In this document: positions 1 to 64,000 of the stretch, piece after piece
How positions within the stretch are numbered: the stretch's first letter is position 1
Layout of the letters: every line of letters starts with the position of its first letter
DNA from: an uncultured Candidatus Saccharibacteria bacterium
Lineage (GTDB): Bacteria > Patescibacteriota > Dojkabacteria > J137
NCBI GenBank assembly: GCA_964607415.1
Contig: CAZSKK010000001.1
Coordinates: 333,469-397,468, forward strand
Direction of reading: 5' to 3'
Length of the DNA stretch: 64,000 bases
The notes under the pieces: generated by a model
Databases searched by the model: none
What the model saw: only the letters and a program-made list of their open reading frames with translations
What the model was told of the DNA's origin: nothing
Program-made: the position numbers and the translations under genes

Positions 1-1046
1 CTGTTAAAAATAGCTGATCCGTGAACTGTTGGAAGAACATCAACTTCCGCACCTAATTCTCTAATTTCATCTAATTTTCTACCTGAAACTCTTTTATCTT
101 CTGATAATACACCTTCTCTTAGAATTTTTCTTGCAATGTATTCAACAGCATTATAAATATCGCCTTCTGAATATCCGGTTTCTTCTGTTGCATATTTTTC
201 TGTAATTTCTTTTTTTGCTAAAGCCAAGCCTTCGTTTTGTTCGTCTTTAATACCAGTGTACAAAGCCTTCTTTATTTCCTCGTATTTTTCTTTTTTTACA
301 ATATCTACAAGATCATGCGGAGCTGGAACATCATCATACTCTCTATCCGATTTGAAAACTTTTTGGCCACATTTTTTTACAAATTCAATTTGAAAGTCAT
401 TAAGTTTTTTAATGTAATCCATTGACTCATCCAGAAGCTTATCCATGTGCTCATCTGACACTTCTTTTGCCCAACCTTCCATGTTTAAAACTTTTCCAGT
501 AACACCAGAAACCACCATTTCAGCTAAAAGCTCTTCTCTACCCTCAACTTCTGGGTTAATTAGTATTGAACCATCGTGATTTATACAAGCAACAACACTT
601 GCGGAAGGACCCATAAATGGAATTCCTGACTGCATCAAAGCCATACTTGCACCCAAAACTGCTAATGCTTCTGGATCGTTAATTCCATCGTATGTTAGAA
701 CAGTTAGAATGATAGTTGTTGGCCTTTTAAAACTTTTTGGGAAAAGTGATCTGATTGAATGATCAACTTGTCTTGCTTTTATGATTGCTTCATCCGTTGG
801 GTTGCTTTCTCTTTTTTGATATCTGGAACCCGAAATTGCACCTCTTGCGTACATTTTCTCAATGTATTCAATTGTTAGTGGAAAAAAATCACCGTCTGTG
901 TCTCCTGCATCAATTCCAACTGTTGCAAATAAAGTTGTACCTCCCATTTGAAGCATAATACTTCCTGGTGCTTGATTGGCGATTTTGCCTGTAGACGCTT
1001 TAATCTCTTTTCCAGAGATTTTTAAGGTTAAACTAACCTCTGCCAT
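1..1046 (-). CDS. pnp: Polynucleotide phosphorylase (PNPase), N-terminal ~348 aa; the 3' part runs off the window
   Basis: Reverse translation from the ATG at 1046..1044 gives MAEVSLTLKISGKEIKASTGKIANQAPGSIMLQMGGTTLFATV... An RNase PH-like core is followed by a helical region and the start of a second core, ...GRKLDEIRELGAEVDVLPTVHGSAIFN at window positions 1-90. This matches the PNPase second-core motif (VLPRTHGSALFTRGETQ). The ORF is absent from the track because it is truncated at the window edge. Confidence 0.8.
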   Translation of the reverse strand, partial: MAEVSLTLKISGKEIKASTGKIANQAPGSIMLQMGGTTLFATVGIDAGDTDGDFFPLTIEYIEKMYARGAISGSRYQKRESNPTDEAIIKARQVDHSIRSLFPKSFKRPTTIILTVLTYDGINDPEALAVLGASMALMQSGIPFMGPSASVVACINHDGSILINPEVEGREELLAEMVVSGVTGKVLNMEGWAKEVSDEHMDKLLDESMDYIKKLNDFQIEFVKKCGQKVFKSDREYDDVPAPHDLVDIVKKEKYEEIKKALYTGIKDEQNEGLALAKKEITEKYATEETGYSEGDIYNAVEYIARKILREGVLSEDKRVSGRKLDEIRELGAEVDVLPTVHGSAIFN

Positions 1047-1344
1047 AAGAAAATTTTAAAAAATTAAAATTTCTCTTAAGGTAAAAGAAGTATTTTGAGT
1101 CGAAGAGGGAAGAAAACGTTAAAGCAATTTTTAAATAAACTTAATTTAGAAATTCAAAAAATTGTTTATCACTTTCTTCTCACTTCGATACTCTTTAATC
1201 TTTTCCTTAAGAGTTTGTTGATTATAGTATAGCCAGCCATGTCTGGCAATAACTAATTACTAAACTCAAATTACTAATAGGACTCCTATTTTAAATTAGT
1301 TATTCAATAGTAATATTAGTCAATATTATCATTTGATCTTTTCT

Positions 1345-2736
1345 TTAGAATTTCTTCTCAAACTTCTTCCTACTCTTTTTTACTCTTTTGTTTTTAGTTT
1401 CAGAAACATTGTTTATTTTACTTTCTATATTTTTACCTACTTTATTTTCAAATTTAAGTCCCAATTTTTCTTGAACTTCTGTGAATTTTAACAAAGCGGC
1501 ATCAAACTTAAACTGAGTTGCTAGTAAACCTAAAATTATCAAAAACACTCCAATTAAAAGTTTATTATCACCGCCTTCAGAAAACAAAGCTGTAGCTGGT
1601 AGTGTACAACCGTTATTTGTGCAGTTTGCGTTATTCAAACACTGCGTCAAAACACATATATTTCTGGATGTGTCACATACATTTCCAACAGGACATGCAC
1701 CATTACTACCGCAAGCACTTCCACAAACGGGATCTACTGCACAGTCTGAATCATTCGGAATGCTAGGATTTCTACAAACTCCGCTGATACATTGCAAACC
1801 ACTTGCACAATTTCCCTGCCCTGTTCCAGTACAAGCTTCATTACAAACTGGGATTCCAGGATCTGGAGTACAATCTGCATCATTTGGTACTGCAGGGTTT
1901 CTACAAACATTATTTATACATTGAAGACCACTTGCACAGTTTCCTTGGCCTGTTCCTGTACATGCTTGATTACATTGAGCAGTAACAACAGGATTGCAAA
2001 CTGGCAATCCACAAGTAATTTGCTCGCCAGAAACTGCATCAACTTTAACTCCACAAAAGCTTCCTGGATTAGACACGCTAATATTACTTCCTTGCATTAT
2101 ATCAATCTGACCACACCTTCCATCTAATGTTGCACTACAACTTCCGTTTTCTGCAAATATTTGAACACCCACATCATCTCCTTGACATCTGTTATCGGTT
2201 CCACAGCCATTTGGGCACAGAAAAATCAAACAACCTCCAGCAGCTCCAGTACCGTTTGGACATTGAAGAGAACCCCCTGTACCAGAACATGCTGAACAAT
2301 CTCCTCCACAGTCTAATCCAGTTTCTCCACAATCTTGAGAACCATTAGAGCAGTGTGCGGTACCAGTACATGAAGACGCTGCATTACCCCCGCAAGCTAC
2401 AATAGCATCGGCGACAACGTTGGGATTGGATGAGTCACCATTATAACATCTATATTGGCCTTCATTTACTGTTCCTGAAGGACAAGGATTACATCCTAAT
2501 GGACCACCAGGTCCATCACATGCGTTAGGCCCACATGCAGTATTGCAACTTGCACCTAGACTTAATGTCGTGCCTGGATAAGGACATTGAATTTGAGCGC
2601 TTGTATCATCTGGCGCTTGATCTTGCTGATTAAGCCTTATAGCAATATAGACAGAAATTCCTGCAAGAACCAATGTCAAAATAATCAGAACAACAATTGT
2701 AATTTTTCTAGATCTTGGCATAAGATAAGAATACAT
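1345..2736 (-). CDS. Membrane-anchored Cys/Gly-rich tandem-repeat surface protein with a C-terminal LPATA + hydrophobic + Lys-rich tail (sortase-substrate-like)
   Basis: 463 aa. The N-terminal TM/signal anchor is ITIVVLIILTLVLAGISVYIAI. About 15% of residues are Cys. There are two ~40-aa repeats, C-N-x-ACTGTGQGNCASGLQCI-x-x-VCRNP-x-x-PND-x-DC. The C-terminus reads CTLPATALFSEGGDNK-LLIGVFLIILGLLATQFKF followed by a K-rich tail. Confidence 0.6.
   Translation of the reverse strand: MYSYLMPRSRKITIVVLIILTLVLAGISVYIAIRLNQQDQAPDDTSAQIQCPYPGTTLSLGASCNTACGPNACDGPGGPLGCNPCPSGTVNEGQYRCYNGDSSNPNVVADAIVACGGNAASSCTGTAHCSNGSQDCGETGLDCGGDCSACSGTGGSLQCPNGTGAAGGCLIFLCPNGCGTDNRCQGDDVGVQIFAENGSCSATLDGRCGQIDIMQGSNISVSNPGSFCGVKVDAVSGEQITCGLPVCNPVVTAQCNQACTGTGQGNCASGLQCINNVCRNPAVPNDADCTPDPGIPVCNEACTGTGQGNCASGLQCISGVCRNPSIPNDSDCAVDPVCGSACGSNGACPVGNVCDTSRNICVLTQCLNNANCTNNGCTLPATALFSEGGDNKLLIGVFLIILGLLATQFKFDAALLKFTEVQEKLGLKFENKVGKNIESKINNVSETKNKRVKKSRKKFEKKF
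1758..2000. repeat. Tandem ~120-bp coding repeat, two copies about 85% identical, inside the Cys-rich protein gene
   Basis: The DNA shows a direct repeat: ccacttgcaca(a/g)tttcc(c/t)tg(c/g)cctgttcc(a/t)gtaca(a/t)gct... These encode the duplicated CN(Q/E)ACTGTGQGNCASGLQCI module. Confidence 0.6.
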
Positions 2737-2924
2737 AATTCAGAGAAAGAGGTAAAGAGCTATGAAACAAATTTACCTAATTATTCTAAATACAAATAAA
2801 CTCGAAATTCAAAACCCTAAACAAATTTGAAACCAGAGGATAGAGGCTAGATGCCAGAATTCGAAGCTCACAGCTCGAAACTCGCAAACACGTTAACTCC
2901 TTGTTTTTCGCTATATGCTATAAG

Positions 2925-4478
2925 CTATACGCTTTCTCCATCAAGGTATTCCTTGGCTAGTCTTAACAAATCAATCTTCTTATTATAAAGTGGTTCGTCT
3001 ATAACCTTTTCCAAAAGATAATTTAAAACTTTACCTAGAACTGGCCCTTGCTGCAATTCGAAGTTTTCCATTAAATCAGCACCTGTTATGTCTAAATCAG
3101 AAACTTTTAACGCCATGTCTTTTGCTCTTACCGACGCAATCCTTTCAGATAAAATATCGATATCTTTGGGGTCAAATTCGCTTTTGGGGTTTGAAGCTGC
3201 ATCTGCTATTCTTAGTTTCATCAAATCCTCAATTGCATCTTCGCCGCCGACATTTATTATCAATCTTCTTATAGCACCATCAGACCAACCGAACTGAGCC
3301 TTTGGCTCAGGATGACGAATGACGGATGACGAATTACGAGTAGTCTCACCCTGCTCGCTTTGCTCGCCACCCTCTCCATTAAGGAGAACTGAGGGTGAGG
3401 TGGTGGTACTCACGCCTTTGCGCCAGTCTGCAGATGGATAATAAAACATATGCCACCTTACAAGTCTTACTACTCTATCTATTTCAGCGTTAGAAAATTT
3501 AAGCCTTTTCATTATTTCTTTTGTCATTTCAGACCCCATAACATCATGGCCATAAAAGTGAATGCCCTTTTCATCGTCACTTTTGCATCTTGGCTTTGCA
3601 ATGTCGTGAAAAAGGGCTGCTAATTTTACTGAATCTTCAGCTTCATCTACAGCTTTAATTGAATGTGTAAAAACATCATCTGTATGGAATTGCGGCTGAA
3701 CTACTTCAACACCTTCCAAAAGTTCTGGAACAAACAGCTCAAGAATTCCTGAATCTTTTAATAAGTTTAATCCTTTGGAAGGCTTTGGAGATTTTAAAAG
3801 AAGTTTCATCAATTCATCTCTAAACCTTTCAACAGAAACCTGTTTTGTTATATGCAAGGTTTGTTTGATTGCTTCAAAAGTTTTGGTTTCGATTTCAAAA
3901 TCAAGTTGAGATGCAAGTCTACAAGCTCGAACTGATCTTAATCCATCTTCTGAAAATCTTTCGATTGGATCTCTTACTGCTTTAATTACTTTATTCTTTA
4001 AATCAAAAATTCCATTATAAGGATCAATCAGAATTTGTTGTACTGAGACATCTGAATCATCAAAATGTTGCAAGTCCAATGCTATAGAATTGATTGTAAA
4101 ATCTCTTCTTGCGAGATCTTCGTTAATAGTTTTTGTAAATTCTACTTTTGTGGGCCATCTTCCCCCCATGTAATCAGCTTCAGATCTAAACGTTGTAACT
4201 TGTACGTCAAATTTTTCGCCATTTTCATCTTCACCGATAACTGTTATAGTTCCAAACTTTGCTCCAGTTGGAATTGATTTAGGGAAAATCTTAGAAATTT
4301 CATCAGGGTTTGCATCTGTTGCGATATCATAATCTCCTGGTAGCTTTCCAAGCAATATATCTCTAATACTTCCGCCCACCAAATAAGCCTTAAAATTATA
4401 TCTTTGCAGTTCTTCGGCAATGTTTATTACATAGCTTGGAATCAGTTTTTGAAATTGTGGAATAGTTAAGTCGATCAT
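2925..4478 (-). CDS. cca: tRNA nucleotidyltransferase (CCA-adding enzyme / poly(A) polymerase family) with a C-terminal HD domain; contains an in-frame low-complexity insertion
   Basis: Pol-beta head motifs GGSIRDILLGKLPGDYDIAT and RRDFTINSIA are present, as is an HD domain (LAALFHDIAKP, YGHDVMGSE). The segment WRKGVSTTTSPSVLLNGEGGEQSEQGETTRNSSSVIRHPEPKAQ is encoded by a GC-rich repeat. Confidence 0.75.
   Translation of the reverse strand: MIDLTIPQFQKLIPSYVINIAEELQRYNFKAYLVGGSIRDILLGKLPGDYDIATDANPDEISKIFPKSIPTGAKFGTITVIGEDENGEKFDVQVTTFRSEADYMGGRWPTKVEFTKTINEDLARRDFTINSIALDLQHFDDSDVSVQQILIDPYNGIFDLKNKVIKAVRDPIERFSEDGLRSVRACRLASQLDFEIETKTFEAIKQTLHITKQVSVERFRDELMKLLLKSPKPSKGLNLLKDSGILELFVPELLEGVEVVQPQFHTDDVFTHSIKAVDEAEDSVKLAALFHDIAKPRCKSDDEKGIHFYGHDVMGSEMTKEIMKRLKFSNAEIDRVVRLVRWHMFYYPSADWRKGVSTTTSPSVLLNGEGGEQSEQGETTRNSSSVIRHPEPKAQFGWSDGAIRRLIINVGGEDAIEDLMKLRIADAASNPKSEFDPKDIDILSERIASVRAKDMALKVSDLDITGADLMENFELQQGPVLGKVLNYLLEKVIDEPLYNKKIDLLRLAKEYLDGESV
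3301..3420. repeat. GC-rich mosaic repeat element inserted in-frame in cca
   Basis: ggctcaggatgacgaatgacggatgacg...gtctcaccctgctcgctttgctcgccaccctctccattaaggagaactgagggtgaggtgg. It contains the inverted pair CTCACCCT/AGGGTGAG and modules (ccaccctctcc, gagcaaagcgag, gctcaggatgac) shared with elements at 5447, 7509, 16409, 22607 and 51588. Confidence 0.55.
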
Positions 4479-4480
4479 AT

Positions 4481-4563
4481 TAGCTACAAGCCTTCAGCTA
4501 TCTGCTGTCAGCCCAAAATAGTTATTGCCCATCTGCTGATGGCTGATAGCCGACAGCTGTGGT
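4481..4563. repeat. Palindromic intergenic repeat (family R2), copy a, between the def stop and the cca start
   Basis: tagctacaagccttcagctatctgctgtcagcc...atctgctgatggctgatagccgacagctgtgg. It shares an identical 12-mer (ttcagctatctg) and an identical 16-mer (gctgatggctgatagc) with 45418..45476. Confidence 0.5.
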
Positions 4564-5091
4564 TTAGTCCATTTTATCCAGTTCTTGGGAAGTATACAAC
4601 TCTGAAGGATCTTTAATGTATGAAGTAAACAAAATTCCATCAAGATGATCTATTTCGTGTTGAAGAAGATGCGAAAAATAACCATCAGCTTTTATTACTT
4701 TTTTATCTCCTTTTGAATTCTGATATTCGACTGTAACTCTTCTAGGCCTTTCAACTTGTCCAAAAAGATTTCCACTATTTATGCTTAAACATCCTTCCCA
4801 ATAAATTGACTTTGCGTCACTTTTTTTCACAATTACAGGATTAATCATTACCTCCCATACATCTGTTCCATCAAAGTCCGGCTTATTTTCAAGATCTAAT
4901 CTTTTAACGATAGTTAATCTTTTTAAAACACCAACTTGATTTGCAGCTAAACCTGCAGAAAAATCCTCGCCTTTTTTAAGAGTATCTAACATTTCTGAAA
5001 TTAATTGCTTGAGTTCAGGATCAGAAAAATCTGTAATTTTTTCTGCTTTTTGTGTAAGGGATGGAAACCCAATTTGTTTTATTTGTAGCAT
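4564..5091 (-). CDS. def: Peptide deformylase
   Basis: 175 aa with the motifs GLAANQVG, EGCLSI and HEIDHLDG (GxGxAAxQ / EGCLS / HExxH). Confidence 0.85.
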   Translation of the reverse strand: MLQIKQIGFPSLTQKAEKITDFSDPELKQLISEMLDTLKKGEDFSAGLAANQVGVLKRLTIVKRLDLENKPDFDGTDVWEVMINPVIVKKSDAKSIYWEGCLSINSGNLFGQVERPRRVTVEYQNSKGDKKVIKADGYFSHLLQHEIDHLDGILFTSYIKDPSELYTSQELDKMD

Positions 5092-5352
5092 AACGCGATT
5101 ATATCATAGAATAGTTATAGTGTTTACGTGTTAACGAGTTAGAGAGCTAACTGATTAGATTATTAAAACTCAAAACAAGAATCTCCTAACTTTGATATAA
5201 TTCAGAATGACATCAGGGGTCAGAGACCTGAAGTTAGTGGCAAGATATCATAAGTAAGAATTTAAAGTTAATTCGTTTTGGTATGCGATTTCTGGATTCT
5301 AAATGTTTAGAATTTCCAATTTAGTATTTCGAATTTATCATTAATTTTTTCT

Positions 5353-6681
5353 ATGTTCATTTGTAGCAACTGTCAAAAAGAATTTTCTAAATGGAGTGGT
5401 CAATGTCCAAACTGTGGACAGTGGAATACACTAAATGAAGTTGATCCTTCGACTACGCTCAGGATGACAAAAACAAAATCGTCCAAAGCTTCCCGAAGCT
5501 CACGGCTCGAAGCTCGTAGCTCTCAGCAGCCAGTTAGACTTATTGATTTAGATAAAAAAGACGAAAAAGTAAGCTACAAACAAATAGAGCTCAAGACTGG
5601 TATCAAGGAATTTGATAATACAATTGGTGGAAGAATAATTTCTGGTCAAGTAATCTTGTTTGCTGGAAGCCCTGGCGTTGGTAAAAGCACTTTATCGTTA
5701 CAGATTACAGAAAGTTTTTCAAATCAAGGTTTAAAGATTCTATACATTGCAGGCGAAGAATCTCCAAGCCAAATAAAACACAGATCTGATCGATTAAAAC
5801 AAAAGCAAACTAATGTACTGTTTTACCCTGAGACAAACATAATCTCCATTCAAAACTATATTGCATCTCATTCAAAAGATATTGATTTAATTGTTGTGGA
5901 TTCAATTCAAACACTTTATTCACCGGATTTACCAAGTACTAGTGGATCCATTTCTCAAATTAGCGAATGCGCCGACAAGATTATAAGCTTAGCAAAAGGT
6001 TTTAGTATTCCTGCATTTATTATTGGTCATATTACAAAATCTGGTGAAATTGCTGGACCAAAAATTTTAGAACACATGGTTGACACAGTTTTATATTTTG
6101 AAGGTGATAAGCGTAGTGAATTAAGAATTCTTAAAGTAGAAAAAAATAGATACGGACCAACTGACGAAGCTGGGATTTTTAAAATGGCTGAAGGAGGCTT
6201 ATCAGAAGTTAAAGATACAAAAGAGCTTTTTGATCCAAGTAAAGAAGATGCTCCTGGATCTGTCTACTGTATGAGTTTAGAAGGTAACAGGCCAATAGTT
6301 GTGGAAGTTCAAGCACTTGCCACAAAAACATATTTTACAAACCCAAGAAGAACTTCTTCAGGTTTTGATTTAAATAGACTTTACATTCTCCTTGCAATTT
6401 TAGATAAAAAACTAAAACTAAAAACTTACGAATATGATGTTTATGTAAATATTACAGGAGGGATCAAAATTGTTGATCCTGGATTGGATTTAGCAGTCAT
6501 TAAAGCAATAGTTTCTTCAATTAAAAACGTAGTTGTCCCAAAAACTGAAGTATATTTTGGTGAAGTAGGTTTAACAGGTGAAGTTAGAAAAGTGATGTTT
6601 GAAGAAAAGCGAACAAAAGAATCTGAGAGAATGGGTTTTAAAAAGATAACTAATTCGAAAAATTTGAAAAGAATTAGTTAG
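5353..6681 (+). CDS. radA: DNA repair protein RadA/Sms
   Basis: N-terminal zinc finger CSNCQ...CPNCGQW, a RecA-like ATPase (GSPGVGKSTLSLQ) and a Lon-like C-terminal domain. An in-frame low-complexity insert (DPSTTLRMTKTKSSKASRSSRLEARSSQQP) is encoded by a GC-rich repeat. Confidence 0.85.
   Translation: MFICSNCQKEFSKWSGQCPNCGQWNTLNEVDPSTTLRMTKTKSSKASRSSRLEARSSQQPVRLIDLDKKDEKVSYKQIELKTGIKEFDNTIGGRIISGQVILFAGSPGVGKSTLSLQITESFSNQGLKILYIAGEESPSQIKHRSDRLKQKQTNVLFYPETNIISIQNYIASHSKDIDLIVVDSIQTLYSPDLPSTSGSISQISECADKIISLAKGFSIPAFIIGHITKSGEIAGPKILEHMVDTVLYFEGDKRSELRILKVEKNRYGPTDEAGIFKMAEGGLSEVKDTKELFDPSKEDAPGSVYCMSLEGNRPIVVEVQALATKTYFTNPRRTSSGFDLNRLYILLAILDKKLKLKTYEYDVYVNITGGIKIVDPGLDLAVIKAIVSSIKNVVVPKTEVYFGEVGLTGEVRKVMFEEKRTKESERMGFKKITNSKNLKRIS
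5447..5535. repeat. GC-rich mosaic repeat element inserted in-frame in radA
   Basis: cgactacgctcaggatgacaaaaac...cccgaagctcacggctcgaagctcgtagctctcagcagcc. Its modules are shared with 2857..2894 (cgaagctcacagctcgaaactcg), 36399..36445 (agctcgaaactcgtagct) and 3301..3420 (gctcaggatgac). Confidence 0.5.
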
Positions 6682-6797
6682 AAGCAGGAATCCTGGAGAC
6701 AAATGATACTTTCTTACACTTTTACTTCTGGATAACTATCTTCAAATTTGGATCGTGCTTCGAGTTTAGAATTTTAAATCAAAACACAACTATTTAA

Positions 6798-7454
6798 TCA
6801 CATTCTCTCTTTGTAGTGCTTCATTTCACCATCTGTAATAATCAGATATTCAAAAAATCCTAGCGAAGAATGTCCTAAATCTATAAATTGTTTTTCAGGT
6901 GTGAATTGATTTAAATGTGAATGACCACAAACTAAAATTTCATTTGGCTTTAAATTTGCTTGTGCCCAAGTTACCATTTCATCATTCATTTTCTGATACA
7001 GCTTTAAATATCTTTCTTTAAAAATCAAAATCAAAAAATTAATAGGATAGCTTGCAAGCCTGCTTAAAAACTTGTATTTATCAACAATCTTATGAATGAA
7101 ATTGAATTTTCCTACCTGCTGATGACCATGAGTAATATATAAAACTTTTCCATCTTTCAGTTCTATTTTATGTACATAAGTTTGAATATTAGAGAAGAGC
7201 GCAACTCTTTCATCTGTAAATTCCTCCTCGTCATGGTTACCAAAAATATAAATGGTATTTTTAGATTTTAATAAAGGGAAAAGTCTACTCCATTTTGAGT
7301 TAATAAAGTCATCAAATGAAATAAAGTCGTCATCCCAAAGATCTCCGTTTATAATAACTTTATCTACTGAGTTAATTAAATCCGCTAGTTTTTGAAATCG
7401 AGATTCGTTAAAACGTTTTTTTAAGTGTGTGTCTGAAATTATTAGTGTTTTCAT
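6798..7454 (-). CDS. Calcineurin-like metallophosphoesterase
   Basis: ISDTHL, INGDLWDD, GNHD and CGHSHL metallophosphatase motifs. Confidence 0.65.
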   Translation of the reverse strand: MKTLIISDTHLKKRFNESRFQKLADLINSVDKVIINGDLWDDDFISFDDFINSKWSRLFPLLKSKNTIYIFGNHDEEEFTDERVALFSNIQTYVHKIELKDGKVLYITHGHQQVGKFNFIHKIVDKYKFLSRLASYPINFLILIFKERYLKLYQKMNDEMVTWAQANLKPNEILVCGHSHLNQFTPEKQFIDLGHSSLGFFEYLIITDGEMKHYKERM

Positions 7455-7508
7455 ACTAGTTTATGAGATAAGTATATTTAGGAATTTAGTGCTTCAGGAT
7501 TTTCACTA

Positions 7509-7563
7509 AATTCCGGACTTCACCTCTCCTTCGACAAGCTCAGGATCGTTGAATCCGGAATAA
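7509..7563. repeat. GC-rich palindromic intergenic element
   Basis: aattccggacttcacctctccttcgacaagctcaggatcgttgaatccggaata. An 8-bp inverted repeat (attccgga/tccggaat) flanks a core whose motif ccttcgacaRgctcagg recurs at 53171..53188. Confidence 0.45.
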
Positions 7564-7624
7564 CATAAACAGACCATATATTTTAGCCCTAAGTCTCTTT
7601 AGCTCTACTGCTCTTAAGCTGAAC

Positions 7625-9997
7625 CTATTCCCACTGCCAATTTTTTATTTCCGGCATGTCATCACCGTTTTCAATAATATAATTTCTATGATCCCTAAGT
7701 TTATTTTGCATCATGTAAATGATGTCGTTTTTAATTTCGGCAATCTTTGTATTTTGTTTACTAGCAGCTTCTACAGCCTCGATTACTACATGAAACCTTG
7801 ATGTACCGTTCAAAACTTGCATATCAAATGGCGTTGTTGTTGTACCTTCTTCAATATAGCCTATAACTTTCATTCTGTTTGCGATAGGGTGTCCCCAAGT
7901 TAAAAGTTTTATGGCTTCAGGATAGCCATGGAAATTAAATACAATAGGTTTGTCATTCGTAAAGAAAAAGCCCATATCAGTTTCAGAAATTGAAGTGTAC
8001 TTTTTGTCACCAAGCCCTATTCTGGATAATTCATTGACATTAACATATCTAACCTTTAGTTCCGGAACATATTTTTTTATCAATGTTATTGCGGCCAGTG
8101 TTTCTGTAGTTTGATAATCTCCACTCGAAGCCAAAACTACATCGGGATTGTCCACGTCTGTAGATGCCCAATCCCACACAGAAATTCCTCGTTTAACATG
8201 CTCTTTAGCTTCATCAATATTAAGCCACTGTGGCATTTCTCGTTTATCTGAAATTATTAAATTGACGGAGTTTTTAGATTTCAAACTCTCCTCCATTACA
8301 TACAAAAGCGTATTTGTATCCGAAGGAAAGTAAATGTTAACTGAATCCGAATACTTTGATAAAAGGGTATTTATTAACGCTGGGTTCTGATGTGTGAACC
8401 CATTATGTTCCTGTCTCCAAATGGTGCTTGTTGCAATATAATTCATTGACGGTAAGGGTTTTCGCCATGAAAACTTACTGGACTGCTTTATATATTTAAT
8501 ATATTGCTCTATTTGACTTGTTATTATGCTTAAAAATGCCTCATACGAAACCAAAACTCCATGTCTACCAGTCAAACTGTAACCTTGCATCCAGGATTGT
8601 AAGGTATGTTCACTAAGAATCTCCAAAATTAAACCTTTCTCGTTGATATGAGTATCAATTGATCTAACAGGCCAAATATATTTTCTAGATGTTACTTTAA
8701 ACAAAGCTTCTAGTTTATTTGATTCTGATTCGTCTGGCGAGAAAATTCTAAAATTTTTGCTTTCTTTATTTAAACTTATCAGATCTGAAAAATATTCACT
8801 TATTTCGGCCATCTCTGAAGATTTGTTTTTACCTCTTTGAGTCTCATCAAATTGTATTCCATGTTTTTTTAAATCTGGAAGAATCAAAGCTTTGCTAATT
8901 TCACCACCAAAAGCATGTTTATTCTTGCCCATTTTTCGCTCATCCTTTACAACTAGATGAAGTACTTCGTTTTTAGGAACTTTAGTGACAGGTTCCAAAA
9001 GTTCATCTATTCTATAACTTCTTAGCCATCTTTCTAAGGCCTTTAATTGTTGTGCATCGTTTTTAGGGTCTTTAATTGGAATTCCATGAGAATAATTAAA
9101 ATCTTCCAGCCTAAGCAAGCTTACTTCTTCAGGACACGTCCAACCTTTTTTGGTTTTTAGAATAATCACAGGCCACTTTGGTTTGTCAATTCCATAACTT
9201 GACCATTTAGATTTGATATCCTGAATTGAATGGAAAGATTTTATTAAAGCTTGTAAAAAATCAATGTAAATATCTATGGATGTATATTGATCTACCCATA
9301 AAGGTTCATAGCCTAAACCTTTAAAATAGTTTTCAAGTTCTTCATGAGACATTGTTCCCATTAAAGTAGGGCCCGAAATTCTGTAACTATTAAGATGAAG
9401 GATTGGCAAAACTGCTCCATCTGTTTGAGGATTTAAAAATTTGTTAAATTGCCAACTTGCTGCTAACGGGCCGGTTTCTGCTTCGCCATCACCTACCACA
9501 CAAGTAACAATCAAATCAGGATTATCTAAAGCAGCTCCAAATGCCAAACCTAAAGAGTAACCCAGTTCACCACCTTCGTGAATTGTGCCTGGAAGTCCTG
9601 GATAAGTATGACTTGGAAATCCATTTGGCCAGCTAAATTCTTTTATCAAATTTTCCATTCCTTCTTTAGAAAGTGTAAATCTAGGATAATATTCACCTAG
9701 AGTTTCTTCTAAAAGCAAGCTTGCAAGTACTGCAGGAGCCCCATGACCTGGTCCAATTATCGGCAAAATGTTAGCATTGTATCTGCTTATAAGATAATTT
9801 AGCCCGCCGTAAACAAAATTTAATCCTGGAACTGTACCCCAATGTCCAAGAATTCTATCTTTTATGTGTTCGGGCTTCAGTTCATCTTCTAGAAAATAAT
9901 TATCTTTTAGATACAACATCGCAGAGCTTAAATAGTTTGTAAGCCTGTGATATTGTTTAAACCATTTAATTGTGTATTGAATATCAGAATCCAGCAT
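7625..9997 (-). CDS. xfp: Xylulose-5-phosphate / fructose-6-phosphate phosphoketolase
   Basis: 790 aa with the phosphoketolase signature GHWGTVPGLNFVYG...GPGHGAPA and a TPP-enzyme fold of the right length. Confidence 0.8.
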   Translation of the reverse strand: MLDSDIQYTIKWFKQYHRLTNYLSSAMLYLKDNYFLEDELKPEHIKDRILGHWGTVPGLNFVYGGLNYLISRYNANILPIIGPGHGAPAVLASLLLEETLGEYYPRFTLSKEGMENLIKEFSWPNGFPSHTYPGLPGTIHEGGELGYSLGLAFGAALDNPDLIVTCVVGDGEAETGPLAASWQFNKFLNPQTDGAVLPILHLNSYRISGPTLMGTMSHEELENYFKGLGYEPLWVDQYTSIDIYIDFLQALIKSFHSIQDIKSKWSSYGIDKPKWPVIILKTKKGWTCPEEVSLLRLEDFNYSHGIPIKDPKNDAQQLKALERWLRSYRIDELLEPVTKVPKNEVLHLVVKDERKMGKNKHAFGGEISKALILPDLKKHGIQFDETQRGKNKSSEMAEISEYFSDLISLNKESKNFRIFSPDESESNKLEALFKVTSRKYIWPVRSIDTHINEKGLILEILSEHTLQSWMQGYSLTGRHGVLVSYEAFLSIITSQIEQYIKYIKQSSKFSWRKPLPSMNYIATSTIWRQEHNGFTHQNPALINTLLSKYSDSVNIYFPSDTNTLLYVMEESLKSKNSVNLIISDKREMPQWLNIDEAKEHVKRGISVWDWASTDVDNPDVVLASSGDYQTTETLAAITLIKKYVPELKVRYVNVNELSRIGLGDKKYTSISETDMGFFFTNDKPIVFNFHGYPEAIKLLTWGHPIANRMKVIGYIEEGTTTTPFDMQVLNGTSRFHVVIEAVEAASKQNTKIAEIKNDIIYMMQNKLRDHRNYIIENGDDMPEIKNWQWE

Positions 9998-10055
9998 ATG
10001 CGAGTACTACACTCTAAAATAACATTATACACGCTTTAAATTAAGCTAGTTACTT

Positions 10056-11102
10056 TCACTTTACCACTTCTACCCATTTCTTCCAAACCAATTTTGGTGT
10101 TCCTTCATGATTTTTTAAGCCAATGGAATCAAACAACTCAAAACCTGTTGAAGCCGTACCATCAGACCACTGCACAACGTCGTTAACAAATATCCAATTT
10201 ATATATTCGAATTGATCAGGGGCCGATTTAAAGGTTAAAAGCCAATCTAAATATTGTACTTGCTCCTCTTCAGATCCAACAAAGCCTTGATTATTTAGAC
10301 TCTCAAGTTTTCCTCCGAATCTTGTTTTTGCAGGCCATCCTGTCTCTGTTATTGCAATTTTTGCCTCAGAATAATTTTTTAGCAGGTCAAAATAATCCGA
10401 CGGAATTTGATCGGGATTCTGATAATCAAAGTATGGATATGTTGTAATACCTATCAGATCTAATTTTTTAAATTTTGAAATTAATACAAATAAATCCGAT
10501 CTTTCATCTTTTTTACCCAAAAGGTATCCATCGCCTTTTAAATGTTCGTACTGAAAAACTGTATAAATTTTCACATCTGGAAAGCTTTCCTTTATTTCAG
10601 AATAAGCGTCGTTGTACAGATTAACAAAGCTATCAAATTGATTTGAATATTTCACATAAAGCATATCAACCTCATTGCCAATTGCAAAGTATTTAATGTT
10701 TTTATTTTGTGAAAGAAGTTGTTTAGATTTTGCTATGTACTGTTCTTTTGAATTTACCCATTCTGCTGGGTCCTGAATACCTAATACAAGTTCAATATCT
10801 TTATTAGTTTGCCTGCTTGCTGTGTCCAAAACTTTAGTATCCTTCCAATCAACATGAACCCCATAAACTTGAGTATAGCTTTTAATATCAGCCCAAAAAT
10901 TCTGAATTTCTGTCACATTTGAGTTTGGAAAGTTGGAAGGGGTATAGCCTGAAATTCCATATAATGGTTTTTCTTTTAATTCTTCAGCTGAATTTTCAAT
11001 TTTATTATTTTCTCGATTCGCTATAGCTAAAAGGAGTACAGAAAAAACTATCAGACAAGCAATAAGCAAAAGAAAGGCTATTAGAAATTTTTTTAATTTC
11101 AT
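10056..11102 (-). CDS. Secreted/membrane-anchored glycoside hydrolase, GH17-like (beta-1,3-glucanase-type TIM barrel)
   Basis: N-terminal signal/TM. Catalytic motifs FAIGNEVD (acid/base) and IAITETGWPAK (nucleophile) match GH17. Confidence 0.5.
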   Translation of the reverse strand: MKLKKFLIAFLLLIACLIVFSVLLLAIANRENNKIENSAEELKEKPLYGISGYTPSNFPNSNVTEIQNFWADIKSYTQVYGVHVDWKDTKVLDTASRQTNKDIELVLGIQDPAEWVNSKEQYIAKSKQLLSQNKNIKYFAIGNEVDMLYVKYSNQFDSFVNLYNDAYSEIKESFPDVKIYTVFQYEHLKGDGYLLGKKDERSDLFVLISKFKKLDLIGITTYPYFDYQNPDQIPSDYFDLLKNYSEAKIAITETGWPAKTRFGGKLESLNNQGFVGSEEEQVQYLDWLLTFKSAPDQFEYINWIFVNDVVQWSDGTASTGFELFDSIGLKNHEGTPKLVWKKWVEVVK

Positions 11103-11123
11103 GCATTAATTTATAACTTTAAA

Positions 11124-12266
11124 TTAAACTGCATTTGCAACTGCTTTAGCTACCCTTTTGTCGAATGGATCTGGAATAATTAGATCTTCTGTAGGGTTTT
11201 CAACTAGTGAAGCAATTGCTTTGGCAGCATTTAACTTTGTATCAGTAGTTACTTTTTTTAGGTTTTTATCCAGTAATCCTCTGAAAATTCCAGGAAAGCC
11301 TAGCACGTTATTTACCTGATTTGGATAATCGGACCTCCCTGTAGCAACAATTCTTGCACCTGCCTGCATAGCATCTTCCGGTAAAATTTCAGGATCCGGA
11401 TTTGCCATTGCAAAGATCACGGAATCTTTATTCATCTTTCTTACCATATCTTTGGTTAAGGCTCCTGCAACACTTAAACCTATAAAGATTTGAGCCTCTT
11501 TTATAGCATCTTCTAAAGTACCCGTAAGATTTTGTTTATTAGTAAAATTTAAAAGTAATTTTTTATATTTATTTAAATCGTTTCTATTCTTAGAAATAAT
11601 TCCAGTAGAATCACAAACTATCATGTTTGAAAATCCATAATCTCTTAGCAAGCTTGCTACAGCAGTTGCAGCAGCACCTGCGCCATTTATTACAACTCTG
11701 GAATTTTTCAAATCCTTACCTAGCACCTTAGCCGAATTAATAATTCCAGCTAAAACTACAATTGCAGTCCCATGCTGATCATCGTGAAAAACAGGAATAT
11801 CAAGAATTTCTTGTAATCTTTCTTCAATTTCAAAACACCTTGGTGCCGATATGTCTTCTAGATTTATTCCAGAAATAGACGGTGCTATATTGGTAATTGT
11901 GTTTATAATTTCTTCAGTATCTTGCGTTGCCAGCACAATAGGAATTGCATCAACACCACCAAATTCTTTTAATAAAAGGCATTTACCTTCCATAACAGGA
12001 AGCGCTGCTTCTGGACCAATATTTCCTAATCCTAGAACTGCTGATCCATCAGAAATTACTGCTACAAGATTTTTTCTCCAGGTTAGTTCTTTAACCCTTG
12101 ACTTATCAGCCTTAATTTCTAAACATGGTCCTGCAACTCCGGGACTATACGCCAATGATAATTCAATTTTATTGGTTACTTTAATTTTAGGTACAATCTG
12201 TAATTTTCCCCCATTATCCTTGTGCATTTTAATTGATTCGCTTTTATAATCCATATTTAGATGCAA
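11124..12266 (-). CDS. NAD(P)-dependent malic enzyme (small type)
   Basis: LAYSPGVAGPCLEI, SDGSAVLGLGNIGPEAALPVMEGKCLLLKEFGGVDA and the dinucleotide-binding motif VINGAGAAATAV. Confidence 0.8.
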   Translation of the reverse strand: MHLNMDYKSESIKMHKDNGGKLQIVPKIKVTNKIELSLAYSPGVAGPCLEIKADKSRVKELTWRKNLVAVISDGSAVLGLGNIGPEAALPVMEGKCLLLKEFGGVDAIPIVLATQDTEEIINTITNIAPSISGINLEDISAPRCFEIEERLQEILDIPVFHDDQHGTAIVVLAGIINSAKVLGKDLKNSRVVINGAGAAATAVASLLRDYGFSNMIVCDSTGIISKNRNDLNKYKKLLLNFTNKQNLTGTLEDAIKEAQIFIGLSVAGALTKDMVRKMNKDSVIFAMANPDPEILPEDAMQAGARIVATGRSDYPNQVNNVLGFPGIFRGLLDKNLKKVTTDTKLNAAKAIASLVENPTEDLIIPDPFDKRVAKAVANAV

Positions 12267-12672
12267 ACTTAAAAAGTAGTCTTATTTATTGAATAAGATT
12301 ATATGAAATATAGCATGGAATCAATAGTTGCCATTTTTTGTATTGAGGACAGAACACTAGAATTCAGTAAGAATATCACTAGCTTAATAAAGAAGTACAA
12401 TAAAGATCTTTTAAATTTAAAAATTAATGGCCTGCTAATTACTGTGAAGCCCCGAAACGCTAACTAAAAAAGAGATTAAATACAAAATAAAGCTTTGCAT
12501 GAAGGAAAGTAAAGAAACGTTTATTTGCAAGTATTCTACTAATCCGGAAGATTATCGACTACCAAAACTAAGCTACCCAGCTGCTAAAGATTTTTTTGCA
12601 TCAATTAGCTTGAAAGTTGATACATGAAGTTGTAATTAATTTTGAACCTGTTCTCTGTGTTATTTGGTATTT

Positions 12673-13701
12673 TCATACCCTAAGCTTTATCTCATTCAGA
12701 AACCTTTGCAACACCTCACTCACTTTCTCATCTGTATTTCCTCCCCCCGCATTTCTGTGCCCTCCTACCTTTACACCTATTGCTTTATAAATTTCCATAA
12801 TTTCTATTTTGCTCCCATTTTTAGTTCTCCAGCCAACTTTTGTTCCTCCATTTTTTTCATGCCATAAATCTATTGCGTAAGGAAAACCTTCAATTGTTCG
12901 CATAAATACTTGTTGATAATATTTATGTAAACCTCTTTCTTGCCAACCATTTCCAAACTGCTCAGCAAGAAACTTATCATCTTCTTCATCGATAACCAGA
13001 ACAGTTAATCCAAATTCAGGATAATATTTTGTTTTATTTATAGCCCAAACAGTAAAATCCATTGTTTCCTTGGATACTGTATATTCAACCGCTTTATCAT
13101 GGTCAACTCCTGCTGAATAAAGATCCGCTGCAAAAGTATAAGTTCCGGGATTTTTAATTGCATACATAAACCTTCCCGTATCGCCCATCAATGCCCAGTA
13201 AAGCCAAGTTGCAACATCACTATCCAATGCTGCTCCTGATGACTTAATGAACCATTCATAAAGAACTTTTGCTGTGCAACTATCATCTACTCTTAATGAA
13301 AAGTCCAAAAGATCTTTGGAAACATCACCTTCAGTATGGTGATCAATGTTTACAAACTTTTCTTTTGAAATATTTTGTACAAAGTCTTGCCAATTATCAC
13401 CTAGAAATTGTTTCCAATCTGATCCATCAAGTAATACTATACAATCAAAATCGTTAAAATCAACTTTATCAGGATACAAAAACTCTACCTTTTCAACATC
13501 TGGGAATTTATCTGCAAGTTCATTTCTCCAGTTAAAAGTTACAACTCTTGTATTCAATTTGCCAAGTTTATTAAGCCACCATTGTGTTGCTAAGGCTGTA
13601 CCCAAACAATCAAAATCTACAGGTCTTGACGCAACTATCAAAAAAGAATTTGACTCTTTTATTTTTTTTTGAATACTATCAGCTGCTTTGGTTGGATTCA
13701 T
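12673..13701 (-). CDS. DHH/DHHA1-family phosphoesterase (NrnA-like)
   Basis: NIDHHTEGD (DHH motif) and GGHRNAGGG (DHHA1 motif). Confidence 0.55.
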   Translation of the reverse strand: MNPTKAADSIQKKIKESNSFLIVASRPVDFDCLGTALATQWWLNKLGKLNTRVVTFNWRNELADKFPDVEKVEFLYPDKVDFNDFDCIVLLDGSDWKQFLGDNWQDFVQNISKEKFVNIDHHTEGDVSKDLLDFSLRVDDSCTAKVLYEWFIKSSGAALDSDVATWLYWALMGDTGRFMYAIKNPGTYTFAADLYSAGVDHDKAVEYTVSKETMDFTVWAINKTKYYPEFGLTVLVIDEEDDKFLAEQFGNGWQERGLHKYYQQVFMRTIEGFPYAIDLWHEKNGGTKVGWRTKNGSKIEIMEIYKAIGVKVGGHRNAGGGNTDEKVSEVLQRFLNEIKLRV

Positions 13702-13814
13702 TAATCTAAGGCTAGTAGGAATTTCAATAAAATATTTGTGGGTAGTAATATAGTAGTTACATATTGCAATACAATTGTATAAACTAATTTACAATGTATT
13801 ACTTCCTAATAATT

Positions 13815-14360
13815 CTATTTGACTTCTAAATCAATCGTTCTTTCAACCGTATTTGTATCAACAAAATATTGGGCTTTGACCTTATACGTACCTTTTTCTA
13901 AATTAACAATTAAATTGCTAGGATTAGATTTTGATACATCATATTCAATAAAAGTATCAACCGATCCTTTTGTTAGTGTCCAATAAATATCGAATTCTAA
14001 ACTTTCATCTCCTCCATAAGCTACTCCGTCGACAAATGGAATTGCTTTTAAATTAAAAGTGGTGATACCGCTTTGAATATATTCAATATCAACTCTATAC
14101 TCTTTATCTGCGCTTACTGTTACTTCACCTGTTGGTTTTCTGCTTGCGTAAAGGCCAATTCCAACTCCACCAATCATTATTGTTAATAAAGCGAAAACAG
14201 CCAACGGCTTTCCCAAGAACCCATATTTGGGCTGAGATAATCTTTGGATTTTTCTATTTTGCATAACTATAATTGCCGAAAATACAGCTATTACAAGAAC
14301 AGCCAATGTAAATATTGCGACATAAATTCCTAAATTTTCTGATATTGTCTTAGAGTCCAT
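13815..14360 (-). CDS. Hypothetical membrane protein (two TM helices plus an extracytoplasmic domain)
   Basis: ORF with hydrophobic helices; no recognisable motif. Confidence 0.4.
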   Translation of the reverse strand: MDSKTISENLGIYVAIFTLAVLVIAVFSAIIVMQNRKIQRLSQPKYGFLGKPLAVFALLTIMIGGVGIGLYASRKPTGEVTVSADKEYRVDIEYIQSGITTFNLKAIPFVDGVAYGGDESLEFDIYWTLTKGSVDTFIEYDVSKSNPSNLIVNLEKGTYKVKAQYFVDTNTVERTIDLEVK

Positions 14361-14420
14361 AAATATTTTTAATGTTTCTTTCAGATTGTACTACAAATTG
14401 TCAAAAAATTTCGGATTTTT

Positions 14421-15071
14421 TTACTTTAAAATTTGTAGCGAACCTATTAGATCAATAAACAACTTTGATTGGTTTCTGTTTTCTTGTTGATTAAACGATA
14501 AAATTCCCGAAGAAAGGCAAACATTATCTTCACTACAAATATGTATTTGTCGGTAAAAATCGTCTGGGCTTTCAATTGAAGCATCATTAATATTAACAGT
14601 GTTGTATTGTTCTAAAACTAAATTATAATCACCTTCTAAAAATTGTGTTTTTTTAGTTATAACTTCGCCTATAAACCCGCCCTTATATAAATATGCTCCT
14701 CCAATACTTAAAATGAATTCCACCTCTGAATTAGAAATATAATAAACTATACAAGATGAAGCTTGTGTGGAAGATTCACATTCAAAGAATTTGTCACTAA
14801 GAGTTTTCTGTGCTTTTGTAATTAGCCATGGATCAGTAATACTTATCTTTTTAGCTCCAAGTACTACACTTTTAGGATCTTCAAAAAAAATAACTTCTTT
14901 ATCTTCTACTGGCAAATCAAAAAAGTCATCATCATTTGTTTCATCACTTGAATTTTCATTATTATCCAAAATACCTGTAGCCAAAAATATTGTCATTAGG
15001 CCAATGGCTAGAAAAACGATTACAGTTAAAGCTAACCTACCGTAATCTTTTTTTTCAACTTTCTTTATCAT
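14421..15071 (-). CDS. Hypothetical N-terminally anchored exported protein
   Basis: N-terminal TM LALTVIVFLAIGLMTIFLATGIL; no recognisable motif. Confidence 0.4.
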   Translation of the reverse strand: MIKKVEKKDYGRLALTVIVFLAIGLMTIFLATGILDNNENSSDETNDDDFFDLPVEDKEVIFFEDPKSVVLGAKKISITDPWLITKAQKTLSDKFFECESSTQASSCIVYYISNSEVEFILSIGGAYLYKGGFIGEVITKKTQFLEGDYNLVLEQYNTVNINDASIESPDDFYRQIHICSEDNVCLSSGILSFNQQENRNQSKLFIDLIGSLQILK

Positions 15072-15130
15072 TTTTTGAAAAATTTAATTATGTTAATATA
15101 GTATAAGTAAATTAATTTTTGATGTAAACT

Positions 15131-15379
15131 ATGAATTTAAAAGTTGTAAGACAATTAGAAAAAAAGAAAGCCAAGTTGATGTTTATAGATTCTGAAGATA
15201 AAAAAAGAATTCAGAAACTGTGTGTAGAGCTTAACACTACTCCAATAGACGTAGTTTCTACGGCAACAAAACTACTAGAAAAATCATTAAATAAGAAAAT
15301 AATTTTAAGGGATGCGAAGACAAATACTGATTTAGAAATCGATATTTTTGAACATCTTAAAAAAAATTCCAATGAGTGA
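15131..15379 (+). CDS. Hypothetical small protein
   Basis: 82-aa ORF whose end overlaps the next ORF by 32 nt. Confidence 0.3.
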   Translation: MNLKVVRQLEKKKAKLMFIDSEDKKRIQKLCVELNTTPIDVVSTATKLLEKSLNKKIILRDAKTNTDLEIDIFEHLKKNSNE

Positions 15380-15836
15380 TAAGCAAAAACAAGAAAAGAT
15401 AATTTTTATCGACCCAAATGATTTAATTGGATTTGTTCAAGAAGGTACGGAAGATGACATTGATATGGATAATGCATCAGATGATTCTTCTTCGGAAAAG
15501 GGGATTATAAATACAACTACACTCTCAGATGACGATGATAATTTTTTAACTGAGGACGAGCTTACTGAACTTTTTGAAAAAAAATATTCAAAAGAGATTG
15601 ATGAAATTAAAATTTTAAAAAAACGAGAAAACACAAGAGGTGTATTAGCTGTTTTGTATACAATGCTTACTTTCTTAATATTTGGAATAGGCATGCTTGT
15701 TGCTACACTAGACGGGTTAAATCGCGACGTAAGTATAATTGATAATATGCAAGAAATTCTTCCTCTTTTGTCTGGCATCTTCTTAGGTTCTCTGGGTTTT
15801 GTACTGGGATATTATTTTAGAAAAGGTGATGAGTAA
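15348..15836 (+). CDS. Hypothetical acidic protein with C-terminal TM helices
   Basis: D/E/S-rich N-terminus and a hydrophobic C-terminus (LAVLYTMLTFLIFGIGMLVA). Confidence 0.35.
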   Translation: MNILKKIPMSDKQKQEKIIFIDPNDLIGFVQEGTEDDIDMDNASDDSSSEKGIINTTTLSDDDDNFLTEDELTELFEKKYSKEIDEIKILKKRENTRGVLAVLYTMLTFLIFGIGMLVATLDGLNRDVSIIDNMQEILPLLSGIFLGSLGFVLGYYFRKGDE

Positions 15837-15889
15837 CAACTTAACAATAAAGTTCAAGGCTCAGAAATCTCACGCATGTAGATTTAGCT

Positions 15890-16432
15890 ATGTTCGAAAT
15901 TAAAGAAGCAAATAGTGGTGATTTTGAACGTTTAAAACTTCTTATACTTGAGGCACTAAAAGAAGATCCCATCGCCTTTACTGTAACATTCGATGAGTAT
16001 AACCAAGGTAGTAATTCCTGGTGGCATTCTTTTTTAGATCCATACCTTTTACAAGATCATTCTAAATTATATATTGCAAAAAATAAAGATACAATTACTG
16101 GTATGATTGGAGTTCTTTTTTCAAGAAGAAGTAAACAAGAACATATTGCAACAATTGTTTGGTTTTATGTATCAAAAGAGTTCAGAGGAAATAAAGTTGG
16201 AAATGCATTATTTGAAAAATTACTAAATGATATAAGCGATATTAAGCGCATCAAAAAGATAACACTTAATGTAACAGCTACCCAGAAAGAGGCGCAAAAA
16301 ATTTATACAAAATATGGTTTTACTGTAGTTGGTGTTCTTAAAAATGACCTTCGCGAAAATGATACGTATCATGATATCGTTGTTATGGAAAAATATATAC
16401 GAAACCCTCACCCTAATGAGCAAAGCGAGTGA
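15890..16432 (+). CDS. GNAT-family N-acetyltransferase; the last ~8 codons are encoded by a GC-rich repeat
   Basis: FRGNKVGNALFEKLL and YTKYGFTVVG acetyl-CoA-binding motifs. Confidence 0.65.
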   Translation: MFEIKEANSGDFERLKLLILEALKEDPIAFTVTFDEYNQGSNSWWHSFLDPYLLQDHSKLYIAKNKDTITGMIGVLFSRRSKQEHIATIVWFYVSKEFRGNKVGNALFEKLLNDISDIKRIKKITLNVTATQKEAQKIYTKYGFTVVGVLKNDLRENDTYHDIVVMEKYIRNPHPNEQSE

Positions 16433-16475
16433 AGGGAGAGGGTGGCGAACGAACGTGAGCCGGGTGAGGGTGTTA
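16409..16475. repeat. GC-rich mosaic repeat bridging the GNAT stop and the ogg start
   Basis: cctcaccctaatgagcaaagcgagtgaagggagagggtggcgaacgaacgtgagccgggtgagggtg, with CCTCACCC...GGGTGAGG ends. Its modules match the reverse complement of the 3301..3420 element. Confidence 0.55.
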
Positions 16476-17344
16476 GGCCAAACAACTTAGCTCCTATGAA
16501 CAAAATATACTTACCAAACTACAATCTAAACACTACTTTGCTTGGTGGTCAATCATTTTCCTGGGAAGAAATTGATAAGTATTTTTACGGTTTTACACAA
16601 GATATGGTCATAAAATTAAAGCGTGAGAAAGACTTTTTATATTGGCAAACGTATCCTCAAAAAGATAATTTTGATTATTTAGCGACATATCTGCAAACTA
16701 ATTACGACTTTGAAACAAAAATAAAGCTGATTAATAAAGATAAACATATAAACTTAGCAATTGAGCAAAATAGAGGCTTAAGACTTTTAAAACAAGATTT
16801 TGAATTGACCACACTGTTTTTTATTTTATCTGCATTTAAAAATATTAAGGGGATACGGCATAGCGTAAAACTTTTATCAAAGCAACTTGGAGAAAAAGTC
16901 TTAGTTGATAATAAGGAATTTTATTTATTTCCTAAAACAGATACTATTGCAAATACTTCAGAACAAGAGCTTAAGAAATCGTCTATTGGCTACAGAGCCA
17001 AGTATTTAAAATTAACAAGTGAAATTCTTTTGAAAGAAAATATTTCTAGAAGTATTATTAATATGGATGAAACAGAGGCTAGAAAATTGCTGAAATCATT
17101 TCCAGGAATTGGAGATAAAGTTGCAGATTGTGTACTGACATTTGCTTTGGGATTTAGCACAACAACACCTTTAGATATCTGGGCAAAAAGAGTCTTAACT
17201 AACTTGTATGGACTTGATCCCAAAATGACTTACTTAGAGATGCGAGAATGGTTAAATAACTATTTTGAGGGCAACAGTGCACTTGCGGGTCAGTATTTGT
17301 TTGAGTATATTAGAAAACAAGGGAGATCAGTGTTGAAAAATTAA
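16442..17344 (+). CDS. ogg: 8-oxoguanine DNA glycosylase / AP lyase (OGG, HhH-GPD). The true start is probably the internal Met at 16496 (MNKIYLPNY), because the first 18 codons lie inside the GC-rich repeat
   Basis: OGG N-terminal domain (LGGQSFSWEE) and HhH-GPD (FPGIGDKVADCVLTFALG...TTPLDIWAKRV). Confidence 0.65.
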   Translation: MANEREPGEGVRPNNLAPMNKIYLPNYNLNTTLLGGQSFSWEEIDKYFYGFTQDMVIKLKREKDFLYWQTYPQKDNFDYLATYLQTNYDFETKIKLINKDKHINLAIEQNRGLRLLKQDFELTTLFFILSAFKNIKGIRHSVKLLSKQLGEKVLVDNKEFYLFPKTDTIANTSEQELKKSSIGYRAKYLKLTSEILLKENISRSIINMDETEARKLLKSFPGIGDKVADCVLTFALGFSTTTPLDIWAKRVLTNLYGLDPKMTYLEMREWLNNYFEGNSALAGQYLFEYIRKQGRSVLKN

Positions 17345-17436
17345 AAAGTTTAAATTTTTCAATTTTATAGCTTTAAAACTTTAAAAAAATCGTTAATCTA
17401 ATTTTTTGATTCTCTAATCTTTATTCGTTAATTTTC

Positions 17437-18387
17437 ATGATCGAACGTAGTATAGGACAAAAATTAAAATCAGAAAGATTAAAACAAGAATTGACGCTTG
17501 ACCAAATTTCTGTAGAAACCAAAATAAGGAAAGAGGTTTTAAAATCTATTGAGACTGATAATTTTTCTAGTTTTGATTCACATGTTTATGCAAAAGGTTT
17601 TATAAAAAACTATGCGAAATATTTGAATCTGGATGAAGAACAACTTCTTGGAATTTATAGAAGAGATTTTGAATTTAAGACATCGGATAGAAAAACATTG
17701 ACAAAAGATGATGCGAAGACTAAACAAAATCCAGATGTTAATAATAGGCTTGAGATAACCTCAAAACAACTTTTTTTTATAATAGTTTTAATAATTATTT
17801 TAGCAGTAAGTTTTCTAGCAATTAGATTGCTGTTGCATGCCTTCAGAAAACCTTATTTAAAAATTACAGCTCCTGTAGAAATTAGTGCACAATTTGACGG
17901 AAAAATTGAATACCCAGAAAAATCTATAAAACTTTTTGGAGAAACCGAAAAGAGTATAAAGATTTATATCAATGAAGAGCCTGTAACATTAAAACCTGGG
18001 AATATTTTTGAATCACAACCAATTCCACTTTTATCTGAACGAAATATAATCGAAATTGAAGCAAGAAGTACTCTTGGAATCAGTTCAAGAATAAAAATTG
18101 AAATCCCAAAATCTGAAAATGCTTCTCAAGCTGAATTTAATGGTATCGATAGCATTATTACAATAAAAAATGACACTACTTTTTTACTCGTTAGAGCTGA
18201 TGGCGTCATAAAATTTAACGACCAAGCCTTTCCAAACGATGCATTTAACATTAAAGCAGAAAGGAATATTGAAATTGAAACTTCAACTCCAGAAAATGTT
18301 GTAGTTATAATTGATAACCAGGAATATAACCTTTCGAAGCAGAATGAGTTGTTTGAATATAATCACGGAATTGTAACTCAGAAATAA
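17437..18387 (+). CDS. rodZ: RodZ-like cytoskeleton protein (N-terminal HTH, single TM, C-terminal domain)
   Basis: IGQKLKSERLKQELTLDQISVETKIRKEVLKSIETDNFSSF...YAKGFIKNYAKYLNLD matches the RodZ HTH region, followed by a TM (FFIIVLIIILAVSFLAI). Confidence 0.55.
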   Translation: MIERSIGQKLKSERLKQELTLDQISVETKIRKEVLKSIETDNFSSFDSHVYAKGFIKNYAKYLNLDEEQLLGIYRRDFEFKTSDRKTLTKDDAKTKQNPDVNNRLEITSKQLFFIIVLIIILAVSFLAIRLLLHAFRKPYLKITAPVEISAQFDGKIEYPEKSIKLFGETEKSIKIYINEEPVTLKPGNIFESQPIPLLSERNIIEIEARSTLGISSRIKIEIPKSENASQAEFNGIDSIITIKNDTTFLLVRADGVIKFNDQAFPNDAFNIKAERNIEIETSTPENVVVIIDNQEYNLSKQNELFEYNHGIVTQK

Positions 18388-18813
18388 CTAGTTCATAAAA
18401 TAGTTATTAGGATTTGAAGGATTTGAAAACTTTGATTCAGTTTTAATAAGCCTTTCAAAAAAATTATCTAAACCATTCTTAACCAGATCAACTTGTGACT
18501 TAAAGTTTTCGTCAAAAATATTTAATTTATATAAGTCATATAAATCCAAGAAAAAATAATAGGAAATGTTGAAAATATGTCTTGCATTAGCAAAAGGAAA
18601 TGCATAATCTTCAACTAATTCATTCAACTTGCAAGTAAAAATGTCAACATTAATCAAAAACTCAAACACCCTATCGGAATCAACATCTTGTAAGAGTGGT
18701 TTCAAATCATTAATAACGTTTGTTAGATCTTTAACTTTATTTCTAAGATCGTCTTTTTCTGGAGAACTACATTGTAAATCAAAATCGTCTTTATACATAA
18801 AAAGCGGTGGCAA
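18388..18813 (-). CDS. Hypothetical protein
   Basis: 141-aa ORF directly abutting the rodZ stop; no motif. Confidence 0.35.
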   Translation of the reverse strand: MPPLFMYKDDFDLQCSSPEKDDLRNKVKDLTNVINDLKPLLQDVDSDRVFEFLINVDIFTCKLNELVEDYAFPFANARHIFNISYYFFLDLYDLYKLNIFDENFKSQVDLVKNGLDNFFERLIKTESKFSNPSNPNNYFMN

Positions 18814-19018
18814 AATTTCCTAGCAATAGTAACATAACTTTTCCAAAATATTAAGACTATACGATTTATCAAGAAAAATAGTTGAACTGAAAAATGACAT
18901 TTTCATAATTTGTAATAAATAACATAAACTCTTTATGCTAAAATTTTTTACTACGAAAATTTTAAGTTTTTGATTTAAAATTTATCTAAATCTCAATCTT
19001 ACTCTTAATCTTGATCTA

Positions 19019-22000
19019 ATGAGCTTTACTCACTTACATGTTCACACAGAATATTCATTACTCGATGGGGTTTCTAAAACACCAAAGCTTTTTGAAAAAG
19101 TTAAAGAACTTGGCATGGACTCAGTAGCAATGACTGATCATGGTGTGCTTTATGGCGCAGCAGAGTTTTGGAAACTATCAAAAGACTTTGGTATTAATCC
19201 AATAATTGGTTGCGAAATATACGTAGCACCTTTAGAAAGAACACTTAGGCAACCTGTTAACGGGATAAAATACTACCATTTATTACTACTAGCTAAATCT
19301 TTAGAGGGTTATCAAAACCTTGTAAAGATAGTATCCATAGGTCAACTAGAAGGAATGTACTATAAACCCAGAGTAGACAAAGAAACTTTAGCAAAGTATT
19401 CCAAGGGTATAATTTGCACTTCTGCATGTATGGCTGGGCCTCTTTCACGCCATATTTTGCGAGGCGAATTTGATCAGGCTGAGGACTGGCTAAGATTTCT
19501 TAAAGGTACCTATGGAGAGGACTTTTATTTAGAACTACAAAGACATGGATATGACGGTAAAGATGATCTAAACATTAATGAATATCTTGTTAAAAATACT
19601 TCCCAAGAAGATGACTCTTCCGAAGAGTCAATTGACGATTCATCACAGCAAAAATTTGCAAATTTAAAGCTAAGGGAATTTGCAGAGAAATATAAGCTGC
19701 CTGTTGTTGCTACTACTGATGCTCACTATTTAAATAAAGAGGATAAAGAAGTGCAGACTGTTCTTTTTGCCATTAAAGATGGGAAGTTAATTAGCGATGA
19801 CACTTGCAGGAAAGGATATGAAGGAACATATATAATGTCGCCTGAAGAAATGAAACTTAAGTTCTCCGATATACCAGAAGCGGTTGATAATACAATGGTT
19901 ATAGCAGATAAAATTGAACATTTTGGACTTAAGTTTGAAAGAGTTCAACCACGTTTTTGGAATATTCCAAAAGGTTCAACAGCTAAATCTGAATTGAAAA
20001 AGCAAGCCTATATCGGAGCTGTGAAAAAATATACCGAGTATTTGAACTTAAAAGACAAAGGGGATGATGTTTCTGTTTTTGAAAATGCAATAGATAAATT
20101 TTCTCAAAATATGTTCGATGATGCTTCAAAAATATTGACACAAGAGCTAATTGATAGATTGGAATATGAACTAATGGTAATCGATAAAAAAGGTTATAAC
20201 GACTACTTTTTGGTCGTAGGCGACCTGATGCAGTTTGGTAGAAGGAATGGAATTCTAGTTGGAGCAAGAGGATCTGCTGCAGGTTCAGTGATAGCGTATG
20301 TTTTAGATATTACTAATGCTGAACCAATAAAATGGGAATTATACTTCGAAAGATTTTTAAATTTGGAAAGACCATCCCCTCCTGATATAGACATGGATAT
20401 TCAAGATGATAGACGAGATGAAATAATCCAGTATGCCAGAGATAAATACGGTGAAGAATGTGTTGCAGCTATTTGCACTTTCGGAAAATTAAAAACAAAG
20501 GCAGCCATTCGAGATGTTTCAAGAGTATTGGGAATAGATTTAAAAACCGCAGATAAGCTTTCCAAAATGGTAACAGTTTTATTTGGAAAGCCTTTCCCTA
20601 TTTCTAAAATGATGGAAGTTGATAAAGAGTTTGCAGAGATAATAAATAGTGATGAAAATCTTCAAAAAATGTCTAGCATTGTTAAAAAAATTGAAGATTT
20701 GGCAAGACATGTTTCTACCCATGCTGCGGGCTATCTGATTACTCCTGAACCCATAACTAATTATATGGCTTTACAACGTGACGCAAAGGATCCAGAAAAA
20801 ATAATGACCCAAATGGATGGAAATTTTGTGGACAAACTAGACTTCATGAAATTTGATTTTCTTGGGCTGCGAACTTTAACAATCATAAGAAATGCACTAG
20901 AGTACATTGAACAAAGGCATAATAAGAAAATCGATATAACTAGAGTGCCAGAAAATGACCCTGATACTTTTGCACTTTTTTCTAAAGGAGATACGGTAGG
21001 TGTATTTCAATTTGAGTCTCCTCCAATGCAACAATTTTTAAAGGATCTCCAGCCAGAAACCCTTGAAGACATTTGTTTCCTTGCGGCAGCATATCGCCCG
21101 GGCCCTATGAAATATATTCCAGATTACATTTTGTGTAAACATGGCAAAAAAGAACCAGAATATCTAATTCCTGAATTAGAACCTTTACTGAATAAAACCT
21201 ACGGTTTTCCTATTTACCAAGAACAGCTTTTAAAAATTTGCATGGAACTTGCAAACTTTACTCTTGCCGATGGAGATGTTATTCGAAATGCTTTAAAGAA
21301 AAAGCAGTTAGATATACTGAAAGCGAAAGAGCCTGATTTCAAAAAGAATTTTATGGATAAATTTGGTTATTCTCAAGATATTGCAGATAAACTGTGGAAG
21401 CAACTGGAACCATTTTCTGATTACGGATTTAATAAGGCTCACTCTGCAAGCTATGCTGTTGTTGCTTATTGGTGCGCATATTTAAAGGCTCATTACCCTA
21501 TTGAATTTATTACAGCTTTAATTCACTCCGACCTTGAAAATTTAGAAAGAGTTACTGTTGATATTAAAGAAGCAAAAAGAATGGGATTCAAAGTTTCTCC
21601 TCCAGATATAAATTATTCTGAAGTTTACTTTAGGCCTGAAAATGAAGATACTATTCGATTTGGCTTAGGTGCAATTAAAAATGTTGGGTTTAAAGTTTGT
21701 GATGAAATTGTTTCTGAAAGAAATAAGAATGGCTTATTTAAAAGTCTTGCCGATTTTACACAAAGAATGGGAACAAAAAATGCAAATAAACGAGTTCTAG
21801 AAGCTTTAATAAAATCGGGAGCCATGGATGAGTTTGGCGATAGAAATGCGCTTTTACAAGTTATTCCAGAAGCAATAGAAATTGCTGCTGGAAAAGAAAA
21901 AAGTAAATCCTTAGGTCAAACTGATCTTTTTGGGTCAAGTGATAGCTCTGGCGATTCAATTTCAATAAGTATTTTAAATCTTCCTAAAGTTGAACCCGTT

Positions 22001-22606
22001 AGTGAATCTCAATTAATTGAATGGGAAAAGGAATTTATGGGTATTTTTATTTCAACTCATCCACTTGAAAACTATAAATGGATAACGCTTTTGAATGGAT
22101 TTAAAACTATATCTGAGATAGAGGCATTACATTCGGGTGATAATGTAAAATTTATGGGCATCATAAGTGGAATTAAAATTACGGCAACTAAAGCAGCAGG
22201 AGAAAAAATGGCAATTCTAACAATTGAGGACATGTCGGGAAAACATGAAGCAGTTTTGTTTCCTAAAAAATATTCAGAAATACTTTCAAAAAATTTATTA
22301 GTGGAAACGAAGCCAATTATTTTTGCAGGTGTAATTAATGAACGAAATGATAGAAGATCAATCGTAATAAATGAAATGGCGTTTGCAGAAATTGTGGATA
22401 AGCCAAAAACTTTAATACTAGATATTAGGGGTGTTGAAGACCAAAAAAAGCTTTCTAATATTAAACAATGTTTTTCTGACGAAGGTGACGTACAAGTGAA
22501 CATAATCTACGGAACGCAATCTGAGCCCAAAAGCATTACTAGAAAAAGCCATTTGACCGATGAACATTTTGAAATTTTGAGGGAGTTTATAAAGCGTACT
22601 TGGTAG
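19019..22606 (+). CDS. dnaE: DNA polymerase III alpha subunit
   Basis: 1195 aa. PHP domain HLHVHTEYSLLDG, polymerase core, and OB fold near the C-terminus. There is an acidic low-complexity insert, TSQEDDSSEESIDDSS. Confidence 0.9.
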   Translation: MSFTHLHVHTEYSLLDGVSKTPKLFEKVKELGMDSVAMTDHGVLYGAAEFWKLSKDFGINPIIGCEIYVAPLERTLRQPVNGIKYYHLLLLAKSLEGYQNLVKIVSIGQLEGMYYKPRVDKETLAKYSKGIICTSACMAGPLSRHILRGEFDQAEDWLRFLKGTYGEDFYLELQRHGYDGKDDLNINEYLVKNTSQEDDSSEESIDDSSQQKFANLKLREFAEKYKLPVVATTDAHYLNKEDKEVQTVLFAIKDGKLISDDTCRKGYEGTYIMSPEEMKLKFSDIPEAVDNTMVIADKIEHFGLKFERVQPRFWNIPKGSTAKSELKKQAYIGAVKKYTEYLNLKDKGDDVSVFENAIDKFSQNMFDDASKILTQELIDRLEYELMVIDKKGYNDYFLVVGDLMQFGRRNGILVGARGSAAGSVIAYVLDITNAEPIKWELYFERFLNLERPSPPDIDMDIQDDRRDEIIQYARDKYGEECVAAICTFGKLKTKAAIRDVSRVLGIDLKTADKLSKMVTVLFGKPFPISKMMEVDKEFAEIINSDENLQKMSSIVKKIEDLARHVSTHAAGYLITPEPITNYMALQRDAKDPEKIMTQMDGNFVDKLDFMKFDFLGLRTLTIIRNALEYIEQRHNKKIDITRVPENDPDTFALFSKGDTVGVFQFESPPMQQFLKDLQPETLEDICFLAAAYRPGPMKYIPDYILCKHGKKEPEYLIPELEPLLNKTYGFPIYQEQLLKICMELANFTLADGDVIRNALKKKQLDILKAKEPDFKKNFMDKFGYSQDIADKLWKQLEPFSDYGFNKAHSASYAVVAYWCAYLKAHYPIEFITALIHSDLENLERVTVDIKEAKRMGFKVSPPDINYSEVYFRPENEDTIRFGLGAIKNVGFKVCDEIVSERNKNGLFKSLADFTQRMGTKNANKRVLEALIKSGAMDEFGDRNALLQVIPEAIEIAAGKEKSKSLGQTDLFGSSDSSGDSISISILNLPKVEPVSESQLIEWEKEFMGIFISTHPLENYKWITLLNGFKTISEIEALHSGDNVKFMGIISGIKITATKAAGEKMAILTIEDMSGKHEAVLFPKKYSEILSKNLLVETKPIIFAGVINERNDRRSIVINEMAFAEIVDKPKTLILDIRGVEDQKKLSNIKQCFSDEGDVQVNIIYGTQSEPKSITRKSHLTDEHFEILREFIKRTW

Positions 22607-22691
22607 AGCCTCACCCGGCTTCACTTTGTTCAGCCACCCTCTCCAGTTTGGAGAGGGTAGTTTGAGCTTGCTCAAACTGGTGAGGCTACGG
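22607..22691. terminator. GC-rich palindromic element between convergent dnaE and relA-like genes; candidate bidirectional terminator
   Basis: gcctcacccggcttcactttgttcagccaccctctccagtttggagagggtagtttgagcttgctcaaactggtgaggc. It has nested inverted repeats (ccctctcca/tggagaggg, gtttgagc/gctcaaac, cctcacc/ggtgagg). Confidence 0.5.
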
Positions 22692-24167
22692 CTACTCTTC
22701 TCCCATCGCCCTTAAAGTCCTCCTAATCCTTGACTTTGTTTCTGCCATTTTACACTTTGCAAGCCAACCTCGATTTGTGTTTTTATGCTTTGTTGTAATT
22801 ACTTCGCACACATCTCCTGTTTGTAAAACATGATCCAATGTTACAATTTTTTTATTAATATACGCGCCATTACATCTGTCTCCAATTTGCGTATGAACTG
22901 CATAAGCAAAATCTAATGGAGTAGATCCCTTTTCCAAAATTACAACTTTTCCCTTGGGTGTAAAAACAAATACGCTTTCAGAAAATGCTTTAATTTTATA
23001 GGATTTAGTTGCTTCATCGGAGTTATTCTTCCAATCAACAAGTTCTTTGGTCCAAGTAAATGATTCTTTTTTAGAATTCATTTGGAGTTTGTATGCAATA
23101 TGGCTTGCGGGTCCAAATTCATTATATTCATGCATTTCAGCAGTTCTAATTTGAATTTCTGCAACAAAGCCATCAATATCTACTACTGTGTGAATAGATT
23201 TATATCCACTTGCTTTTGGCTTAATTATGTAATCGTCAAATTCTTCAGGGAAGTAGTCCCATTTTCCATGAATCAAACCTAAAACCAAGTAACACTCAGC
23301 CTCTGTATTTAAAATTACTCGAATTCCTAAAAGGTCTTTCAGTTTCTTAATGTGTGTTTCATTTAGAGTCTCGCCTTCATTCATATATTTCTTTTTTATT
23401 TTATTGTAGGTGCTACTATAATTTTTTGTTCTATAAGAAATGCTTACAGGCTTAACATTGTACTTTGATAATAGGTTCAAAATCTCATCCTCAACTTTTT
23501 TAAATATTGATTGGCTTTCCAAGTAAATTTTATCGGTATAAGATTTTATAAAATTATACTCTGTAGGATTTAAGATCTTTAATGCAGTGTTTTCAAATAT
23601 CGATTGAAAATGCCCCAATCCGAGATATTCACAAAGAGGCGCATACACAAGTTTTAATTTATATGCCTGATTCTTTTGAGTTTCGATTGGTAAAATATCA
23701 AGCGAAAAAGAATTATATAGTTTATTTGCAAGTCTGATTATTAAAATTCGAATATCTTCACTTGATGCAATCATAAGTTTTCTAAAGTTATCTGGATCTT
23801 CATTATGAAGTTCAAAACTTTCTGAATGCTCCTTAATCTGACTTAAACCATCAACAATAAATGCAACTTCTGTTCCAAACTTCTTATCTATTTCTTCAAT
23901 TGTTGCATGTTTTAAATCAACAATTTTGTGAAGCAGGCTTGCAATTACAGAAGTTGTGTCTAAATTAAGCTTTACAATATAGCTTGCAACAGTTAGCAAA
24001 TGTGTATCCATTGATTTGCCTGAAAGTCTTTTATCGTTCTTATGAAGTTCTGACGCATAATCAAACGCTTCTTTAATTTTTGAAACGTCGTATTTTATTA
24101 TTGAAGAATTTATTAGTTCTTCAAGTTCAGCAAAAGTTGTAATTTCGTTAAAGGTTAAGGTTTTCAT
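22692..24167 (-). CDS. relA: RelA/SpoT-family (p)ppGpp synthetase with a degenerate HD hydrolase domain and a TGS domain
   Basis: HD-like N-terminal region, but the site reads LLHKIV rather than LLHDV. Synthetase motifs DLLGIRVI and YKSIHTVVD...EIQIRTAEMHEYNEFGPASHIAYK are present. TGS domain: VFVFTPKGKVVILEKGSTPLDFAY. Confidence 0.8.
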   Translation of the reverse strand: MKTLTFNEITTFAELEELINSSIIKYDVSKIKEAFDYASELHKNDKRLSGKSMDTHLLTVASYIVKLNLDTTSVIASLLHKIVDLKHATIEEIDKKFGTEVAFIVDGLSQIKEHSESFELHNEDPDNFRKLMIASSEDIRILIIRLANKLYNSFSLDILPIETQKNQAYKLKLVYAPLCEYLGLGHFQSIFENTALKILNPTEYNFIKSYTDKIYLESQSIFKKVEDEILNLLSKYNVKPVSISYRTKNYSSTYNKIKKKYMNEGETLNETHIKKLKDLLGIRVILNTEAECYLVLGLIHGKWDYFPEEFDDYIIKPKASGYKSIHTVVDIDGFVAEIQIRTAEMHEYNEFGPASHIAYKLQMNSKKESFTWTKELVDWKNNSDEATKSYKIKAFSESVFVFTPKGKVVILEKGSTPLDFAYAVHTQIGDRCNGAYINKKIVTLDHVLQTGDVCEVITTKHKNTNRGWLAKCKMAETKSRIRRTLRAMGEE

Positions 24168-24218
24168 TAAAAGTTAGACAAATTTTTAATTTCAGATATA
24201 ATAACTTGAAAATATACT

Positions 24219-25928
24219 ATGATGCAAGCAGAAGAAACACCACCAAAGCTACCTCCTCTTCCAGATAATTACGAACTTACTATAACTGACCCTGAAAAAA
24301 CAGGTATTAGACTTTTTCGACTTGCAGATAAGCAAACCGGTATTGTAACAACCTTTATAGAGTTTAATAAAGATTTTGATATTCATGCAGCAATTGCATG
24401 GGCTGGAGCCCGAACTTCAAGAACTAATGATAGTTATGAAAGTATTTACGCTGAAATTTATGAAGCTTCTAAAGCAGGAAGATACCAAGCTGGTGAAAAA
24501 CTAATGAAAGTTTTCTTGAATTATGGACACGCCTCTGTTGCAGATATGTCACCTATTATGATTGGAATTGAAAATATTCCAATGCTTGAAGCTTTCTTTA
24601 TTTTTGATCATACAAGTGTAAACGCAGGACAAGAGCTTTCCACAAGATATGTAGAAATCTCAGATTTAGGTGTACCTGAAATTCAAGATTTGCTTGATTT
24701 GGAAAGCTTAGAAGGTGAACAAAAAGAGAAAATCCAAAAATTATGGGGAAAAATCCAAGATAATTGCTCAAGGCAATACACCAAGTGGACTTCACTTATT
24801 AAACCACGTATTGAGAAATTTATTGAAGAAGGGGGCAAAAAACCTTCAAAGGATACTGTAAATGCTAGAACTCTTGACATTGCAAGAATGTGGATTCCTG
24901 TAGGAGCAAGTACTTCTATGATCTCACTTTCTTCAACAAGAGATTGGGTAAACATGATAAAACAACTACGCGAAAATGAAAGCCCCATTTCAGATAGTAT
25001 TGCTGACCAAATCCTGGTTACTTTAAACTTAAAAAATTATAGCGAAGGCGAATCATTACAAGCCGATATAGGCAGATTAACAAAATACCACGAAGGGACC
25101 TTTACCGTTAATCAAAATTTAAAGAATCTGCAGGAACTAATTTTAACAATTTCTGAATTTTCAGATTTAGTTGATCAACCTATTTCACACGAACCTAAAT
25201 CGTCACCCAATAAAGCAAAAATATTGAACCTTGGCACAAATTATAGCCCAGGAACTTTACTTGCAGCAGAATATATTTCAGTGCTATTTCCTAATATTGA
25301 TGAGGAAGCAATATTAGAAAAACTGGTAGCTCTTGATAATAACTTAAAAGGTGAGATAGGTAGAATTATACTAGATGGACATAACCACCATGACTTACTA
25401 AAAAATGCTGCAGATGTAAGGGGCACTCTAGTTGTTGTAGAGACTGCTCTTGCATACTTAAGAGATTTAAATAGGCATAGAGCTCTAGGTAGATTAATGC
25501 ACTTACTTGAAACAAAAAATACTGACGCAATTGTCTACCAAGGATTCAACCAAAACTTTGCACTTAATAACTCAGATTATTTAAAAGATCTCTCTCCTAT
25601 GTGGGAAGAGGACATGGCCCAACATTACGAAATGATTTTTGAATTTTATGAGGTTCTCAAAGAAAGTCTTGGGGATAATTTAGATAGTAAAATTCTCAAC
25701 TATATTCTCCCATTAGGTCACCAGGTAAAAGCTCACTTTAGCGGGCCACTTTTGCAATTTGACTACATGTTAAGTTTAAGAATTTCGCTAGGGGGTGATT
25801 TTGGTTATAGGGATACTGCTCATCAAATTTTAGAGTTGTTTAGGCAAGATCCTTTTTTAATAAGTATGTTAGAAAAAATTGAGAAACCTGATCCTAATGA
25901 CTTGACTCAAGTTGTAGGAAGAAGCTAA
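24219..25928 (+). CDS. ThyX-like (flavin-dependent thymidylate synthase fold) protein with a large central insertion; function uncertain
   Basis: The N-terminal part (YGHASVADMSPIMIGIENIPMLEAFFIFDHTSVNAGQELSTRY) and C-terminal part (ILPLGHQVKAHFSGPLLQFDYMLSLRIS) align by eye with ThyX blocks (GHETPFEH...[40 protein letters not shown]). The RHR residues are replaced by DHT. Confidence 0.4.
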   Translation: MMQAEETPPKLPPLPDNYELTITDPEKTGIRLFRLADKQTGIVTTFIEFNKDFDIHAAIAWAGARTSRTNDSYESIYAEIYEASKAGRYQAGEKLMKVFLNYGHASVADMSPIMIGIENIPMLEAFFIFDHTSVNAGQELSTRYVEISDLGVPEIQDLLDLESLEGEQKEKIQKLWGKIQDNCSRQYTKWTSLIKPRIEKFIEEGGKKPSKDTVNARTLDIARMWIPVGASTSMISLSSTRDWVNMIKQLRENESPISDSIADQILVTLNLKNYSEGESLQADIGRLTKYHEGTFTVNQNLKNLQELILTISEFSDLVDQPISHEPKSSPNKAKILNLGTNYSPGTLLAAEYISVLFPNIDEEAILEKLVALDNNLKGEIGRIILDGHNHHDLLKNAADVRGTLVVVETALAYLRDLNRHRALGRLMHLLETKNTDAIVYQGFNQNFALNNSDYLKDLSPMWEEDMAQHYEMIFEFYEVLKESLGDNLDSKILNYILPLGHQVKAHFSGPLLQFDYMLSLRISLGGDFGYRDTAHQILELFRQDPFLISMLEKIEKPDPNDLTQVVGRS

Positions 25929-25996
25929 CAAAGGTTCTTTAATTACCTCCAGTATTTTAGTAAATTATAATTAACCCTAAATTTTACTCTCACGTT

Positions 25997-26548
25997 ATGA
26001 TTTTATCTGACAAAACTCTAAAAAAATTAATTGATAATAAAGAAATTGTAATAACACCACTTTCAGAAAATGCAATACAACCAGCGTCTGTAGATTGCAG
26101 GCTTGGAGAAAAATTTCTAGTTTTAGAAGATTCAATGGAATCTATCCGCATGGATGAGCCTATAAAATATCGAGAAATTATTACTAACGAAATCACAATA
26201 CCTCCAAAATCTTTTATACTCGGAACCACTATGGAATATTTGGAGCTTCCATCAAATCTTACTGTATTTATTGAAGGAAGAAGCTCCATTGGTAGAATGG
26301 GATTGTTTATTGAGAATGCCGGTTGGATAGATCCTGGCTTTAAAGGCAATTTAACTTTGGAATTATACAACGCGAATTCTTTACCAATTAAACTTATAGC
26401 TGGAAGACGTATTTGCCAGTTTGTATTTTGCATGATGGACCAAGAAGCTGAAATTCCTTATGGTGATTCTCGTCTTAAAAGCAAATATCAAGGCCAAGCC
26501 TCGACTGTTGGAAGTCTTATTTCTCAAGACATTGAAACTAAAAAATAG
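25997..26548 (+). CDS. dcd: dCTP deaminase
   Basis: 183 aa with PASVDCRLG, GRSSIGRMG and AGWIDPGFKG motifs (Dcd/dUTPase fold). Confidence 0.8.
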   Translation: MILSDKTLKKLIDNKEIVITPLSENAIQPASVDCRLGEKFLVLEDSMESIRMDEPIKYREIITNEITIPPKSFILGTTMEYLELPSNLTVFIEGRSSIGRMGLFIENAGWIDPGFKGNLTLELYNANSLPIKLIAGRRICQFVFCMMDQEAEIPYGDSRLKSKYQGQASTVGSLISQDIETKK

Positions 26549-26567
26549 TATATTAAAGTAGCAAAAG

Positions 26568-26610
26568 AGCTATAGAGGCGGAGAGGCGAAGAGCTGCCGA
26601 ATGCAGCCTA
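26568..26610. repeat. GC-rich repeat fragment with a hairpin downstream of dcd
   Basis: gagctatagaggcggagaggcgaagagctgccgaatgcagcc. The hairpin is gctgc-cgaat-gcagc; the ggcgaag/gagagg modules are shared with 51588..51665. Confidence 0.4.
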
Positions 26611-26666
26611 ATACATTTTGCTTTTCAAGGTGTGTTTTTTAATCTTAAAATCGTTAGCCTTAATTA

Positions 26667-27998
26667 ATGCACAGAGATCTAACCCAATCCACAATTCAAG
26701 ATGTTAATGCAAGATTTTATAATGTAGATTTGTCAAAAAGCTATGTTGAGTCGGGCAAAAAATTTGCAGAAGTTTTGCAAAAGCACTATGGTACAAACAA
26801 ATCCTATTCTATTGTATGCGGTCTTGGTGGAAACGCAGGTGATGGTTTATCAACCGCTCTTGAACTCTCAAAAAATAATACACAGGTTAAAGTCTTTTTA
26901 GTTGGAAGAGCAAATTTAATTGAGAATGTTTCTACAAAGGACCTTTGGGATAAAGTCTATAATAATAAATCGATAGAAACAAAGCAGGACTGTTACGCTA
27001 AAGATATAGAAAAATCAGACATAATTTTAGAGTGTTTAGTAGGAACTGGACTTGCTGGATCTACGCTTAATAAAAGGTTTTTTGATGTTATTAAAAGCAT
27101 TTCCCACTTTAAGTCCGAAATTGTTGCTATTGATAAATCCTGCCCACATTACACCCCCAGTTTAGTTGTATCAATCAACTATCCCAAAACTGAAAATGCT
27201 GAAGTTATAAAAGTAAGTTATCCACAAAGCTTGGATTTGCATATTGGTCCTGGCGAAGTAAAAAGTTTAATAAAACCTAAAATACAATCTCACAAAAATA
27301 AAAATGGCAAAGTATTAATAATTAATGATTTAGATAACGATTGTAATGAACTTGTTGCAACTGCGATTAAACAATATGAATGTAGTGCAAGTGTTTATAG
27401 CTTTAGAGGTGTTGGTAAAAATAAGCTTTTTGATAAAGTTTTATCTAATGGTGATTTGGAAGAAGCTATAGTCGAGTGTAATTCTGTGTTCTTAAGTGAG
27501 CTACCTGTGGATGATTTTATTTCAAAGGCATTTGTAAATGAACTTGTTAAATACATTGAAGATAAACCTTTAATAATATTCGGAAGTGCGCTCAATTACT
27601 TTGATGCTGATCTTTTAAAAAGAATTAAAAATAAAATACTATTTTTTGATTTAACAAGTTTTTTTAGATTTTCAAATTCAAAAATAAGTAAGGTTGAAGG
27701 ATTAGCTGCAAGGTTAGCAAAAGAAACTTCATCAACTTGCGTAATATATTCAACACAAACTTATATTTTTGACGAAGAAGGAAATTACAAAATTCATCCT
27801 AAAAATATAAATGACTATAACTCTAAACTAATAATCACAAGCCTTACCGCAGCTTTTGCTTCTAAAAATTCAACAGCGCTTTCTGCAGGAAGTGCAAATT
27901 TTGTTTATAGTGTTGCTGAAAAATTAAGTGCAGATCCTTCACCAACCAATGTTGCTAAATCTTTATCTGCTGCTTACAACGAGTGTCTTGAATTTTGA
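26667..27998 (+). CDS. nnr: Bifunctional NAD(P)H-hydrate repair enzyme-like protein (YjeF_N epimerase plus YjeF_C-like domains)
   Basis: YjeF_N motifs YSIVCGLGGNAGDGLSTALEL, ECLVGTGLAGS and VAIDKSCPH. The C-terminal part begins HKNKNGKVLIIND, resembling the YjeF_C HKGxxG motif. Confidence 0.55.
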   Translation: MHRDLTQSTIQDVNARFYNVDLSKSYVESGKKFAEVLQKHYGTNKSYSIVCGLGGNAGDGLSTALELSKNNTQVKVFLVGRANLIENVSTKDLWDKVYNNKSIETKQDCYAKDIEKSDIILECLVGTGLAGSTLNKRFFDVIKSISHFKSEIVAIDKSCPHYTPSLVVSINYPKTENAEVIKVSYPQSLDLHIGPGEVKSLIKPKIQSHKNKNGKVLIINDLDNDCNELVATAIKQYECSASVYSFRGVGKNKLFDKVLSNGDLEEAIVECNSVFLSELPVDDFISKAFVNELVKYIEDKPLIIFGSALNYFDADLLKRIKNKILFFDLTSFFRFSNSKISKVEGLAARLAKETSSTCVIYSTQTYIFDEEGNYKIHPKNINDYNSKLIITSLTAAFASKNSTALSAGSANFVYSVAEKLSADPSPTNVAKSLSAAYNECLEF

Positions 27999-28426
27999 TT
28001 GCCAATTTTGTATACTTCGGCATGAATATACTGGCTTCATTAAGAAACTTAATTATAAATAACAATCAACAAGAGTATAACCAGCAGGTATCTCAGATGC
28101 TTTTGGATTCACGTGGAGAACTGTCATTAGAATTCATTAGTCCTGATCTTCTTAGATACATTATAGATAACTCCTTTTTACTCTCACCGGATGACACTAT
28201 CAATATTGGTAACACTTTATGTAAAAATGTAAAAGAACTTTACAGTAGTAGATTTGCGGGAATACAAAGCCTTATGCCTGGTGCGTTGCTTGCTATTTAT
28301 GAAAGACTTCAAGAACATTTTCCAGACATAAATAGCGATATGGAGGCTTCAACTTTGGAATTAAGCTTGCGCCCGATAGTAAGTCAAATTGTTCAAGAAG
28401 GCCAAGTTATTAACCCTGAGCCATGA
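27995..28426 (+). CDS. Hypothetical protein (ATGA-coupled to nnr)
   Basis: 143-aa ORF with a 4-nt start/stop overlap with the upstream gene. Confidence 0.35.
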   Translation: MIANFVYFGMNILASLRNLIINNNQQEYNQQVSQMLLDSRGELSLEFISPDLLRYIIDNSFLLSPDDTINIGNTLCKNVKELYSSRFAGIQSLMPGALLAIYERLQEHFPDINSDMEASTLELSLRPIVSQIVQEGQVINPEP

Positions 28427-28938
28427 GCGAAGATATATCTGTAGAAATAGATACTGCTCCTGCAACTCATATCGTAACCAATGACGAAATACTGAACGAT
28501 GAATTGCATTTGGATAACTCGCTTATCGATCAGCTTTTAAGTTTACTAGGGGGCTGTAGTTTCAAAGTTGATGAAGAATCTGAAACCCTAATTATCGAAA
28601 CATACATCCCTGGAAAGCTTGTAAAGCTTCCCCTTCAGGGGATTTTTTCTGATCCAGAAATCCTGAAAATATTTGATGTCATTCAAGGCAGAGATAATTC
28701 AGTATCACTAACTAAGCTTAGCAATCATGCATTGCGACAAGTTGCAAGAAGATTTGGAATAGACCCTTATACTGTATTTGAGCCAATACAAAAAAAGTCC
28801 AGACAAAGACCAGCGCACCTTCACGAAAAAATCACATCAAAATCTGAAGGCAGAAAACAAAGAAATAAACGGATGGCTCGTAAACGTAGGTATAAAAGAG
28901 GTTATGAAGATATGTACAACAAAAATTTTGAACAATAA
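28423..28938 (+). CDS. Hypothetical protein with an Arg/Lys-rich C-terminal tail
   Basis: 171 aa with a 4-nt overlap with the upstream ORF. The tail is KKSRQRPAHLHEKITSKSEGRKQRNKRMARKRRYKRGYEDMY. Confidence 0.35.
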   Translation: MSEDISVEIDTAPATHIVTNDEILNDELHLDNSLIDQLLSLLGGCSFKVDEESETLIIETYIPGKLVKLPLQGIFSDPEILKIFDVIQGRDNSVSLTKLSNHALRQVARRFGIDPYTVFEPIQKKSRQRPAHLHEKITSKSEGRKQRNKRMARKRRYKRGYEDMYNKNFEQ

Positions 28939-28952
28939 AACACCTCCCTTAA

Positions 28953-28970
28953 TCCCTCCTATAGGAGGGA
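28953..28970. terminator. Perfect GC-rich hairpin between convergent genes (a hypothetical gene and dnaK); bidirectional terminator candidate
   Basis: tccctcc-tata-ggaggga, a 7-bp stem in an otherwise AT-rich spacer. Confidence 0.5.
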
Positions 28971-29020
28971 GAAAAAGACGTGACTAAATACCCTAATTCT
29001 TGAATCGTGGATCTTGATTC

Positions 29021-30934
29021 TTATTCTACTACTTCCCCTTCTTCAGGTTCATCTTTATTATCTTCATTCTTACTCTTATCCTCACTCTCACCCTTTGATT
29101 CTTCACCTGCAGCAGCTTCGTACATTTTAGCTCCCACTGCTTGAAGTTTTTCCATTAAGGCATCAACTGCTTTCTTTAAAGCTTCTTGATCAAGTTCAGA
29201 TTTTCCAAGTTCCTCTTTAACAAGTTTAATTTGATCATCTAAAGCTTTTTTATCCTCTTCACTAATCTTATCTTTATTATCTTTAATTAATTTTTCTGCC
29301 TGAAAAACTAATGAATCAGCTTCATTAATAAGTTTCAATCTTTCAACCTCTGCTTTATCTTTAGCTTCGTTTTCTGCTGCTTCTTTAACTAGTTTATCTA
29401 TTTCAGATTCTTCTAAGTGAGTTGACGCAGTAATTGTAATATCTTTTTCTTTGCCAGTTCCTAAATCTTTTGCCTTAACGTTCAAGATTCCATTTGCATC
29501 AATTTTAAATGTAACAGAAAATTTAGGTACACCTCTTGGTGCAGATGGAATTCCGTCTAGTCTAAATACGCCTAGTTCTTTGTTATCTTTAGCTAAAGGT
29601 CTTTCTCCTTGTAAAACTCTAACATCAATTGCATTTTGGTTATCTACAGCAGTTGTAAATCTATCTTCAGACTTTTCTGCAGGGATCGTTGTGTTTCTTG
29701 GGATTAAGATATGCATTTCGCCCATATTAACTTCAAGACCAAGTGATAATGGAGTTACATCTAACAAAGTGATGTCTTCAACACCAGAATCTCCAGCTAA
29801 AACTGCGCCCTGAACTGCAGCTCCAACTGCAACAACTTCATCTGGGTTTACGCTTTGATTTGGTTTTTTACCAAAAAATTCTTCAACTTTTTTTACAACC
29901 AAAGGCATTCTTGTCATTCCTCCAACCATAATTACTTCTTCAATTTCTGTTTTTTCTTTTTTAGCATCTTTTAATGCTTTTTTGATTGGCTCAATAGTTT
30001 TATCTACCAAATCAAGTACAAGTTTTTCATACTCAGATCTTGTTAAATTCATTCTAAAGTGTTTTGGCCCTTTACTATCTGCTGTAATATATGGAAGATT
30101 AACTTCTGTTGATTCGCTTGAAGATAAAGTAATTTTTGCCTTTTCAGCAGCTTCTTTAAGTCTTTGCAGTGCGGCTGGGTCTTCTTTTAAATCAATTCCT
30201 TGTTCTTTTTTAAATTGAGCAATCATATAATCAATCAATACTTGATCAAAGTCATCTCCACCAAGGTGTGTATCTCCATTTGTAGATAAAACTTCGTAAA
30301 CTCCGTCACCTATTTCTAAAATTGAAATATCAAAAGTACCTCCACCCAAGTCGTAAACAGCAATTAACTGATTTTTATCTTTTTTATCCAAACCATATGC
30401 AATTGCTGCAGCAGTAGGTTCGTTAATAATTCTTTTTACATCAAGTCCAGCTACTTTTCCTGCATTTTTTGTTGCCTGTCTTTGAGAATCATCAAAATAT
30501 GCAGGAACTGTAATTACTGCTTCTGTTACAGGTTCACCCAAAAACGCCTCTGCATCTGATTTTAGTTTAGCAAGAACTTTTGCAGAAATAACTTCTGGCG
30601 CAATCCATTTATCACCAAATTGAATTTCAACTCCTCCTTTGTCACTTTTTTTAATGTTGAACGGAAAAAGTTTTATATCTTTTTGAACTTGTTCATCATC
30701 AAATTTTCTACCTATTAACCTTTTTATTGAGTAAAAAGTGTGCTCTGGATTGATAGCCATTTGATTTTTTGCTGTAATCCCTACAACTTCTGATTTATTA
30801 TCTGTATCAATTGCAATGACTGAAGGCGTTGTTCTAGCACCTTCCTTATTGGTAATTACTTCTGGTTTTCCAGCTTGTACAAAAGCAACAACAGAGTTTG
30901 TTGTTCCTAAATCTATTCCTACGATTTTTCCCAT
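29021..30934 (-). CDS. dnaK: Chaperone DnaK (Hsp70)
   Basis: 637 aa with IGIDLGTTNS, DLGGGTFD and VGGMTRMP Hsp70 signatures, and an acidic C-terminal tail. Confidence 0.95.
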   Translation of the reverse strand: MGKIVGIDLGTTNSVVAFVQAGKPEVITNKEGARTTPSVIAIDTDNKSEVVGITAKNQMAINPEHTFYSIKRLIGRKFDDEQVQKDIKLFPFNIKKSDKGGVEIQFGDKWIAPEVISAKVLAKLKSDAEAFLGEPVTEAVITVPAYFDDSQRQATKNAGKVAGLDVKRIINEPTAAAIAYGLDKKDKNQLIAVYDLGGGTFDISILEIGDGVYEVLSTNGDTHLGGDDFDQVLIDYMIAQFKKEQGIDLKEDPAALQRLKEAAEKAKITLSSSESTEVNLPYITADSKGPKHFRMNLTRSEYEKLVLDLVDKTIEPIKKALKDAKKEKTEIEEVIMVGGMTRMPLVVKKVEEFFGKKPNQSVNPDEVVAVGAAVQGAVLAGDSGVEDITLLDVTPLSLGLEVNMGEMHILIPRNTTIPAEKSEDRFTTAVDNQNAIDVRVLQGERPLAKDNKELGVFRLDGIPSAPRGVPKFSVTFKIDANGILNVKAKDLGTGKEKDITITASTHLEESEIDKLVKEAAENEAKDKAEVERLKLINEADSLVFQAEKLIKDNKDKISEEDKKALDDQIKLVKEELGKSELDQEALKKAVDALMEKLQAVGAKMYEAAAGEESKGESEDKSKNEDNKDEPEEGEVVE

Positions 30935-31038
30935 AATAAAAAAAATTAAATTTTAAAAGTATAAAGATTAGAATTATGATTCAAGATTCATGATTCAGGA
31001 AAAGTGAATAATATTCTTGAATCCTGAATCTTAATTCT

Positions 31039-31053
31039 CTGCCTGAAAGGCAG
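31039..31053. terminator. Hairpin downstream of orf183, upstream of the dnaK CIRCE
   Basis: ctgcc-tgaaa-ggcag. Confidence 0.35.
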
Positions 31054-31055
31054 AA

Positions 31056-31082
31056 TTAGCACTTAAAGTATAAGATTGCTAA
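31056..31082. promoter_or_regulatory. CIRCE-like HrcA operator upstream of dnaK
   Basis: TTAGCACTT-aaagtataa-GATTGCTAA. Its TTAGCA-N15-TGCTAA spacing is identical to the CIRCE consensus TTAGCACTC-N9-GAGTGCTAA. Confidence 0.6.
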
Positions 31083-31091
31083 TTTGTTTTG

Positions 31092-31643
31092 TCAAGATTC
31101 ATTCGTTATCATCTTTAAAACCTCAGCAAACCTTTCTTCCTTAAACATAAATAGTGGTCCTTCATAAATTTTTATCTGTCTGAACTTCACATCTTCTTCC
31201 CTTGTGTACCATTGCATAAAAAGTGTTGATGATTCACTAACACCCAATCTATTAAATAAACCGTATAATTTATAGATAGCATAAAAATCATTGCCTACTA
31301 TATTAAGATCACTGGCGTTTGGTCTCCTTTCATCGGTTCTATACTCAGCACTTGCCACTCTTGTGTAAAGACCAGTTATTCTAACCAGATCGGGATGATT
31401 TATTGCTGGGTTCGTATCTATTGTTAAGGCAACTATGTAATCCTCAATTTCCAAAGAAACAACGCCTTTGATATTTGTAAAGCTATGTAATCTAAAGATT
31501 TCACTAATATCTGGTAGCTTTACATTAATATCTTCCAAATCAAAAGCTAATACAGTCACATCTATTGTTTCGCCTGGTTTATAAATATTGGGTATAGATC
31601 TTTTTAAGGTTACTACCTTTCCTATATTTTCACCTTCTATCAT
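31092..31643 (-). CDS. Hypothetical protein embedded in the heat-shock operon between grpE and dnaK
   Basis: 183 aa. Its start overlaps the grpE stop by 4 nt (ATGA). No recognisable motif. Confidence 0.45.
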   Translation of the reverse strand: MIEGENIGKVVTLKRSIPNIYKPGETIDVTVLAFDLEDINVKLPDISEIFRLHSFTNIKGVVSLEIEDYIVALTIDTNPAINHPDLVRITGLYTRVASAEYRTDERRPNASDLNIVGNDFYAIYKLYGLFNRLGVSESSTLFMQWYTREEDVKFRQIKIYEGPLFMFKEERFAEVLKMITNES

Positions 31644-32146
31644 TTTCCAACAATAACTTTTGCTGGTTTCAGAACATTTACTTGTCCTATATATTTATAA
31701 GCTGAACTAATAACAACAATAACCTTATTCTTATTGCGTTCATCCGCAACAGTTTGTATTGCTTCCATCTTTGATCTATCAAATTCATCCCCTACATTTA
31801 CTTCAACTTTTTCAACACCTGCACTTTTTACAGCTGCAATTAATTTATCTTGAGCAGTTTTTAAAGAACTTTTAGCATGTTCTAAATTTAAACCACCATC
31901 TTTCAGTGCAAGCTCCATATCATCGTGAATTTCCAACATCTCAGAAATTAAACCCATATTTGCAATTGCTCCAAAAGTCGCTCTTTCAGCATCCATTCTT
32001 TTTCTGTAGTTATCAAAATCAGCCATAAGCTGGAGCTTTTGACTTTTTAATGCTTCAACTTGCATTTCAAGTTCTTTAAGTTTGCTAATTTCATCATTTT
32101 GAACCTTTACTTCATTTTCTTTTTTATTATGTTTTGCTTTTGTCAT
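31640..32146 (-). CDS. grpE: Nucleotide exchange factor GrpE
   Basis: Coiled-coil N-terminus with ADFDNYRKRMDAE, and a C-terminal beta domain (VLKPAKVIVG). Confidence 0.8.
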   Translation of the reverse strand: MTKAKHNKKENEVKVQNDEISKLKELEMQVEALKSQKLQLMADFDNYRKRMDAERATFGAIANMGLISEMLEIHDDMELALKDGGLNLEHAKSSLKTAQDKLIAAVKSAGVEKVEVNVGDEFDRSKMEAIQTVADERNKNKVIVVISSAYKYIGQVNVLKPAKVIVGK

Positions 32147-32351
32147 ATTATATTAAATTAAAGAATGTAAAAATCTGGTAATTCAATTGAAATTAAGTAG
32201 TAATTCGTTGTAGAACAGAATAACGAAACAAAAATTACGGATTTCAAATTATGTGTTGTTTAACTTGTAATTCTCGATTTGCTTCCTCGTAATTAATGCG
32301 CATACACGACTTACGCTCTCTTATGGCTTTTTACCTCTAAACCTGTTTTCA

Positions 32352-33089
32352 CTACTTCCATCCTCGAATTAAATATCCAATTGTATTTGAAAAGTATTTA
32401 ACTGAAGCTATTACCATTTGATAATTCATTCTATTTGGTCCAACAACTGCTAGGTATCCATTTTTATTATCAGGTAATTTTATTTCTGAAAAAACAACAG
32501 CGTAATCATCAAAAAGGTCAATATCAGCTTCTTCACCAACCAAAACTCTAATTTCAGCATCGCCTCCCTTCTCAAACATTTTTGCAAGTGTCGAGTAATC
32601 TTCTAAAATTCTAAGAATATTTCTAAGCTTTTCCAACTCTCTAAATTCTGGAAGCATAACCATATTTGATAGACCTGCATAATATACATCCTTATCAATA
32701 AGTGCAACTGCGACATTTCCAGTTAAACTATTTAAATAATTTAAACTATTTCGAATTAAATTTTCAGTTTCAAATTTAACTTTGTTTAATTCAATTTTAA
32801 CTTTTTCCCTAGTTACGACATCTATAATATCTTCTGTTTCATCATCAATTTCGTCCAAGTAAAATCTCCAGCCCTTTGTAGTTGGAATCCTTCCTCCGCT
32901 CGAATGTTTCATAAATAAGTATCCCTTTAAAACCAAATCGGACATTTCATTTCTGATTGTTGCAGGACTTACTTTAAATTGATACTTAGTTTGAAGCGCA
33001 AGGGATCCAACAGGTTCCCCTGATGTTATAAAGTCATCAATTATTGCTTTTAAAAGTTGCTGTTGTCTATCGGATAAATCCATATACAC
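32352..33089 (-). CDS. hrcA: Heat-inducible transcription repressor HrcA (short form, 245 aa)
   Basis: LSDRQQQLLKAIIDDFITSGEPVGSLALQTKY...VSPATIRNEMSDLVLKGYLFMKHSSGGRIPTTKGWRFYLD matches the HrcA N-terminal wHTH. Confidence 0.75.
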   Translation of the reverse strand: MYMDLSDRQQQLLKAIIDDFITSGEPVGSLALQTKYQFKVSPATIRNEMSDLVLKGYLFMKHSSGGRIPTTKGWRFYLDEIDDETEDIIDVVTREKVKIELNKVKFETENLIRNSLNYLNSLTGNVAVALIDKDVYYAGLSNMVMLPEFRELEKLRNILRILEDYSTLAKMFEKGGDAEIRVLVGEEADIDLFDDYAVVFSEIKLPDNKNGYLAVVGPNRMNYQMVIASVKYFSNTIGYLIRGWK

Positions 33090-33161
33090 TACGTTTGAAG
33101 GTTATAAAGTCGGAATGCTACAACGTTAAAACACTAAAAACTTTTATACATTTTAACTAAT

Positions 33162-33188
33162 TTAGCAGAGAAAGTTAAGAGGTGCTAA
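33162..33188. promoter_or_regulatory. CIRCE-like HrcA operator upstream of hrcA
   Basis: TTAGCAGAG-aaagttaag-AGGTGCTAA. This is TTAGCA-N15-TGCTAA with correct spacing, 73 bp upstream of the hrcA start. Confidence 0.55.
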
Positions 33189-33288
33189 TAAAAAAGTTTA
33201 AGTGTAAGTTTAAGATTAAGCGAAAAGCGCTTGAAAAAATAAATTTACCGGTGCTATAATTTTGTCATCATAATTTAGCAGCAATATA

Positions 33289-33822
33289 ATGAGCAGCGAG
33301 TTCAGAAATAACATGTCTTCAAAAGATTGTTACGGTAGTACAAAAAGCCACAATTCGCGCAATATGGTTGAAAGCCCATGGAAATTTTCTAATGATAGTC
33401 GCTTCAATACTATCTATTTGGCAATTAGTCATGCTTTCAGCTATGCCAATTTGGATGAAGGGGAAGAAACGATTGAGCTCGATAAGGATTTAACAGAAGC
33501 CGACTTAAATCCTGGGGTAATGGAAGTCGATGGTACTGAGTTAAAGGAATTATTAGGTCAAATTCTAGAAACATCAGACTTATCACCTTTTGATCATAAT
33601 ATATTATTCAGAGTTACTAGCTCAAGCGATCCTAATGCTGCATTAATACAAATTTTTACTGAGAACAATGATTTTGTAACTTTATCAGACTTGGAATCTT
33701 ATTTTTGTTCTTTGTTAGTTCAGTTACAAGAACATATTGCTTCAACTGGAATGGAACAGACTCTTAAAAAACTAATTGGGATATCGCTACAAGATGATGA
33801 TGATAATGCTAGTGAAATCTAA
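33289..33822 (+). CDS. Hypothetical acidic protein ending in a poly-Asp tail
   Basis: 177 aa; the C-terminus reads ...LQDDDDNASEI. Confidence 0.35.
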   Translation: MSSEFRNNMSSKDCYGSTKSHNSRNMVESPWKFSNDSRFNTIYLAISHAFSYANLDEGEETIELDKDLTEADLNPGVMEVDGTELKELLGQILETSDLSPFDHNILFRVTSSSDPNAALIQIFTENNDFVTLSDLESYFCSLLVQLQEHIASTGMEQTLKKLIGISLQDDDDNASEI

Positions 33823-33840
33823 TCTAACTGGGCAGCTTTT

Positions 33841-36357
33841 TTACATCAACCCCAACTGCTCTGGATGAATCTTTTTTGGAGTCTTTGGCTTTTGTGTTTT
33901 AGAGGACACGCTATTTTCGTTTTTAATCTTACTCTCAGACTCGCTCTTATTCTCAAATCCACTTAGTATTTCATTCGCTCTGTTAATAACTTCATCTGGA
34001 ATTCCAGCAAGCTTTGCTACATGAACTCCGTAACTTCTGTTTGTTGCACCTTTTACAATTTGATGTTGAAAAGTAATTTCGCCATCCTTGTCAGAAACTG
34101 CAACATTGTAATTTTTTATAAATTCAAAACTACCTTCTAATTCTGTAAGTTCATGATAATGAGTTGCAAATAGCGTTTTAGCTTTTAAGTTTCTTGCAAT
34201 AAATTCTACAACTGACCATGCTATTGCAACTCCATCGTATGTACTTGTTCCTCTCCCAACCTCATCCAAAATTATTAAACTTTTATCAGTTGCATTATTT
34301 AATATATTTGCAGTTTCGTTCATTTCAACCATGAAAGTAGACTCGCCTCTAGATAAATTGTCTGAAGCTCCAACTCTTGTAAAAACTCTATCCACAATGC
34401 TCCATTCCATTGTACTAGCTGGAACAAAACAACCTATTTGAGCAATAAGAACAATCAATGCAACTTGCCTAATGTATGTTGATTTACCTGACATATTGGG
34501 ACCAGTTAGCAAATGAATAGTTGATTTTTCTGAAAATTCCACATTGTTAGGAATAAAGTTCCTAACAATTCTTTCAACTACCAAGTGTCTACCATCTTTT
34601 ATAACAAGCTTATTACCATTTGAGACTTGAGGTTTTACGTATTCATACTCTCTTGAAATAAAGCCAAAATTAGAAAGCACATCAATTTCTGCCAAAATAT
34701 CACCAACCTCTATTAAGTCTTTTGCGTACTCTGATATCTTTTCTCTAATGTTCAAAAATATCTCTGCTTCAAGTTTTAATAGCTCTGTCTCGGCACTTAA
34801 AATTTTAGACTCCAGCTCTTTAAGCTCTTCGGTTATATATCTTTCTGCATTAGCTAAGGTCTGTTTTCTAACATAATGGCCCGGAACTTTATCCATATGT
34901 ACTTTCGTGACTTCGATATAATATCCAAATACCTGATTAAAAGAAATTTTTAGCGAAGAAATGCCAGTAGATTGAATCTCTTTTTGCTGAATTTCAGCTA
35001 AAATTTGCTTTGCATTTTTTTGTAGATTTCTTAATTCTTGTACTTTGGGACTGTATTGATCTTTAATAACACCACCTTCATTAAAGTTTGCAGGTGCAGT
35101 TTCAAGAATCGAGTCATCGATCAATTTAATAACCAAACTAATAATTTCAAAGTATTTGCCCGATTGGTTAAATAATGATAGAAAATACTTTATTCTTTCT
35201 GACGATTTGTCCCTAGAACCTAGGCTTGCAATTAAATTTAATGTTGAGTTTAAAGTATATTTCAAAGCTACAAGATCTTTCGGATTTGCACTGCTTACAC
35301 CAATTCTGCCTGCAATTCTTTCAAGATCAGACATTTGTGATAATTTATCTTTAATATCCGAGTTAAACATTTTATCTTGATAAAAAAATTCGACAGTACT
35401 TAATCTTTGTTCAATTATTTCTTTATTGATTAAAGGTTGTAAAATCCAGTGTCTTAATTTTCTTTTTCCCATAGCACTTTCGCATGTGTTTAGAGCATTA
35501 TAAACCGTAGCCGAAAAATCCATTCCTGACTGAGGAAAAATCAATTCCAAGTTTCGGATAGTTTCCTGATCCAACTGCATATGATCAGAATAATCATAAA
35601 GCTTTATGGATTTAAGGTGCTTAATATTGGTTTTTTGTGTTTCTTTTAAGTATTTAACCAAACTTCCAGCTAAATTTATCAAATCCTTTTTTTCATCAAT
35701 TCCAAAACCTTTAAAATTAGATACCTGAAACTGGTCTTTTAGAATCTGTGATGATTCACTTTCATTGAAGTAAGAGCTGTCTGCAGGCTCTAGTCGATTC
35801 TTATAAATAATTTCTATTTTGCTTCTTTGATCTTCTTTTATTATTACTTCACTAGGATTTATTTTATGAAGTTCTGCTTTTAGAATATTTGCATTTTTTG
35901 TTTGAAAAGCTCTAAAAAGACCTGTAGTTAAATCTGCATAAACAAGATTAAACAAATAAGTATCCTTATTTTCGGAAATAAATATACCTGCAATATAATT
36001 ATTTTTAGAAGAATCCAATGAATTTTCATCAATTACTGTTCCAGGGGTAATTATTTTTGTAATCTGCCTATCAACCAACTTTCCCGCACTTGCTTCTTCA
36101 ACCTGATCAGCAATAGCAACCTTGAGCCCAGCTTCAACTAGTTTTGGAAGATAATTTTTAAGTGCATGATGTGGGATTCCTGCCATTGGGTATCTAGCCT
36201 CCCCTGTGCCACGGCCTGTCAATGTAATGCCCAAAACCTTTGAAATACTAACTGCATCATCATTGAAAGCTTCAAAAAAATCACCAAGCCTGAAGAGAAC
36301 AATGTAGTCCTTATACTCTGATTTAATCTTTTGATATTGTTCTTGCATTGGTGTCAT
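33841..36357 (-). CDS. mutS: DNA mismatch repair protein MutS
   Basis: MTPMQEQYQKIKSEY... gives the canonical MutS N-terminus, so the start at 36357 is preferred over the upstream ATG at 36399. Walker A GPNMSGKST and the TH motif FATHYHEL are present. Confidence 0.9.
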   Translation of the reverse strand: MTPMQEQYQKIKSEYKDYIVLFRLGDFFEAFNDDAVSISKVLGITLTGRGTGEARYPMAGIPHHALKNYLPKLVEAGLKVAIADQVEEASAGKLVDRQITKIITPGTVIDENSLDSSKNNYIAGIFISENKDTYLFNLVYADLTTGLFRAFQTKNANILKAELHKINPSEVIIKEDQRSKIEIIYKNRLEPADSSYFNESESSQILKDQFQVSNFKGFGIDEKKDLINLAGSLVKYLKETQKTNIKHLKSIKLYDYSDHMQLDQETIRNLELIFPQSGMDFSATVYNALNTCESAMGKRKLRHWILQPLINKEIIEQRLSTVEFFYQDKMFNSDIKDKLSQMSDLERIAGRIGVSSANPKDLVALKYTLNSTLNLIASLGSRDKSSERIKYFLSLFNQSGKYFEIISLVIKLIDDSILETAPANFNEGGVIKDQYSPKVQELRNLQKNAKQILAEIQQKEIQSTGISSLKISFNQVFGYYIEVTKVHMDKVPGHYVRKQTLANAERYITEELKELESKILSAETELLKLEAEIFLNIREKISEYAKDLIEVGDILAEIDVLSNFGFISREYEYVKPQVSNGNKLVIKDGRHLVVERIVRNFIPNNVEFSEKSTIHLLTGPNMSGKSTYIRQVALIVLIAQIGCFVPASTMEWSIVDRVFTRVGASDNLSRGESTFMVEMNETANILNNATDKSLIILDEVGRGTSTYDGVAIAWSVVEFIARNLKAKTLFATHYHELTELEGSFEFIKNYNVAVSDKDGEITFQHQIVKGATNRSYGVHVAKLAGIPDEVINRANEILSGFENKSESESKIKNENSVSSKTQKPKTPKKIHPEQLGLM

Positions 36358-36398
36358 GTGACAGTTGTAAGTTTTAAGTTTGCAGTAATAACATAACA

Positions 36399-36445
36399 CT
36401 GCTACTAGCTCGAAACTCGTAGCTTATAGCCCCCAGGAGATTTTA
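36399..36445. repeat. GC-rich repeat fragment between the mutS start and the CaCA stop
   Basis: ctgctactagctcgaaactcgtagcttatagcccccagg. It shares agctcgaaactcg with 2857..2894 and 5500..5525. Confidence 0.4.
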
Positions 36446-36451
36446 GCATAA

Positions 36452-37417
36452 TTAATCGTGGAATTTTCCGACCAGAATGATCAATTCCGTAATGAGAAAA
36501 ACAAAGTATAAAAGAATAAGCAGTGTTGCTTCCTTTTTTGTGATTTCTTTTCCAGTCCAGCTGAACCACATAAAAAGAACCAAAACAAAAGAAAGTAACA
36601 CGCAAACAGGAATTATTGCTAAAAAGTTTGTAAAAGTAAAACCACTAGACATTATTGCCAAAAAACCAGCTATACCAACATTAGCAGATGCACTTCCAAT
36701 AAAATTTCCAATCACTAGATTTTTGACTTTGTCTTCTTCTTTGGGAGAAGTTAACAACAATGTGATTTCAGGAATATTAGTACCAATAGCAACAACAAAT
36801 AGGCCTATTAAAGATTCAGATACTTCTAATAAACTTGCAAGCTCAACAGAAACATCAACTAAGAGTGATGAAGCAACCAGTAATATGATTATAGAAAAAG
36901 CTGCTTTAAGAAACTTGGCAAAAACTTTGCTTGCGAAAACTTTTGCTTGTCTTGCATGTTGTTTATTTTTAAACTTGTTACTGATATAAAATAAATATAC
37001 GCCATAACTTGCCATTAAAAATACTCCATCAGTTACGGAAAGAGTCTTATCTAAAAGCAACCCAACAATTAAAGAAATACTTAGCAAAGACAAAATAATT
37101 TCGTACTGACCAAACTTTCCACGAAAGCTCAAATTCCCATATTTAAGAATTGAGCCACCTATTATCAATGTAAGTAGAATCAAAGTTGCTCCAAGAAGAT
37201 TTCCAATTGAAAGTTCTGGTGCATCACTGCTGGAAGAGGCAGCAATAGCAATCTCAGGCAGTGAAGTTACAATTCCGAGAATTCCAAAGCCTACAAAAAA
37301 TTCGTTTACTTTAAGCTTTCTTGCTAGATAAACAAATGCATCCTCAACGTATTCCGCTGCCTGGACAAGTATAAAAAGCAATATTGCTATAAAACCAAAT
37401 AGAAGTAAAATGTCCAT
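36452..37417 (-). CDS. Ca2+/cation antiporter (CaCA family, YrbG-like)
   Basis: About 10 TM helices and two alpha-repeat motifs (SIGNLLGATLILL and IGNFIGSASANVGIAG). Confidence 0.6.
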   Translation of the reverse strand: MDILLLFGFIAILLFILVQAAEYVEDAFVYLARKLKVNEFFVGFGILGIVTSLPEIAIAASSSSDAPELSIGNLLGATLILLTLIIGGSILKYGNLSFRGKFGQYEIILSLLSISLIVGLLLDKTLSVTDGVFLMASYGVYLFYISNKFKNKQHARQAKVFASKVFAKFLKAAFSIIILLVASSLLVDVSVELASLLEVSESLIGLFVVAIGTNIPEITLLLTSPKEEDKVKNLVIGNFIGSASANVGIAGFLAIMSSGFTFTNFLAIIPVCVLLSFVLVLFMWFSWTGKEITKKEATLLILLYFVFLITELIILVGKFHD

Positions 37418-37624
37418 ATATAGAGATTAGTGATTAGAGCCAAAGACTAGAGACAAGAGATTAGGTTTTGGATTCAAAAATTACAAAAGTTACAATTAAA
37501 AGAATTTATTTTTCCAGATGCATTACTTTAACGATAATCTTTGAAATTTTTCTCTAATTGTAAATTGATAATTTAATTTATATTATTTGCCTATTTTGGT
37601 GTCTGTTTTTGGCTCTCTATATAC
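37418..37624. repeat. Intergenic segment bounded by ~18-bp inverted repeats (TATATAGAGAGCCAAAAA-like)
   Basis: Left end: tatatagaga[ttagtgatta]gagccaaag. Right end: tttttggctctctatata. The left copy carries a 10-nt internal duplication. Confidence 0.35.
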
Positions 37625-37627
37625 CTA

Positions 37628-40018
37628 CTATACTTCATACACCCTGCCCATCTCTTTTTTTCTTTGATAATATTTAGACACACCTAAAATTAATACAGTC
37701 GCAACAGGCACTACTAATCCAACAATAAGCAATGTATTCTTTTCATCTTTATTCAAATCAATTCTAGGTGCCACTCTAGTTTTAGCTTTAATTTCTGAAA
37801 TAGCTTTTTCATTTGCTAACCATTCCAAACTAGAAAGCCCAAAAGTAAAGTTATCATTTTGATTAATATACTGATCAGTCAGAAACAAAGAATCAGCTAC
37901 TATAATTGCCCTACCTCCTTGCTTATTTTCCAAAGACAATGCAATTGTTTTTATTGAATCTGTATCTTTATATGACCATCTTTGTCCTGGCTCCAACTTC
38001 ACTTCTTCAATAGTTTGAATATTTCCATCCGGGCTTGTCTCTAAAAGCCGTGTTAAAGTTCTTTCCTTCTCTGATGAGTTTTCAATTGTAATAGAACTTG
38101 CCCACAGAAAAGACACATTGTTAACTTGAGCAATAACAGGATTATTTTCTCCGGTCGTAATAGATTTTATCCACAAAGGATAATCTACAGGAATAACAAT
38201 AAGATCACTTCCACCATTAATTTGATTATTACTTGAAAGATCATAGACAAAATTCTGGTCAACAACCACACCATAATCACTAAACAGGTCAGCCATGGAA
38301 AACTCGTTGATAGTAGGCGATAGTGTTTCAAAAGGCACATCAATTGTTTCTGTCATTAAAAAGACTGATTTACCACTTTCAAAAAAATTCTTAATGTTAC
38401 TTATAACTTCATCTGGGTATTTTGCATTTGGAGCTGTAAGAACTATTACATCAATATCATCAGGGATTTCTGATTGACTTTCATCTAAGGTTAGATCCCT
38501 TATATCATAAAGCTCATCTAGTTCAGTTGATAAGTTTCTATAATCTGATAATCTTCCTTTTATTACATTATTGGGAACGAAGGCTATTACTTGTTTTTCC
38601 GTCTTTGTCAATTTTTGGATTTTCTTGGTAAGTTGAAATTCAATATCACTTGTAATACTACCCGTACTTCCAACCAATTGTAATGCTTCACTTGTTTGCT
38701 CATAAGAAATCTTTAAGCCAAAATATCCTACAGCTCTTTGGCTACTATCTTGAGTGTTGACTGCAAATACAAGTTCCTGCAAACCTATTTGACTTGCCTC
38801 AGTCGCAGCGGAATCATCTTTATCTGTATATTTTTTTTCTATGTTAATTTTCCCTTTAGATTGAATAGCATAATCTCTCAATATATCTTCAACGCTTCTA
38901 AGTTCCTCTTGAAACTGCATTGGAAGGTTTGTAGAAGTATATAAAGTAATTGTCATGTCATTAGCTATTTCAGTGATTATTGATTTTGTTGAATCAGAAA
39001 GTGTGTATTTTTTATTTGAAGTAAAATCAATCCTACCTGGTATAAATTGCCCTAATGCTCCTATTGTTATTACAACTACAATTGATACAATTAAGACAAC
39101 TTGTGAAATTCTTAAGACTTTGCTATTTGCAGGATATTTTATTTTTGCTAAAGAATAGTTTGATATAACTAGAAAAACTACAATAAAAGATGCGAAATAA
39201 ATTACATCCCTAATATCCAAAACGCCCCTAGAAAGTGAGACAAAATGAGCGTATAGTCCTACTTTGCTCAAAATTGCATCAAAATTAGCAGGCAATATTC
39301 TTATTATTTCTGAACCCACAAGAGTTAAAATTCCAGAGACTACTAAACTTGTTAAAAAAGCTGAAATTTCATTTTTAAATAGCGAAGAGGATGCAATTCC
39401 AACGCTTGCAAAACAAACTCCCAATATAAACGCTCCAACATATTGCATAGCAATCTGACCGTTATCAACAGCTGAAATGTTGCCTATGAACAAAGTAATT
39501 GGTGTTGTAAGAATTAACATGATAACTATAATAAAGCTTACAGAGAACAACTTAGAAAGCAAAAATTGCAATTCAGTAATAGGCTTTGTTAGGATATATT
39601 CTATTGTTGTGTTTTCCTTTTCCTTTGAGATTGCTCCCATCGTAAGGGCTGGAATTATGAAAACAAATGCAAAAGATATACTTGTAAAAAGTTGCGTTAA
39701 ATCCGATGTTCCAAATTCAAGGTATCTAAAAACTCCAAGCAGAATTCCGCACACAGCAATAACAAACATTGTAAGGACTATGTAGACAAGTGTAGAAGAG
39801 AAATAGTTATTAATCTCTTTTTTGGTTAGATAATAGAGCACTTTAAAGCCTGAAACACTTTCTTTAAGGCTTTTTTTAGGGTCAAGCCTAAATTTAGAAA
39901 TCGGTTCAGGTTTATAAGTAGTCACACTCTTTGACTTATTCTTATCTTGAGCCTTATTCTTAATTTTGCTCTTATTCACACTCTTAGCTTTACTTGTTGT
40001 TTTTTTACTAGTTGCCAT
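37628..40018 (-). CDS. Fused ABC-2 type permease (GldF-like) and large extracytoplasmic GldG-like auxiliary domain with a C-terminal TM anchor
   Basis: 796 aa. A basic N-terminal tail is followed by ~6 TM helices, a ~450-aa hydrophilic domain and a final TM (LLIVGLVVPVATVLILGV). The cognate ATPase is immediately downstream on the same strand. Confidence 0.55.
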   Translation of the reverse strand: MATSKKTTSKAKSVNKSKIKNKAQDKNKSKSVTTYKPEPISKFRLDPKKSLKESVSGFKVLYYLTKKEINNYFSSTLVYIVLTMFVIAVCGILLGVFRYLEFGTSDLTQLFTSISFAFVFIIPALTMGAISKEKENTTIEYILTKPITELQFLLSKLFSVSFIIVIMLILTTPITLFIGNISAVDNGQIAMQYVGAFILGVCFASVGIASSSLFKNEISAFLTSLVVSGILTLVGSEIIRILPANFDAILSKVGLYAHFVSLSRGVLDIRDVIYFASFIVVFLVISNYSLAKIKYPANSKVLRISQVVLIVSIVVVITIGALGQFIPGRIDFTSNKKYTLSDSTKSIITEIANDMTITLYTSTNLPMQFQEELRSVEDILRDYAIQSKGKINIEKKYTDKDDSAATEASQIGLQELVFAVNTQDSSQRAVGYFGLKISYEQTSEALQLVGSTGSITSDIEFQLTKKIQKLTKTEKQVIAFVPNNVIKGRLSDYRNLSTELDELYDIRDLTLDESQSEIPDDIDVIVLTAPNAKYPDEVISNIKNFFESGKSVFLMTETIDVPFETLSPTINEFSMADLFSDYGVVVDQNFVYDLSSNNQINGGSDLIVIPVDYPLWIKSITTGENNPVIAQVNNVSFLWASSITIENSSEKERTLTRLLETSPDGNIQTIEEVKLEPGQRWSYKDTDSIKTIALSLENKQGGRAIIVADSLFLTDQYINQNDNFTFGLSSLEWLANEKAISEIKAKTRVAPRIDLNKDEKNTLLIVGLVVPVATVLILGVSKYYQRKKEMGRVYEV

Positions 40019-40151
40019 TCTAATTTGTTTAGTTAAAATGTTTCGAGCTTACGTGTCTAGAAAAAATTGTTTCAAAAATTAAATTTATTTAAAAATTGAT
40101 ATATTGTATCATCGTTATATTCCGCAATAAAGGCGGTATGACGCATCTTTG

Positions 40152-40889
40152 CTATCTTGTGACTTCCTCCACTCCCTTTGTTACTTCTCTAAAAAGCTCC
40201 TCAAGTGTAATTTTTCTTTTGATAAGGTCCCTGGAAGTTTTTTCAATGCTTTCATCGTAAACGACTTTCCCTTTGTTAATTATTACTACTCTTGTACACA
40301 TTGCTTCCACTTCTTGCATAACATGCGTGCTAATCAAAACGGTTCTTTCCTTACCTAAACTCTTAATCAAGTTTCTTATTTCTAGCCTTTGATTCGGATC
40401 TAATCCTTCTGTTGGTTCGTCTAGAATTAAAATCTTAGGATCATGCACCAACACCTGATCAAGCCCAACTCTTTGTTTATAACCTTTTGACAACTGCGAG
40501 ATAGGCCTATAATAAACATTTTCAATTCCTGTTGATTGGACCACATAATCAATTCTTTCTTTCCATAATGATCTCTTAACACCATGAAGTTCAAGTGAAA
40601 ATTGAATTGCATCTCGAACCAGCATTTCTTTATAAAGTGGGTTATTTTCTGGCATGTAACCAATTATTCTTTGTGATTCTATTAAGTTGTCTTTTAAATC
40701 TTTATTATCAATCTCAACCTTGCCTTCATCAGCAACCAGGAAGCCGGAAATTATTTTCATAGTTGTGCTTTTACCTGCACCATTCGGTCCAAGAAGAGCA
40801 ACAATTTCAGAAGTCTCAATTTCTAGAGAAAGATTATCAACTGCATTAACCTTACCGTAAGTCTTAGTGATTTTAGAAAGTTTTATCAT
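40152..40889 (-). CDS. ABC transporter ATP-binding protein (ABC-2 / GldA-like)
   Basis: Walker A GPNGAGKST, signature LSKGYKQRV and Walker B ILILDEPT. Confidence 0.85.
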   Translation of the reverse strand: MIKLSKITKTYGKVNAVDNLSLEIETSEIVALLGPNGAGKSTTMKIISGFLVADEGKVEIDNKDLKDNLIESQRIIGYMPENNPLYKEMLVRDAIQFSLELHGVKRSLWKERIDYVVQSTGIENVYYRPISQLSKGYKQRVGLDQVLVHDPKILILDEPTEGLDPNQRLEIRNLIKSLGKERTVLISTHVMQEVEAMCTRVVIINKGKVVYDESIEKTSRDLIKRKITLEELFREVTKGVEEVTR

Positions 40890-40992
40890 AGGTATAGTAA
40901 TTTGTATTCATTCATTTTATAATACGTTTGCCCCTTGAAGTCAAGAAAAACCCCTATGAAGATTTAGTGAATATTATTTTTATTCCTTAAAA

Positions 40993-41496
40993 ATGAGTAT
41001 TTTTCATTTCCAACCGGACAAACCGGTTGACAGTAATGCCGCTGATGGAATCTGCTGTGTTGCTTTACACTTACATTACCAAGACTTCCCTTTAGATGAA
41101 GTTACAGGACAGATTAGGTTGTTACTAAGTAATACTACTGGACTACTTGAAGATCCTAGCTCCGGGACCAAAGCAAAAATAATGAAATTTCTTCTTGAAG
41201 AAGAAATTCCTGAAACGTTTGCAGAAGAGCTAAAAGATCCCGCCTTTTATAATAAAGTTGTACTTCGTTTGAGAGCATCCCGAACGTCTATAGATACATT
41301 CGTTAACGAATGTCTGAAAGGTATAAATACAGATCTAGAGCGATGGAAGAATTTAGACAATACTCTTGGTAAAAAAGAACATTTCCAAAATTTATCGAGA
41401 ATGCTTACAAGAGTGCAAAAAAGAATGATAGAATTTTTAGACAATAATTGTCACATTAAAACACAAAATATTAATAATTTAACTTTTGAGCAGTAA
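40993..41496 (+). CDS. Hypothetical protein
   Basis: 167-aa ORF with no motif. Confidence 0.35.
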   Translation: MSIFHFQPDKPVDSNAADGICCVALHLHYQDFPLDEVTGQIRLLLSNTTGLLEDPSSGTKAKIMKFLLEEEIPETFAEELKDPAFYNKVVLRLRASRTSIDTFVNECLKGINTDLERWKNLDNTLGKKEHFQNLSRMLTRVQKRMIEFLDNNCHIKTQNINNLTFEQ

Positions 41497-41501
41497 AATT
41501 T

Positions 41502-41996
41502 ATGGATAGAGCTTTACAACAAATAGAAACTCCTGTTATAGAACTAACACCGATTGCTTCAAAGATTCAAAGCTTATGTGAAATTCCTAATAATCAATTA
41601 GCTGTAGATGATATAAATACCTTTTTATTTGGTGGTAGACACGACGAAAGTAATTATGCCACGACAAAATTTTTGCAAAATAATAACGAGGGTATTCTTG
41701 AATATCTGGAAAAGTTATCCCACCAAATAATAGACCGTACAGCCAGAGCGATACTCCAACTTGATATAGATTTTTTTCATATGCAATATTCTGGAAAACT
41801 AGAAATACATGGTGAGACTGGCCAAATAGTCGATAGGTTAACTGAGGAGGACTTAAAAAATTTAGAACACGATCCAGGTTGTCTAAAACTATATAAAGGA
41901 ATTAAATCCAACCAAGAACTTCTATTTAAATTAAACTTAGGCAAAACGCGCATAAAAAAATTGAAGCAGACAAGCTGGATAGACGGTATACTGTGA
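41502..41996 (+). CDS. Hypothetical protein
   Basis: 164-aa ORF, 5 nt after the previous ORF. Confidence 0.35.
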   Translation: MDRALQQIETPVIELTPIASKIQSLCEIPNNQLAVDDINTFLFGGRHDESNYATTKFLQNNNEGILEYLEKLSHQIIDRTARAILQLDIDFFHMQYSGKLEIHGETGQIVDRLTEEDLKNLEHDPGCLKLYKGIKSNQELLFKLNLGKTRIKKLKQTSWIDGIL

Positions 41997-42029
41997 AATT
42001 AAATGTTTACATTTACTGTTTTTCACTCT

Positions 42030-42330
42030 ATAATTAATTCAACTCACAAGGATGAAAGTTCCCAGCTTTCGGAGTGATGGCAGAACTGCGATTAATTCGA
42101 ATAATGCCAGCTGAACTTGCAGTGTTAAAACAAGAACAACGAGTCTCGCGAATTCGAGAGAAACAAGGTGGTACCGTGAACAATTTACAATTTTAAATTT
42201 TTTAATTTCCAAATCATTAACTTGAAAATTGGTAATTAGAATTTTAAAATTAATTGCATCGCCCTTGCATTTAGATATTAGCTAAAGATTTTGTCTTTAT
42301 TTAGTATTTGAGCGCAAGGGTTTTTTGTTT
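42030..42330 (+). promoter_or_regulatory. T-box riboswitch-like leader of proS
   Basis: The GC-rich structured leader contains AACAAGGUGGUACCGUG at 42163..42179, matching the T-box consensus AAnnnGGGUGGUACCGCG. A helix tctcg-cgaatt-cgaga lies just upstream. A downstream hairpin (cccttgc...gcaaggg) plus a U-tract sits at 42262..42326. Candidate Pro specifier triplets (CCC at about 42077, CCA at about 42111) were not resolved. Confidence 0.5.
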
Positions 42331-42403
42331 ATCTCTGCTGATTACCGAAAACTGAAAATAATTTTAATTACTGAAAACACATAACTCATTACTCACAACC
42401 AAT

Positions 42404-44116
42404 ATGAAATACTCAACTTTATTCGGAAAAACCGTTCGAGAAGCAACCAAAGATATGGCTATGACTTCTCACAAATTACTTTACCAGGCAGGATTTATTA
42501 GAGAATCTACTGCAGGTAGATACTTCTTTCTACCACTAGGTTGGAAAGTTCATGACAAGATTAAGCAAATCATCAAAGAGGAAATGGACAAAGCTGGAGG
42601 ACAGGAAATGATTTCGCCAGTTTTACATCCATTGGAACTTTGGAAAGAAACCAATAGAACTAATACAGTAGGATTTGAATTAATGGTAATTAAGGATCAT
42701 AGAGGTGCAGAATTTGCACTTGGAGGAACAGCAGAAGAAATGTTTGTAGATGTAGTTCGGAAATTTCAACTGAGCTATAAAGACTTGCCATTTAATATTT
42801 ATCAATTCTCAACAAAATTTAGAGATGAAAAACGAGCTCGTGGTGGTCTTTTAAGGGTTAGAGAATTTGTAATGAAAGATGCCTATTCATTTGATAAAGA
42901 TGAAGAAAGCTTTAAAAAAACTTACACATTAATGGCTGAAACTTACAAAAAAATATTTGAACGCGTAGGCTTAAATGCATTTATGGTGCCTGCTGATAAT
43001 GGTTACATTGGTGGTGAATACTGTGATGAATTTCAAGTTGAGCACGAGAAAGGTGAGGGTAAATTTTTTGTATCTGAAGATGGAACTTATATTGCGCATG
43101 AAGACATTGCTACATTTAAACATGAAGAAAAAAATCTTTCAGAAGGGCTTAAAGAATATCAGGAGATTGACGCAGTTAGAGGAAACTCAATGGAAGATGG
43201 GGTGAAACTTCATGGATTACCACTTTGGCAACAAATGAAAGATGTAATGTTTGCAGATGAAAAAGGAAATCTTATTTTATGCATAATTCGTGGAGATTTA
43301 GATGTTAACGAAACAAAAGCACTACACGCATCTGGAGCAGCTCAGTTAAGGCCTGCAACAGAAGAAGAAATTAGAGCCATTGGATCTGAACCAGGATTTA
43401 TTTCTCCCGTTGGGTTAAAGGGTAAAGTTAAAATCATTGGTGATACTTCGCTTAGAACTGTAAAAAATATGTATGGTGGTGCAAATAAAAAACATAAAGA
43501 TGTACTTAACATGAATATTGATCGTGATTATCAACTGGATATTGAAGCGGATATTGCAATGGCACAAGATGGATTTTTGTCTCCAGATGGTAAAAGTGTT
43601 TTGAAAGAAAAACGCGGAATTGAAGTTGGAAATATATTTCAGCTTGGTTACCACTATACAAATCTTATGCAAAACGCTTTGTATACAGATGAAGATGGTA
43701 CTCAGAAGAAATTTTATATGGGATGTTACGGTATTGGACTTGGAAGAACTTTGGCAACAATTGTAGAAAAACATCATGATGAAAAAGGTATTATTTGGCC
43801 TAAGTCAGTTACTCCATTTCATGTACATTTGGTAACAATTGCAAAGTCTATAGATGATGAAAGTTATAACAAATCAAATGAACTTTATAATAAACTGATG
43901 GCTAGTGGAATTGATGTACTTTGGGATGATAGGTTGGATGTATCTGCAGGTGGTAAGTTTAATGATTCAGATTTAATAGGAATTCCTTTAAGACTTATAA
44001 TTAGTCCTAAAACTTTAGAGCAAAATGGTGTTGAAGTTAAAGAAAGATCTAAATCTGACTTTGAAATAATGGCAGAAGACAAACTGGTTGAATTTATAAA
44101 GAGTTATTATAAGTAG
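42404..44116 (+). CDS. proS: Prolyl-tRNA synthetase (bacterial type with an INS editing domain)
   Basis: 570 aa. Class II motifs FRDEKRARGGLLRVREFVMKDAYSF, an INS-like insert (GFISPVGLKG) and a C-terminal anticodon-binding domain. Confidence 0.9.
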   Translation: MKYSTLFGKTVREATKDMAMTSHKLLYQAGFIRESTAGRYFFLPLGWKVHDKIKQIIKEEMDKAGGQEMISPVLHPLELWKETNRTNTVGFELMVIKDHRGAEFALGGTAEEMFVDVVRKFQLSYKDLPFNIYQFSTKFRDEKRARGGLLRVREFVMKDAYSFDKDEESFKKTYTLMAETYKKIFERVGLNAFMVPADNGYIGGEYCDEFQVEHEKGEGKFFVSEDGTYIAHEDIATFKHEEKNLSEGLKEYQEIDAVRGNSMEDGVKLHGLPLWQQMKDVMFADEKGNLILCIIRGDLDVNETKALHASGAAQLRPATEEEIRAIGSEPGFISPVGLKGKVKIIGDTSLRTVKNMYGGANKKHKDVLNMNIDRDYQLDIEADIAMAQDGFLSPDGKSVLKEKRGIEVGNIFQLGYHYTNLMQNALYTDEDGTQKKFYMGCYGIGLGRTLATIVEKHHDEKGIIWPKSVTPFHVHLVTIAKSIDDESYNKSNELYNKLMASGIDVLWDDRLDVSAGGKFNDSDLIGIPLRLIISPKTLEQNGVEVKERSKSDFEIMAEDKLVEFIKSYYK

Positions 44117-44117
44117 A

Positions 44118-44615
44118 TTGGACACAACTTTTGGACCTGGATTTACCAACTTTGAAAAAAACCCTGTTCATAAGCTTACTAAGTACTTTCAACACTGGCC
44201 AACAAGTATAGAGTCTAGTGAAGTTGCAATTGAATCTACTGAAGAAGATTCAAATTTCCGAGAATTACTTACTCAACAGATGCGTATTGGATTTTTAGCA
44301 TACCTTGAAGTAATGACCAGGGAAAGAGAAGTTTCAAACTACTATTTAGAAATTTATATTCCGAGAGAAGCACTCAAAATTGTACGAGCTTATAAAGACG
44401 AATGCGTTGTTTGTGCATTATTCAATGCATCGGAACCTGATTTCTTTGATTTTGCCCTTTCAAAATTTTCTTATGATAAGCACGATATGACCCACGGGGC
44501 TCTTGTTGACTTCGCCTATGATATTTATGAAATAAAATATCATAGCCAGTTAGGCGAAAGCGTTATCGATTGGCTAACCAGCACCTTACAAGGAGAAGAC
44601 GATGATGATAGCTAA
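44118..44615 (+). CDS. Hypothetical acidic protein ending in a poly-Asp tail
   Basis: 165 aa, starting 2 nt after the proS stop. The C-terminus reads ...LQGEDDDDS. Confidence 0.35.
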   Translation: MDTTFGPGFTNFEKNPVHKLTKYFQHWPTSIESSEVAIESTEEDSNFRELLTQQMRIGFLAYLEVMTREREVSNYYLEIYIPREALKIVRAYKDECVVCALFNASEPDFFDFALSKFSYDKHDMTHGALVDFAYDIYEIKYHSQLGESVIDWLTSTLQGEDDDDS

Positions 44616-44662
44616 CCTCTAACCTAATTCGCTCTAATACTCCCTACACCTTACTTCTAGTG

Positions 44663-45370
44663 TTACTCAACTATCTTCCCACTTTCCATCTTAATAATTC
44701 TTTCTGTCTTTTCAGCAATTTCTTCGTCGTGAGTTACTACAACAACTGTAATATCGTATTTTTTATTTAGATCAAGAATCAAATCAAACACTTCAAATGC
44801 TGTTTTTCGATCAAGATTTCCAGTTGGTTCATCTGCCCAAATCACTGATGGTTTATGAACCAAAGCTCTTGCGATTGTAACTCTTTGCCTTTGGCCTCCT
44901 GAAAGCTCGTTTGGTTTGTGGTCGATTCTATCTTTCAGGCCTACAACTTCCAACATTTCAATTGCAAGTTTTTTAGCTTTTTTCTGAGGCATCCCAGAAA
45001 TTAATAAAGGCATTTCAACGTTTTCCAAAGCTGTTAAAACTGGAATTAAGTTAAAAGTTTGAAAGATGAATCCCATGTTTCTTGCTCTGTATGCAGTCTT
45101 TTTTCTATCCTTCATTTTTTGAATGTCTTGACCTGCAATTAGAATTTGACCTTCAGAAGCCTCATCAATTCCTGAAAGACAATTCATTAAAGTAGTTTTT
45201 CCAGATCCTGATGGACCCATGATTGCCACTACTTCACCTTTTTGAATCTCAAGATTTACTCCATCAACTGCCCTAACTTCGTTTGGCAGTCCTTTGTTGT
45301 ACACTTTGTGAAGATCTACTGCCTTCACGATGATTTCTTTTTTAGATTTTTCTGTTTTTTTATCGGCCAT
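44663..45370 (-). CDS. ABC transporter ATP-binding protein (MacB/LolD-type)
   Basis: GPSGSGKTT, LSGGQRQRV and IWADEPTGNLD motifs. Confidence 0.85.
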   Translation of the reverse strand: MADKKTEKSKKEIIVKAVDLHKVYNKGLPNEVRAVDGVNLEIQKGEVVAIMGPSGSGKTTLMNCLSGIDEASEGQILIAGQDIQKMKDRKKTAYRARNMGFIFQTFNLIPVLTALENVEMPLLISGMPQKKAKKLAIEMLEVVGLKDRIDHKPNELSGGQRQRVTIARALVHKPSVIWADEPTGNLDRKTAFEVFDLILDLNKKYDITVVVVTHDEEIAEKTERIIKMESGKIVE

Positions 45371-45417
45371 ATCATTTGTTTTAAGAATTATTATTAAACT
45401 ATAGTTTTAAGGTTTTC

Positions 45418-45476
45418 GTTTGAGCTATCGGATGTCTGCTTTCAGCTATCTGAGAGCTGATGGCTGATAGCTGCTT
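45418..45476. repeat. Palindromic intergenic repeat (family R2), copy b, between the permease stop and the ATPase start
   Basis: gagctatcggatgtctgctttcagctatctgagagctgatggctgatagctgc. It shares an identical 12-mer and 16-mer with 4481..4563. Confidence 0.5.
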
Positions 45477-48400
45477 TTATTCTGGATAATTTGTAGCCTC
45501 AACTGGACTCAATCTTGATGCCTTTATTGAAGGCAGTAGAGAGAATAAGATTGATGCTATATAAACCAGGAACGAAATTATAAATATTTCTACCCAAGGT
45601 ATTACAAGAGTTATTTGCTCAGCATTATCCTGGCTAACTTTTACAGCTGTGTACGCTCCTAAAATTCCCATCGAAAGCCCAATGGCGATTGCTAAAACTG
45701 TTATAAATGTTGCTTCTATAAAAAAGCTTAGAAGCACCATATTTCTTTGAAATCCCAGGCTTCTTAACATACCTATTTGTTGCTTTCTTTCATTTACAGA
45801 TCTAACCATTATGATAGCCAGACCAGATGTTCCAACAATTAAACTGAAAGCTAGAAACCCTTGTAACATAGCTATAATGTTATTTATGAATAGCTGAGTA
45901 ACGCCGAGAATTTCATCTACAGAAAAAATATAAATAATACTATAATTTGCTGTAGCTTTTCTTAGATCCTTTGATACCACTTTACTATCTTTCCCATCTT
46001 CTATTTTTGTTAAAACAGAAAAATTAGAATAAGTATCAACATAACTAGTATCAAACATCAACTCTAGGTTCTCTTTTGTTGTAATAATATTTGAGTAAAA
46101 ATCAAAAGAAGCGATTCCTTGAACAGCTGGTTTTACCATTCCTATCACTTCCTTTTCCTTGACCTCATTATTAAATAGATCTGCTACTTTGATCTTATCA
46201 CCAACTTTTATAGATGGTCTTCTTCCATATCCTTGGGCTACAAACCCACTTCCTAAAACTACCTTAGATGGATCTTCTATTACAGCCTGCCAAACTTCCT
46301 GCTTACTTTCATAATCCTGCGAAAACTCTTCTAGATCAATGTTCTGGTTTTTAATAAAATCAGATGGAAGAGCATCTACTGTTGTTTGAAAATAATCCTC
46401 ATCCTCGAAAACAGGTAAAAGTGTTGGGTCACCAAAGTAAGGTTGTTCTGGTAAATCTTTGTATTTAAAATCAGGCATTATAACCGCAGTATTTGTAATT
46501 GAGGTCACATCTTTTATTCCATCTACTTCGTCCGCAGCTTCACTTATTGATTTAACATCTTCGCTGGAGTTAAATTGATCTGGAAAGATTATTATTTCAT
46601 ATCCACCCAAGGCTTTCCTGAATAAATCACCGGTTTGTTGATTAGCAATTGCTTTGTTAATACTAATATACCCAATTAAGAATATTATTACAGCAAACAT
46701 AACAAGAGTTAATCCTGTTCTACCTACATTTTCAGCAGGATACCTAAACGCTGTAAGGAATACAGGTTTTTGTTTTCTAAACGGTTTTGTAAAAATATTT
46801 ATGAATGAAACAATAAGATTAAGATTATAAGTTACTATTAAAGCTAAACTCAAAACAAGAACCAAACCTGAAATAAAAAATAGTGCAACGCCTGATTCCT
46901 CATTCAAAGCTTTAGAGATAGCTTCAATTTCAACCATAAAATACGAAAAAATTATTAATACGCTACCAGCAATAGTAACAACAGGCTTTGAAATGTCTTT
47001 TTTTGCAAGCTTGGCAAATCTGATTAGTAAAAAGCTTGCCAGTAAAACTGAAAGCGTAACACCTAAATATAATGAATATGCTGTAACCATATTTACAGTT
47101 TGGTCAAACTGTTTATCTGTCATTGTTGTAAACGGATTATTCTTTATATTTTGTTCGATTGCCTGCTCTCTACTTTGTTCAAGAAAATCTTTTGCAATAA
47201 AAGCAAATCCAAGTGTTGATACTGCGTTACACAAAACCAGGAACATTAATATAGTTGTAACAATCCACTTGAAGTTTATTTTCGATTCTTTATATTCTTC
47301 AGTATCCCTAATTGCCGAAACAATATTTAATTTACTTATTCTGAAACTAGTAAATAATGTTGTAATAATTGTAATTAAAGCACCGGCTGCAAATGCAATT
47401 ATCATGCTCGAAGGCTGCACATCAAAAGAAAGTCCAAATCCATTGCCTCCACCTTGTTGATCAAACAATTGTCTGATCAGGTTTGATAAAATAAACACAA
47501 GTCCGTACCCAAGACCCAAACCAACAAAACTACCCACCAGTGCCGCAATAACAGAGTAGAAATAACCTTCATATACAAATGTTTGAGCCAGTTTGAACCT
47601 TGTTAATGCGATAGCTCTCAAAATTCCCATCTCAGATTTTCTTTCAGAAGCAAGCATGGAGTAAAGATTCACAATTAAAAGAATTCCTGAAAATATTCCA
47701 AACATACTTAGCACTAAAAATATATCAGCCAAGAATCCTGCGCCAAATCCATCCAATGCATTTTGCTTTTGTTCTGTGCTAATAGGCTTAACACTTTCAG
47801 ATTTAAAGTTTTCTAAAAGAGAATCTACATGCTTTTTGAAATCCTCACCATCATAATTTTCAGGAATTACTCCGCCTTTGGATGATACATATACATAATT
47901 AAATGTATTATCAGGAATTCCAAGCTCATTCCATAAATAATGAGCGTCTACAACGATAGTATTACCGCCAAACAATCCCTTATCTTCTGATATTTTCTCA
48001 ACTTCAAAAACAACAGGTTGATTGAATACTTTTACACTTACCATATCCCCAATATTTAGCTCCAGCAAATCTGCCGCATTTTTGGACACTATAATTCCGT
48101 TATCTGACTTCAAATCTTCTAAGACCTGTGGATTTTGACCAAAGGATTTTAGATCTTCAAAATTATATCCTGTTAGTTGGATTTGATATGCGTTTATGAT
48201 AGTGTTCCCATTTTGGTCAATTTTTTGAGGAGAGGAATAAAAGAATAAAACAGGCAGTACACCATCAATCTGTTCGTCATTTAAAGTTTTCTTAAGTTCT
48301 CCAACTTCTTTTTGGTTGACAGTAGCAACTCCTAAAGGACTAGGAGCAATTTCCTTAAAATTCAAGTATACATCTATTTCGCCAATTTGGTCTTCAACAA

Positions 48401-48650
48401 GATTGACAAAAGTTTTATCTAATGAATCACCCAAAACCAAAGAGCCAGAAATCAATGCTGTTCCTACCATTGAGCCAATAATTACAAGAACTGTATTTCC
48501 TATTCTTCTTTTTACATTTCTTAATCCTATTTTCCTTGGAACTTTGCTGAAAAATGCCGAAACAAGAATAATTACTGAAAGAGTAACAAAAGTTGCGAGT
48601 AAAAATATTGATATTGATGACATAGTATGTGGATGTAAAATTAAGCGCAA
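45477..48650 (-). CDS. Large FtsX/MacB-type ABC transporter permease with two tandem FtsX (4-TM) modules and two extracytoplasmic domains
   Basis: 1057 aa. Two hydrophobic 4-TM clusters are each preceded by a ~250-aa hydrophilic domain. It is adjacent to the MacB-type ATPase. Confidence 0.65.
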   Translation of the reverse strand: MRLILHPHTMSSISIFLLATFVTLSVIILVSAFFSKVPRKIGLRNVKRRIGNTVLVIIGSMVGTALISGSLVLGDSLDKTFVNLVEDQIGEIDVYLNFKEIAPSPLGVATVNQKEVGELKKTLNDEQIDGVLPVLFFYSSPQKIDQNGNTIINAYQIQLTGYNFEDLKSFGQNPQVLEDLKSDNGIIVSKNAADLLELNIGDMVSVKVFNQPVVFEVEKISEDKGLFGGNTIVVDAHYLWNELGIPDNTFNYVYVSSKGGVIPENYDGEDFKKHVDSLLENFKSESVKPISTEQKQNALDGFGAGFLADIFLVLSMFGIFSGILLIVNLYSMLASERKSEMGILRAIALTRFKLAQTFVYEGYFYSVIAALVGSFVGLGLGYGLVFILSNLIRQLFDQQGGGNGFGLSFDVQPSSMIIAFAAGALITIITTLFTSFRISKLNIVSAIRDTEEYKESKINFKWIVTTILMFLVLCNAVSTLGFAFIAKDFLEQSREQAIEQNIKNNPFTTMTDKQFDQTVNMVTAYSLYLGVTLSVLLASFLLIRFAKLAKKDISKPVVTIAGSVLIIFSYFMVEIEAISKALNEESGVALFFISGLVLVLSLALIVTYNLNLIVSFINIFTKPFRKQKPVFLTAFRYPAENVGRTGLTLVMFAVIIFLIGYISINKAIANQQTGDLFRKALGGYEIIIFPDQFNSSEDVKSISEAADEVDGIKDVTSITNTAVIMPDFKYKDLPEQPYFGDPTLLPVFEDEDYFQTTVDALPSDFIKNQNIDLEEFSQDYESKQEVWQAVIEDPSKVVLGSGFVAQGYGRRPSIKVGDKIKVADLFNNEVKEKEVIGMVKPAVQGIASFDFYSNIITTKENLELMFDTSYVDTYSNFSVLTKIEDGKDSKVVSKDLRKATANYSIIYIFSVDEILGVTQLFINNIIAMLQGFLAFSLIVGTSGLAIIMVRSVNERKQQIGMLRSLGFQRNMVLLSFFIEATFITVLAIAIGLSMGILGAYTAVKVSQDNAEQITLVIPWVEIFIISFLVYIASILFSLLPSIKASRLSPVEATNYPE

Positions 48651-48731
48651 ATTTAATTTTACTCTCCAAAATACTAAAAGGCAAATTTATCGATAAATTA
48701 AACTCCAATAGCGTTCTGATTGATATAAAGT

Positions 48732-49565
48732 TTACGATTCACGGTTATAAGTGTTATTTAGACTGTCTATAAGTTTTTTATATGCCGTTTTTTCAGCTTT
48801 ATTATTAAAGTTTACGCTTTGAGTAGGCTCAAAATACATTATGCCGCTAGGTAATCTTGTTCCGATAATATCAAACTTAAATCCATCCTCATTGTAGGAT
48901 TGCTGGTACCCATTAGCTTGCTTATTTAGAATTTTTTGATTCTCTGCAACGCGAAACGCATTATTGGCATCCTTAAGTTTACTTGCTATTTCCGAATCCT
49001 CAACAATCATCAAGCTTTCTAGCGCTAAAGGTAAATTTGAAATAACACCATTTGTGTCAGTTATTCTAGGAAGAATTCCTTGAGTAGTTTTACTTGCGCC
49101 ATAAACTAAAGCTGTTTCTGTTATATCACTACCCTTTCTTTTAAAAACAACAACAATATCTTTTTCTAAAGAAGTAAATTGTTCATGTACAGTTCCTACT
49201 TCAAGGCTCGTCAAAATACCTCCTTTGTTGTACTGTCCTTCTAGAGCTTCTCTAGAATTTTTAGGCACTAGTGATCTTATAGCTAAAGCTATTTGCCTTG
49301 GTGTATGTGTGCTAAGCTCGTAAACAGCTTTTGGGTAAACAACTCTCCCTCTTGACAGCTCCACACCAGCAACTTCCGCATGTGTTTCATAGTTCCTATC
49401 TATTGATTTACTGCCATTACCTCTTTTATTCACAAAATCAACCTCTTTGCCATTATTAGCTTGGCTCCAGTATAAGTTTTGCGGGTTTAATGGAGATTCG
49501 TGCTCTTGAATATAACCATATACATCATCACCTTTTTTCATAGTATCTAATTGTAACGAATCCAT
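48732..49565 (-). CDS. Hypothetical soluble protein
   Basis: 277-aa ORF with no motif. Confidence 0.35.
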   Translation of the reverse strand: MDSLQLDTMKKGDDVYGYIQEHESPLNPQNLYWSQANNGKEVDFVNKRGNGSKSIDRNYETHAEVAGVELSRGRVVYPKAVYELSTHTPRQIALAIRSLVPKNSREALEGQYNKGGILTSLEVGTVHEQFTSLEKDIVVVFKRKGSDITETALVYGASKTTQGILPRITDTNGVISNLPLALESLMIVEDSEIASKLKDANNAFRVAENQKILNKQANGYQQSYNEDGFKFDIIGTRLPSGIMYFEPTQSVNFNNKAEKTAYKKLIDSLNNTYNRES

Positions 49566-49757
49566 ATAAACTTAATGTTAACATCTAAAATTTCCGAATT
49601 TTAGCACCCTGTATTATATGTAGCAAGAAAATCTTAAATACTGATTTAATATTAAAATTGTATACATTGACTTGAAAACTCATTGAGCTGTAAGATGTTT
49701 AGTAGCGTTAGACGTTAGAAGTTTGACGTAGGACGAAGAACAAGCATTAGCTTGCTG

Positions 49758-49820
49758 ATTTGTTAATTAGTAAAAGGTTAATTAGTGCCTAACCAATTAA
49801 CCGGCCACAAGTTAACTAAA
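49758..49820. promoter_or_regulatory. Conserved AT-rich operator-like motif, copy 1 (GTTAATTAG direct repeats plus TTAACCAATTAACC)
   Basis: tttgttaattagtaaaaggttaattagtgcctaaccaattaaccggccacaagttaactaaa, upstream of the gene at 49908 and closely matching 55714..55825. Confidence 0.45.
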
Positions 49821-49907
49821 TAGGCTTAGTATTTCAAATTTTATTAAGTTATATTCCGGACTAAATCCGAAATGACGCTACAATGCTTAAATCATTAACA
49901 TTCTACT

Positions 49908-51587
49908 GTGGCAAAAAAACGTAGACGAAAAAAGAAAACTAACTATTTTAGATATATAATTCTAATAGCATTAACTATTGGTGTTTATTTTGGCTATTCT
50001 AAATACATGGAATCAAAAGCTTTTGCAGATTTTCCATCTTCTTTAACAACGAAATCAAATTCTACTCACTGGTGGAATGATAACTACGCTTATAGAAGAG
50101 AAATTAATTCGACAAATCAAAATAGTTTAAAATATTTTGTATTAAATCATGGAGAGCTAGTAATTAATTCAAAATCAAACGAAGATGGATCAGATTTAAT
50201 TCTTGTTTCTCAAGATAATTCAAATAAGTCAACAGAACTTCCATTTGAAATCAGGAATATTGATGAAATTAATGTTGAAATAGGATTTGATTCTTCAAGC
50301 TTAATATCTCAAAAAGTCTTTTTGTATTACGGAAATAAAATGCCTGAGAAAAATAATGTATTAGGCACTTTTTCTATACTGGACAATGCAGAAGAAGTTT
50401 CAATCGGCATTGAGGAATCACCTGTTGTTACAATAATACCTTCACATTCGTGGGTTTTAAAAGAAAATTCCGGTACCAAACTAGACTTAATGCTTAATTA
50501 CGATCAATCAATAGGAAACTACTTCGAAGCTTCTTATGTTATAGATCAAAACGAACCTGTAAAAGTGAAATCGTCAGGTAAAAACCTGGAAGTAAATCTT
50601 TCGAATATAGCTATTGGCAAGCACAGTCTTTTCTTGCTCATTAAAGATAAGGATACAAAATATAGAACAAACACCATTGATATTATCATTTCTGCTCCAG
50701 TTTATGTTGCCTGGACACTTGATTGGGAAGGAATTGATCCAACCCCTGAAAACCTTGCGGACCTGGAGAAAGTTGCTAATGAACACAAAATACCATTAAT
50801 ACATTACTTTAATCCTCGTGTTCTTATTCACACCGCAATTACAAAACAAAGAAAGCAAGATATTGTAAACTGGTTGAAAAAAAGAATTCAAAATGGGGAC
50901 GAATTTGGCATGCATATGCATATGCATCATGACATGGTTGAATTTGCAGGAATAAAACCCAGAGAAACTGCTCCTACTTGGGATGGTGGCACAAAAGGAT
51001 ACGATACACCAACCAGTGAGTATCCATATGCTGAATTTTTAAAACTTGTAAACTGGGCAAAAAGCATGTTCAGTCAATACAACCTGCCTGCACCCGTAGG
51101 CTATAGAGCTGGCGGTTGGTTTGCGGACACAGATACTCTTAAAGCTTTGGAAGATGCTGGCTTTAAATACGACAGTTCTGGTAGAAAACCTTTTGCACTA
51201 GGATCAACTGGTATTCAACAAGCGTGGACTTTAGATATAACAACACAACCTTATTATCCGTCTTACACCAATCAGAATAATCAGGGTGCAACCGATCCTA
51301 TGAAACTTCTTGAAATTCCAAACAACGGAATGGATTCTTATTGGTCCGAAACTCAACAGTTAATAGATAACTTTTATGCAAACTATGTCCCTGGAACCTT
51401 TTTAAATGAAGATATTGTGATTGTGTATTTGACCCATCCGGAATGGTTTAATTCTGTAGATAAGCCTAAGGTTAAACAACTATTTAACGAATTAGATAAA
51501 TACTCCTACGAAAAGAATAAAGGACCGGTGAAGTATGTGACGCTTGAGAACTACATGAAAGAATCCGTAAGATTGAACGAAAAATAG
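49908..51587 (+). CDS. Hypothetical N-terminally anchored exported protein; possible divergent polysaccharide deacetylase (CE4)-like C-terminal domain
   Basis: N-terminal TM YIILIALTIGVYFGY. The C-terminal domain has WTLDWEG (compare the NodB TFDDG motif), a His cluster HMHMHMHHD and YRAGGW. Confidence 0.3.
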   Translation: MAKKRRRKKKTNYFRYIILIALTIGVYFGYSKYMESKAFADFPSSLTTKSNSTHWWNDNYAYRREINSTNQNSLKYFVLNHGELVINSKSNEDGSDLILVSQDNSNKSTELPFEIRNIDEINVEIGFDSSSLISQKVFLYYGNKMPEKNNVLGTFSILDNAEEVSIGIEESPVVTIIPSHSWVLKENSGTKLDLMLNYDQSIGNYFEASYVIDQNEPVKVKSSGKNLEVNLSNIAIGKHSLFLLIKDKDTKYRTNTIDIIISAPVYVAWTLDWEGIDPTPENLADLEKVANEHKIPLIHYFNPRVLIHTAITKQRKQDIVNWLKKRIQNGDEFGMHMHMHHDMVEFAGIKPRETAPTWDGGTKGYDTPTSEYPYAEFLKLVNWAKSMFSQYNLPAPVGYRAGGWFADTDTLKALEDAGFKYDSSGRKPFALGSTGIQQAWTLDITTQPYYPSYTNQNNQGATDPMKLLEIPNNGMDSYWSETQQLIDNFYANYVPGTFLNEDIVIVYLTHPEWFNSVDKPKVKQLFNELDKYSYEKNKGPVKYVTLENYMKESVRLNEK

Positions 51588-51665
51588 CCTCACCCAATTC
51601 CGACTAATCGGAATTTCCCTCTCCATCTGGAGAGGGCGGCGAAGCCGGGTGAGACTATTTAGTAT
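51588..51665. terminator. GC-rich palindromic element between convergent genes (49908 gene and asnS); bidirectional terminator candidate
   Basis: gcctcacccaattccgactaatcggaatttccctctccatctggagagggcggcgaagccgggtgag. It has nested inverted repeats (ctcaccc/gggtgag, aattccga/tcggaatt, ccctctcca/tggagaggg). Confidence 0.5.
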
Positions 51666-52958
51666 TTATGGTCTTGTTAAAACTGTCGTTCTTGGGAACG
51701 CAATAGTCTCTCTAATATGGTGAACTCCACTTACCCACCTAACCATTCTTTCTAGTCCTAAACCAAAGCCACTGTGAACCACAGACCCATACTTTCTAAT
51801 GTTTAAGTACCACTCATAATCTGATACTGGATAGTTTCTCGCTTTCAGTTCCGCAAGCAGTTTGTCATAATCTTCTTCTCTTTGGCTCCCACCAATAATT
51901 TCTCGAGCTTCTTCTGGAGCAATTAAGTCCGCATTTCTTGCTCTAACCATTCCTTTATCATCTGTATATTTTTTCATGTAAAATGCTTTAACAGCAAATG
52001 GATAATCTTCAATAAATACTGGAACTCCAAAGTGATTTCCTATTTCGATTTCCTCCTCTGTGGTCATGTCGTCGTTATAATCAACCTTAAATCCTTTTTC
52101 TTCCATTAGCTTTTTAGCATCATAATGCTTCATTCTAACAAAAGGAGTGTTTACTGTTTTTTCCAGTACAGTTGTATCTCTTTCCAAAATTTCTAATTCA
52201 ACTTTACAGTTTTCAATACAATCTTTAAGAATCCTTTTTACCATTGCTTCTTGAACATCTTCATTCATTGATTGATCATGAAATGCCATTTCAGCATCCA
52301 TCATCCAAAATTCCGATAAATGATTTCTGGTCTTACTTTTTTCTGCTCTAAAAACGGGGCCAAAATCGTAAACTTTTCCAAAACTCATAATCGCAGCCTC
52401 ACTATAAAGCTGACCTGATTGAGTTAAATACATTTGATCTTCATAGTACTTTAGTGAAAATAGTTGAGTTGTATCCTCACAACTTGTTGGTTGCAAAATT
52501 GGAGTATCAAATCTAATAAAACCTTGCTCGTGATAAAAGTTTGTAATAGATCTAAAAACCTGATCTCTGATTCTTAAAACAGCCCAAGGAGTTTTTGATC
52601 TTAAATACAAATCCCTGTTTTCAAATAAAAATTCTGGCCCATGTTCTTTTTTACCAATTGGGAAATCTTCTGATTTTCCAATAAGTTTAACTTCTGAAAC
52701 TTGAATTTCATATTCTTCTTTTTTAGGATGTTTAGAGATTGTGCCATTAATTTCAACTGATGATTCTAAACCTAGTTCTTCAGCATACTTCCAAGTCTCT
52801 TCTGAAACTTTATCTTTTTCTACAACCGCTTGAATAAATCCTGACCCATCACGTAACTGCAAGAATGCTATTTTCCCAGAGGATCTTTTATTGTACATCC
52901 AGCCTTTAAAGATGATTGATCTATCTACGAACTCTTTTGCTTTTGAAATTGTGAACAT
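51666..52958 (-). CDS. asnS: Asparaginyl-tRNA synthetase
   Basis: 430 aa, class IIb. Motif 2 is FRAEKSKTRNHLSEFWMMDAEMAF (EFWM is AsnRS-like). Motif 3 is GGSQREEDYDKL...YGSVVHSGFGLGLERMV...AFPRT (GSVxHSGFG and the FPRT end are AsnRS-like). Confidence 0.75.
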   Translation of the reverse strand: MFTISKAKEFVDRSIIFKGWMYNKRSSGKIAFLQLRDGSGFIQAVVEKDKVSEETWKYAEELGLESSVEINGTISKHPKKEEYEIQVSEVKLIGKSEDFPIGKKEHGPEFLFENRDLYLRSKTPWAVLRIRDQVFRSITNFYHEQGFIRFDTPILQPTSCEDTTQLFSLKYYEDQMYLTQSGQLYSEAAIMSFGKVYDFGPVFRAEKSKTRNHLSEFWMMDAEMAFHDQSMNEDVQEAMVKRILKDCIENCKVELEILERDTTVLEKTVNTPFVRMKHYDAKKLMEEKGFKVDYNDDMTTEEEIEIGNHFGVPVFIEDYPFAVKAFYMKKYTDDKGMVRARNADLIAPEEAREIIGGSQREEDYDKLLAELKARNYPVSDYEWYLNIRKYGSVVHSGFGLGLERMVRWVSGVHHIRETIAFPRTTVLTRP

Positions 52959-53207
52959 ATATTTTAAGATATAAGTAATAAGTTATGAGTAACTAGTTTT
53001 ATTTTTAGCTAATAGCTTATAGCTAATAGTTAAACCATTTACTTCCCCTGAGAATGCATATTATGCATTCGAATGTAGCTAACTTAGCTCCACTCAACAG
53101 CACAATGTGCTGTTTCGGGATGAGGTATAAGATAAATAAGCTGTTAAAACTTTCTGCTCAGCTAGGATTCCCTTCGACAGGCTCAGGGTAAACTCCAAAG
53201 TAATAAT

Positions 53208-53290
53208 CTGGCATGGTAGGACTCGAACCCCAAACAGTATATTATACTGTTTGGCAAAACATAAGTTCTATATTAATTTGAACTTATGTA
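53208..53290 (-). other. tRNA 3'-end-like fragment (GGGGTTCGAGTCCTACCATGCCAG) preceded by two perfect 10-11 bp hairpins; a second tRNA-Asn 3'-end-like fragment lies at 53140..53180
   Basis: The minus strand reads ACATAAGTTC-aaattaatata-GAACTTATGT TTTG CCAAACAGTAT-aata-ATACTGTTTGG GGTTCGAGTCCTACCATGCCAG, which resembles the tRNA-Asn T-arm/acceptor (CTAGGTTCGAATCCTAGCTGACCAG). At 53148..53162 the plus strand reads gctcagctaggattc, compared with ggtcagctaggattc in the tRNA itself. No complete cloverleaf can be drawn. Confidence 0.3.
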
Positions 53291-53298
53291 AACAGAAA

Positions 53299-53370
53299 CT
53301 GGTCAGCTAGGATTCGAACCTAGAGTCTTCCCGTTAACAGCGGGATGCAATACCATTATGCTACTGACCA
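53299..53370 (-). tRNA. tRNA-Asn (anticodon GUU)
   Basis: Reverse complement: TGGTCAG-TA-GCAT-AATGGTAT-TGC-AT-CCCG-CUGUUAA-CGGGA-AGACT-CTAGG-TTCGAAT-CCTAG-CTGACCA-G. The acceptor is a perfect 7 bp. The anticodon loop is C-U-GUU-A-A. The T-loop is GGTTCGAATCC, the discriminator is G, and CCA is not encoded. Confidence 0.85.
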
Positions 53371-53379
53371 TTATAGCTT

Positions 53380-53412
53380 TTGTGTCACTCTGAGGGAAAT
53401 CGAAGAGTGACA
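53380..53412. other. Perfect 10-bp hairpin immediately upstream (5') of tRNA-Asn
   Basis: gtgtcactct-gagggaaatcgaa-gagtgacac. Confidence 0.4.
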
Positions 53413-53470
53413 CACTTAAAACCATACGTCATAGTTCAATTTCCTCCACTACGACATTGTATAAAAACAA

Positions 53471-53500
53471 AAAAACTCCTTTTTCCCAGGAGTTTTATTA
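53471..53500. terminator. Intrinsic terminator hairpin with T-tracts on both strands, downstream of aspS
   Basis: aaaactcct-ttttccc-aggagtttt. On the minus strand it is followed by tttgttttt. Confidence 0.5.
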
Positions 53501-53667
53501 TTCTTAACAACAATAAAAGCTCCGGTTTAGGAGTTGTTATTATTATTGTTATTATTAGCTTTCTTGAACATAAATAAATTATACCAATGAGTTAATCAAA
53601 TAACAAGACTACTGTCCTTCCGAAGCAACCTATGCATGTAAATGAATACAGAATGACACCGCGGAAT

Positions 53668-55464
53668 TCACACTGAAAAATCACCTAGAATTGGATTAAC
53701 CGCATCAACTAAATCTTTAGCCTTCATTTCAATTGAGCAGGTTCTTTTGCCACAGTTAAAGTCAACTGTTTCGTTATTTAAAATCTTTTCATCAAAATAC
53801 GTTTTTAAGCCTAAAAGATTCCCTAGTGGAGGAACTCCACCAACTTGAATTCCAAATTTTTCTAAAATCACTTCTGGTTTTTCAAATTCAATTGCTTCTC
53901 CCAAAATTTCTTTTGCTTTAGTCATATCTAGTTTTAAGTGAGCTGGCATTACAAACATAAAGTTCTCGCTAGATTTCTTGCCTTTAACAATTAGAGCCTT
54001 AGCTCCTTCTTCAATTTTGGTTCCTCTAACTCTACTTGCATCTTCACTTGTTACAACTTCTTCATGTTCATCGTATTCATATTTAAAACCAAATTTATCT
54101 AAATGTTTTTTTATTTGCTCTGTAACATCAATATTTTTGTTGAATTTTCTTTTGATTGGAACACCAGCAATTCGCTTTGTGTCTGATGGGAACAAAACTG
54201 TCTCTCTGATATTTTCTAAACCTAGAAGCTGTAGAGTAAATCTTTCAAGGCCAATCCCAAACCCTCCATGTTTTGGCATACCGTATTTGAATATTGATAG
54301 ATAATCCGTAAAATCTTCCGGATTTAAACCCTTCATTTTTAAACTTTCTACCAAATCATCGTATTTATCAATTCTTTGGCCTCCACTTGAAACTTCAGTT
54401 CCATTACAAATTAAATCCCCGTAGTTACAAACCAGTGGATTTTCTTCATTTGGTTTTGCATAAAATGCACATTTTGTTCTTGGGAAGTGAGTAACAAAAA
54501 TAAAATCAATTCCAAATTTTTCTTTAGCATATTTACATATAAATCTTTCCGCATCAGGCGAAAGATCATTTTCATTTCTTTCATCTTTGCCTGTTGCTTC
54601 AAAATATAGTTCTAGTGCTTCTTTTAATGTAACTTTTGGAATTGTAATCTCATCTTTAAGAGTTGCAAAATTAGGAAAGAGTTTAATTTCTTCAGCACAT
54701 TTTTCCAGAACTTTTTTATACATTGCTTTAATTACTTTTTCCTCCCACTCCAAAACTTCATCAAATTTTTCAATAAATCCAACTTCAAATTCAAACTGAG
54801 TTGCTTCTGTAATATGTCTTCTGGTATTTGATTTTTCAGCTCTAAAGCACTTCAAAGTTCCAAAAACTCTTTCAAAAACACCAACCATCATTTGTTTATA
54901 TAGTTGGTTTGATTGAGCTAATTTTGCTTCAACACCAAAGTAATCGACAGTAAAAAGTTCTGCCCCACCCTCACTTGAAGCTCCAATAATGGCAGGTCCC
55001 ATAAACTCTGTAAATCCTTGAGATATAAGATATTCTCTATATCCTTCTAAAATTGCAGCTTGAATCTTAAAAACTGCACTGATTTTTTCATTCCTTAAAG
55101 TTAGCGGTCTATAATCTAAAATTGTATCAATGTGAGCATTAATTTCTGGTTTATTAACTTCAACAGGCCAAGGTTCCGTTATAGCATTTTCAATTGTAAT
55201 TTCAGGATTAGTGATTTCAAAACCAAGCTCTGCTTGTGAATTTTCTTTTACAATTCCAAAAATTTTTATAATTGATCCAGGCTGAAGTGTACTTAAATTT
55301 TTTATATCATCCGCATTTTCAACAAAAACCTGAACCAAACCGCCTCTATCTCTTAAAATTAAAAAAGCAATTTTTCCAAGTTTCCTAAAGTTATGTAACC
55401 AACCTTTTATATAGACTTTTTCGCCCACTTTTTCTTGGCACTCAGTAGATATTATTCGTTCCAC
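53668..55464 (-). CDS. aspS: Archaeal/eukaryal-type aspartyl-tRNA synthetase fused to a C-terminal YbaK/ProX-like aminoacyl-tRNA deacylase domain
   Basis: 598 aa. N-terminal OB fold. Motif 2 is FRAEKSNTRRHITEATQFEFEVGF. Motif 3 is SSGGQRIDKYDDLVESLKMKGLNPEDFTDYLSIFKYGMPKHGGFGIGLER...LFPSD (compare archaeal AspRS GMPPHGGFGLG...FPRD). An extra ~150-aa C-terminal domain has ALIVKGKKS..FMFVMPAHLKLDMTKAKEILG, FGIQVGGVPPLGN and FNCGKRTCSIEMKAKDL, matching the YbaK blocks (YKTLLV.., GYLVGGISPLG, VSGGKRGLDIEL). Confidence 0.75.
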   Translation of the reverse strand: MERIISTECQEKVGEKVYIKGWLHNFRKLGKIAFLILRDRGGLVQVFVENADDIKNLSTLQPGSIIKIFGIVKENSQAELGFEITNPEITIENAITEPWPVEVNKPEINAHIDTILDYRPLTLRNEKISAVFKIQAAILEGYREYLISQGFTEFMGPAIIGASSEGGAELFTVDYFGVEAKLAQSNQLYKQMMVGVFERVFGTLKCFRAEKSNTRRHITEATQFEFEVGFIEKFDEVLEWEEKVIKAMYKKVLEKCAEEIKLFPNFATLKDEITIPKVTLKEALELYFEATGKDERNENDLSPDAERFICKYAKEKFGIDFIFVTHFPRTKCAFYAKPNEENPLVCNYGDLICNGTEVSSGGQRIDKYDDLVESLKMKGLNPEDFTDYLSIFKYGMPKHGGFGIGLERFTLQLLGLENIRETVLFPSDTKRIAGVPIKRKFNKNIDVTEQIKKHLDKFGFKYEYDEHEEVVTSEDASRVRGTKIEEGAKALIVKGKKSSENFMFVMPAHLKLDMTKAKEILGEAIEFEKPEVILEKFGIQVGGVPPLGNLLGLKTYFDEKILNNETVDFNCGKRTCSIEMKAKDLVDAVNPILGDFSV

Positions 55465-55713
55465 AGTAATATGATTAAATAATAAAGATTATAGATTAAC
55501 GACTAAAGAAAATCTTTAATTTACAAACATCAGTTTTAAAAACTGAGAATTCTTTAAAACTTGTCCTGAACTAGTTTCAGGATTGTACTTTGAAAATTAT
55601 TTTGAATGCTTTGATCTTGATTATTTGGGCTCATTCGTGCTCTTTACCTCTCTACCTTTTCTAAGTATACTATTCAAAGATTATAGCAAAAATGAAAGAA
55701 TAGAAGAGTTAAT

Positions 55714-55825
55714 TTGTTAATTAGTCTCAGGTTAATTAGTAAAATACGAATTAACTTTTTTACTAGTTAACCAATTAACCTATGCAATATAAACTCAAAA
55801 CCCTTAACCCGTTAACTCTTAAACT
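55714..55825. promoter_or_regulatory. Conserved AT-rich operator-like motif, copy 2
   Basis: tttgttaattagtctcaggttaattagtaaaatacgaattaacttttttactagttaaccaattaacc...cccgttaactc, upstream of the gene at 55832. Confidence 0.45.
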
Positions 55826-55831
55826 TTTCAT

Positions 55832-56581
55832 ATGAATGATGCACAAATTACAGACCAGGAATTTAAGAAATATATAAAAAGACTTGTAAATATTAATCGA
55901 AAAAGAAATGTTGCCTTCAGGGGACTTATTAATGGGGTTTTTACAGCCATCGGAGCGACCTTGGGATTTGCTATTGTGCTTGTAATAACCGCCCAACTTC
56001 TTTCAAGTTTAAGGCAAGTGAGCATAATCGATCAATTTTTAAGCGAAACTAAACTTGATGTTTTAATCGAATCTCAACTTAAGCAAATCCAGCAAGAAGA
56101 ATTAAAACAAGAAGAAAATTCCGAGGAAGGCACAAATGATAATAAAGATACAAATTCAGAAGACCAACCTTATTATTTGAGTTATGAAAATAAGGCTCTG
56201 GATTTAACTTTCAACTATCCTGCCAGTCTTACAAATTTTAGTGAGTATGATATTAATTCTACAAACAGCAATGATTCTTTTATCCTTTCTTTTGAAGGAT
56301 TCGGAATCATAAAAAGTCTTGTTGTTTATATTAACCCTGACAGTGTTGATTTAATAGGAAGCTCGCAAAGTTATGATGTAGAATCAACTTTGGAAGAAAA
56401 ATCGAAAGTCCTTATTTATGAAAAAGGTGCAACAGTAAATGGTGACGAAGTATCTGACCCTGTTTTATACTTCAAGTTCACCAAAGGGGCTAACAATTTT
56501 TATATGATTGCTAAAGCTGACAGTTCAACACCTAAGATAGCAAGAGAGATTTTCTTAACAGTTGCTGAGAGTATAAGATAG
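55832..56581 (+). CDS. Hypothetical N-terminally anchored exported protein
   Basis: TM FTAIGATLGFAIVLVITAQLL, then an acidic hydrophilic domain. Confidence 0.4.
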   Translation: MNDAQITDQEFKKYIKRLVNINRKRNVAFRGLINGVFTAIGATLGFAIVLVITAQLLSSLRQVSIIDQFLSETKLDVLIESQLKQIQQEELKQEENSEEGTNDNKDTNSEDQPYYLSYENKALDLTFNYPASLTNFSEYDINSTNSNDSFILSFEGFGIIKSLVVYINPDSVDLIGSSQSYDVESTLEEKSKVLIYEKGATVNGDEVSDPVLYFKFTKGANNFYMIAKADSSTPKIAREIFLTVAESIR

Positions 56582-56744
56582 GCTACAAGCGCGACTCAGG
56601 TTAAAGGTTTGTGCAGTATGAGTCACGATATGTCGGGAATTGCAATACAAATCCGTCAACATCATGTGTCTACTTCGAATTTTTTCGAAGTGACAGTAAT
56701 TAAGAAATTTTTTCTTATTATGCCTTGTTCCTTATACCTTACTT

Positions 56745-57518
56745 TTATTTCACCTTCTTAACCTCTCCACTTCCTGAAATATTCTGGCTGAAATTATCAG
56801 GATCACCTTTGTAGGAGATTTTCCCACTACCTGAAATATTTATATCTAACTTCTTTTCGGCTGAAATTTCTGCTTCAGCTGAACCACTTACATCTATTTC
56901 CGTTTCTTTTGTCTCTAAGTCTAATGCTAAATATTTTCCGGATCCACTTATATTTATGTCTTGTTTATCTGCAACTCCAAAAAGTGTAAGTTCACCGCTA
57001 CCACTAATATCGACATTAAGCTCTTTTATTTTTACCTCCAACTCGACGACTCCGGACCCGTTAATATCAACTTTTAGCTTATCTGTATTTAAAACGTAGT
57101 TATTTGCACCCTTAAAACTAGCCGAGCCATTAACTTTTAGCTCTTCTAAATCTGTGGTTGTTATTTTTATTCTGATTTTGTCCGATGGTTTATAGTTCTT
57201 TGAAAAAATCATTGCTATGTCATTTTTGAAATCGATAACAAGTCTTCTTCCTGAAACATTAGCTTCTATTCCTTTGATAATATTATCATCTGATTCAATT
57301 TCAATTTTTTCTTTCGAACCTTCTTCAATAACAACTTCCGCTGGTATATTAACAGTAACCTTTCTAAAAATCTTAAGATTTCTTGATTCAGACTCTATAA
57401 TTCCTGAACCTTTAACAGTATTAGCTTTAGAATAAATATAAAGTCCAAAAACTACTGCAGAAAGAAGAAAACAAAAAATACTTAAAAGTACTATTAAAAC
57501 AATGCTGACTTTTTTCAT
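56745..57518 (-). CDS. Exported repeat protein (DUF2807 / putative adhesin head-like beta-helix repeats)
   Basis: N-terminal TM. Repeated units are I-x-(I/V)SGSG-x-(L/V), including DINISGSGKYLAL, DISGSGELTLFG, IDVSGSAEAEISA, INGSGVVELEV and DINISGSGKISYKG. Confidence 0.45.
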   Translation of the reverse strand: MKKVSIVLIVLLSIFCFLLSAVVFGLYIYSKANTVKGSGIIESESRNLKIFRKVTVNIPAEVVIEEGSKEKIEIESDDNIIKGIEANVSGRRLVIDFKNDIAMIFSKNYKPSDKIRIKITTTDLEELKVNGSASFKGANNYVLNTDKLKVDINGSGVVELEVKIKELNVDISGSGELTLFGVADKQDINISGSGKYLALDLETKETEIDVSGSAEAEISAEKKLDINISGSGKISYKGDPDNFSQNISGSGEVKKVK

Positions 57519-57906
57519 ACTGAAAGTATTGATAATAACTAGAATGTAGTATTAGTATAGAATATAGACAAATTTAAAGCAATTTGAGGTCAATCTGAAG
57601 TATAAAGCTAGAAATCTTTAGCTTTAGGCATTGGGTTTTAGTTTTGTTGCTTGGGGCCCCTTGCAACAGTTCAACAAGATTGTATTTTTTATGGTTCGCG
57701 TACATCTTCAACCTTGTTTTGAACTTACAAATGTTAACAATTACAAAAAATCTGGTCAATGAAATTGTGAAGAGAATATGATATGTTTAAACTAGATTGG
57801 CTATATTAGCATTATATTGTAATAAGCCGTCATCATGAATTCATTTCAGGATCTTGCGTTAATCCAAAAAATGCCATACCAAGTTTAGCATGGTGTCTTT
57901 CTTTTG

Positions 57907-59931
57907 TTAGTACTTTCTCAAACTTTCAATACTTGTTTGTTCTGGAGCTACTTTTCTTTCAACTTGAACTGGTTTTTGATTTGTATACAAAGGCATTCCA
58001 AAACTAAATACACTGCCTTCCCCGACTTTACTTTGAACATCTAAAATTCCTTCCATTATCCTTATAAGATTGAATGAAACGTAAAGTCCTAGACCGGTAC
58101 CACCTGGTCTCACAATTGATGCTGGATCGCCTGGATCTCCTGTATACTGCTTTGCACGAAAGAACTTTCTTCCAAGCTTTTTTAAATCCTGCTCATCAAT
58201 ACCGATCCCAGAATCTCTAACATGCACCCAACCAAAGTTATCCTTAACTTCAACAGATATTTCTACAAAACCTTTAGGAGTGTATTTAATTGCGTTTCCA
58301 ATAAAGTTATCTGCAACTTCTTGAATTCTTGTTCTATCGCAGTAAACAAATACGTCCTTTTCTGGCTTTTGATACTTAATTTCAAGGCCTCGCTTAATTG
58401 CTTGACCTTTTAAAGCTTCCAACGAATCATTAATAACATCCAAAAGATCAACCTTTTCAATAGCCAATTGAAAGCCTTTGCTGTCTGCTTTTGTTGCAGA
58501 AAGAAGTGTTTCAATAAGGTTAATTTCTCGTTTTGCAGATTCAATTGCTGCATCTACATATTTTTGTTGTTTATCTAAAGGAATAGAACCTTCCTTTTTT
58601 AAGTGAAGCTCCATCATGCCTAAAGCATTTCTAACAATAGACATTGGAGTTCGAAGTTCATGTCCCATAATGTCAATCATATCCCGTTCACGCTCGCGGG
58701 CAATTTGAAGTTCGCTTAGTGCTATCTCCAGATTATTTTTAACTCTTTCAACTTCTGTAAATAATCTTGCATTTTCTAGTGCAATACCAATTTGAGTTGT
58801 ATATGTTTGCAATAGTTGCTTTTGATTTTCTTCCAATTCTTCAGACCCTTTATCCTTTATCAGATAACCTATTGTTCCTACAATTCTGCCCCTAGAAAAT
58901 ACTGGATACACTGCTATGGATTTTACGTTTATAATTCTAAGAAGTGGTGTTATCAATGTTTTTGGAATTGGTGGTGAAAAAGCATTTATAAGGTCATTAG
59001 AAAACTGCGGTTCCCCTGAAAGGATAGCTTTCACAGTAGGCGTTCCAACTGCAGCTGGGTCTTTTACAAAAGTTTCATATTTTTTAAAGTCTCCCAGTAA
59101 ATTTCTTGCAGCATCTGAAATTCTGTTTCTTGTTAATGCTTTGACTGTAATTGAACCTTCTAAAGAGTCGTAATCAGTAAGAATACCACCTATCATCATT
59201 TGATCTTGTGGCAAAGAATCAACAGCAGTTTGACTTACTACATCAGGATCCAATGATTTACTGATTTGAGAAGTTAGGTTGTAGAGGGAGGCAAGTTCAT
59301 TTGCCTTCAAACGTATAGTATGGAGCTGATTATTTTTTTCTTCGAAAGATTGAGCATTGAAAATGGCGATTGCAACTTGAGATGAATAGATTTTTAATAA
59401 ATCAAAGTCGGAACTAAAAGATTCATCTTTTAGCTTAGTAAACATTATTACACCTAAACAGTCAGTTCTGTATATTAATGGTAATGACACAATTCTTTTT
59501 GTTCTGCTTAGATTCTGCAAAATGTTTGCAACATTAGACGTTATTGTAGGAACAATAAAATCTGCAAGATTCTCAGATTCCTTAATTTCTTTGTCTAAAA
59601 ATGTTCTAACAATAAAGTTGGATTTTTCTGCAATAGAAACATTAAGACTATCAAATGATCCACCAATAAGCCTTTTCGTAAGCAAGTTATTAATAGCCTT
59701 ATTAGTAAATGTCTTACTATAAATTTTTTGCGCTTTATCATTATATAAAAAAACTACCGCACTATCATACTTCAGTTTATTTACAATTATATCCACAGAC
59801 TTTTGTAATATTTCGTCAAGGCTTAAGCTAGTACCTATCAAATTGCCAACGTCAATAACAGCAGCGTACTTAGACTGAACAATCTGGGTGTCCATTTGAC
59901 TATTTGTTATTGTTTTTCTAGAACCAAACAT
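57907..59931 (-). CDS. Cytoplasmic sensor histidine kinase with tandem GAF-like domains
   Basis: 674 aa. H-box MGHELRTPMSIV and HATPase_c (VRDSGIGIDEQ, GGTGLGLYV). No TM segments. Confidence 0.8.
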   Translation of the reverse strand: MFGSRKTITNSQMDTQIVQSKYAAVIDVGNLIGTSLSLDEILQKSVDIIVNKLKYDSAVVFLYNDKAQKIYSKTFTNKAINNLLTKRLIGGSFDSLNVSIAEKSNFIVRTFLDKEIKESENLADFIVPTITSNVANILQNLSRTKRIVSLPLIYRTDCLGVIMFTKLKDESFSSDFDLLKIYSSQVAIAIFNAQSFEEKNNQLHTIRLKANELASLYNLTSQISKSLDPDVVSQTAVDSLPQDQMMIGGILTDYDSLEGSITVKALTRNRISDAARNLLGDFKKYETFVKDPAAVGTPTVKAILSGEPQFSNDLINAFSPPIPKTLITPLLRIINVKSIAVYPVFSRGRIVGTIGYLIKDKGSEELEENQKQLLQTYTTQIGIALENARLFTEVERVKNNLEIALSELQIARERERDMIDIMGHELRTPMSIVRNALGMMELHLKKEGSIPLDKQQKYVDAAIESAKREINLIETLLSATKADSKGFQLAIEKVDLLDVINDSLEALKGQAIKRGLEIKYQKPEKDVFVYCDRTRIQEVADNFIGNAIKYTPKGFVEISVEVKDNFGWVHVRDSGIGIDEQDLKKLGRKFFRAKQYTGDPGDPASIVRPGGTGLGLYVSFNLIRIMEGILDVQSKVGEGSVFSFGMPLYTNQKPVQVERKVAPEQTSIESLRKY

Positions 59932-61081
59932 TAATATTACTTCCTTTAACTATAAGAATGAGTTCGCTAAGCAATTTTTGAATATCTCCAGAGAGATTCT
60001 GTTCTAATAACAATAATATATAGAAATTTAGTACATATTCTAATATACTATCAAACTTTTCTATTTCATCAAAACTTTTAAAATCATCAATTATAGTATT
60101 AATGATCTTTTTAAATAAAGTGCATACTGCTTCCTCACCCCGTGTAAAGGTATTTAGATCATTATTGAACTTACCATCAAATACCTCTGAAAAAAGGTTA
60201 GTATCGTTTCTATCTTTATCTTGTTCATAATCAAGCATGTCATCTAGTAACACATTTAATATTCCTACACCTCTAAATGCCATAATCAGATGACTTAAGA
60301 CCTCGTAATTACTTAGCTCATTCAATTCCATATAAACAAATAGTGGAACTAGAAAACTTATGCTATCTCCTAGGAATTGAAACCAAAGCTCATGACTTTT
60401 AACCCAACCAGGAACACTTTTCCAAGATGTATTATCATATTGAAATGTAGTTTCTCTAAGCTTAATTTTTAAGGACTGCTTTTCAGATTCATCCCTAACA
60501 TGGTCAAGAGCTATAAATGTGTAATATTCAGTAAGTCTTTTATCAACAACTTCTAGTGTTTTTGTATCCATCGGTTTCTTGATATTAATAAGGTCTCTAA
60601 ACCTTATCCCTAATTTCTTGTATAAGTCATTCCAACCATTAAGAATCTGGCTTTCAAGTTGAGAATAATTTTTATTAGGGAAAATACTTTGTTGATCACC
60701 ATATAATATATTGCTTTTCATCGCTTCAAAAATGTAGAGTTGGTCATCCATATTACGTAACATTTCAATTTCACTTAGAGTATCCGCAAAGTCTACTTGG
60801 GTAAATTCTAAAATTGCAATTGCCTCTATGGTTTCCCTTTTTAACTTTTTCCCTTTTTTATATTTTTCTAATACGCTTTGAAAGTAGATAAGCGCTGCTA
60901 CAGTATGAAGTTTTTTTAACTGTACTAAATTCAATATATTCTGTTCATCGCCTAGAGCATTACTGGCAAGAGCTTTAGATTTAAGCTCTGCTGTAAATGT
61001 TTCACTTATGAAAATGTCTACCTTATCACTATAGTAGAAGTAGTGTTTGGAGCTAAGAATTTTTTCTAAAGTTTGGTTCAT
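59918..61081 (-). CDS. Hypothetical all-alpha protein (operon partner of the GAF kinase)
   Basis: 387 aa. It overlaps the kinase start by 14 nt and the regulator stop by 4 nt. It contains LLDDMLDYEQDKD; no family recognised. Confidence 0.4.
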   Translation of the reverse strand: MNQTLEKILSSKHYFYYSDKVDIFISETFTAELKSKALASNALGDEQNILNLVQLKKLHTVAALIYFQSVLEKYKKGKKLKRETIEAIAILEFTQVDFADTLSEIEMLRNMDDQLYIFEAMKSNILYGDQQSIFPNKNYSQLESQILNGWNDLYKKLGIRFRDLINIKKPMDTKTLEVVDKRLTEYYTFIALDHVRDESEKQSLKIKLRETTFQYDNTSWKSVPGWVKSHELWFQFLGDSISFLVPLFVYMELNELSNYEVLSHLIMAFRGVGILNVLLDDMLDYEQDKDRNDTNLFSEVFDGKFNNDLNTFTRGEEAVCTLFKKIINTIIDDFKSFDEIEKFDSILEYVLNFYILLLLEQNLSGDIQKLLSELILIVKGSNINVWF

Positions 61082-61839
61082 GTTTTAAGTTTACTAATTG
61101 CTATGGCAACATTTTCTGAAAAAAGTTTTAATGTTTCAAAGTCTGCTTTGAAGTCATCCGTATAAGATTTACCGTAATAAATAGCTCCTATGGATTTATC
61201 ATTTACTACTAACGGGAATGCAATCCCTGTTTTAACTCTTGCAATTCTCTCAAGCACTCGAGCTATATTTTTATTTACCGCAGGAGCTAGAAAATCTTCA
61301 TGTTTATTACTCATTTGATATGTTCTACTTATAATCGCCTTAACCATCAAATTTTTTTCCTCGTTGATCGATACTTTAATCTTTTGAATAGGTTTACCTA
61401 TAATTTTCATAGATAAATCGCTATACCAAGAATTGGTAAATGCTTTTAATACTACGCTATCATCTTCAACTAGAACTATAAAGCTTCCAAGCAAATTTAA
61501 AGTATATGCTATTTCATTTACAGCAACTTGTGCCACCTTCCCAATACTATCATATCTATGAAAAGAATTAATTGTACTAATTATGTTCATAACATATTGT
61601 CTAGTATCAATACCAAAAACTTCTGATGCTTCATTTGCATTTAGTTGCAACATATCAATTATTTTTACGAGAGTTTCCTTCGTTGGGTTCACCTCACCAT
61701 TTTCAATTCTACTAATACTCCCTGGGCTTGCGTCAATTAGGCCTTCCAACTTCATTTGGCTAAGCCCTGCTCTTAAACGGAAGTTGCGGATTTTATTGCC
61801 TAGATCGTAAGTTTTTTGCTGGATTGTGTTGGGTGTCAT
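61078..61839 (-). CDS. XRE-family HTH transcriptional regulator with a C-terminal GAF-like sensor domain
   Basis: The N-terminal HTH is LGNKIRNFRLRAGLSQMKLEGLIDASPGSISRIENGE. The C-terminal ~170 aa are GAF-like. Confidence 0.55.
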   Translation of the reverse strand: MTPNTIQQKTYDLGNKIRNFRLRAGLSQMKLEGLIDASPGSISRIENGEVNPTKETLVKIIDMLQLNANEASEVFGIDTRQYVMNIISTINSFHRYDSIGKVAQVAVNEIAYTLNLLGSFIVLVEDDSVVLKAFTNSWYSDLSMKIIGKPIQKIKVSINEEKNLMVKAIISRTYQMSNKHEDFLAPAVNKNIARVLERIARVKTGIAFPLVVNDKSIGAIYYGKSYTDDFKADFETLKLFSENVAIAISKLKT

Positions 61840-62049
61840 TGTTTGTAAAGATTATATCATTCAATAAATGATAATTACTCGTACTAGATTTTCACCATGG
61901 GTTGGTCTACTTTTAATGAAAAAGTTTTTCATTGGGATTTCATTCGTTATTAGTGATTCGAATTTTGTCATTCCACAAAATGTTTTTGGTAAGTCTACCA
62001 AAAATATTTTGTGGCCGCATTGTATTGCGGTACAAATTTTGAGTGAAAT

Positions 62050-62547
62050 TTATTTTTGAAACTGCTCGTTGAAAGAAATAAGTTCCTCTGAGTTTGATAG
62101 CCAAGGGACTAAGTTAATGAGCTCTTCAGTACTACAAGGTTTTATAAACTTTACTGCGCTCTTATCATCAAGTTTTTCGTTTGTTGAAAGTTTGAGTTCG
62201 CTTGAAGTTTTTTGCAATTTAAGCATAAGCCTCACTTGCAAATATTCTTGTAAACTAAGATTCTGAGGATCATTCTCAATCAAGTAATAACCAAAAAACT
62301 GAAGTTCATCCTTATGGCTTTCAATTTTCAAATTTGTTTCCTCAAAAACTTCACGAATAGCAACCTGATCAATAGATTCGCCTTCTTCTGGATGTCCACC
62401 TGGAAACTGCCATTTATTTCCATCTTTAGAAACTAAAATGATTTTATTATCTTCTGTAACTAGCCAAACATATACTTGAAGCACTTCAATATTTTGATGT
62501 TGCCTGCCGATTTTGTTTGCAGCGAACCATTTCCTTGTTAGTTCCAT
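62050..62547 (-). CDS. NUDIX hydrolase
   Basis: Nudix box GGHPEEGESIDQVAIREVFEETNL. Confidence 0.8.
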   Translation of the reverse strand: MELTRKWFAANKIGRQHQNIEVLQVYVWLVTEDNKIILVSKDGNKWQFPGGHPEEGESIDQVAIREVFEETNLKIESHKDELQFFGYYLIENDPQNLSLQEYLQVRLMLKLQKTSSELKLSTNEKLDDKSAVKFIKPCSTEELINLVPWLSNSEELISFNEQFQK

Positions 62548-62582
62548 AGTTAAAAATTTTATAAAATCTGCATTAATTATTA

Positions 62583-64000
62583 TTACCTCCCTAATAATTC
62601 GTAATAGAAATCTTCACCGTCAATTGGCTTAGATTTCATTAATTTTAATTTTTTATTTTCTATCTTATAAGCTTGTTCTATATTTAAATCTTGCATTAAG
62701 TCAATGTCATGAGATATCAATAATATTGCTCCAGGAAAATTATTTAAAGAGTCTGTAATAATCTCTAGTGTCTCTATATCCAGATTGTTAGTCGGTTCAT
62801 CAAGAATTAATATGCTCACAGGTGAGCTAGTAATCATAGCAAATGATAACCTTGCTGTTTCGCCACCACTTAAAGTTCCAGCAAGCTTTTCAACATCCTC
62901 TGTTTGATAGAACAGTACATTTCCAAGATACCTCCTTGCCTCTTCGTAGGTTAGCAAGGGATTCGCTTTTTGCATATTTTCAATCAAAGATAAACTGGGA
63001 TCAACTATGTCGTATTTTTGACTCATATAAAGAATAGAAGCATTCTCATTTCTCCTAACTTCACCATCAACCTCAGCGCCACTACTTAAGCCTTGAATAG
63101 TTTTAACTAAAGTTGTTTTACCACTACCGTTAGGCCCAGTTATTGCAATGCGGTCACCGTACTTTACAGAAAGATTTATATTAGATATTAATGTAGTATT
63201 TCCAACTGACACCTCAACATTTTCAAGATTGATAATATTTCTCTTGCCAGCCTCAGGTTGAATTTCCAAATAAGCTTTTTTCGTTTTCCTAGTTTTTAGT
63301 TCCTCTACCTTAGTAGTTGCATCATCTATTTTCTTTGTTGCGGCACTCCCTTTTTTTCCTGCAGACTGTGATGCTTTTTCTGCAAACCATCCTTTTTCAT
63401 AAGCTGACATACTTCTGTCCGTTCTTGCTTTCTTCCCTTCCTTATTAGATCTCGCTGCTCTTTTTTCTTCAGCTTGCTTAGCTCTTCTTGCCTTTCTTAG
63501 CTCTTTTTGTGCAGCCTCTAAATCTCTTTCTCTACCGAGTGAAATAGCTTCTTTCTGTAAATCATAGTCAGTATAATTCCCTCCAAATCTTTTAATTGTT
63601 TTTTCATCTAGTTCCCAAACTTTATTTACTACTAAATCTAAAAAGAATCTGTTATGAGAAATAATTACAAAGCCACCTTCAAAATCCTCAAGAAATTCTC
63701 TTAAAATCTCAATTGATTCTATGTCTAAATGATTTGTAGGCTCATCTAGCAAAAGAATATCAGGTTTTTTTGCCAATGCTATTGCAAGATTCATTTTTAC
63801 AAGTTCTCCTCCGCTTAAAGAACTAATTGGCCTATCTAAATCCACAATAGTAAGTTTAAATTTCTGCTCCAAAATTTCTGTCACTTCCCACCATTCTTCG
63901 TGTTGAGCTTGAATTAGTTCATAGATTGGTTGATTGATTGCTACCTGATCAAAATTTAATTGGGATACAGTTGCAGATATGCCTTTAAATTTAACATCAC
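62583..64000 (-). CDS. ABC-F family ATPase (tandem ABC domains), N-terminally truncated by the window edge
   Basis: The frame stays open to position 64000 (...FKGISATVSQLNFDQVAINQPIYELIQAQHEEWWEVTEILEQ...). The first signature is LSGGELVKMNLA, followed by a charged linker. The second Walker A is GPNGSGKTT, the second signature is LSGGETARLSFA, and Walker B is ILILDEPTNNLD. Confidence 0.8.
   Translation of the reverse strand, partial: DVKFKGISATVSQLNFDQVAINQPIYELIQAQHEEWWEVTEILEQKFKLTIVDLDRPISSLSGGELVKMNLAIALAKKPDILLLDEPTNHLDIESIEILREFLEDFEGGFVIISHNRFFLDLVVNKVWELDEKTIKRFGGNYTDYDLQKEAISLGRERDLEAAQKELRKARRAKQAEEKRAARSNKEGKKARTDRSMSAYEKGWFAEKASQSAGKKGSAATKKIDDATTKVEELKTRKTKKAYLEIQPEAGKRNIINLENVEVSVGNTTLISNINLSVKYGDRIAITGPNGSGKTTLVKTIQGLSSGAEVDGEVRRNENASILYMSQKYDIVDPSLSLIENMQKANPLLTYEEARRYLGNVLFYQTEDVEKLAGTLSGGETARLSFAMITSSPVSILILDEPTNNLDIETLEIITDSLNNFPGAILLISHDIDLMQDLNIEQAYKIENKKLKLMKSKPIDGEDFYYELLGR

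Follow-up and report, generated by a model that had tools for sequence, protein, structure and literature searches.

A cysteine-rich, putatively sortase-sorted surface protein of a CPR bacterium with conserved sequence at both ends

An open reading frame (ORF) of 463 amino acids, encoded on the minus strand of the 64-kb stretch of DNA that was analysed (the window), is judged with moderate confidence to specify a sortase-sorted, disulfide-stabilised, secreted cell-surface protein of a CPR/Patescibacteria bacterium. The source organism is probably Dojkabacteria/WS6-like, and the likely role of the protein is surface binding to a host cell or a substrate. The ORF was confirmed at window positions 1345-2736, with its stop codon at 1345-1347. 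An identical protein is recorded in NCBI as well as in assemblies of Logan, and the longest contig on which it occurs measures 584,792 bp. The true start codon is probably Met6 (2719-2721, minus strand), because the aligned methionine opens 83 of 100 homologues; an orthologue of 69% identity (P0002) also begins at this position. A scan for promoters and terminators yielded nothing above chance. The whole protein had no match in Pfam or NCBIfam. It belongs to a family of 522 representative clusters at E ≤ 1e-3, and no curated model in Pfam or NCBIfam r20 describes either this family or its C-terminal domain.

At the N-terminus, basic RSRK precedes a hydrophobic stretch of 22-25 residues, KITIVVLIILTLVLAGISVYIAIRL (aa 11-35; 2632-2706, minus strand), in agreement with the N-terminal anchor of the original prediction. 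P-x-D-[ST]-S-A then follows, completing the order of elements taken as an export signal, and lies within the family-conserved motif QAPDDTSA (aa 40-47; 2596-2619, minus strand). The family consensus of this region reads …LTLxLAGVS…QAPxDxSA. The helix is unusually conserved, with L17, T21 and L24 each exceeding 70%, and column conservation within the motif amounts to 88% for P42 and 66% for both D44 and A47, with S, T or A at position 45 in 72%. QAPDDTSA is compatible with a signal-peptidase I site, having proline at -6 and small residues at -3 and -1. The basic and hydrophobic N-terminus would direct export via Sec, with cleavage after P-x-D-[ST]-S-A being probable. A disposable signal peptide is not usually conserved residue by residue, as this helix is.

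The C-terminus was found to hold the three elements predicted for it, LPATA at aa 379-383, a hydrophobic segment at aa 393-407 or 393-411 and a Lys-rich tail at aa 408-463. The pentapeptide (1588-1602, minus strand) begins with L or I in 81% of 100 homologues, while P380 is conserved in 99% and T382 in 95%. In this alignment LPxTA is the majority form, because position 5 is A in 63%, G in 22%, S in 9% and D in 4%. The peptide CTNNGCTLPATALFSEGG is an example spanning the putative T/A sortase cleavage point. Nine residues separate LPATA from the helix and form an acidic spacer, LFSEGGDNK (aa 384-392; 1561-1587, minus strand), for which the family consensus is [LI][FI][DS]DxxD. The transmembrane segment LLIGVFLIILGLLAT (aa 393-407; 1516-1560, minus strand) belongs to a hydrophobic stretch of 15-19 residues. 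Two of its glycines, G396 and G403, show 80% conservation each, and the residue after the helix is K or R in 91% of homologues and Q in the present protein.

The predicted cytoplasmic tail (aa 408-463; 1348-1515, minus strand) is predicted to be helical and contains 14 Lys and 2 Arg among its 56 residues, compared with a family median of 41 aa. It ends in RKKFEKKF (aa 456-463; 1348-1371, minus strand), an instance of the family motif R-x-x-[FY]-[EQ]-x-[KR]-[FILV] (RxxFExKΦ), in which R is conserved in 50%, F in 73% and E in 82%. The end motif was present in 105 of 154 relatives (68%) as against 4% of shuffled tails. As judged by sequence, the tripartite C-terminal pattern is beyond chance, because it is conserved column by column across 100 homologues.

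Among the best 154 of the 522 relatives, 144 possess a membrane segment within their final 130 aa; [LIVA]Px[TSA][AGSDN] stands just before this segment in at least 133. Position 4 is T in 121 of these 133, and position 5 is A in 76, G in 36 and S in 11. Relatives carry further proteins with the same C-terminal pattern, often in tandem arrangements of two to three family genes, and the same signal is also borne by unrelated passengers, namely DUF11 and DUF4215 proteins and an acidic protein of 208 aa. The C-terminal signal appears to behave as a transferable sorting domain, since it is shared by tandem paralogues and by unrelated passengers. A sortase gene and further proteins with the same ending were the two things that the original prediction had proposed to look for, and the outcome was divided: the C-terminal pattern does recur in other proteins of relatives, whereas neither a sortase nor a second protein with the pattern was found in the window and its flanks of ~15 kb. 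None of the other ORFs of the 64-kb window carries the signal, a point against the sortase-sorted reading. A profile search with an alignment of the tail only returned nothing at E ≤ 0.01; a search with the 100-sequence alignment gave at least 8 matches, and no paralogue on the 584,792-bp contig was among the matches listed.

A scan of the genome collection returned three loci, none of them from the source genome; L007, from a Dojkabacteria metagenome-assembled genome, is syntenic with the window, and the assignment of the source organism is based on this synteny. The first of two metagenome scans returned none and the second four loci, with a new long context (L021) syntenic with the known loci. 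Tandem arrays of two to three family genes in the same slot of relatives could represent major and minor pilins, in which case the protein would be a subunit of a sortase-assembled pilus, a class C sortase linking the Thr of LPxTA to a Lys in the following subunit. This is considered very improbable, as the window has a single gene, no class C sortase adjoins any locus, and a pilin motif of the YPKN type and an E-box are both absent; in addition, the ectodomain is built of small Cys modules and not of CnaB or Ig-like domains, for which Pfam gave no match.

The layout of the family, comprising an export signal, a passenger, [LI]PxT[G/A], acidic residues, a helix and a basic C-terminus, is that of the LPXTG substrates described by TIGR01167 (LPXTG_anchor). 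It departs from these substrates in that position 5 is mostly Ala, the tail of 41-56 aa ends in RxxFExKΦ where the canonical tail has roughly 5-10 residues, the N-terminal signal region is conserved too, and the host is a CPR bacterium. To our knowledge, canonical sortase signals have no end motif of the RxxFExKΦ type, and we know of no canonical sortase substrates that feature a conserved long cytoplasmic tail or a highly conserved N-terminal helix. G-variant relatives matched TIGR01167 at the homologous position. A 381-aa protein of locus L010, with LPNTG, scored 22.3 bits against a cut-off of 15.9, and other relatives scored between 13.5 and 15.8. Eight of 68 family tails matched at E ≤ 1 (best 6.7e-5), whereas the 463-aa protein, whether as a whole or as its tail alone, did not match even at E ≤ 10. 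The predicted sortase-substrate architecture is supported by the conservation of [LI]-P-x-T-[A/G/S] directly before the helix, by the matches of the G-variants and by the published enrichment of sortases in CPR bacteria (PMC6744442), but not by a match of the protein's own tail.

The motif had also been called non-canonical, which is only partly correct: it is the commonest form in the family, and class D sortases of Bacillus are known to recognise it (PMC3208642). LPNTA is cleaved by SrtC, the class D sortase of B. anthracis, and the class D substrates BasH and BasI of this species have in common an Ala after the Thr of the pentapeptide (PMC3208642), as do the LPXTA carbohydrases of B. cellulosilyticus (PMC3617157). 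The class D signal model NF058670, which pairs with sortase NF058671, matched 4 of 68 family tails weakly (best E 0.025) and did not match the tail of the 463-aa protein (LPATALF). In contrast to the class D LPxTATN signals of Bacillus, the family has L-F-[DS]-D after the motif, not T-N, and its passengers and lineage are unrelated. An N-terminal signal-region motif paired with a C-terminal sortase signal occurs in staphylococci and streptococci, in LPXTG proteins with a YSIRK-G/S signal peptide. The present family has no sequence similarity to YSIRK-G/S; what is conserved in it is the hydrophobic helix itself together with the QAPxDxSA that follows.

Neither the 64-kb window nor the adjoining ~8.6 kb on the left and ~6 kb on the right yielded a sortase, and the 10 kb around each of ~10 related loci were equally negative. 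The search comprised a six-frame scan for TLxTC-type motifs in the window and eight loci, Pfam searches of every membrane or hypothetical ORF in the window (10 in total), the Pfam-annotated neighbours in nine contexts and an ORF and motif scan of L021. Both this result and the missing TIGR01167 match of the protein's tail count against the sortase-sorted reading, and the conserved tail of 41-56 aa and the conserved N-terminal helix are atypical of it and could mean membrane retention. The same observations would suit a permanent membrane protein never cut by sortase, an alternative regarded as possible but doubtful. The C-terminal helix, possibly along with an uncleaved N-terminal helix, would then be the anchor, and a two-pass topology with a large Cys-rich outer loop could result. 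The RxxFExKΦ tail would be the functional end, for example in cytoplasmic docking, and the P-x-T-[AG] motif a structural juxtamembrane element. Such a protein would also account for the length of the tail, for the frequency of its end motif relative to shuffled tails and for the small residues conserved in both helices (AGxS in the first, G396 and G403 in the second).

Against an uncut membrane protein, the sortase-like pentapeptide is too exact, with P in 99%, T in 95% and A, G or S in 94%, acidic residues next and ~9 residues to the helix, and a G-variant relative lies above the curated LPXTG cut-off. A few relatives (P0020, P0052) end in plain LPQTG or LPETG and a helix without any tail, so that the tail is dispensable and the pentapeptide is not. 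Moreover, sortases are abundant in CPR bacteria and need substrates: the sortase family PF04203 was reported from 1,020 CPR genomes but from just 12 outside the CPR, and almost all Microgenomates have it (PMC6744442).

Under the preferred reading of a sortase-sorted protein, LPATA, the acidic spacer, the transmembrane helix and the basic tail would hold the protein in the membrane before sorting. By homology of the signal, a sortase would then cut between T382 and A383, with peptidoglycan or lipid II receiving the protein. That the lineage makes peptidoglycan is suggested by MurJ, which is encoded three genes from the 463-aa gene. The long tail with its RxxFExKΦ end would be an extra, lineage-specific cytoplasmic feature, and may speculatively be ascribed most likely to retention, positioning or recognition before cleavage. 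It is proposed more tentatively that the family may define a CPR-specific, two-ended sorting system, in which the N-terminal helix and QAPxDxSA would be paired with LPxT[A/G] and the RxxFExKΦ tail, and in which the tail would dock to a dedicated factor of the cytoplasm or membrane or, once cleavage has taken place, remain as a signalling peptide. If this were true, the factor would set where or when surface proteins are displayed, for instance at the host contact site of episymbionts.

A life in attachment to other microbes is assumed for CPR/Patescibacteria, few of whose surface proteins have been described. The literature yielded no described substrates for the abundant sortases of the CPR. 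Taken alone, the gene is fairly ordinary: its product is a surface protein that lacks annotation and bears a sortase-like anchor. As the family comprises more than 500 clusters without existing annotation, it is plausible that it represents a major class of sortase substrates in the CPR, and the hypervariable outer segment makes it a candidate for host attachment. The end motif and the N-terminal region could serve as handles for hidden Markov models with which to catalogue the CPR surface proteome. The conserved ends may also be used in a co-occurrence search for the partner enzyme, and with their help the question whether CPR sorting departs from the Gram-positive paradigm can be put to the test.

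Cysteine accounts for 44 of the 463 residues (9.5%), fewer than the ~70 first estimated, compared with 0.55% for the 48 remaining ORFs in the window. This represents a 17-fold enrichment; the count is even, and all cysteines lie within aa 51-377, in the predicted ectodomain. On the strength of composition, location and a partial model, the 44 ectodomain cysteines would form about 22 disulfides, which would rigidify a stalk of three Cys modules by the membrane, a core domain of ~90 aa and the hypervariable start of the mature chain. Genes for DsbD_2/thioredoxin proteins adjoin family members at two loci. Enrichment in the CPR has been reported for an MdbA-like oxidoreductase and for VKOR (PMC6744442).

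The high content of cysteine and glycine (59 Gly) could alternatively point to a metallothionein-like, metal-binding protein or a redox buffer, with cysteines as free thiol ligands. This is thought very unlikely, since all cysteines are even in number and located in the exported part, their module-wise spacings are fixed and conserved, CxC or CC clusters are absent and the protein has a single His; the thiol-disulfide genes beside relatives also speak against it. The metal-binding function suggested earlier thus found no support in the 463-aa protein.

The mature chain opens with a Cys-rich region (aa 48-124; 2365-2595, minus strand), within which the initial ~70 residues, aa 48 to ~115, make up a hypervariable block that is divergent and differs from the orthologue P0002 by an indel of ~40 aa. 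The mini-module that follows, HCSNGSQDCGETGLDCGGDCSAC (aa 128-150; 2287-2355, minus strand), is 73% identical to a module repeated four times in an unrelated FG-GAP/VCBS protein (P0007). The conserved core domain (aa 159-247; 1996-2262, minus strand) has the pattern CxxFxCPNG…C…CGQ[IV]D…C, with ten invariant columns among 14 relatives. It matched no Pfam or PDB family, and AlphaFold modelled it at low confidence (pLDDT 35-50). Nearest the membrane lies a module of eight cysteines (aa 333-378; 1603-1740, minus strand), CGxxCxxxxxCPxxxxCxxxxxCVLxxCxNNxNCTNNGCT, which is the best-conserved element of the ectodomain, C348, C354 and C361 being invariant in 100 sequences.

Between the core domain and the membrane-proximal module are two Cys modules, the first at aa 247-289 (1870-1998, minus strand), with six internal cysteines from C255 to C289, and the second, a 43-aa copy of it, at aa 290-332 (1741-1869, minus strand). 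They share 29 of 43 amino acids (67%) and 87 of 129 nucleotides, rising to 77% over a core of 116 nt, and have no identical run longer than 12 nt. The repeat period is 129 bp or 43 aa, and the description of near-identical 40-aa modules encoded by a 120-bp repeat has to be amended. The number of modules ranges from 1 to 5 among distant homologues, as might be expected of a contingency locus at which slippage or recombination changes the copy number of the 129-bp repeat and so varies the surface protein. For the present gene this is the least credible of the explanations considered. The two copies are too divergent in identity and shared run length, five assemblies, each from a different sequencing run, have the gene with 100% nucleotide identity (SRR29850203, SRR22443710 and SRR7051042 are among the runs in which it occurs), and P0002, the orthologue of 69% identity, likewise has two copies. 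The 129-bp repeat was not detected by Tandem Repeats Finder, and the copy-number variation proposed originally was not upheld.

The likeness to EGF or granulin suggested for the cysteine pattern was not recovered, the 463-aa protein matching neither the profiles of these families nor their fold. An EGF-like lead from a single-sequence phmmer search of the PDB (factor VII EGF2, E 0.012) was rejected, as it disappeared with the family profile. A resemblance to a dockerin-like calcium loop, CPNGDTNGDGxC, was seen in relatives only, at a non-significant E of ~1.5, and is not present in the 463-aa protein; it was likewise rejected. Some relatives (P0003, P0024 and P0109) bear DUF4215/Myxococcus cysteine-rich repeats (PF13948), for which Pfam gave no match in the 463-aa protein. 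The AlphaFold model of the full-length protein was poor (pLDDT 50.8), and modules 1-3 were modelled at a pLDDT of 73 as small, disulfide-rich beta-hairpin units. The fold matches obtained were weak and pointed to knottins, EGF arrays and IGFBP-4.

The cysteine-rich protein is encoded by a single long ORF of 463 amino acids on the minus strand (window 1345-2736), in a window of 33% G+C. The gene is flanked by those for the CCA-adding enzyme (2925-4478) and polynucleotide phosphorylase (PNPase, starting at 1046), with PAP2-like and MurJ genes further along. The translated ORF begins MYSYLMPRSRK. Since the first residue of 83 of 100 homologues aligns with Met6, where the closest orthologue (P0002, 69% identical) likewise starts, the true start codon is probably that of Met6 (window 2719-2721, minus strand) and the first five codons (window 2719-2736, minus strand) are probably untranslated. 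A strongly hydrophobic stretch spans residues 11-35, residues 51-377 contain every cysteine, and LPATA (379-383) is followed by LFSEGGDNK, the hydrophobic segment LLIGVFLIILGLLAT and a tail of 56 residues, 14 of them Lys and 2 Arg, ending RKKFEKKF. This bears out the outline in the original prediction of an N-terminal anchor, a Cys-rich chain, and LPATA preceding a hydrophobic segment and Lys-rich tail. Its figure of about 70 cysteines was too high: there are 44 (9.5%), together with 59 Gly, against an average of 0.55% Cys in the other 48 window ORFs. The repeat, predicted as near-identical units of 40 aa and 120 bp, comprises two units of 43 aa and 129 bp (window 1870-1998 and 1741-1869, minus strand), identical at 29 of 43 residues and 87 of 129 nucleotides with a longest identical run of 12 nt, and was not called by Tandem Repeats Finder. 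NCBI and several sequencing runs assembled in Logan contain an identical protein, the longest contig with it measuring 584,792 bp. In five of these assemblies the nucleotide sequence of the gene is also the same (100% identity), and the proposal that repeat copy number varies as at a contingency locus is poorly supported.

The protein has no model in Pfam or NCBIfam. A word-indexed search yielded 11 relatives and an exhaustive profile search 522 representative clusters at E<=1e-3, 176 at <=1e-10 and 53 at <=1e-30. Among GTDB species genomes, relatives were present in one Candidatus Dojkabacteria MAG and one MAG labelled uncultured Saccharibacteria. Three loci are syntenic with the window, L007 from the Dojkabacteria MAG and L009 and L018 from metagenomes: all have a family gene after that for the CCA-adding enzyme, and in L009 PNPase closes this slot, with MurJ also downstream. 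Family genes in the slot number one in the window, two in L007 and three in L009, so that gene number varies at a fixed locus. Tandem paralogues occupy L007 9038-13697, L009 3454-7705 and, in a further locus, L008 151-2987. Together with the low G+C and the small housekeeping genes, the synteny suggests that the window comes from a CPR/Patescibacteria bacterium, probably a Dojkabacteria-like one; the species representatives searched did not include the source genome.

Column conservation was taken from a 100-sequence alignment, to which the following percentages refer. Position 379 is L (59%) or I (22%), 380 is P (99%), 381 is variable, 382 is T (95%) and 383 is A (63%), G (22%), S (9%) or D (4%). 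The pentapeptide is followed by [LI][FI][DS]DxxD at 384-390, by glycines inside the hydrophobic helix at 396 and 403 (80% each), and by K/R at 408 (91%). A membrane segment lies within the final 130 residues in 144 of the 154 best relatives, and no fewer than 133 of the 154 have the pentapeptide immediately before it. LPxTG, LPxTA and LPxTS thus interchange at one homologous position, and the column counts together with the pentapeptide frequency make LPxTA the commonest family form; the fifth-position Ala that led the motif to be called non-canonical is real, but is no oddity. The curated LPXTG_anchor model TIGR01167 matches G-variant relatives (one at 22.3 bits, above the cut-off of 15.9) and, at E<=1, 8 of 68 tails; the window protein itself gave no match. 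Unrelated passengers also carry the signal, among them DUF11 proteins, DUF4215 proteins, a 1,100-aa protein of L007, a 381/394-aa protein of L010/L021 and a 208-aa acidic protein of L015. The signal therefore behaves as a conserved sorting domain. The 208-aa protein (L015 11419-12045), very acidic and of low complexity, ends in LPRTD, helix and tail, so that even a small passenger outside the family bears this signal; there is a 4-bp overlap between its gene and the stop of that for P0056, a relative of the window protein.

No sortase was found in the 64-kb window (covered by a motif scan and by Pfam searches with each membrane or hypothetical ORF), in the 8.6 kb to its left and about 6 kb to its right, or within 10 kb of family genes at about ten other loci. 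Housekeeping sortases are usually unlinked to their substrate genes, and these results are therefore uninformative rather than negative. A majority of CPR genomes carry the sortase family PF04203 (1,020 CPR against 12 non-CPR in one dataset), which is near-ubiquitous in Microgenomates (PMC6744442); one complete Microgenomates genome is reported to encode a sortase (PMC7143001). We consider it reasonably likely that the window protein is exported by Sec to the cell surface, is rich in disulfides and is sorted by a sortase via its LPxTA signal.

The class D sortase motif LPNTA is experimentally established in B. anthracis (PMC3208642), and NCBIfam holds an 'LPxTATN' signal with a matching SrtD model, to which the family matches weakly. 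Unlike a canonical signal, the family tail is long (median 41 aa, range 0-73) and conservation extends to the N-terminal region ([RK][KR]-I-T-I-x-x-L-x-x-L-T-L-x-L-A-G-V-S-…-Q-A-P-x-D-[ST]-S-A). Its last part, Q-A-P-x-D-[ST]-S-A, looks like a signal-peptidase I site, having Pro at position -6 and small amino acids at -3 and -1. The motif R-x-x-[FY]-[EQ]-x-[KR]-[FILV] falls in the last 30 residues of 105 of 154 relatives against 4% of composition-matched shuffles, with F459 and E460 conserved at 73% and 82% in the 100-sequence alignment. A few relatives lack a tail altogether and end in a bare LPQTG or LPETG and helix; the tail is therefore an add-on to the basic signal. In the main rival reading, which is rather unlikely, the protein would remain anchored in the membrane and its cytoplasmic tail would be functional. 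A pilin reading is poorly supported. Sortase-signal surface proteins as a kind and the A-variant of the motif are already known; this large CPR family, in which conserved sorting regions at the two termini are paired and the cytoplasmic end carries a conserved motif, appears to be undescribed.

Window protein and P0002 are near-identical in the core and stalk (aa ~125-256, ~97%) and in the signal region, and diverge from aa 48 to ~115 with a ~40-aa indel; as the start of the mature chain, this block is the farthest in sequence from the anchor. The core (aa 159-247, CxxFxCPNG…CGQ[IV]D…C) shows no variation in ten columns across 14 relatives and has no match in Pfam or PDB. The full-length model was poor (pLDDT 50.8), with helices for both hydrophobic segments and the tail. 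An EGF-like assignment was discarded, as a single-sequence match to factor VII EGF2 (E 0.012) vanished with the family profile. The mini-module HCSNGSQDCGETGLDCGGDCSAC (window 2287-2355, minus strand; aa 128-150) is 73% identical to one that occurs in four copies at the N-terminal end of P0007, an FG-GAP/VCBS protein of 691 aa belonging to a different kind of organism; it lacks Pfam annotation and appears to be a Cys module that is shared or mobile. Relatives carry CPNGDTNGDGxC, which recalls the DxNxDG calcium loop of dockerin/EF-hand-like type, although the PDB profile match is not significant (E~1.5); at the homologous place the window protein has CPNGCGTDNRC (window 2191-2223, minus strand; aa 172-182), possibly an extra disulfide replacing a calcium site.

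Disulfides are favoured over metal binding, a poorly supported role for these cysteines, because of their even number, exported location and fixed spacings, the CcdA-like DsbD_2 gene adjoining family genes in two loci, and the MdbA-like/VKOR genes reported as enriched in CPR (PMC6744442). The CcdA-like DsbD_2 membrane protein lies beside a membrane-anchored thioredoxin (WCPTC) at L018 266-1472, and a DsbD_2-like protein has no paired thioredoxin at L015 12184-12843. Both lie within 1-3 kb of family members, a placement that suggests a possible connection with thiol-disulfide chemistry outside the cytoplasm.

Type IV secretion-like genes (PrgI, TraC-like, VirB4-like ATPase; L015 2905-6863) lie a few kb upstream of P0056. 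In the syntenic loci L016 (983-3531) and L017 (971-3607), the family member comes after a CAP-domain protein (cysteine-rich secretory protein family) and a multi-pass membrane protein of ~500 aa without a Pfam match, and before two small membrane proteins (~95-100 aa); this may be a surface-protein gene cluster. A 257-aa protein (window 56745-57518, minus strand) looks like another surface protein of the same organism; its N-terminus is hydrophobic and it matches DUF2807 strongly (putative adhesin head GIN domain, E 6.6e-47), and it lacks the LPxTA signal. Phosphoketolase (XFP; window 7625-9997) and malic enzyme (11124-12266) genes, both on the minus strand, represent ordinary CPR-type metabolism, and a single tRNA lies at 53299-53370 (minus strand). 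What looks like an SOS mutagenesis cassette in this small genome lies about 5-7 kb to the left of where the window begins (L001 16394-18437) and comprises genes for a LexA-like S24 peptidase and a Y-family polymerase-like protein (IMS, IMS_C, DUF4113) with a 114-aa ORF between them.

Follow-up and report, generated by a model that had tools for sequence, protein, structure and literature searches.

A decayed BoxC-type palindromic repeat lies in frame within the cca gene of a Dojkabacteria bacterium

The cca gene considered here (2925..4478, minus strand) is located on a contiguous stretch of 64,000 nt (the window) from Candidatus Dojkabacteria, a member of the CPR, with an overall GC content of 33%. 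Its 517-aa product is a class II CCA-adding enzyme with an HD domain: the PolyA_pol head, the RNA-binding, and the tail domains were all recognized by Pfam above cut-off (PolyA_pol, residues 31-165; PolyA_pol_RNAbd, 193-253; HD, 279-350; tRNA_NucTran2_2, 458-506), and CCA-adding enzymes in the PDB matched residues 18-268 (E=1e-49). Between the flanking motifs YYPSADWRK and GWSD, the protein contains a hypervariable loop (aa 354-396; 3291..3419, minus strand), which includes the peptide stretch NGEGGEQSEQGETTR. The loop could not be placed on a solved structure, because the PDB sequence matches end at residue 268-333; AlphaFold predicted it to be disordered (pLDDT ∼32), with no secondary structure at residues 356-394. 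Among the 107 Dojkabacteria homologues in which the loop could be delimited, its length ranged from 10 to 52 aa, the shortest being 10-11 aa. Nucleotide identity to the sister lineage was 55.5% within the loop versus 83.8% for the remainder of cca.

A preliminary description of this DNA had assigned a ∼120-bp GC-rich block at 3301-3420, which roughly coincides with the loop, to one repeat with inverted ends, inserted in frame and adding ∼40 aa of low complexity. Inverted ends were indeed present within the ORF, as the exact 8-mers CTCACCCT (3345..3352) and AGGGTGAG (3392..3399); the frame stays open, the peptide GVSTTTSPSVLLNGEGGEQSEQGETTRNSSSVIRHPEP had been read correctly, and the GC content at this site (53-60%) clearly exceeds that of the window. 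The extent of the repeat was smaller than proposed, as the palindrome comprises only 60 nt (3342..3401, minus strand; copy A), which are free of stop codons in the frame used and encode the Ser/Pro/Gly/Glu-rich peptide of aa 360-379 (TSPSVLLNGEGGEQSEQGET). Thus, 20 of the ∼40 residues derive from the palindrome; the other contents of the loop are native, naturally hypervariable sequence and a 7-nt tandem array outside the palindrome (3310..3339; four units of ATGACGA, or 2.1 units of period 14 according to TRF), which encodes approximately NSSSVIRH and is missing from the sister lineage.

When an element was defined by both end words, with at most one mismatch each and 25-120 nt apart, the window contained exactly four GC-rich copies of 60-85 nt (at 3344, 16406, 22609, and 51588), compared with 0.025 expected by chance. 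They share the layout CCTCACCC - spacer/hairpin - CCCTCTCC - loop - GGAGAGGG - spacer/hairpin - GGGTGAGG, and CCTCACCC and CCCTCTCC each occurred six times in the window (0.4-0.5 expected). The outermost words form terminal inverted repeats of 8-12 nt, (TAG)CCTCACCC / GGGTGAGG(CTA), as in a MITE; in copies C and D, and in the related locus L173, they are extended to TAGCCTCACCC/GGGTGAGGCTA. GGGTGAGG contains a TGA in one of its reading frames. The first loop measures 3-5 nt and the second 10 (D), 21 (C), 18 (B), and 18 (A) nt. The long spacers differ in sequence but retain the potential to form hairpins (mean −6.06 kcal/mol versus −2.69 kcal/mol for shuffled sequences). At the gathering thresholds of Rfam, tRNA was the sole match in the window.

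The preliminary description had regarded the modules recurring at 16409, 22607, and 51588 as intergenic copies, which is accurate for two of them. Copy C (22607..22688), which is intact, occupies the entire spacer of the convergent ORFs 19019..22606 and 22692..24167; the likewise intact copy D (51585..51657) occupies the spacer of the convergent DUF2334 gene (49908..51587) and asnS (51666..52958). Copy B (16406..16469, plus strand; profile match with E=1.7e-12), which lacks the left arm of the central hairpin, is not purely intergenic, since a GNAT ORF (15890..16432) reads through it and the first 27 nt of copy B constitute the last nine codons and the stop. Orthologues of this protein end with ..VMEKYI*; in the window the stop codon is changed from TGA to CGA, whereby the ORF gains RNPHPNEQSE. 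The intact copies fold stably, C forming an outer stem with three hairpins (z = −6.0 as RNA and −7.9 as DNA) and D yielding z = −6.6 and −7.0. The folding energy of the copy in cca was near random (z = −1.2 to −1.8, versus about −6 to −8 for C and D). Copy A is a decayed relic, which has lost most of its pairing.

To place the element among known repeats, it was compared with the BoxC element of E. coli, also described as PIT element or TMECO (Bachellier, 1990s; Hoyne & Maher, 2000; Holder et al, 2015, PMC4666352). An example from E. coli K-12, CCCTCTCCC-TGT-GGGAGAGGG-CCG-GGGTGAGGG, contains the same three core blocks as the element of the window, CCCTCTCC, GGAGAGGG, and GGGTGAGG, in the same order. 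An intrastrand triplex motif consists of a C-rich block, its G-rich complement, and a mirrored G-rich block, combined via G.G:C, A.A:T, and T.A:T triplets (PMC4666352). This three-block arrangement (Holder, 2015) was present in the window copies, where GGGTGAGG mirrors GGAGAGGG and where, in every copy, seven to eight of eight purine-motif triplets were satisfied. The strict TMECO pattern (CCCTCNCCC N3-6 GGGNGAGGG N3 GGGNGAGGG) had no match in the window, and the copies lie outside the ITxF limits (stems of 6-15 nt, both loops of 1-6 nt), their blocks being 8 nt and their second loop 10-21 nt long. Among 162 related loci that had been fetched by the element pattern, the strict TMECO pattern was found 34 times. 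The second loop of the window copies is longer than that of any experimentally characterized motif.

That copy A belongs to this repeat, and is an insertion relative to the CCA-enzyme family, was indicated by several lines of evidence. An nhmmer profile built exclusively from other copies detected it with E=4.8e-7, with otherwise no match in the window, which bears out the notion of a dispersed GC-rich palindromic repeat tolerated in frame as a low-complexity loop. With copy B it shares an exact 14-mer and an exact 12-mer (GGAGAGGGTGGCGA and GAGCAAAGCGAG), and its right half is identical to an element from Terriglobia at 30 of 33 positions. Element-type peptide was found in only two of the 107 Dojkabacteria orthologues, namely in the window protein and in a relative from the sister lineage (90% aa identity), where the element sits at the same codon position and has retained an intact central hairpin; orthologues with ≤73% identity lack it. 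No very close relative with an empty site was recovered, so that the insertion is read from these more distant orthologues, whose loop is variable anyway. Copy A appears, from this distribution, to have been inserted in frame before this strain and the sister lineage diverged, and its segment evolves much faster than the remainder of cca.

The spacer of copy D was found in several states (compare L170 to L174 and L179). In L173 and L179, copy D is inverted, its interior being identical at 49 of 52 positions when compared in inverted, but only at 31 of 52 in direct orientation; in L170 and L174, it is replaced, and in L171 and L172, it is absent. Each orientation was reproduced in independent assemblies. 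L173 and L174 encode identical AsnRS, yet copy D is flipped in one and replaced in the other. Thus, at this locus, the one that was compared, rearrangement occurred between close strains (AsnRS 81-100% identical). The 81%-identity relative carries an ordinary bidirectional terminator at the position of copy D. That copy D occurs in both orientations is more readily explained by a palindrome acting as DNA than by an RNA made from one strand.

The same design was encountered in 42 stretches of viral contigs and, among the matches listed, in at least 120 stretches of GTDB genomes from many phyla. Core words, and even spacer modules, were shared by Cyanobacteria, Chloroflexota, Acidobacteriota, Proteobacteria, other CPR, and viral contigs (again among the matches listed, which did not include the copies of the source genome itself). 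The same core and spacer modules thus recur in many phyla and at widely differing GC contents, and the element is not confined to one lineage. In-frame copies in real genes were also observed elsewhere, other phyla included: in MurG of Patescibacteria, in Type ISP and Type I restriction enzymes, in a PMT_2 glycosyltransferase, and in the linker of a Ser/Thr kinase. DUF559 (a Vsr-like endonuclease) adjoins the element inside the Type ISP enzyme and was for this reason considered as a mobilizing gene; DUF559-like matches were present at only five of the 162 loci (at four of these within 350 nt of the element), which was too weak an association, and the candidate was rejected. The element can be called mobile only on the grounds of its copy number and distribution, because neither a target-site duplication nor, among the part of the window's ORFs that was screened, a transposase was found.

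Taken together, bases 3342-3401 are best explained, with a probability of roughly 80%, as a decayed copy of the BoxC/PIT/"intrastrand triplex motif" repeat, which resides harmlessly and in frame in a disordered loop of cca and which spread without a transposase of its own. This copy landed, or was copied, at a site following the HD domain of the CCA-adding enzyme, in a surface loop that tolerates differences in length and is predicted to be disordered. The insert is probably translated and retained in the protein, and it may survive because it is harmless in this position, rather than through an added function. The intact intergenic copies may act at the level of DNA, as cruciform or triplex, and thereby be hot spots of local rearrangement; they could double as 3′-end hairpins between convergent genes. 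The element would spread, also from one phylum to another, through some form of copying or recombination that does not involve a dedicated transposase of its own.

Two other readings of copy A concern its authenticity as a repeat. If it were a linker of low complexity that is native to the enzyme, arose at this very position, and resembles the repeat by chance or composition, the hypervariability of the loop (10-52 aa), together with a heptamer array and flanks that are not derived from the element, would be accounted for. The match to a profile of the other copies, the two exact words in common with copy B, the GC content of 58-60% within a genome of 33% GC, and the absence of the element peptide from all but one of the 106 other homologues would not; this DNA homology effectively refutes a native origin, which we consider highly improbable. 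Palindromes can cause misassembly, and a chimera or a sequencing artefact at a GC-rich palindrome could in principle produce such a locus. The identical protein was, however, recovered on at least eight contigs from several sequencing runs, protein and DNA were both identical on at least seven independent contigs from different SRA runs, and the sister lineage's own, diverged version was found in three runs. Copy A is thus not an assembly artefact, the independent assemblies leaving a negligible probability for this explanation.

The remaining readings accept the repeat but differ as to its nature. The element could be a MITE of the RPE type that is restricted to this lineage; as a non-autonomous transposon, it would have been mobilized in trans by an IS transposase of this genome and would lie in frame by chance. 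The terminal inverted repeats of 8-12 nt and the dispersed copies in the window are consistent with this, as are in-frame fusions to ORFs, which reviews (PMC10969869 and PMC3184786) present as typical of RPE, ERIC, BOX, and RUP elements. Such a MITE is nevertheless unlikely: the flanks of seven inspected copies (the four in the window and those of L001, L122, and L173) contained no consistent target-site duplication, the same modules occur across many phyla, and the E. coli motif was reported to have no association with transposons, phages, or plasmids (Holder, 2015, PMC4666352). Alternatively, the elements could be functional structured RNAs or terminators resembling Whalefall-1, the copy in cca acting as a structure within the mRNA that influences its translation or stability. 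Copies C and D exactly fit the spacers of convergent genes, copy D being followed by CTATTTTT towards asnS. The bidirectional terminator of the 81%-identity relative lies at this very position, and the hairpin potential of the long spacers points in the same direction. The Rfam model of Whalefall-1 (RF01762) matched as well, with about 16-22 bits (copy D, 22.2; copy C, 19.9; the cca copy of the sister lineage L001, 17.5), but every match remained below the gathering score of 37, and the cca copy of the window, which has near-random folding energy, had none. A terminator scan was negative for D and called only a minor 5-bp hairpin in C; because such a simple scan does not call multi-branched elements, a terminator role is something we infer. 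Maher's group, as cited in PMC4666352, observed no promoter or terminator activity of the E. coli elements, and at locus D the element works equally in both orientations. A role of the elements as functional RNAs or terminators is thus an improbable explanation, and a decayed BoxC-type repeat remains the preferred reading.

Mobile DNA is generally said to be scarce in CPR genomes. With the present case, the range of BoxC/triplex-motif repeats now includes a CPR bacterium with a minimal genome, as well as the interior of an essential gene. The copies form a clean series from nature that illustrates what can become of such a repeat, which is found intact, flipped, replaced, or decayed and presumably translated. 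Repeats that remodel gene ends and loops bear on the question of how the reduced proteomes of CPR bacteria gain their many lineage-specific insertions, and the constancy of element words and spacer modules across phyla raises the question of how the element spreads. It is conceivable, but for now a tentative idea, that BoxC-type palindromes constitute one horizontally spreading, pan-bacterial family, with words and spacers constant from 33% to 74% GC, that flips between its terminal repeats and repeatedly colonizes genes in frame (CPR cca, murG, restriction enzymes, kinases)—an RPE-like process on the scale of the domain.

The closest known system is BoxC of E. coli. Both elements are GC-rich, dispersed in either orientation (the four copies in 64 kb referring to the window only), often arranged as inverted pairs, and tied to local rearrangement between close strains; loci of the E. 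coli motif are reported to be more rearranged between close strains than controls (PMC4666352). The blocks of the window copies are 8 nt long compared with 9 nt in E. coli, the second loop, usually a small hairpin, comprises 10-21 nt instead of 3 nt, and the host is a CPR bacterium with 33% GC. Furthermore, the motif of E. coli K-12 is reported to be always intergenic (Holder, 2015, PMC4666352), whereas copy A lies inside cca and copy B overlaps the end of an ORF. Whalefall-1 has been reported solely from whale-fall metagenomes, as a non-coding RNA (Weinberg et al, 2010, PMC2864571), and its consensus (a CUCUCC hairpin, a variable hairpin, and GGGUGAGG) equals the right half of the element. 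In the present case, this motif makes up one half of a palindrome in the DNA and occurs on both strands, which suggests that the "sRNA" of Rfam is half of this palindrome.

The Rickettsia palindromic elements, to which the preliminary description had likened the insert, offer a valid analogy of outcome but no common family. Like RPE, the element is a palindromic repeat with both intergenic and intragenic copies in a genome that is small and AT-rich, where its in-frame insertion into a housekeeping gene adds a tolerated surface peptide; for cca, the ORF of a conserved gene was kept in the same manner. RPE are about 100-150 bp long, are divided into ten families specific to Rickettsia, and code for a peptide that is conserved (Ogata et al, 2000; Claverie & Ogata). 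Judged from these descriptions, an element of 60-85 nt that is GC-rich, resides in a CPR host, and contains the pan-bacterial core words of BoxC is not one of them. REP/BIME, ERIC, BOX, and RUP elements are, like the repeat described here, mosaics of palindromic modules, but without any sequence relation to it; both the extension of an ORF at its 3′-end (copy B) and the internal fusion (copy A) have been described for repeats of this sort. The element thus adds a further case to a phenomenon that is already known and does not represent a novel type.

The cca gene (2925..4478, minus strand) encodes a 517-aa CCA-adding enzyme with PolyA_pol head, PolyA_pol_RNAbd, HD, and tRNA_NucTran2_2 domains; the product matched solved CCA-adding enzymes over residues 18-268 (E = 1e-49), and its nearest named homologues are from Candidatus Dojkabacteria (CPR/Patescibacteria lineage). 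The preliminary description had placed a GC-rich palindromic repeat of ∼120 bp in frame inside this gene (3301-3420). The flagged block is GC-rich (53-60% versus 33% for the window) and contains the exact inverted 8-mers CTCACCCT (3345-3352) and AGGGTGAG (3392-3399). On the coding strand, the loop reads W R K G V S T T [T S P S V L L N G E G G E Q S E Q G E T] T R N S S S V I R H P E P K A Q F G W, with brackets around the 20 residues of the palindromic element (aa 360-379; nt 3342-3401, hereafter copy A). The remainder consists of a 7-nt tandem array (ATGACGA ×4, also period 14 ×2.1; 3310-3339; TRF), which the sister lineage lacks, and of ordinary loop residues (GVSTT and PEPKAQF). Thus, a repeat does lie in an open frame within cca, but the palindrome measures 60 nt, not 120. 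At least eight contigs, derived from several sequencing runs, encode the identical 517-aa enzyme, which rules out an assembly artefact as the origin of the insert. The neighbouring gene (1345-2736, minus strand) carries an internal tandem duplication of 129 nt (77% identical; repeats 1730-1845 and 1859-1974); its product, a Cys/Gly-rich protein of 463 aa, has an N-terminal membrane anchor, and the precomputed table for locus L004 records no Pfam domain for it.

Short, degenerate tandem arrays of 7-nt (or 14-nt) period are enriched in the window (20 TRF rows versus 1-7 in ten shuffles), with heptamer-period arrays at 2910-2933, 3310-3339, 5306-5337, 5494-5522, 37421-37464, 45450-45473, 49706-49729, 52965-53033, and 55799-55822. 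They occupy mostly intergenic spacers; one is that of the cca loop, and another is in frame in a radA-like ORF (5353..6681), in the linker that follows its zinc ribbon (..SKASRSSRLEARSSQQP..). The spacer downstream of the sister-strain cca (L001 3515-3767) has different heptamer runs. The 22-mer GAAGCTCACRGCTCGAARCTCG is a second GC-rich repeat of which one copy is in frame; it is present in the spacer downstream of the window cca (2863-2884) and in the radA-like coding sequence (5495-5516) with 20/22 identities (0 expected by chance).

Across 23 aligned Dojkabacteria orthologues, the C-terminal half has a single large region of variable length, which lies between the invariant YYPSADWR and GW(S/T)D. 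In 107 of the best 120 homologues, this loop ranges from 10 to 52 aa (modes 11 and 31), and only the window protein and P0002, the 90% identical protein of a sister lineage, contain an element-type peptide. The DNA encoding P0002 (L001-L003, three sequencing runs) also carries an element, located at the corresponding site behind GGCGTRGGTACCACC; it is 66 nt long, and its central hairpin is still perfect (CCCTCTCC TTCA GGAGAGGG). Since both lineages share the site, the insertion is older than their split; cca orthologues of 73% identity or less lack the element, so that among the homologues compared only the two sister lineages have it in this gene. AlphaFold2, run on the alignment of orthologues, yielded a mean pLDDT of 80.7, with residues 356-394 at ∼32 and without secondary structure between confidently predicted helices. 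Relative to the enzyme family, copy A is an insertion in a variable, predicted-disordered loop. Nucleotide identity between window and sister cca is 55.5% in the loop versus 83.8% over the remaining gene, which, judged from sequence, indicates that constraint on the loop is relaxed while the frame is kept.

The words CCTCACCC and CCCTCTCC each occur six times in the window, counting both strands (0.4-0.5 expected). When an element was defined by both end words (at most one mismatch each) spaced 25-120 nt apart, exactly four were found (0.025 in shuffles): 3344-3400 (copy A), 16406-16469 (copy B), 22609-22685 (copy C), and 51588-51654 (copy D). They share one plan, namely CCTCACCC, spacer 1, CCCTCTCC, a loop of 3-5 nt, GGAGAGGG, spacer 2, and GGGTGAGG, and copies A and B have exact GGAGAGGGTGGCGA and GAGCAAAGCGAG in common. 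A profile HMM trained on copies B, C, and D plus two outside copies (L173, sister strain; L122, Nomurabacteria), leaving out copy A, recovered the latter over almost its full length (E = 4.8e-7); in the window, nothing beyond the element copies scored better than E ∼1. Copy A is thus homologous to the other members of a repeat family. Target-site duplications were not seen in the flanks of the inspected copies. Copies C and D are intact; folded as RNA or DNA, each forms an outer stem that closes three hairpins (z −6.0 to −7.9). The central hairpin is missing its left arm in copies A and B, whose folding scarcely exceeds that of shuffles (z −1.2 to −3.0). Copy A has retained an open frame, diverged faster, and lost pairing.

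Locus D (51585-51657) lies between convergent DUF2334 and asnS genes, an arrangement repeated in three independent assemblies (L180-L182). In two further samples (L173, 2365-2438, and L179; AsnRS 95% identical), the flanks are the same and the interior of the element is inverted, being 49/52 identical to copy D in inverted and 31/52 in direct orientation. In L170 and L174, only CCTCACCCAAGGAGAG is left, followed by ∼150 nt of unrelated sequence, despite the fact that L174 and L173 encode identical AsnRS. Relatives at 81% identity have an ordinary bidirectional terminator (AAAAAATGCCCGAAAGGGCATTTTT) as spacer and a different gene downstream. The element at locus D has therefore been inverted in place and replaced. 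One such relative (L171, 8643-11302) has two adjacent class II aaRS genes (436 and 433 aa), both with the Pfam pair tRNA_anti-codon and tRNA-synt_2, where the window strain has one. At locus B, GNAT orthologues terminate with ..VMEKYI*, and in L176 (2040-2060) the element comes after the stop. In the window GNAT ORF (15890..16432; end region 16400-16432), the stop reads CGA instead of TGA, adding ten codons (RNPHPNEQSE), nine within copy B, before a TGA inside that copy.

Public collections were searched with the pattern CCTCACCC N10-40 GGAGAGGG N5-30 GGGTGAG, which matched 42 IMG/VR stretches (mostly 56-74% GC) and, in the species genomes of GTDB, at least 120. The GTDB matches listed span Cyanobacteria, Chloroflexota, Acidobacteriota, Bacteroidota, Alpha-, Beta- and Gammaproteobacteria, Planctomycetota, Verrucomicrobiota, Bipolaricaulota, Armatimonadota, Nitrospirota, Elusimicrobia, and Omnitrophota, and, from the CPR, Nomurabacteria, Saccharibacteria, and "Patescibacteria group"; the element is thus distributed across phyla. 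The 131 distinct full elements among the matches listed have spacers of bimodal length (2-9 or 12-31 nt), the long ones folding at a mean of −6.06 kcal/mol versus −2.69 for their shuffles. One element from a Terriglobia genome shares 30/33 positions with the right half of copy A, and the mini-hairpin GGCGAAGCC of copy D reappears as GGCCGAAGGCC in several contigs of 56-63% GC. At the level of sequence, spacer modules, and not just the core words, are therefore common to different phyla.

The fetched loci were screened for elements spanned by long ORFs, with Pfam domains checked on both sides. In-frame elements were found in MurG of a Patescibacteria MAG (JAQTSG010000013.1; L142 6224-7432), where the element separates the G-loop from the remaining N-terminal domain; in a Type ISP restriction-modification enzyme of Prolixibacteraceae (L069 2007-5570); twice in a Type I HsdR of Limisphaerales (L105 5193-8000); in a PMT_2 glycosyltransferase of Chloroflexota (L064 2252-3832); in the linker of a Ser/Thr kinase-TPR protein of Verrucomicrobia (L132 441-2843); in a metallophosphoesterase of Omnitrophota (L134 1681-2469); and in a 2002-aa MuF-like viral (phage) protein (L010 6566-12571). 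An example of the peptides encoded in other phyla is TSPPTPLPPLPNPLLIRRGNEKGEV. Copy A in cca thus exemplifies an outcome that recurs in this BoxC-type family (see below). ORF fusions are on record for Rickettsia palindromic elements (RPE) and for ERIC, BOX, and RUP elements (reviews PMC10969869, PMC3184786); no description of BoxC-type or CPR in-frame fusions was found in the literature searched, an absence that is no proof of novelty. A DUF559 (Vsr-like endonuclease) coding sequence is present in 5/162 element-bearing loci (L069 4647-4991, L105 6249-6596, L108 70-402, L169 4-126, and L161 1405-1701), in 4/5 within 350 nt of the element; in L069, DUF559 domain and element are inserted together within the Type ISP C-terminal domain.

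The peptide of copy A is probably translated and neutral. Survival may reflect a filter, under which insertions would persist only if they lack stops, have a length divisible by three, and lie in tolerant loops. Intact copies could be DNA cruciform or triplex hot spots, possibly also 3′-end hairpins, and the family may spread via a transposase-independent route that includes horizontal transfer. The main interest lies in the conservation of the element across phyla and in its in-frame presence within essential genes of CPR bacteria with minimal genomes.

The element resembles E. coli BoxC/PIT, described as the intrastrand triplex motif TMECO (CCCTCNCCC N3-6 GGGNGAGGG N3 GGGNGAGGG; Holder et al, 2015, PMC4666352). 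In E. coli K-12, TMECO is always intergenic; the motif shows no association with mobile elements already known and is linked to local genomic instability, and related G/C-rich motifs abound in Microcystis, Anabaena, and Nostoc (PMC4666352). A K-12 BoxC example (CCCTCTCCC-TGT-GGGAGAGGG-CCG-GGGTGAGGG), retrieved with a consensus query written from the fetched elements, contains the same three words as the window elements. The word GGGTGAGG mirrors GGAGAGGG and satisfies 7-8 of 8 purine-motif triplets in every window copy. The strict TMECO pattern matched 34 times among 162 fetched loci and not at all in the window, whose copies are thus variants, their blocks being 8 nt long and their second loop extended and bearing a hairpin. 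The flipping and replacement at locus D, a single locus without controls, agree with the instability reported for the E. coli motif. The Rfam family RF01762 (Whalefall-1) matched copy D (22.2 bits), copy C (19.9), and the sister cca copy (17.5), all below the gathering score of 37, and did not match the window cca copy. Its consensus (CUCUCC hairpin, variable hairpin, GGGUGAGG) is equivalent to the right half of the DNA palindrome (22635-22687 and 51586-51638); RF01762 may thus represent sampled BoxC-type repeats instead of a dedicated non-coding RNA. The notion of a dispersed palindromic repeat tolerated in frame thus holds, but the comparison with RPE, by which it had been framed, serves as an analogy only; the evidence supports assigning the window element to the BoxC/PIT/triplex motif family.

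Follow-up and report, generated by a model that had tools for sequence, protein, structure and literature searches.

Two unrelated repeat-like modules form a GC-rich in-frame block in the variable linker of a Dojkabacteria RadA

In the radA/sms gene studied here, a GC-rich block encodes part of the linker that connects the zinc finger of RadA to its ATPase domain, which raises the question of what this DNA is and how it came to be translated within a housekeeping gene. The block was analyzed in the context of a 64-kb window, that is, the whole stretch of 64,000 nucleotides under study, and the coordinates of all relevant features are collected in Table 1. A sequence-only reading of the same window had interpreted the block as a ~30-aa insertion of a dispersed repeat family, tolerated inside an essential gene.

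Table 1. Features of the radA region and of related loci in the 64-kb window
Feature	Position	Strand	Description
radA/sms gene	5353..6681	+	442 aa, ORF intact
RadA C4 zinc finger	aa 2-29		PF18073, E=1e-7
RadA linker	aa 30-81		between zinc finger and RecA-like ATPase
RadA RecA-like ATPase, Walker A GSPGVGKS	aa 105-112		invariant columns; matches PF06745 and PF13481
RadA KNRYG motif (KNRFG-type)	aa 264-268		invariant columns
RadA Lon-like C-terminal domain, aligned part	aa 299-441		aligns to 5H45
GC-rich block	5447..5535	+	encodes linker residues 32-61, PSTTLRMTKTKSSKASRSSRLEARSSQQPV; in frame, no stop codon
Module 1, hairpin	5443..5468	+	26 nt, GATCCT-TCGACTACGCTC-AGGATGAC; stem and conserved loop
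Hairpin core, radA copy	5446-5463	+
Spacer between the modules	5469..5493	+	AAAAACAAAATCGTCCAAAGCTTCC; 36% GC
Module 2, degenerate heptamer array	5494..5529	+	GAAGCTC ACGGCTC GAAGCTC GTAGCTC TCAGCAG; (AGCTCNN)n, four to five units
Hairpin core, intergenic copy	7528..7544	+	CCTTCGACAAGCTCAGG; nested in a bigger inverted repeat, ATTCCGGA...TCCGGAAT
Hairpin core, intergenic copy	53171..53187	+	CCTTCGACAGGCTCAGG; near tRNA-Asn (53299-53370, minus) and a tRNA 3'-end-like fragment (53210-53232)
Heptamer array, intergenic	2862..2884	+	GAAGCTC ACAGCTC GAAACTC G; downstream, 41 nt past the CCA-enzyme stop codon
Heptamer array, intergenic	36408..36436	+	GCTCGAA ACTCGTA GCTTATA GCCCCCA; between an antiporter-like gene and mutS
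CCA-adding-enzyme gene	2925-4478	-	neighbour of radA
Heptamer array in the CCA-enzyme gene	3305..3339	+	(GRATGAC)n headed by GCTCAGGATGAC; TRF period 7, 4.0 copies

The RadA linker and its atypical codons

The encoded protein combines the zinc finger, the RecA-like ATPase with its KNRFG motif and the Lon-like domain of the RadA family, and is collinear with a solved RadA: residues 8-425 of the S. pneumoniae protein (5LKM) align to residues 2-437 (E=7.6e-103). The cysteines C4, C7, C18 and C21 are invariant across an alignment of 44 orthologues. A search of genome contigs with a RadA alignment supplied background sequence only; among the matches listed were the RadA loci of distant bacteria and of two Saccharibacteria, at 39-45% identity. 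Because E. coli, B. subtilis and S. pneumoniae can do without radA/sms, to call it an essential gene is an overstatement.

The size of the supposed insertion depends on the normal length of the linker. The zinc finger had been expected to be closely followed by the RecA-like domain; in every RadA examined, the solved 5LKM included, 61-89 residues separate it from the Walker A motif. This spacing equals 80 residues here; among 73 Dojkabacteria-like orthologues it runs from 61 to 89 with 72 as the median, which reduces the ~30-aa insertion to a net excess of ~8 residues (~24 nt) in a naturally variable linker, with a ceiling of 19 aa (57 nt) relative to the shortest orthologue. The linker is Ser/Lys/Arg-rich in all RadA orthologues, while its length and sequence vary. 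Residues 33-57 are modelled by AlphaFold2 as disordered: they lack secondary structure and their pLDDT stays below 50.

At the nucleotide level the block does stand out from its gene, as the sequence-only reading had claimed. Its GC content is 0.52 vs 0.32 in the remainder of radA and its GC3 is 0.47 vs 0.19; the rare codons in it are CGA, CGG, CGT, CTC, TCG and ACG. A codon-usage measure conditioned on amino acids gives the block a mean ln RSCU of -0.29 as compared with +0.25, within the lowest 0.08% of windows. Codon usage this atypical was found in 13 of 17,209 thirty-codon windows from 49 ORFs, and all 13 lie in the radA block or in a loop of the neighbouring CCA-enzyme gene. The block is also not conserved across RadA homologues, again in line with that reading: five of six distant orthologues (L091, L092, L093, L261 and L262; ~65% identity) lack it and have AT-rich linkers with normal codons that encode similar peptides.

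Two modules and their relatives

The GC-rich block consists of two unrelated modules, a hairpin motif and a heptamer array, and is not one element. A general repeat finder applied to the whole window did not place these modules among its top lists; they were revealed by low-word-size BLAST and pattern scans. In the low-word-size BLAST the whole block has no second copy in the 64-kb window, and only its sub-modules match, each separately. No other site in the window significantly matches the spacer between them, which differs from that of the sister species at 7 of 21 nt. Folding of the block is no better than that of shuffled sequences (RNA z-score -1.46; DNA z-scores -0.41 and -0.16), and by eye the block shows neither terminal inverted repeats nor a convincing target-site duplication.

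In the hairpin module, ATCCT (5444-5448) pairs with AGGAT (5461-5465) to give a 5-bp stem that encloses a loop at 5449-5460. The module also holds the 12-mer GCTCAGGATGAC and an in-frame ATG at 5464. This 12-mer has exactly two occurrences in the window, at 3305 and 5457, and the match between these two sites, taken by itself, scores a BLAST E-value of ~1. The hairpin core CCTTCGAC-N2-3-GCTCAGG is present in three copies in the 64-kb window vs 0.00 expected, namely in radA and at two intergenic loci, and the orientation of the radA copy relative to transcription is opposite to that of both intergenic copies. With the family defined here as CCT-TCGAC-N2-3-GCTC-AGG, the radA module has the exact core and the closing stem of a multi-copy motif.

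Copies of the hairpin core are by no means confined to this window. They were found in L090, L035 and L057, and the taxa represented include another Dojkabacteria genus (beside tRNA-Asn), Saccharibacteria and Dehalococcoidia; at least 120 IMG/VR contigs carry the core, whose middle and 3' flank are non-random there. Of 87 copies, 48 have AA or AG as the middle dinucleotide. Conservation extends to the 3' flank, and the first flanking pair of the stem covaries in 137 copies, a value that none of 500 shuffles reached. One copy (L249) equals the radA copy across 29 consecutive bases (ATCCTTCGACTACGCTCAGGATGACAAAA). In the surroundings of 120 hairpin loci we found no recurrent neighbour gene of the transposase or RAYT-like kind; the largest cluster (12 of 120) comprises phage structural proteins. 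The combination of hairpin and heptamer array was not encountered elsewhere, as none of 87 hairpin copies has such an array within 150 nt. The motif presumably bears a partial resemblance to the terminal repeats of the Tn3 family (GACGCTCAG..GAACG). Many metagenome genomes have small spurious ORFs with peptides such as FDKLR.., LSLSKG.. and SLRMT, and our impression is that these represent the translated hairpin motif.

The second module contains four GCTC at 7-nt spacing and is weak as a tandem repeat: TRF reports period 7 and 4.1 copies at 5494-5522, with 68% matches and a score of 30 that equals the threshold. Its relatives in the window are intergenic. The array downstream of the CCA-enzyme gene is identical to it at 21 of 23 positions (2862-2884 vs 5494-5516), and the array next to mutS at 23 of 29 (36408-36436 vs 5505-5533; E=0.015). 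The common core GCTCGAARCTCG occurs three times in the window vs 0.08 expected, with one copy in the latter array, and arrays of (GCTCNNN)x3 with at most one mismatch occur twice vs 0.0 in 100 shuffles. Altogether the window has 16 period-7/14 arrays compared with a shuffle mean of 4.0, and 11 of the 16 fall into intergenic DNA, which makes up 12.6% of the window (P=3e-7). The intergenic arrays show no significant structure when folded as RNA or DNA. In the sister species, the 2862-2884 array is found at the orthologous place, diverged by substitutions.

Outside this genome, the 22-mer GAAGCTCACRGCTCGAARCTCG has 45 exact matches in unrelated metagenome contigs, all inside such heptamer arrays, and AGCTCNN units form inverted array pairs in many soil-metagenome contigs, an arrangement of which we found no description in the literature. 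No Rfam family covers either module, neither at the gathering threshold (window and 20 metagenome loci) nor at E<=5 (window), and literature searches by sequence and peptide strings returned no paper describing either of them. An Acido-Lenti-1 match in L121 was set aside as an unrelated motif.

The view that the block is built of sequence types otherwise found in intergenic DNA was borne out. Two of the stretches proposed as intergenic repeats, 2857..2894 and 36399..36445, do hold intergenic arrays, at 2862-2884 and 36408-36436; the third, 3301..3420, lies inside the CCA-enzyme gene. The sole match of the radA block within that gene is GCTCAGGATGAC at the head of the 3305-3339 array, which is itself a 24-nt, 8-codon expansion that corresponds to a gap in the sister species (alignment to L139). 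A palindromic GC-rich family with the arms CCTCACCC ... CCCTCTCC-loop-GGAGAGGG ... GGGTGAGG occurs at 3340-3412, where it sits in frame in the CCA-enzyme gene, and at 16403-16499, 22594-22725 and 51599-51667. None of these arms is present in 5440-5545, and the assignment of the radA block to the same repeat family as the CCA-gene repeat gives way to the two modules described above.

Age of the block and competing explanations

The sister species, whose RadA is 91% identical, has both modules at the same length, and the block is neither recent nor private to one species. No orthologue with an "empty site" turned up at RadA identities from 66% to 91%; the block may therefore go back to an insertion or to an in-situ origin, and its boundaries are provisional.

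The two modules have diverged at different rates. Over the 32 nt of 5443-5474 the two species have the same sequence, although they differ at 15-18% of radA positions; none of the 11 codons of the hairpin module has a synonymous change, as compared with ~36% of codons elsewhere. This run is the second-longest identical one in radA; in this single pairwise comparison its a-priori probability is ~0.01, and such a run is expected about once per gene. Within these bounds, the lack of synonymous change hints that the hairpin module may be under a nucleotide-level constraint, unlike a pure passenger. In the array part, 38% of residues differ between the species vs 5% in the catalytic domains, and two strains of the sister species are separated by three clustered changes inside one array unit. 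Only substitutions and no indels distinguish the arrays of the window, L001 and L264. No array length difference was seen in four contigs with the exact protein of this species, a look-up that by its nature cannot reveal length variants. The likeness of the radA array to the intergenic array of its own species is not clearly above that between species, and concerted evolution is not claimed.

Gene callers let two sister-strain genes (P0243 and P0244) begin with the ATG that lies in the hairpin. Neither gene breakage nor the end of a contig explains these short calls, the full ORF being intact in L264.

We consider it rather probable that the block is intergenic-type passenger DNA, which lies in frame in the variable, disordered linker of RadA and is tolerated there. 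One module is a 26-nt hairpin repeat whose stem has 5 bp and whose conserved loop, TCGAC-NNN-GCTC, has 11-12 nt; its family has several copies in the genome and is present across phyla. The other is an AGCTCNN array of a simple-repeat type for which the intergenic DNA of this genome is strongly enriched. Both modules may have entered the linker, or grown there, in an ancestor common to the species and its sister species, overwriting the ancestral linker sequence and adding ~8 codons net with the frame preserved. Replication slippage or template switching are candidate routes for the array, and the hairpin could have arrived by copying or insertion, perhaps with later exchange with intergenic copies. 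The fresh in-frame 24-nt heptamer expansion in the CCA-enzyme gene shows that such a process operates in coding loops. We infer that the block is neutral, and no change of RadA function is expected, because its Ser/Arg/Lys/Thr-rich unstructured peptide resembles the linkers of other orthologues. The retention of GC-rich rare codons in an AT-biased genome since the split of the two species counts against this reading, as do the hint of constraint on the hairpin module, the weak tandem character of the array and the missing "empty site" orthologue.

A single ~89-nt mobile palindromic element of the Rickettsia palindromic element (RPE) or MITE type, transposed in frame into radA, is in essence what the sequence-only reading proposed. 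It would likewise account for an in-frame codon-usage outlier with sub-sequences repeated in intergenic DNA, and the true palindromic element in frame in the CCA-enzyme gene offers a precedent next door. However, the net excess of ~8 aa, or 19 aa at most, is too small a fit for an addition of this length, the two modules are nowhere else found together, and the poor fold, the missing terminal repeats and duplication, and the lack of the palindromic-family arms all argue against it, which makes this explanation improbable. Still less credence, very little in fact, is due to the idea that the locus is ordinary, with its GC content dictated by a Ser/Arg/Ala-rich peptide and its common words arising from chance low-complexity matches. 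The Ser/Lys/Arg-rich linkers of all orthologues and the insignificant match of the 12-mer alone agree with this idea, but the codon usage of the block remains the most extreme in the window after conditioning on amino acids, orthologues use AT-rich codons for similar peptides, and the counts of the three motifs (3 vs 0.00, 3 vs 0.08 and 2 vs 0.0) are not reproduced by shuffling or expectation.

Selection could alternatively maintain the hairpin in radA as a functional nucleotide-level element, either as an RNA or single-stranded DNA hairpin bound by a factor specific for the conserved loop or as a cue for translation to begin internally at ATG 5464, which would yield RadA without the zinc finger. 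The identical 5443-5474 run, the loop conserved across phyla with its covarying stem, and the two short gene calls in sister strains are consistent with such a role. We regard it as unlikely, given how often a run of this kind is expected, the reversed orientation relative to both intergenic copies, the lack of an Rfam match even at E<=5, the intact full-length ORF in the strain with the short gene call, and the sequence upstream of ATG 5464, which when read by eye has no Shine-Dalgarno at the proper distance. Background sections of PMC4679880 and PMC2651432 describe heptanucleotide repeats as known slippage substrates, a property that counts in favour of phase variation. The array might be imagined as a contingency locus, in which gain or loss of one 7-nt unit, not being a multiple of 3, shifts the frame and switches RadA off and on. 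Its units are imperfect (68% matches), though, and substitutions with no length difference were seen among the sister-species contigs read and between the two species, so that this scenario is highly implausible.

A bolder and quite tentative proposal goes beyond passenger DNA. The radA hairpin may be one member of a so far undescribed family of small structured repeats (loop TCGAC-A(A/G)-GCTC, covarying stem) that extends across phyla, with copies in candidate-phyla-radiation bacteria, in Chloroflexi, in soil bacteria and in phage contigs. This family would spread within and between genomes, settle in frame in disordered loops, and be held in radA by nucleotide-level selection. The AGCTCNN arrays, which form long inverted-array hairpins in many soil bacteria, might be a related product of this same process.

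Relation to known repeats and wider meaning

The radA block shares with RPEs and with intragenic MITEs such as ERIC and BOX (PMC10969869) the presence of an intergenic-type repeat in frame in a housekeeping gene, where it is translated and tolerated in a surface or unstructured region; it is in frame and absent from distant orthologues. RPEs are ~100-150 bp long and wholly palindromic, add 30-50 residues, and have full-length copies dispersed through the genome (PMC10969869). In contrast, the radA block adds ~8 residues net, is made of two juxtaposed modules with no significant fold, and has no full-length second copy in the 64-kb window or the sister-species loci.

Heptamers are the most abundant long-unit simple repeat according to reports cited in PMC4679880 and PMC4692102, and prokaryotic examples include the cyanobacterial STRR and the TAACTGA repeats of Beggiatoaceae (PMC4679880). 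The radA array resembles these in its short tandem 7-nt units (at least three of period 7), in the strongly intergenic location and above-composition frequency of its type, and in a unit type common to distant phyla. It differs from them in its unit, AGCTCNN, of which a 5-nt core is constant and 2-3 positions vary, and in that the radA copy is coding, degenerate and free of unit-number polymorphism in the strains compared. As in the repeats of Borg elements (PMC9879509), expansion within an ORF results in a low-complexity disordered segment that leaves the protein unbroken; however, Borg repeats are perfect and recent with units divisible by three (PMC9879509), whereas the radA array has a 7-nt unit, is degenerate with age and is present in two species.

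The hairpin is similar to REP/BIME-type extragenic palindromes in being small, GC-rich, mostly intergenic and present in several copies per genome. REP sequences are species- or genus-specific, whereas the radA-type hairpin keeps the loop TCGACARGCTC across phyla, with no RAYT-like neighbour among 120 copies. The consensus of Rfam family RF02901 (AaHKsRNA41, Aggregatibacter sRNA 41) contains the inverted pair CUGAGCUUGCCGAAG ... UUCGGCAAGCUCAG, which is nearly the hairpin core. This likeness is sub-threshold (25 bits vs a gathering score of 97, on a phage-contig copy, with none in the window at E<=5) and represents a lead and not membership.

Taken alone, the radA block illustrates on a small scale a theme already known, the survival of an intergenic repeat in frame where a loop of a housekeeping protein is unconstrained. 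With it, this theme reaches a reduced, AT-rich genome of the candidate phyla radiation, in which the flexible linker of RadA and the loop of the CCA enzyme are the places that tolerate such DNA. For annotation, a GC-rich patch of rare codons like this one should not be mistaken for a horizontally acquired segment, a frameshift or a new domain. A broader lead comes from the near-identity of both modules in very distant bacteria and phage contigs; if these amount to a real family, it raises the questions of how the family spreads and what its partner is.

A GC-rich block in the RadA linker

The RadA protein encoded in this AT-rich window (33.1% GC) has Pfam matches to a zinc ribbon (residues 2-29) and to a KaiC/DnaB/AAA_25-type ATPase, and its residues 2-437 align with the solved S. 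pneumoniae RadA 5LKM (E=7.6e-103). The closest named relatives are found in Candidatus Dojkabacteria genomes (60-66% identity), while P0001, the RadA of a sister species, is 91% identical. About 10 contigs, drawn from several sequencing runs, encode the identical protein, as does a 584,792-nt NCBI contig; radA and its block are thus stable traits of a real population rather than an assembly artefact. One NCBI entry, KAA0206820.1 (P0242), is an 82-residue fragment equal to RadA residues 183-263 except for an initial Met in place of Val182. It is labelled 'Candidatus Uhrbacteria bacterium', whereas every other named relative is from Dojkabacteria, and the taxonomic label of the source genome may be inconsistent.

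The sequence-only reading took the ATPase to follow the zinc finger closely in ordinary RadA proteins and the block for an insertion of ~30 residues. However, a sizeable linker of 61-89 residues is present in every RadA examined. The distance from the zinc-finger end to Walker A is 80 residues in the window protein, compared with a median of 72 (range 61-89) in 73 Dojkabacteria-like orthologues and 66 (range 61-76) in 45 RadA proteins of other bacteria, so that the linker is longer by about 8 residues and not by 30. At the position of the block the aligned orthologues have non-conserved, Lys/Ser/Gly/Arg-rich sequence, and an AlphaFold2 model built with 44 orthologues gives residues 33-57 a pLDDT below 50 without secondary structure (85-95 in the domains). 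Therefore, the block occupies a naturally variable, disordered linker, to which it adds about 8 residues. The GC-rich block is missing from five more distant orthologues (L091-L093, L261 and L262).

The claimed GC-richness was borne out, at 0.52 for the block and 0.32 for the remainder of radA; 60-base windows across 5450-5539 reach 0.52-0.58 in surroundings of about 0.3. Codon usage likewise sets the block apart as an outlier within its gene, with GC3 of 0.47 versus 0.19 and a mean ln RSCU of -0.29 across 30 block codons versus +0.25 elsewhere in radA. Arginine is encoded in this genome by AGA in 65% and by CGG in 1% of cases, and CTC makes up 3% of leucine codons; the block contains CGA, CGG, CGT, CTC (twice), TCG and ACG. 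An equally low score was found in 13 of the 17,209 thirty-codon windows from 49 ORFs, all 13 within the block or the loop of the CCA-adding-enzyme gene. Linkers of the five distant orthologues have GC of 0.28-0.37, GC3 of 0.08-0.30 and ordinary codons, even in cases of a similar peptide (for instance, FRMKGSKGSKSS from ttt aga atg aaa ggt...). GC-richness is not a general property of the RadA linker, and among the orthologues only the sister species has the block, at equal length.

Several other features of the locus were recorded. In another Dojkabacteria lineage (L263 5001-6341, protein P0026) the radA linker is independently GC-rich (GC 0.50, GC3 0.54), Gly/Ser/Ala/Arg-rich and among the longest of the orthologue set, which suggests that such expansions recur in the RadA linker. 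The sister species carries a 298-residue epimerase-family gene (PF01370; L001 1435-2331) between radA and the metallophosphatase gene, in place of the short spacer of the window. The locally high GC of a minus-strand gene, which contains an internal tandem duplication, is due to its amino-acid composition.

Coordinates of the features in the window
Feature	Position	Strand	Description
radA/Sms ORF	5353-6681	+	442 residues
GC-rich block	5447-5535		two modules with a 25-nt spacer between
Module 1	5443-5468		GATCCT-TCGACTACGCTC-AGGATGAC; 5-bp stem ATCCT/AGGAT, 12-nt loop
Module 2	5494-5529		GAAGCTC ACGGCTC GAAGCTC GTAGCTC TCAGCAG
Hairpin-core copies	5446, 7528, 53171		last two intergenic
tRNA 3'-end-like fragment	53210-53232	-	GGTTCGAGTCCTACCATGCCA
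Period-7 arrays (examples)	2910-2933, 5306-5337, 37421-37464, 45450-45473, 49706-49729, 52965-53033, 55799-55822
CCA-enzyme gene	2925-4478	-
CCA-enzyme loop	3272-3442		residues about 356-396
Palindromic family, intergenic	16403-16499, 22594-22725, 51599-51667		about 65-85 nt
Palindromic family, CCA-enzyme gene	3340-3412		about 65-85 nt
Cys/Gly/Asn-rich protein gene	1345-2736	-	463 residues; N-terminal membrane anchor
Tandem repeats in that gene	1730-1845, 1859-1974		129-nt duplication, 77% identity
radA-metallophosphatase spacer	6682-6797		116 nt; no epimerase-family gene

Genomic distribution of the two modules

Module 2 is a degenerate heptamer array that TRF reports with period 7 and 4.1 copies, only at threshold score. 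If up to one mismatch is allowed, the window has two three-unit GCTCNNN arrays (module 2 and 2866) and 100 shuffles have none; a more degenerate array of this unit type is found at 36408, and both intergenic arrays lie directly downstream of minus-strand genes. The words said to be common to the block and the repeats at 2857..2894 and 36399..36445 are real: 5494-5516 and 2862-2884 agree at 21 of 23 positions, 5505-5533 and 36408-36436 at 23 of 29, and the common core GCTCGAARCTCG has 3 copies (0.08 expected). More generally, the window holds 16 period-7/14 arrays (30 shuffles averaged 4.0 and never exceeded 10), and 11 of the 16 fall in the intergenic 12.6% of the sequence (P=3e-7); the radA and CCA-gene blocks are two of the five coding ones. 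The unit of the period-7 arrays varies between sites, which are often directly upstream of gene starts.

When the 22-mer at the core of this radA array was searched exactly, 45 metagenome contigs of 37-73% GC were returned. All matches are part of arrays built from this unit, often with an inverted array upstream so that the pair forms a long hairpin. In another Dojkabacteria genus an array of this kind lies just upstream of radA. Among the JGI metagenome contigs (L094-L138; for instance L113, L097, L099, L127 and L129, with long arrays in L119, L126 and L136), many from soil have an inverted (NNGAGCT)n array 5-20 nt upstream of the AGCTCNN array. These pairs fold into 60-80-nt hairpins of 5-bp GAGC/GCUC blocks with small internal loops (-42 to -62 kcal/mol), for which no Rfam match was obtained.

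The core of module 1, CCTTCGAC-N2-3-GCTCAGG, has three copies in the window versus 0.00 expected. Further copies were found on one Saccharibacteria and one Dehalococcoidia contig and, as ATCCTTCGACAAGCTCAGGATGAC, directly adjoining tRNA-Asn in another Dojkabacteria genus. IMG/VR contains the core on at least 120 contigs of 31-71% GC. These copies are not chance matches: 48 of 87 have AA or AG as the free middle, the 3' flank shows conservation (GCGAACGG, ACAGGC or RTGAC), and one copy (L249) equals the radA copy across 29 consecutive bases (ATCCTTCGACTACGCTCAGGATGACAAAA). In 137 distinct copies the first pair beyond CCT/AGG covaries (C-G 52, T-A 33, G-C 9); pairing reaches 74% versus 52% when shuffled (0 of 500 shuffles as high), and the next three pairs outward are weakly enriched. 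An AGCTCNN array within 150 nt of a hairpin copy was observed in 0 of 87 cases; modules 1 and 2 are therefore independent.

The form TTCGACA(A/G)GCTCAGG extends across phyla and phage contigs (L141-L260 from IMG/VR, L035, L057, L085, L090, L113, L127 and L128), at times as inverted pairs (L190, L206), and no gene family associated with it was found. In soil contigs the loop also takes the form TCGCTTYGCTC, on long stems. The core bears a weak resemblance to Rfam RF02901 AaHKsRNA41. A fragment between the hairpin copy at 53171 and tRNA-Asn resembles the tRNA-Asn T-arm of the other Dojkabacteria genus (L090 16842-16941), in which the hairpin directly adjoins the tRNA gene; the fragment may have been left by integration or rearrangement at tRNA-Asn. 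The radA gene calls of two sister-species strains (P0243 at L264 1561, and P0244) begin at an ATG inside the hairpin (AGGATGAC) and omit the zinc finger, with the full-length ORF intact upstream.

Divergence of the block and the CCA-enzyme loop

Between the window and its sister species, divergence in the radA catalytic domains is 15% for nucleotides and 5% for residues, compared with 26% and 38% in the array region; the latter residue divergence indicates that protein-level constraint is absent there. In the hairpin module, 2 of 33 nt differ and none of the 11 codons has a synonymous change, versus about 36% of codons elsewhere in radA; 5443-5474 is the second-longest identical run of the gene. 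This identity, seen in one comparison and with an a-priori probability near 0.01, may point to constraint or to recent copy correction. Two sister-species strains have radA genes 98.1% identical, with 3 of the 25 differences in a single heptamer unit (GAAACAC versus TAAGCTC), a clustering that templated change within the repeat would fit better than independent point mutations.

The repeat at 3301..3420, previously called intergenic and assigned to the same family as the radA block, lies inside the CCA-enzyme gene. The enclosing loop, between YYPSADWRK and GW[ST]D, is hypervariable in Dojkabacteria (about 9 to 41 residues; P0121-P0199), and in some of these enzymes a whole domain is inserted; P0127 and P0161 (678 and 700 residues) both match PF00300 (histidine phosphatase), and the alignment of P0127 shows a long insertion in the loop. 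In the window genome and the sister species (L139) the loop contains a palindromic element, CCTCACCC...CCCTCTCC-loop-GGAGAGGG...GGGTGAGG, translated in frame and also found at three intergenic sites, two of them between convergent genes. Its fuller, GC-rich form is CCTCACCC ... (G)CC(A)CCCTCTCC-loop-GGAGAGGG(TGGC) ... GGGTGAGG. None of these arms is present in the radA block, which is therefore outside this family. The loop-like word CTCGCTTTGCTC can be read inside the CCA-gene element without a flanking stem. The only link between the two blocks is the 12-mer GCTCAGGATGAC (3305 and 5457), which in the CCA gene starts a (GRATGAC)n heptamer array, a 24-nt, 8-codon expansion not in the sister species. 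Heptamer arrays do expand in frame within the coding loops of this lineage, as the comparison of the two species directly demonstrates.

Origin of the block

The best-known cases of intergenic repeats that survive in frame are Rickettsia palindromic elements and other intragenic MITEs (PMC10969869). The radA case works alike, but the block lacks their defining size, whole-element copies and palindromy. A single 89-nt element of this type is accordingly quite improbable: its length does not fit, the window has no further full-length copy, it does not fold as required, and its modules are independent of each other. A purely compositional origin is excluded by codon usage and by the counts of heptamer arrays and hairpin cores relative to expectation. 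No variant of differing length was observed, which leaves phase variation at this locus unsupported.

We consider it unlikely, though less so than these alternatives, that the hairpin is functional.

The best-supported account, which we regard as probable, is that intergenic-type repeat DNA, consisting of a hairpin-motif copy and a short array of heptamers, reached the unconstrained linker by copying or expanded inside it. The observation made from sequence is partly confirmed and its interpretation partly supported. Heptanucleotide-repeat excess and its intergenic concentration in prokaryotes (PMC4679880, PMC4692102) and the creation of disordered protein segments by repeats (PMC9879509) are already known. 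No Rfam family covers module 1 or module 2, and literature searches with their sequence and peptide strings found nothing; the cross-phylum recurrence of both modules may be the sole new part. The repeats would have arrived in the ancestor of the window and sister species and displaced codons of the ancestral linker, for a net gain of about 8; the block would be tolerated because it still encodes a disordered peptide that is basic and rich in Ser.
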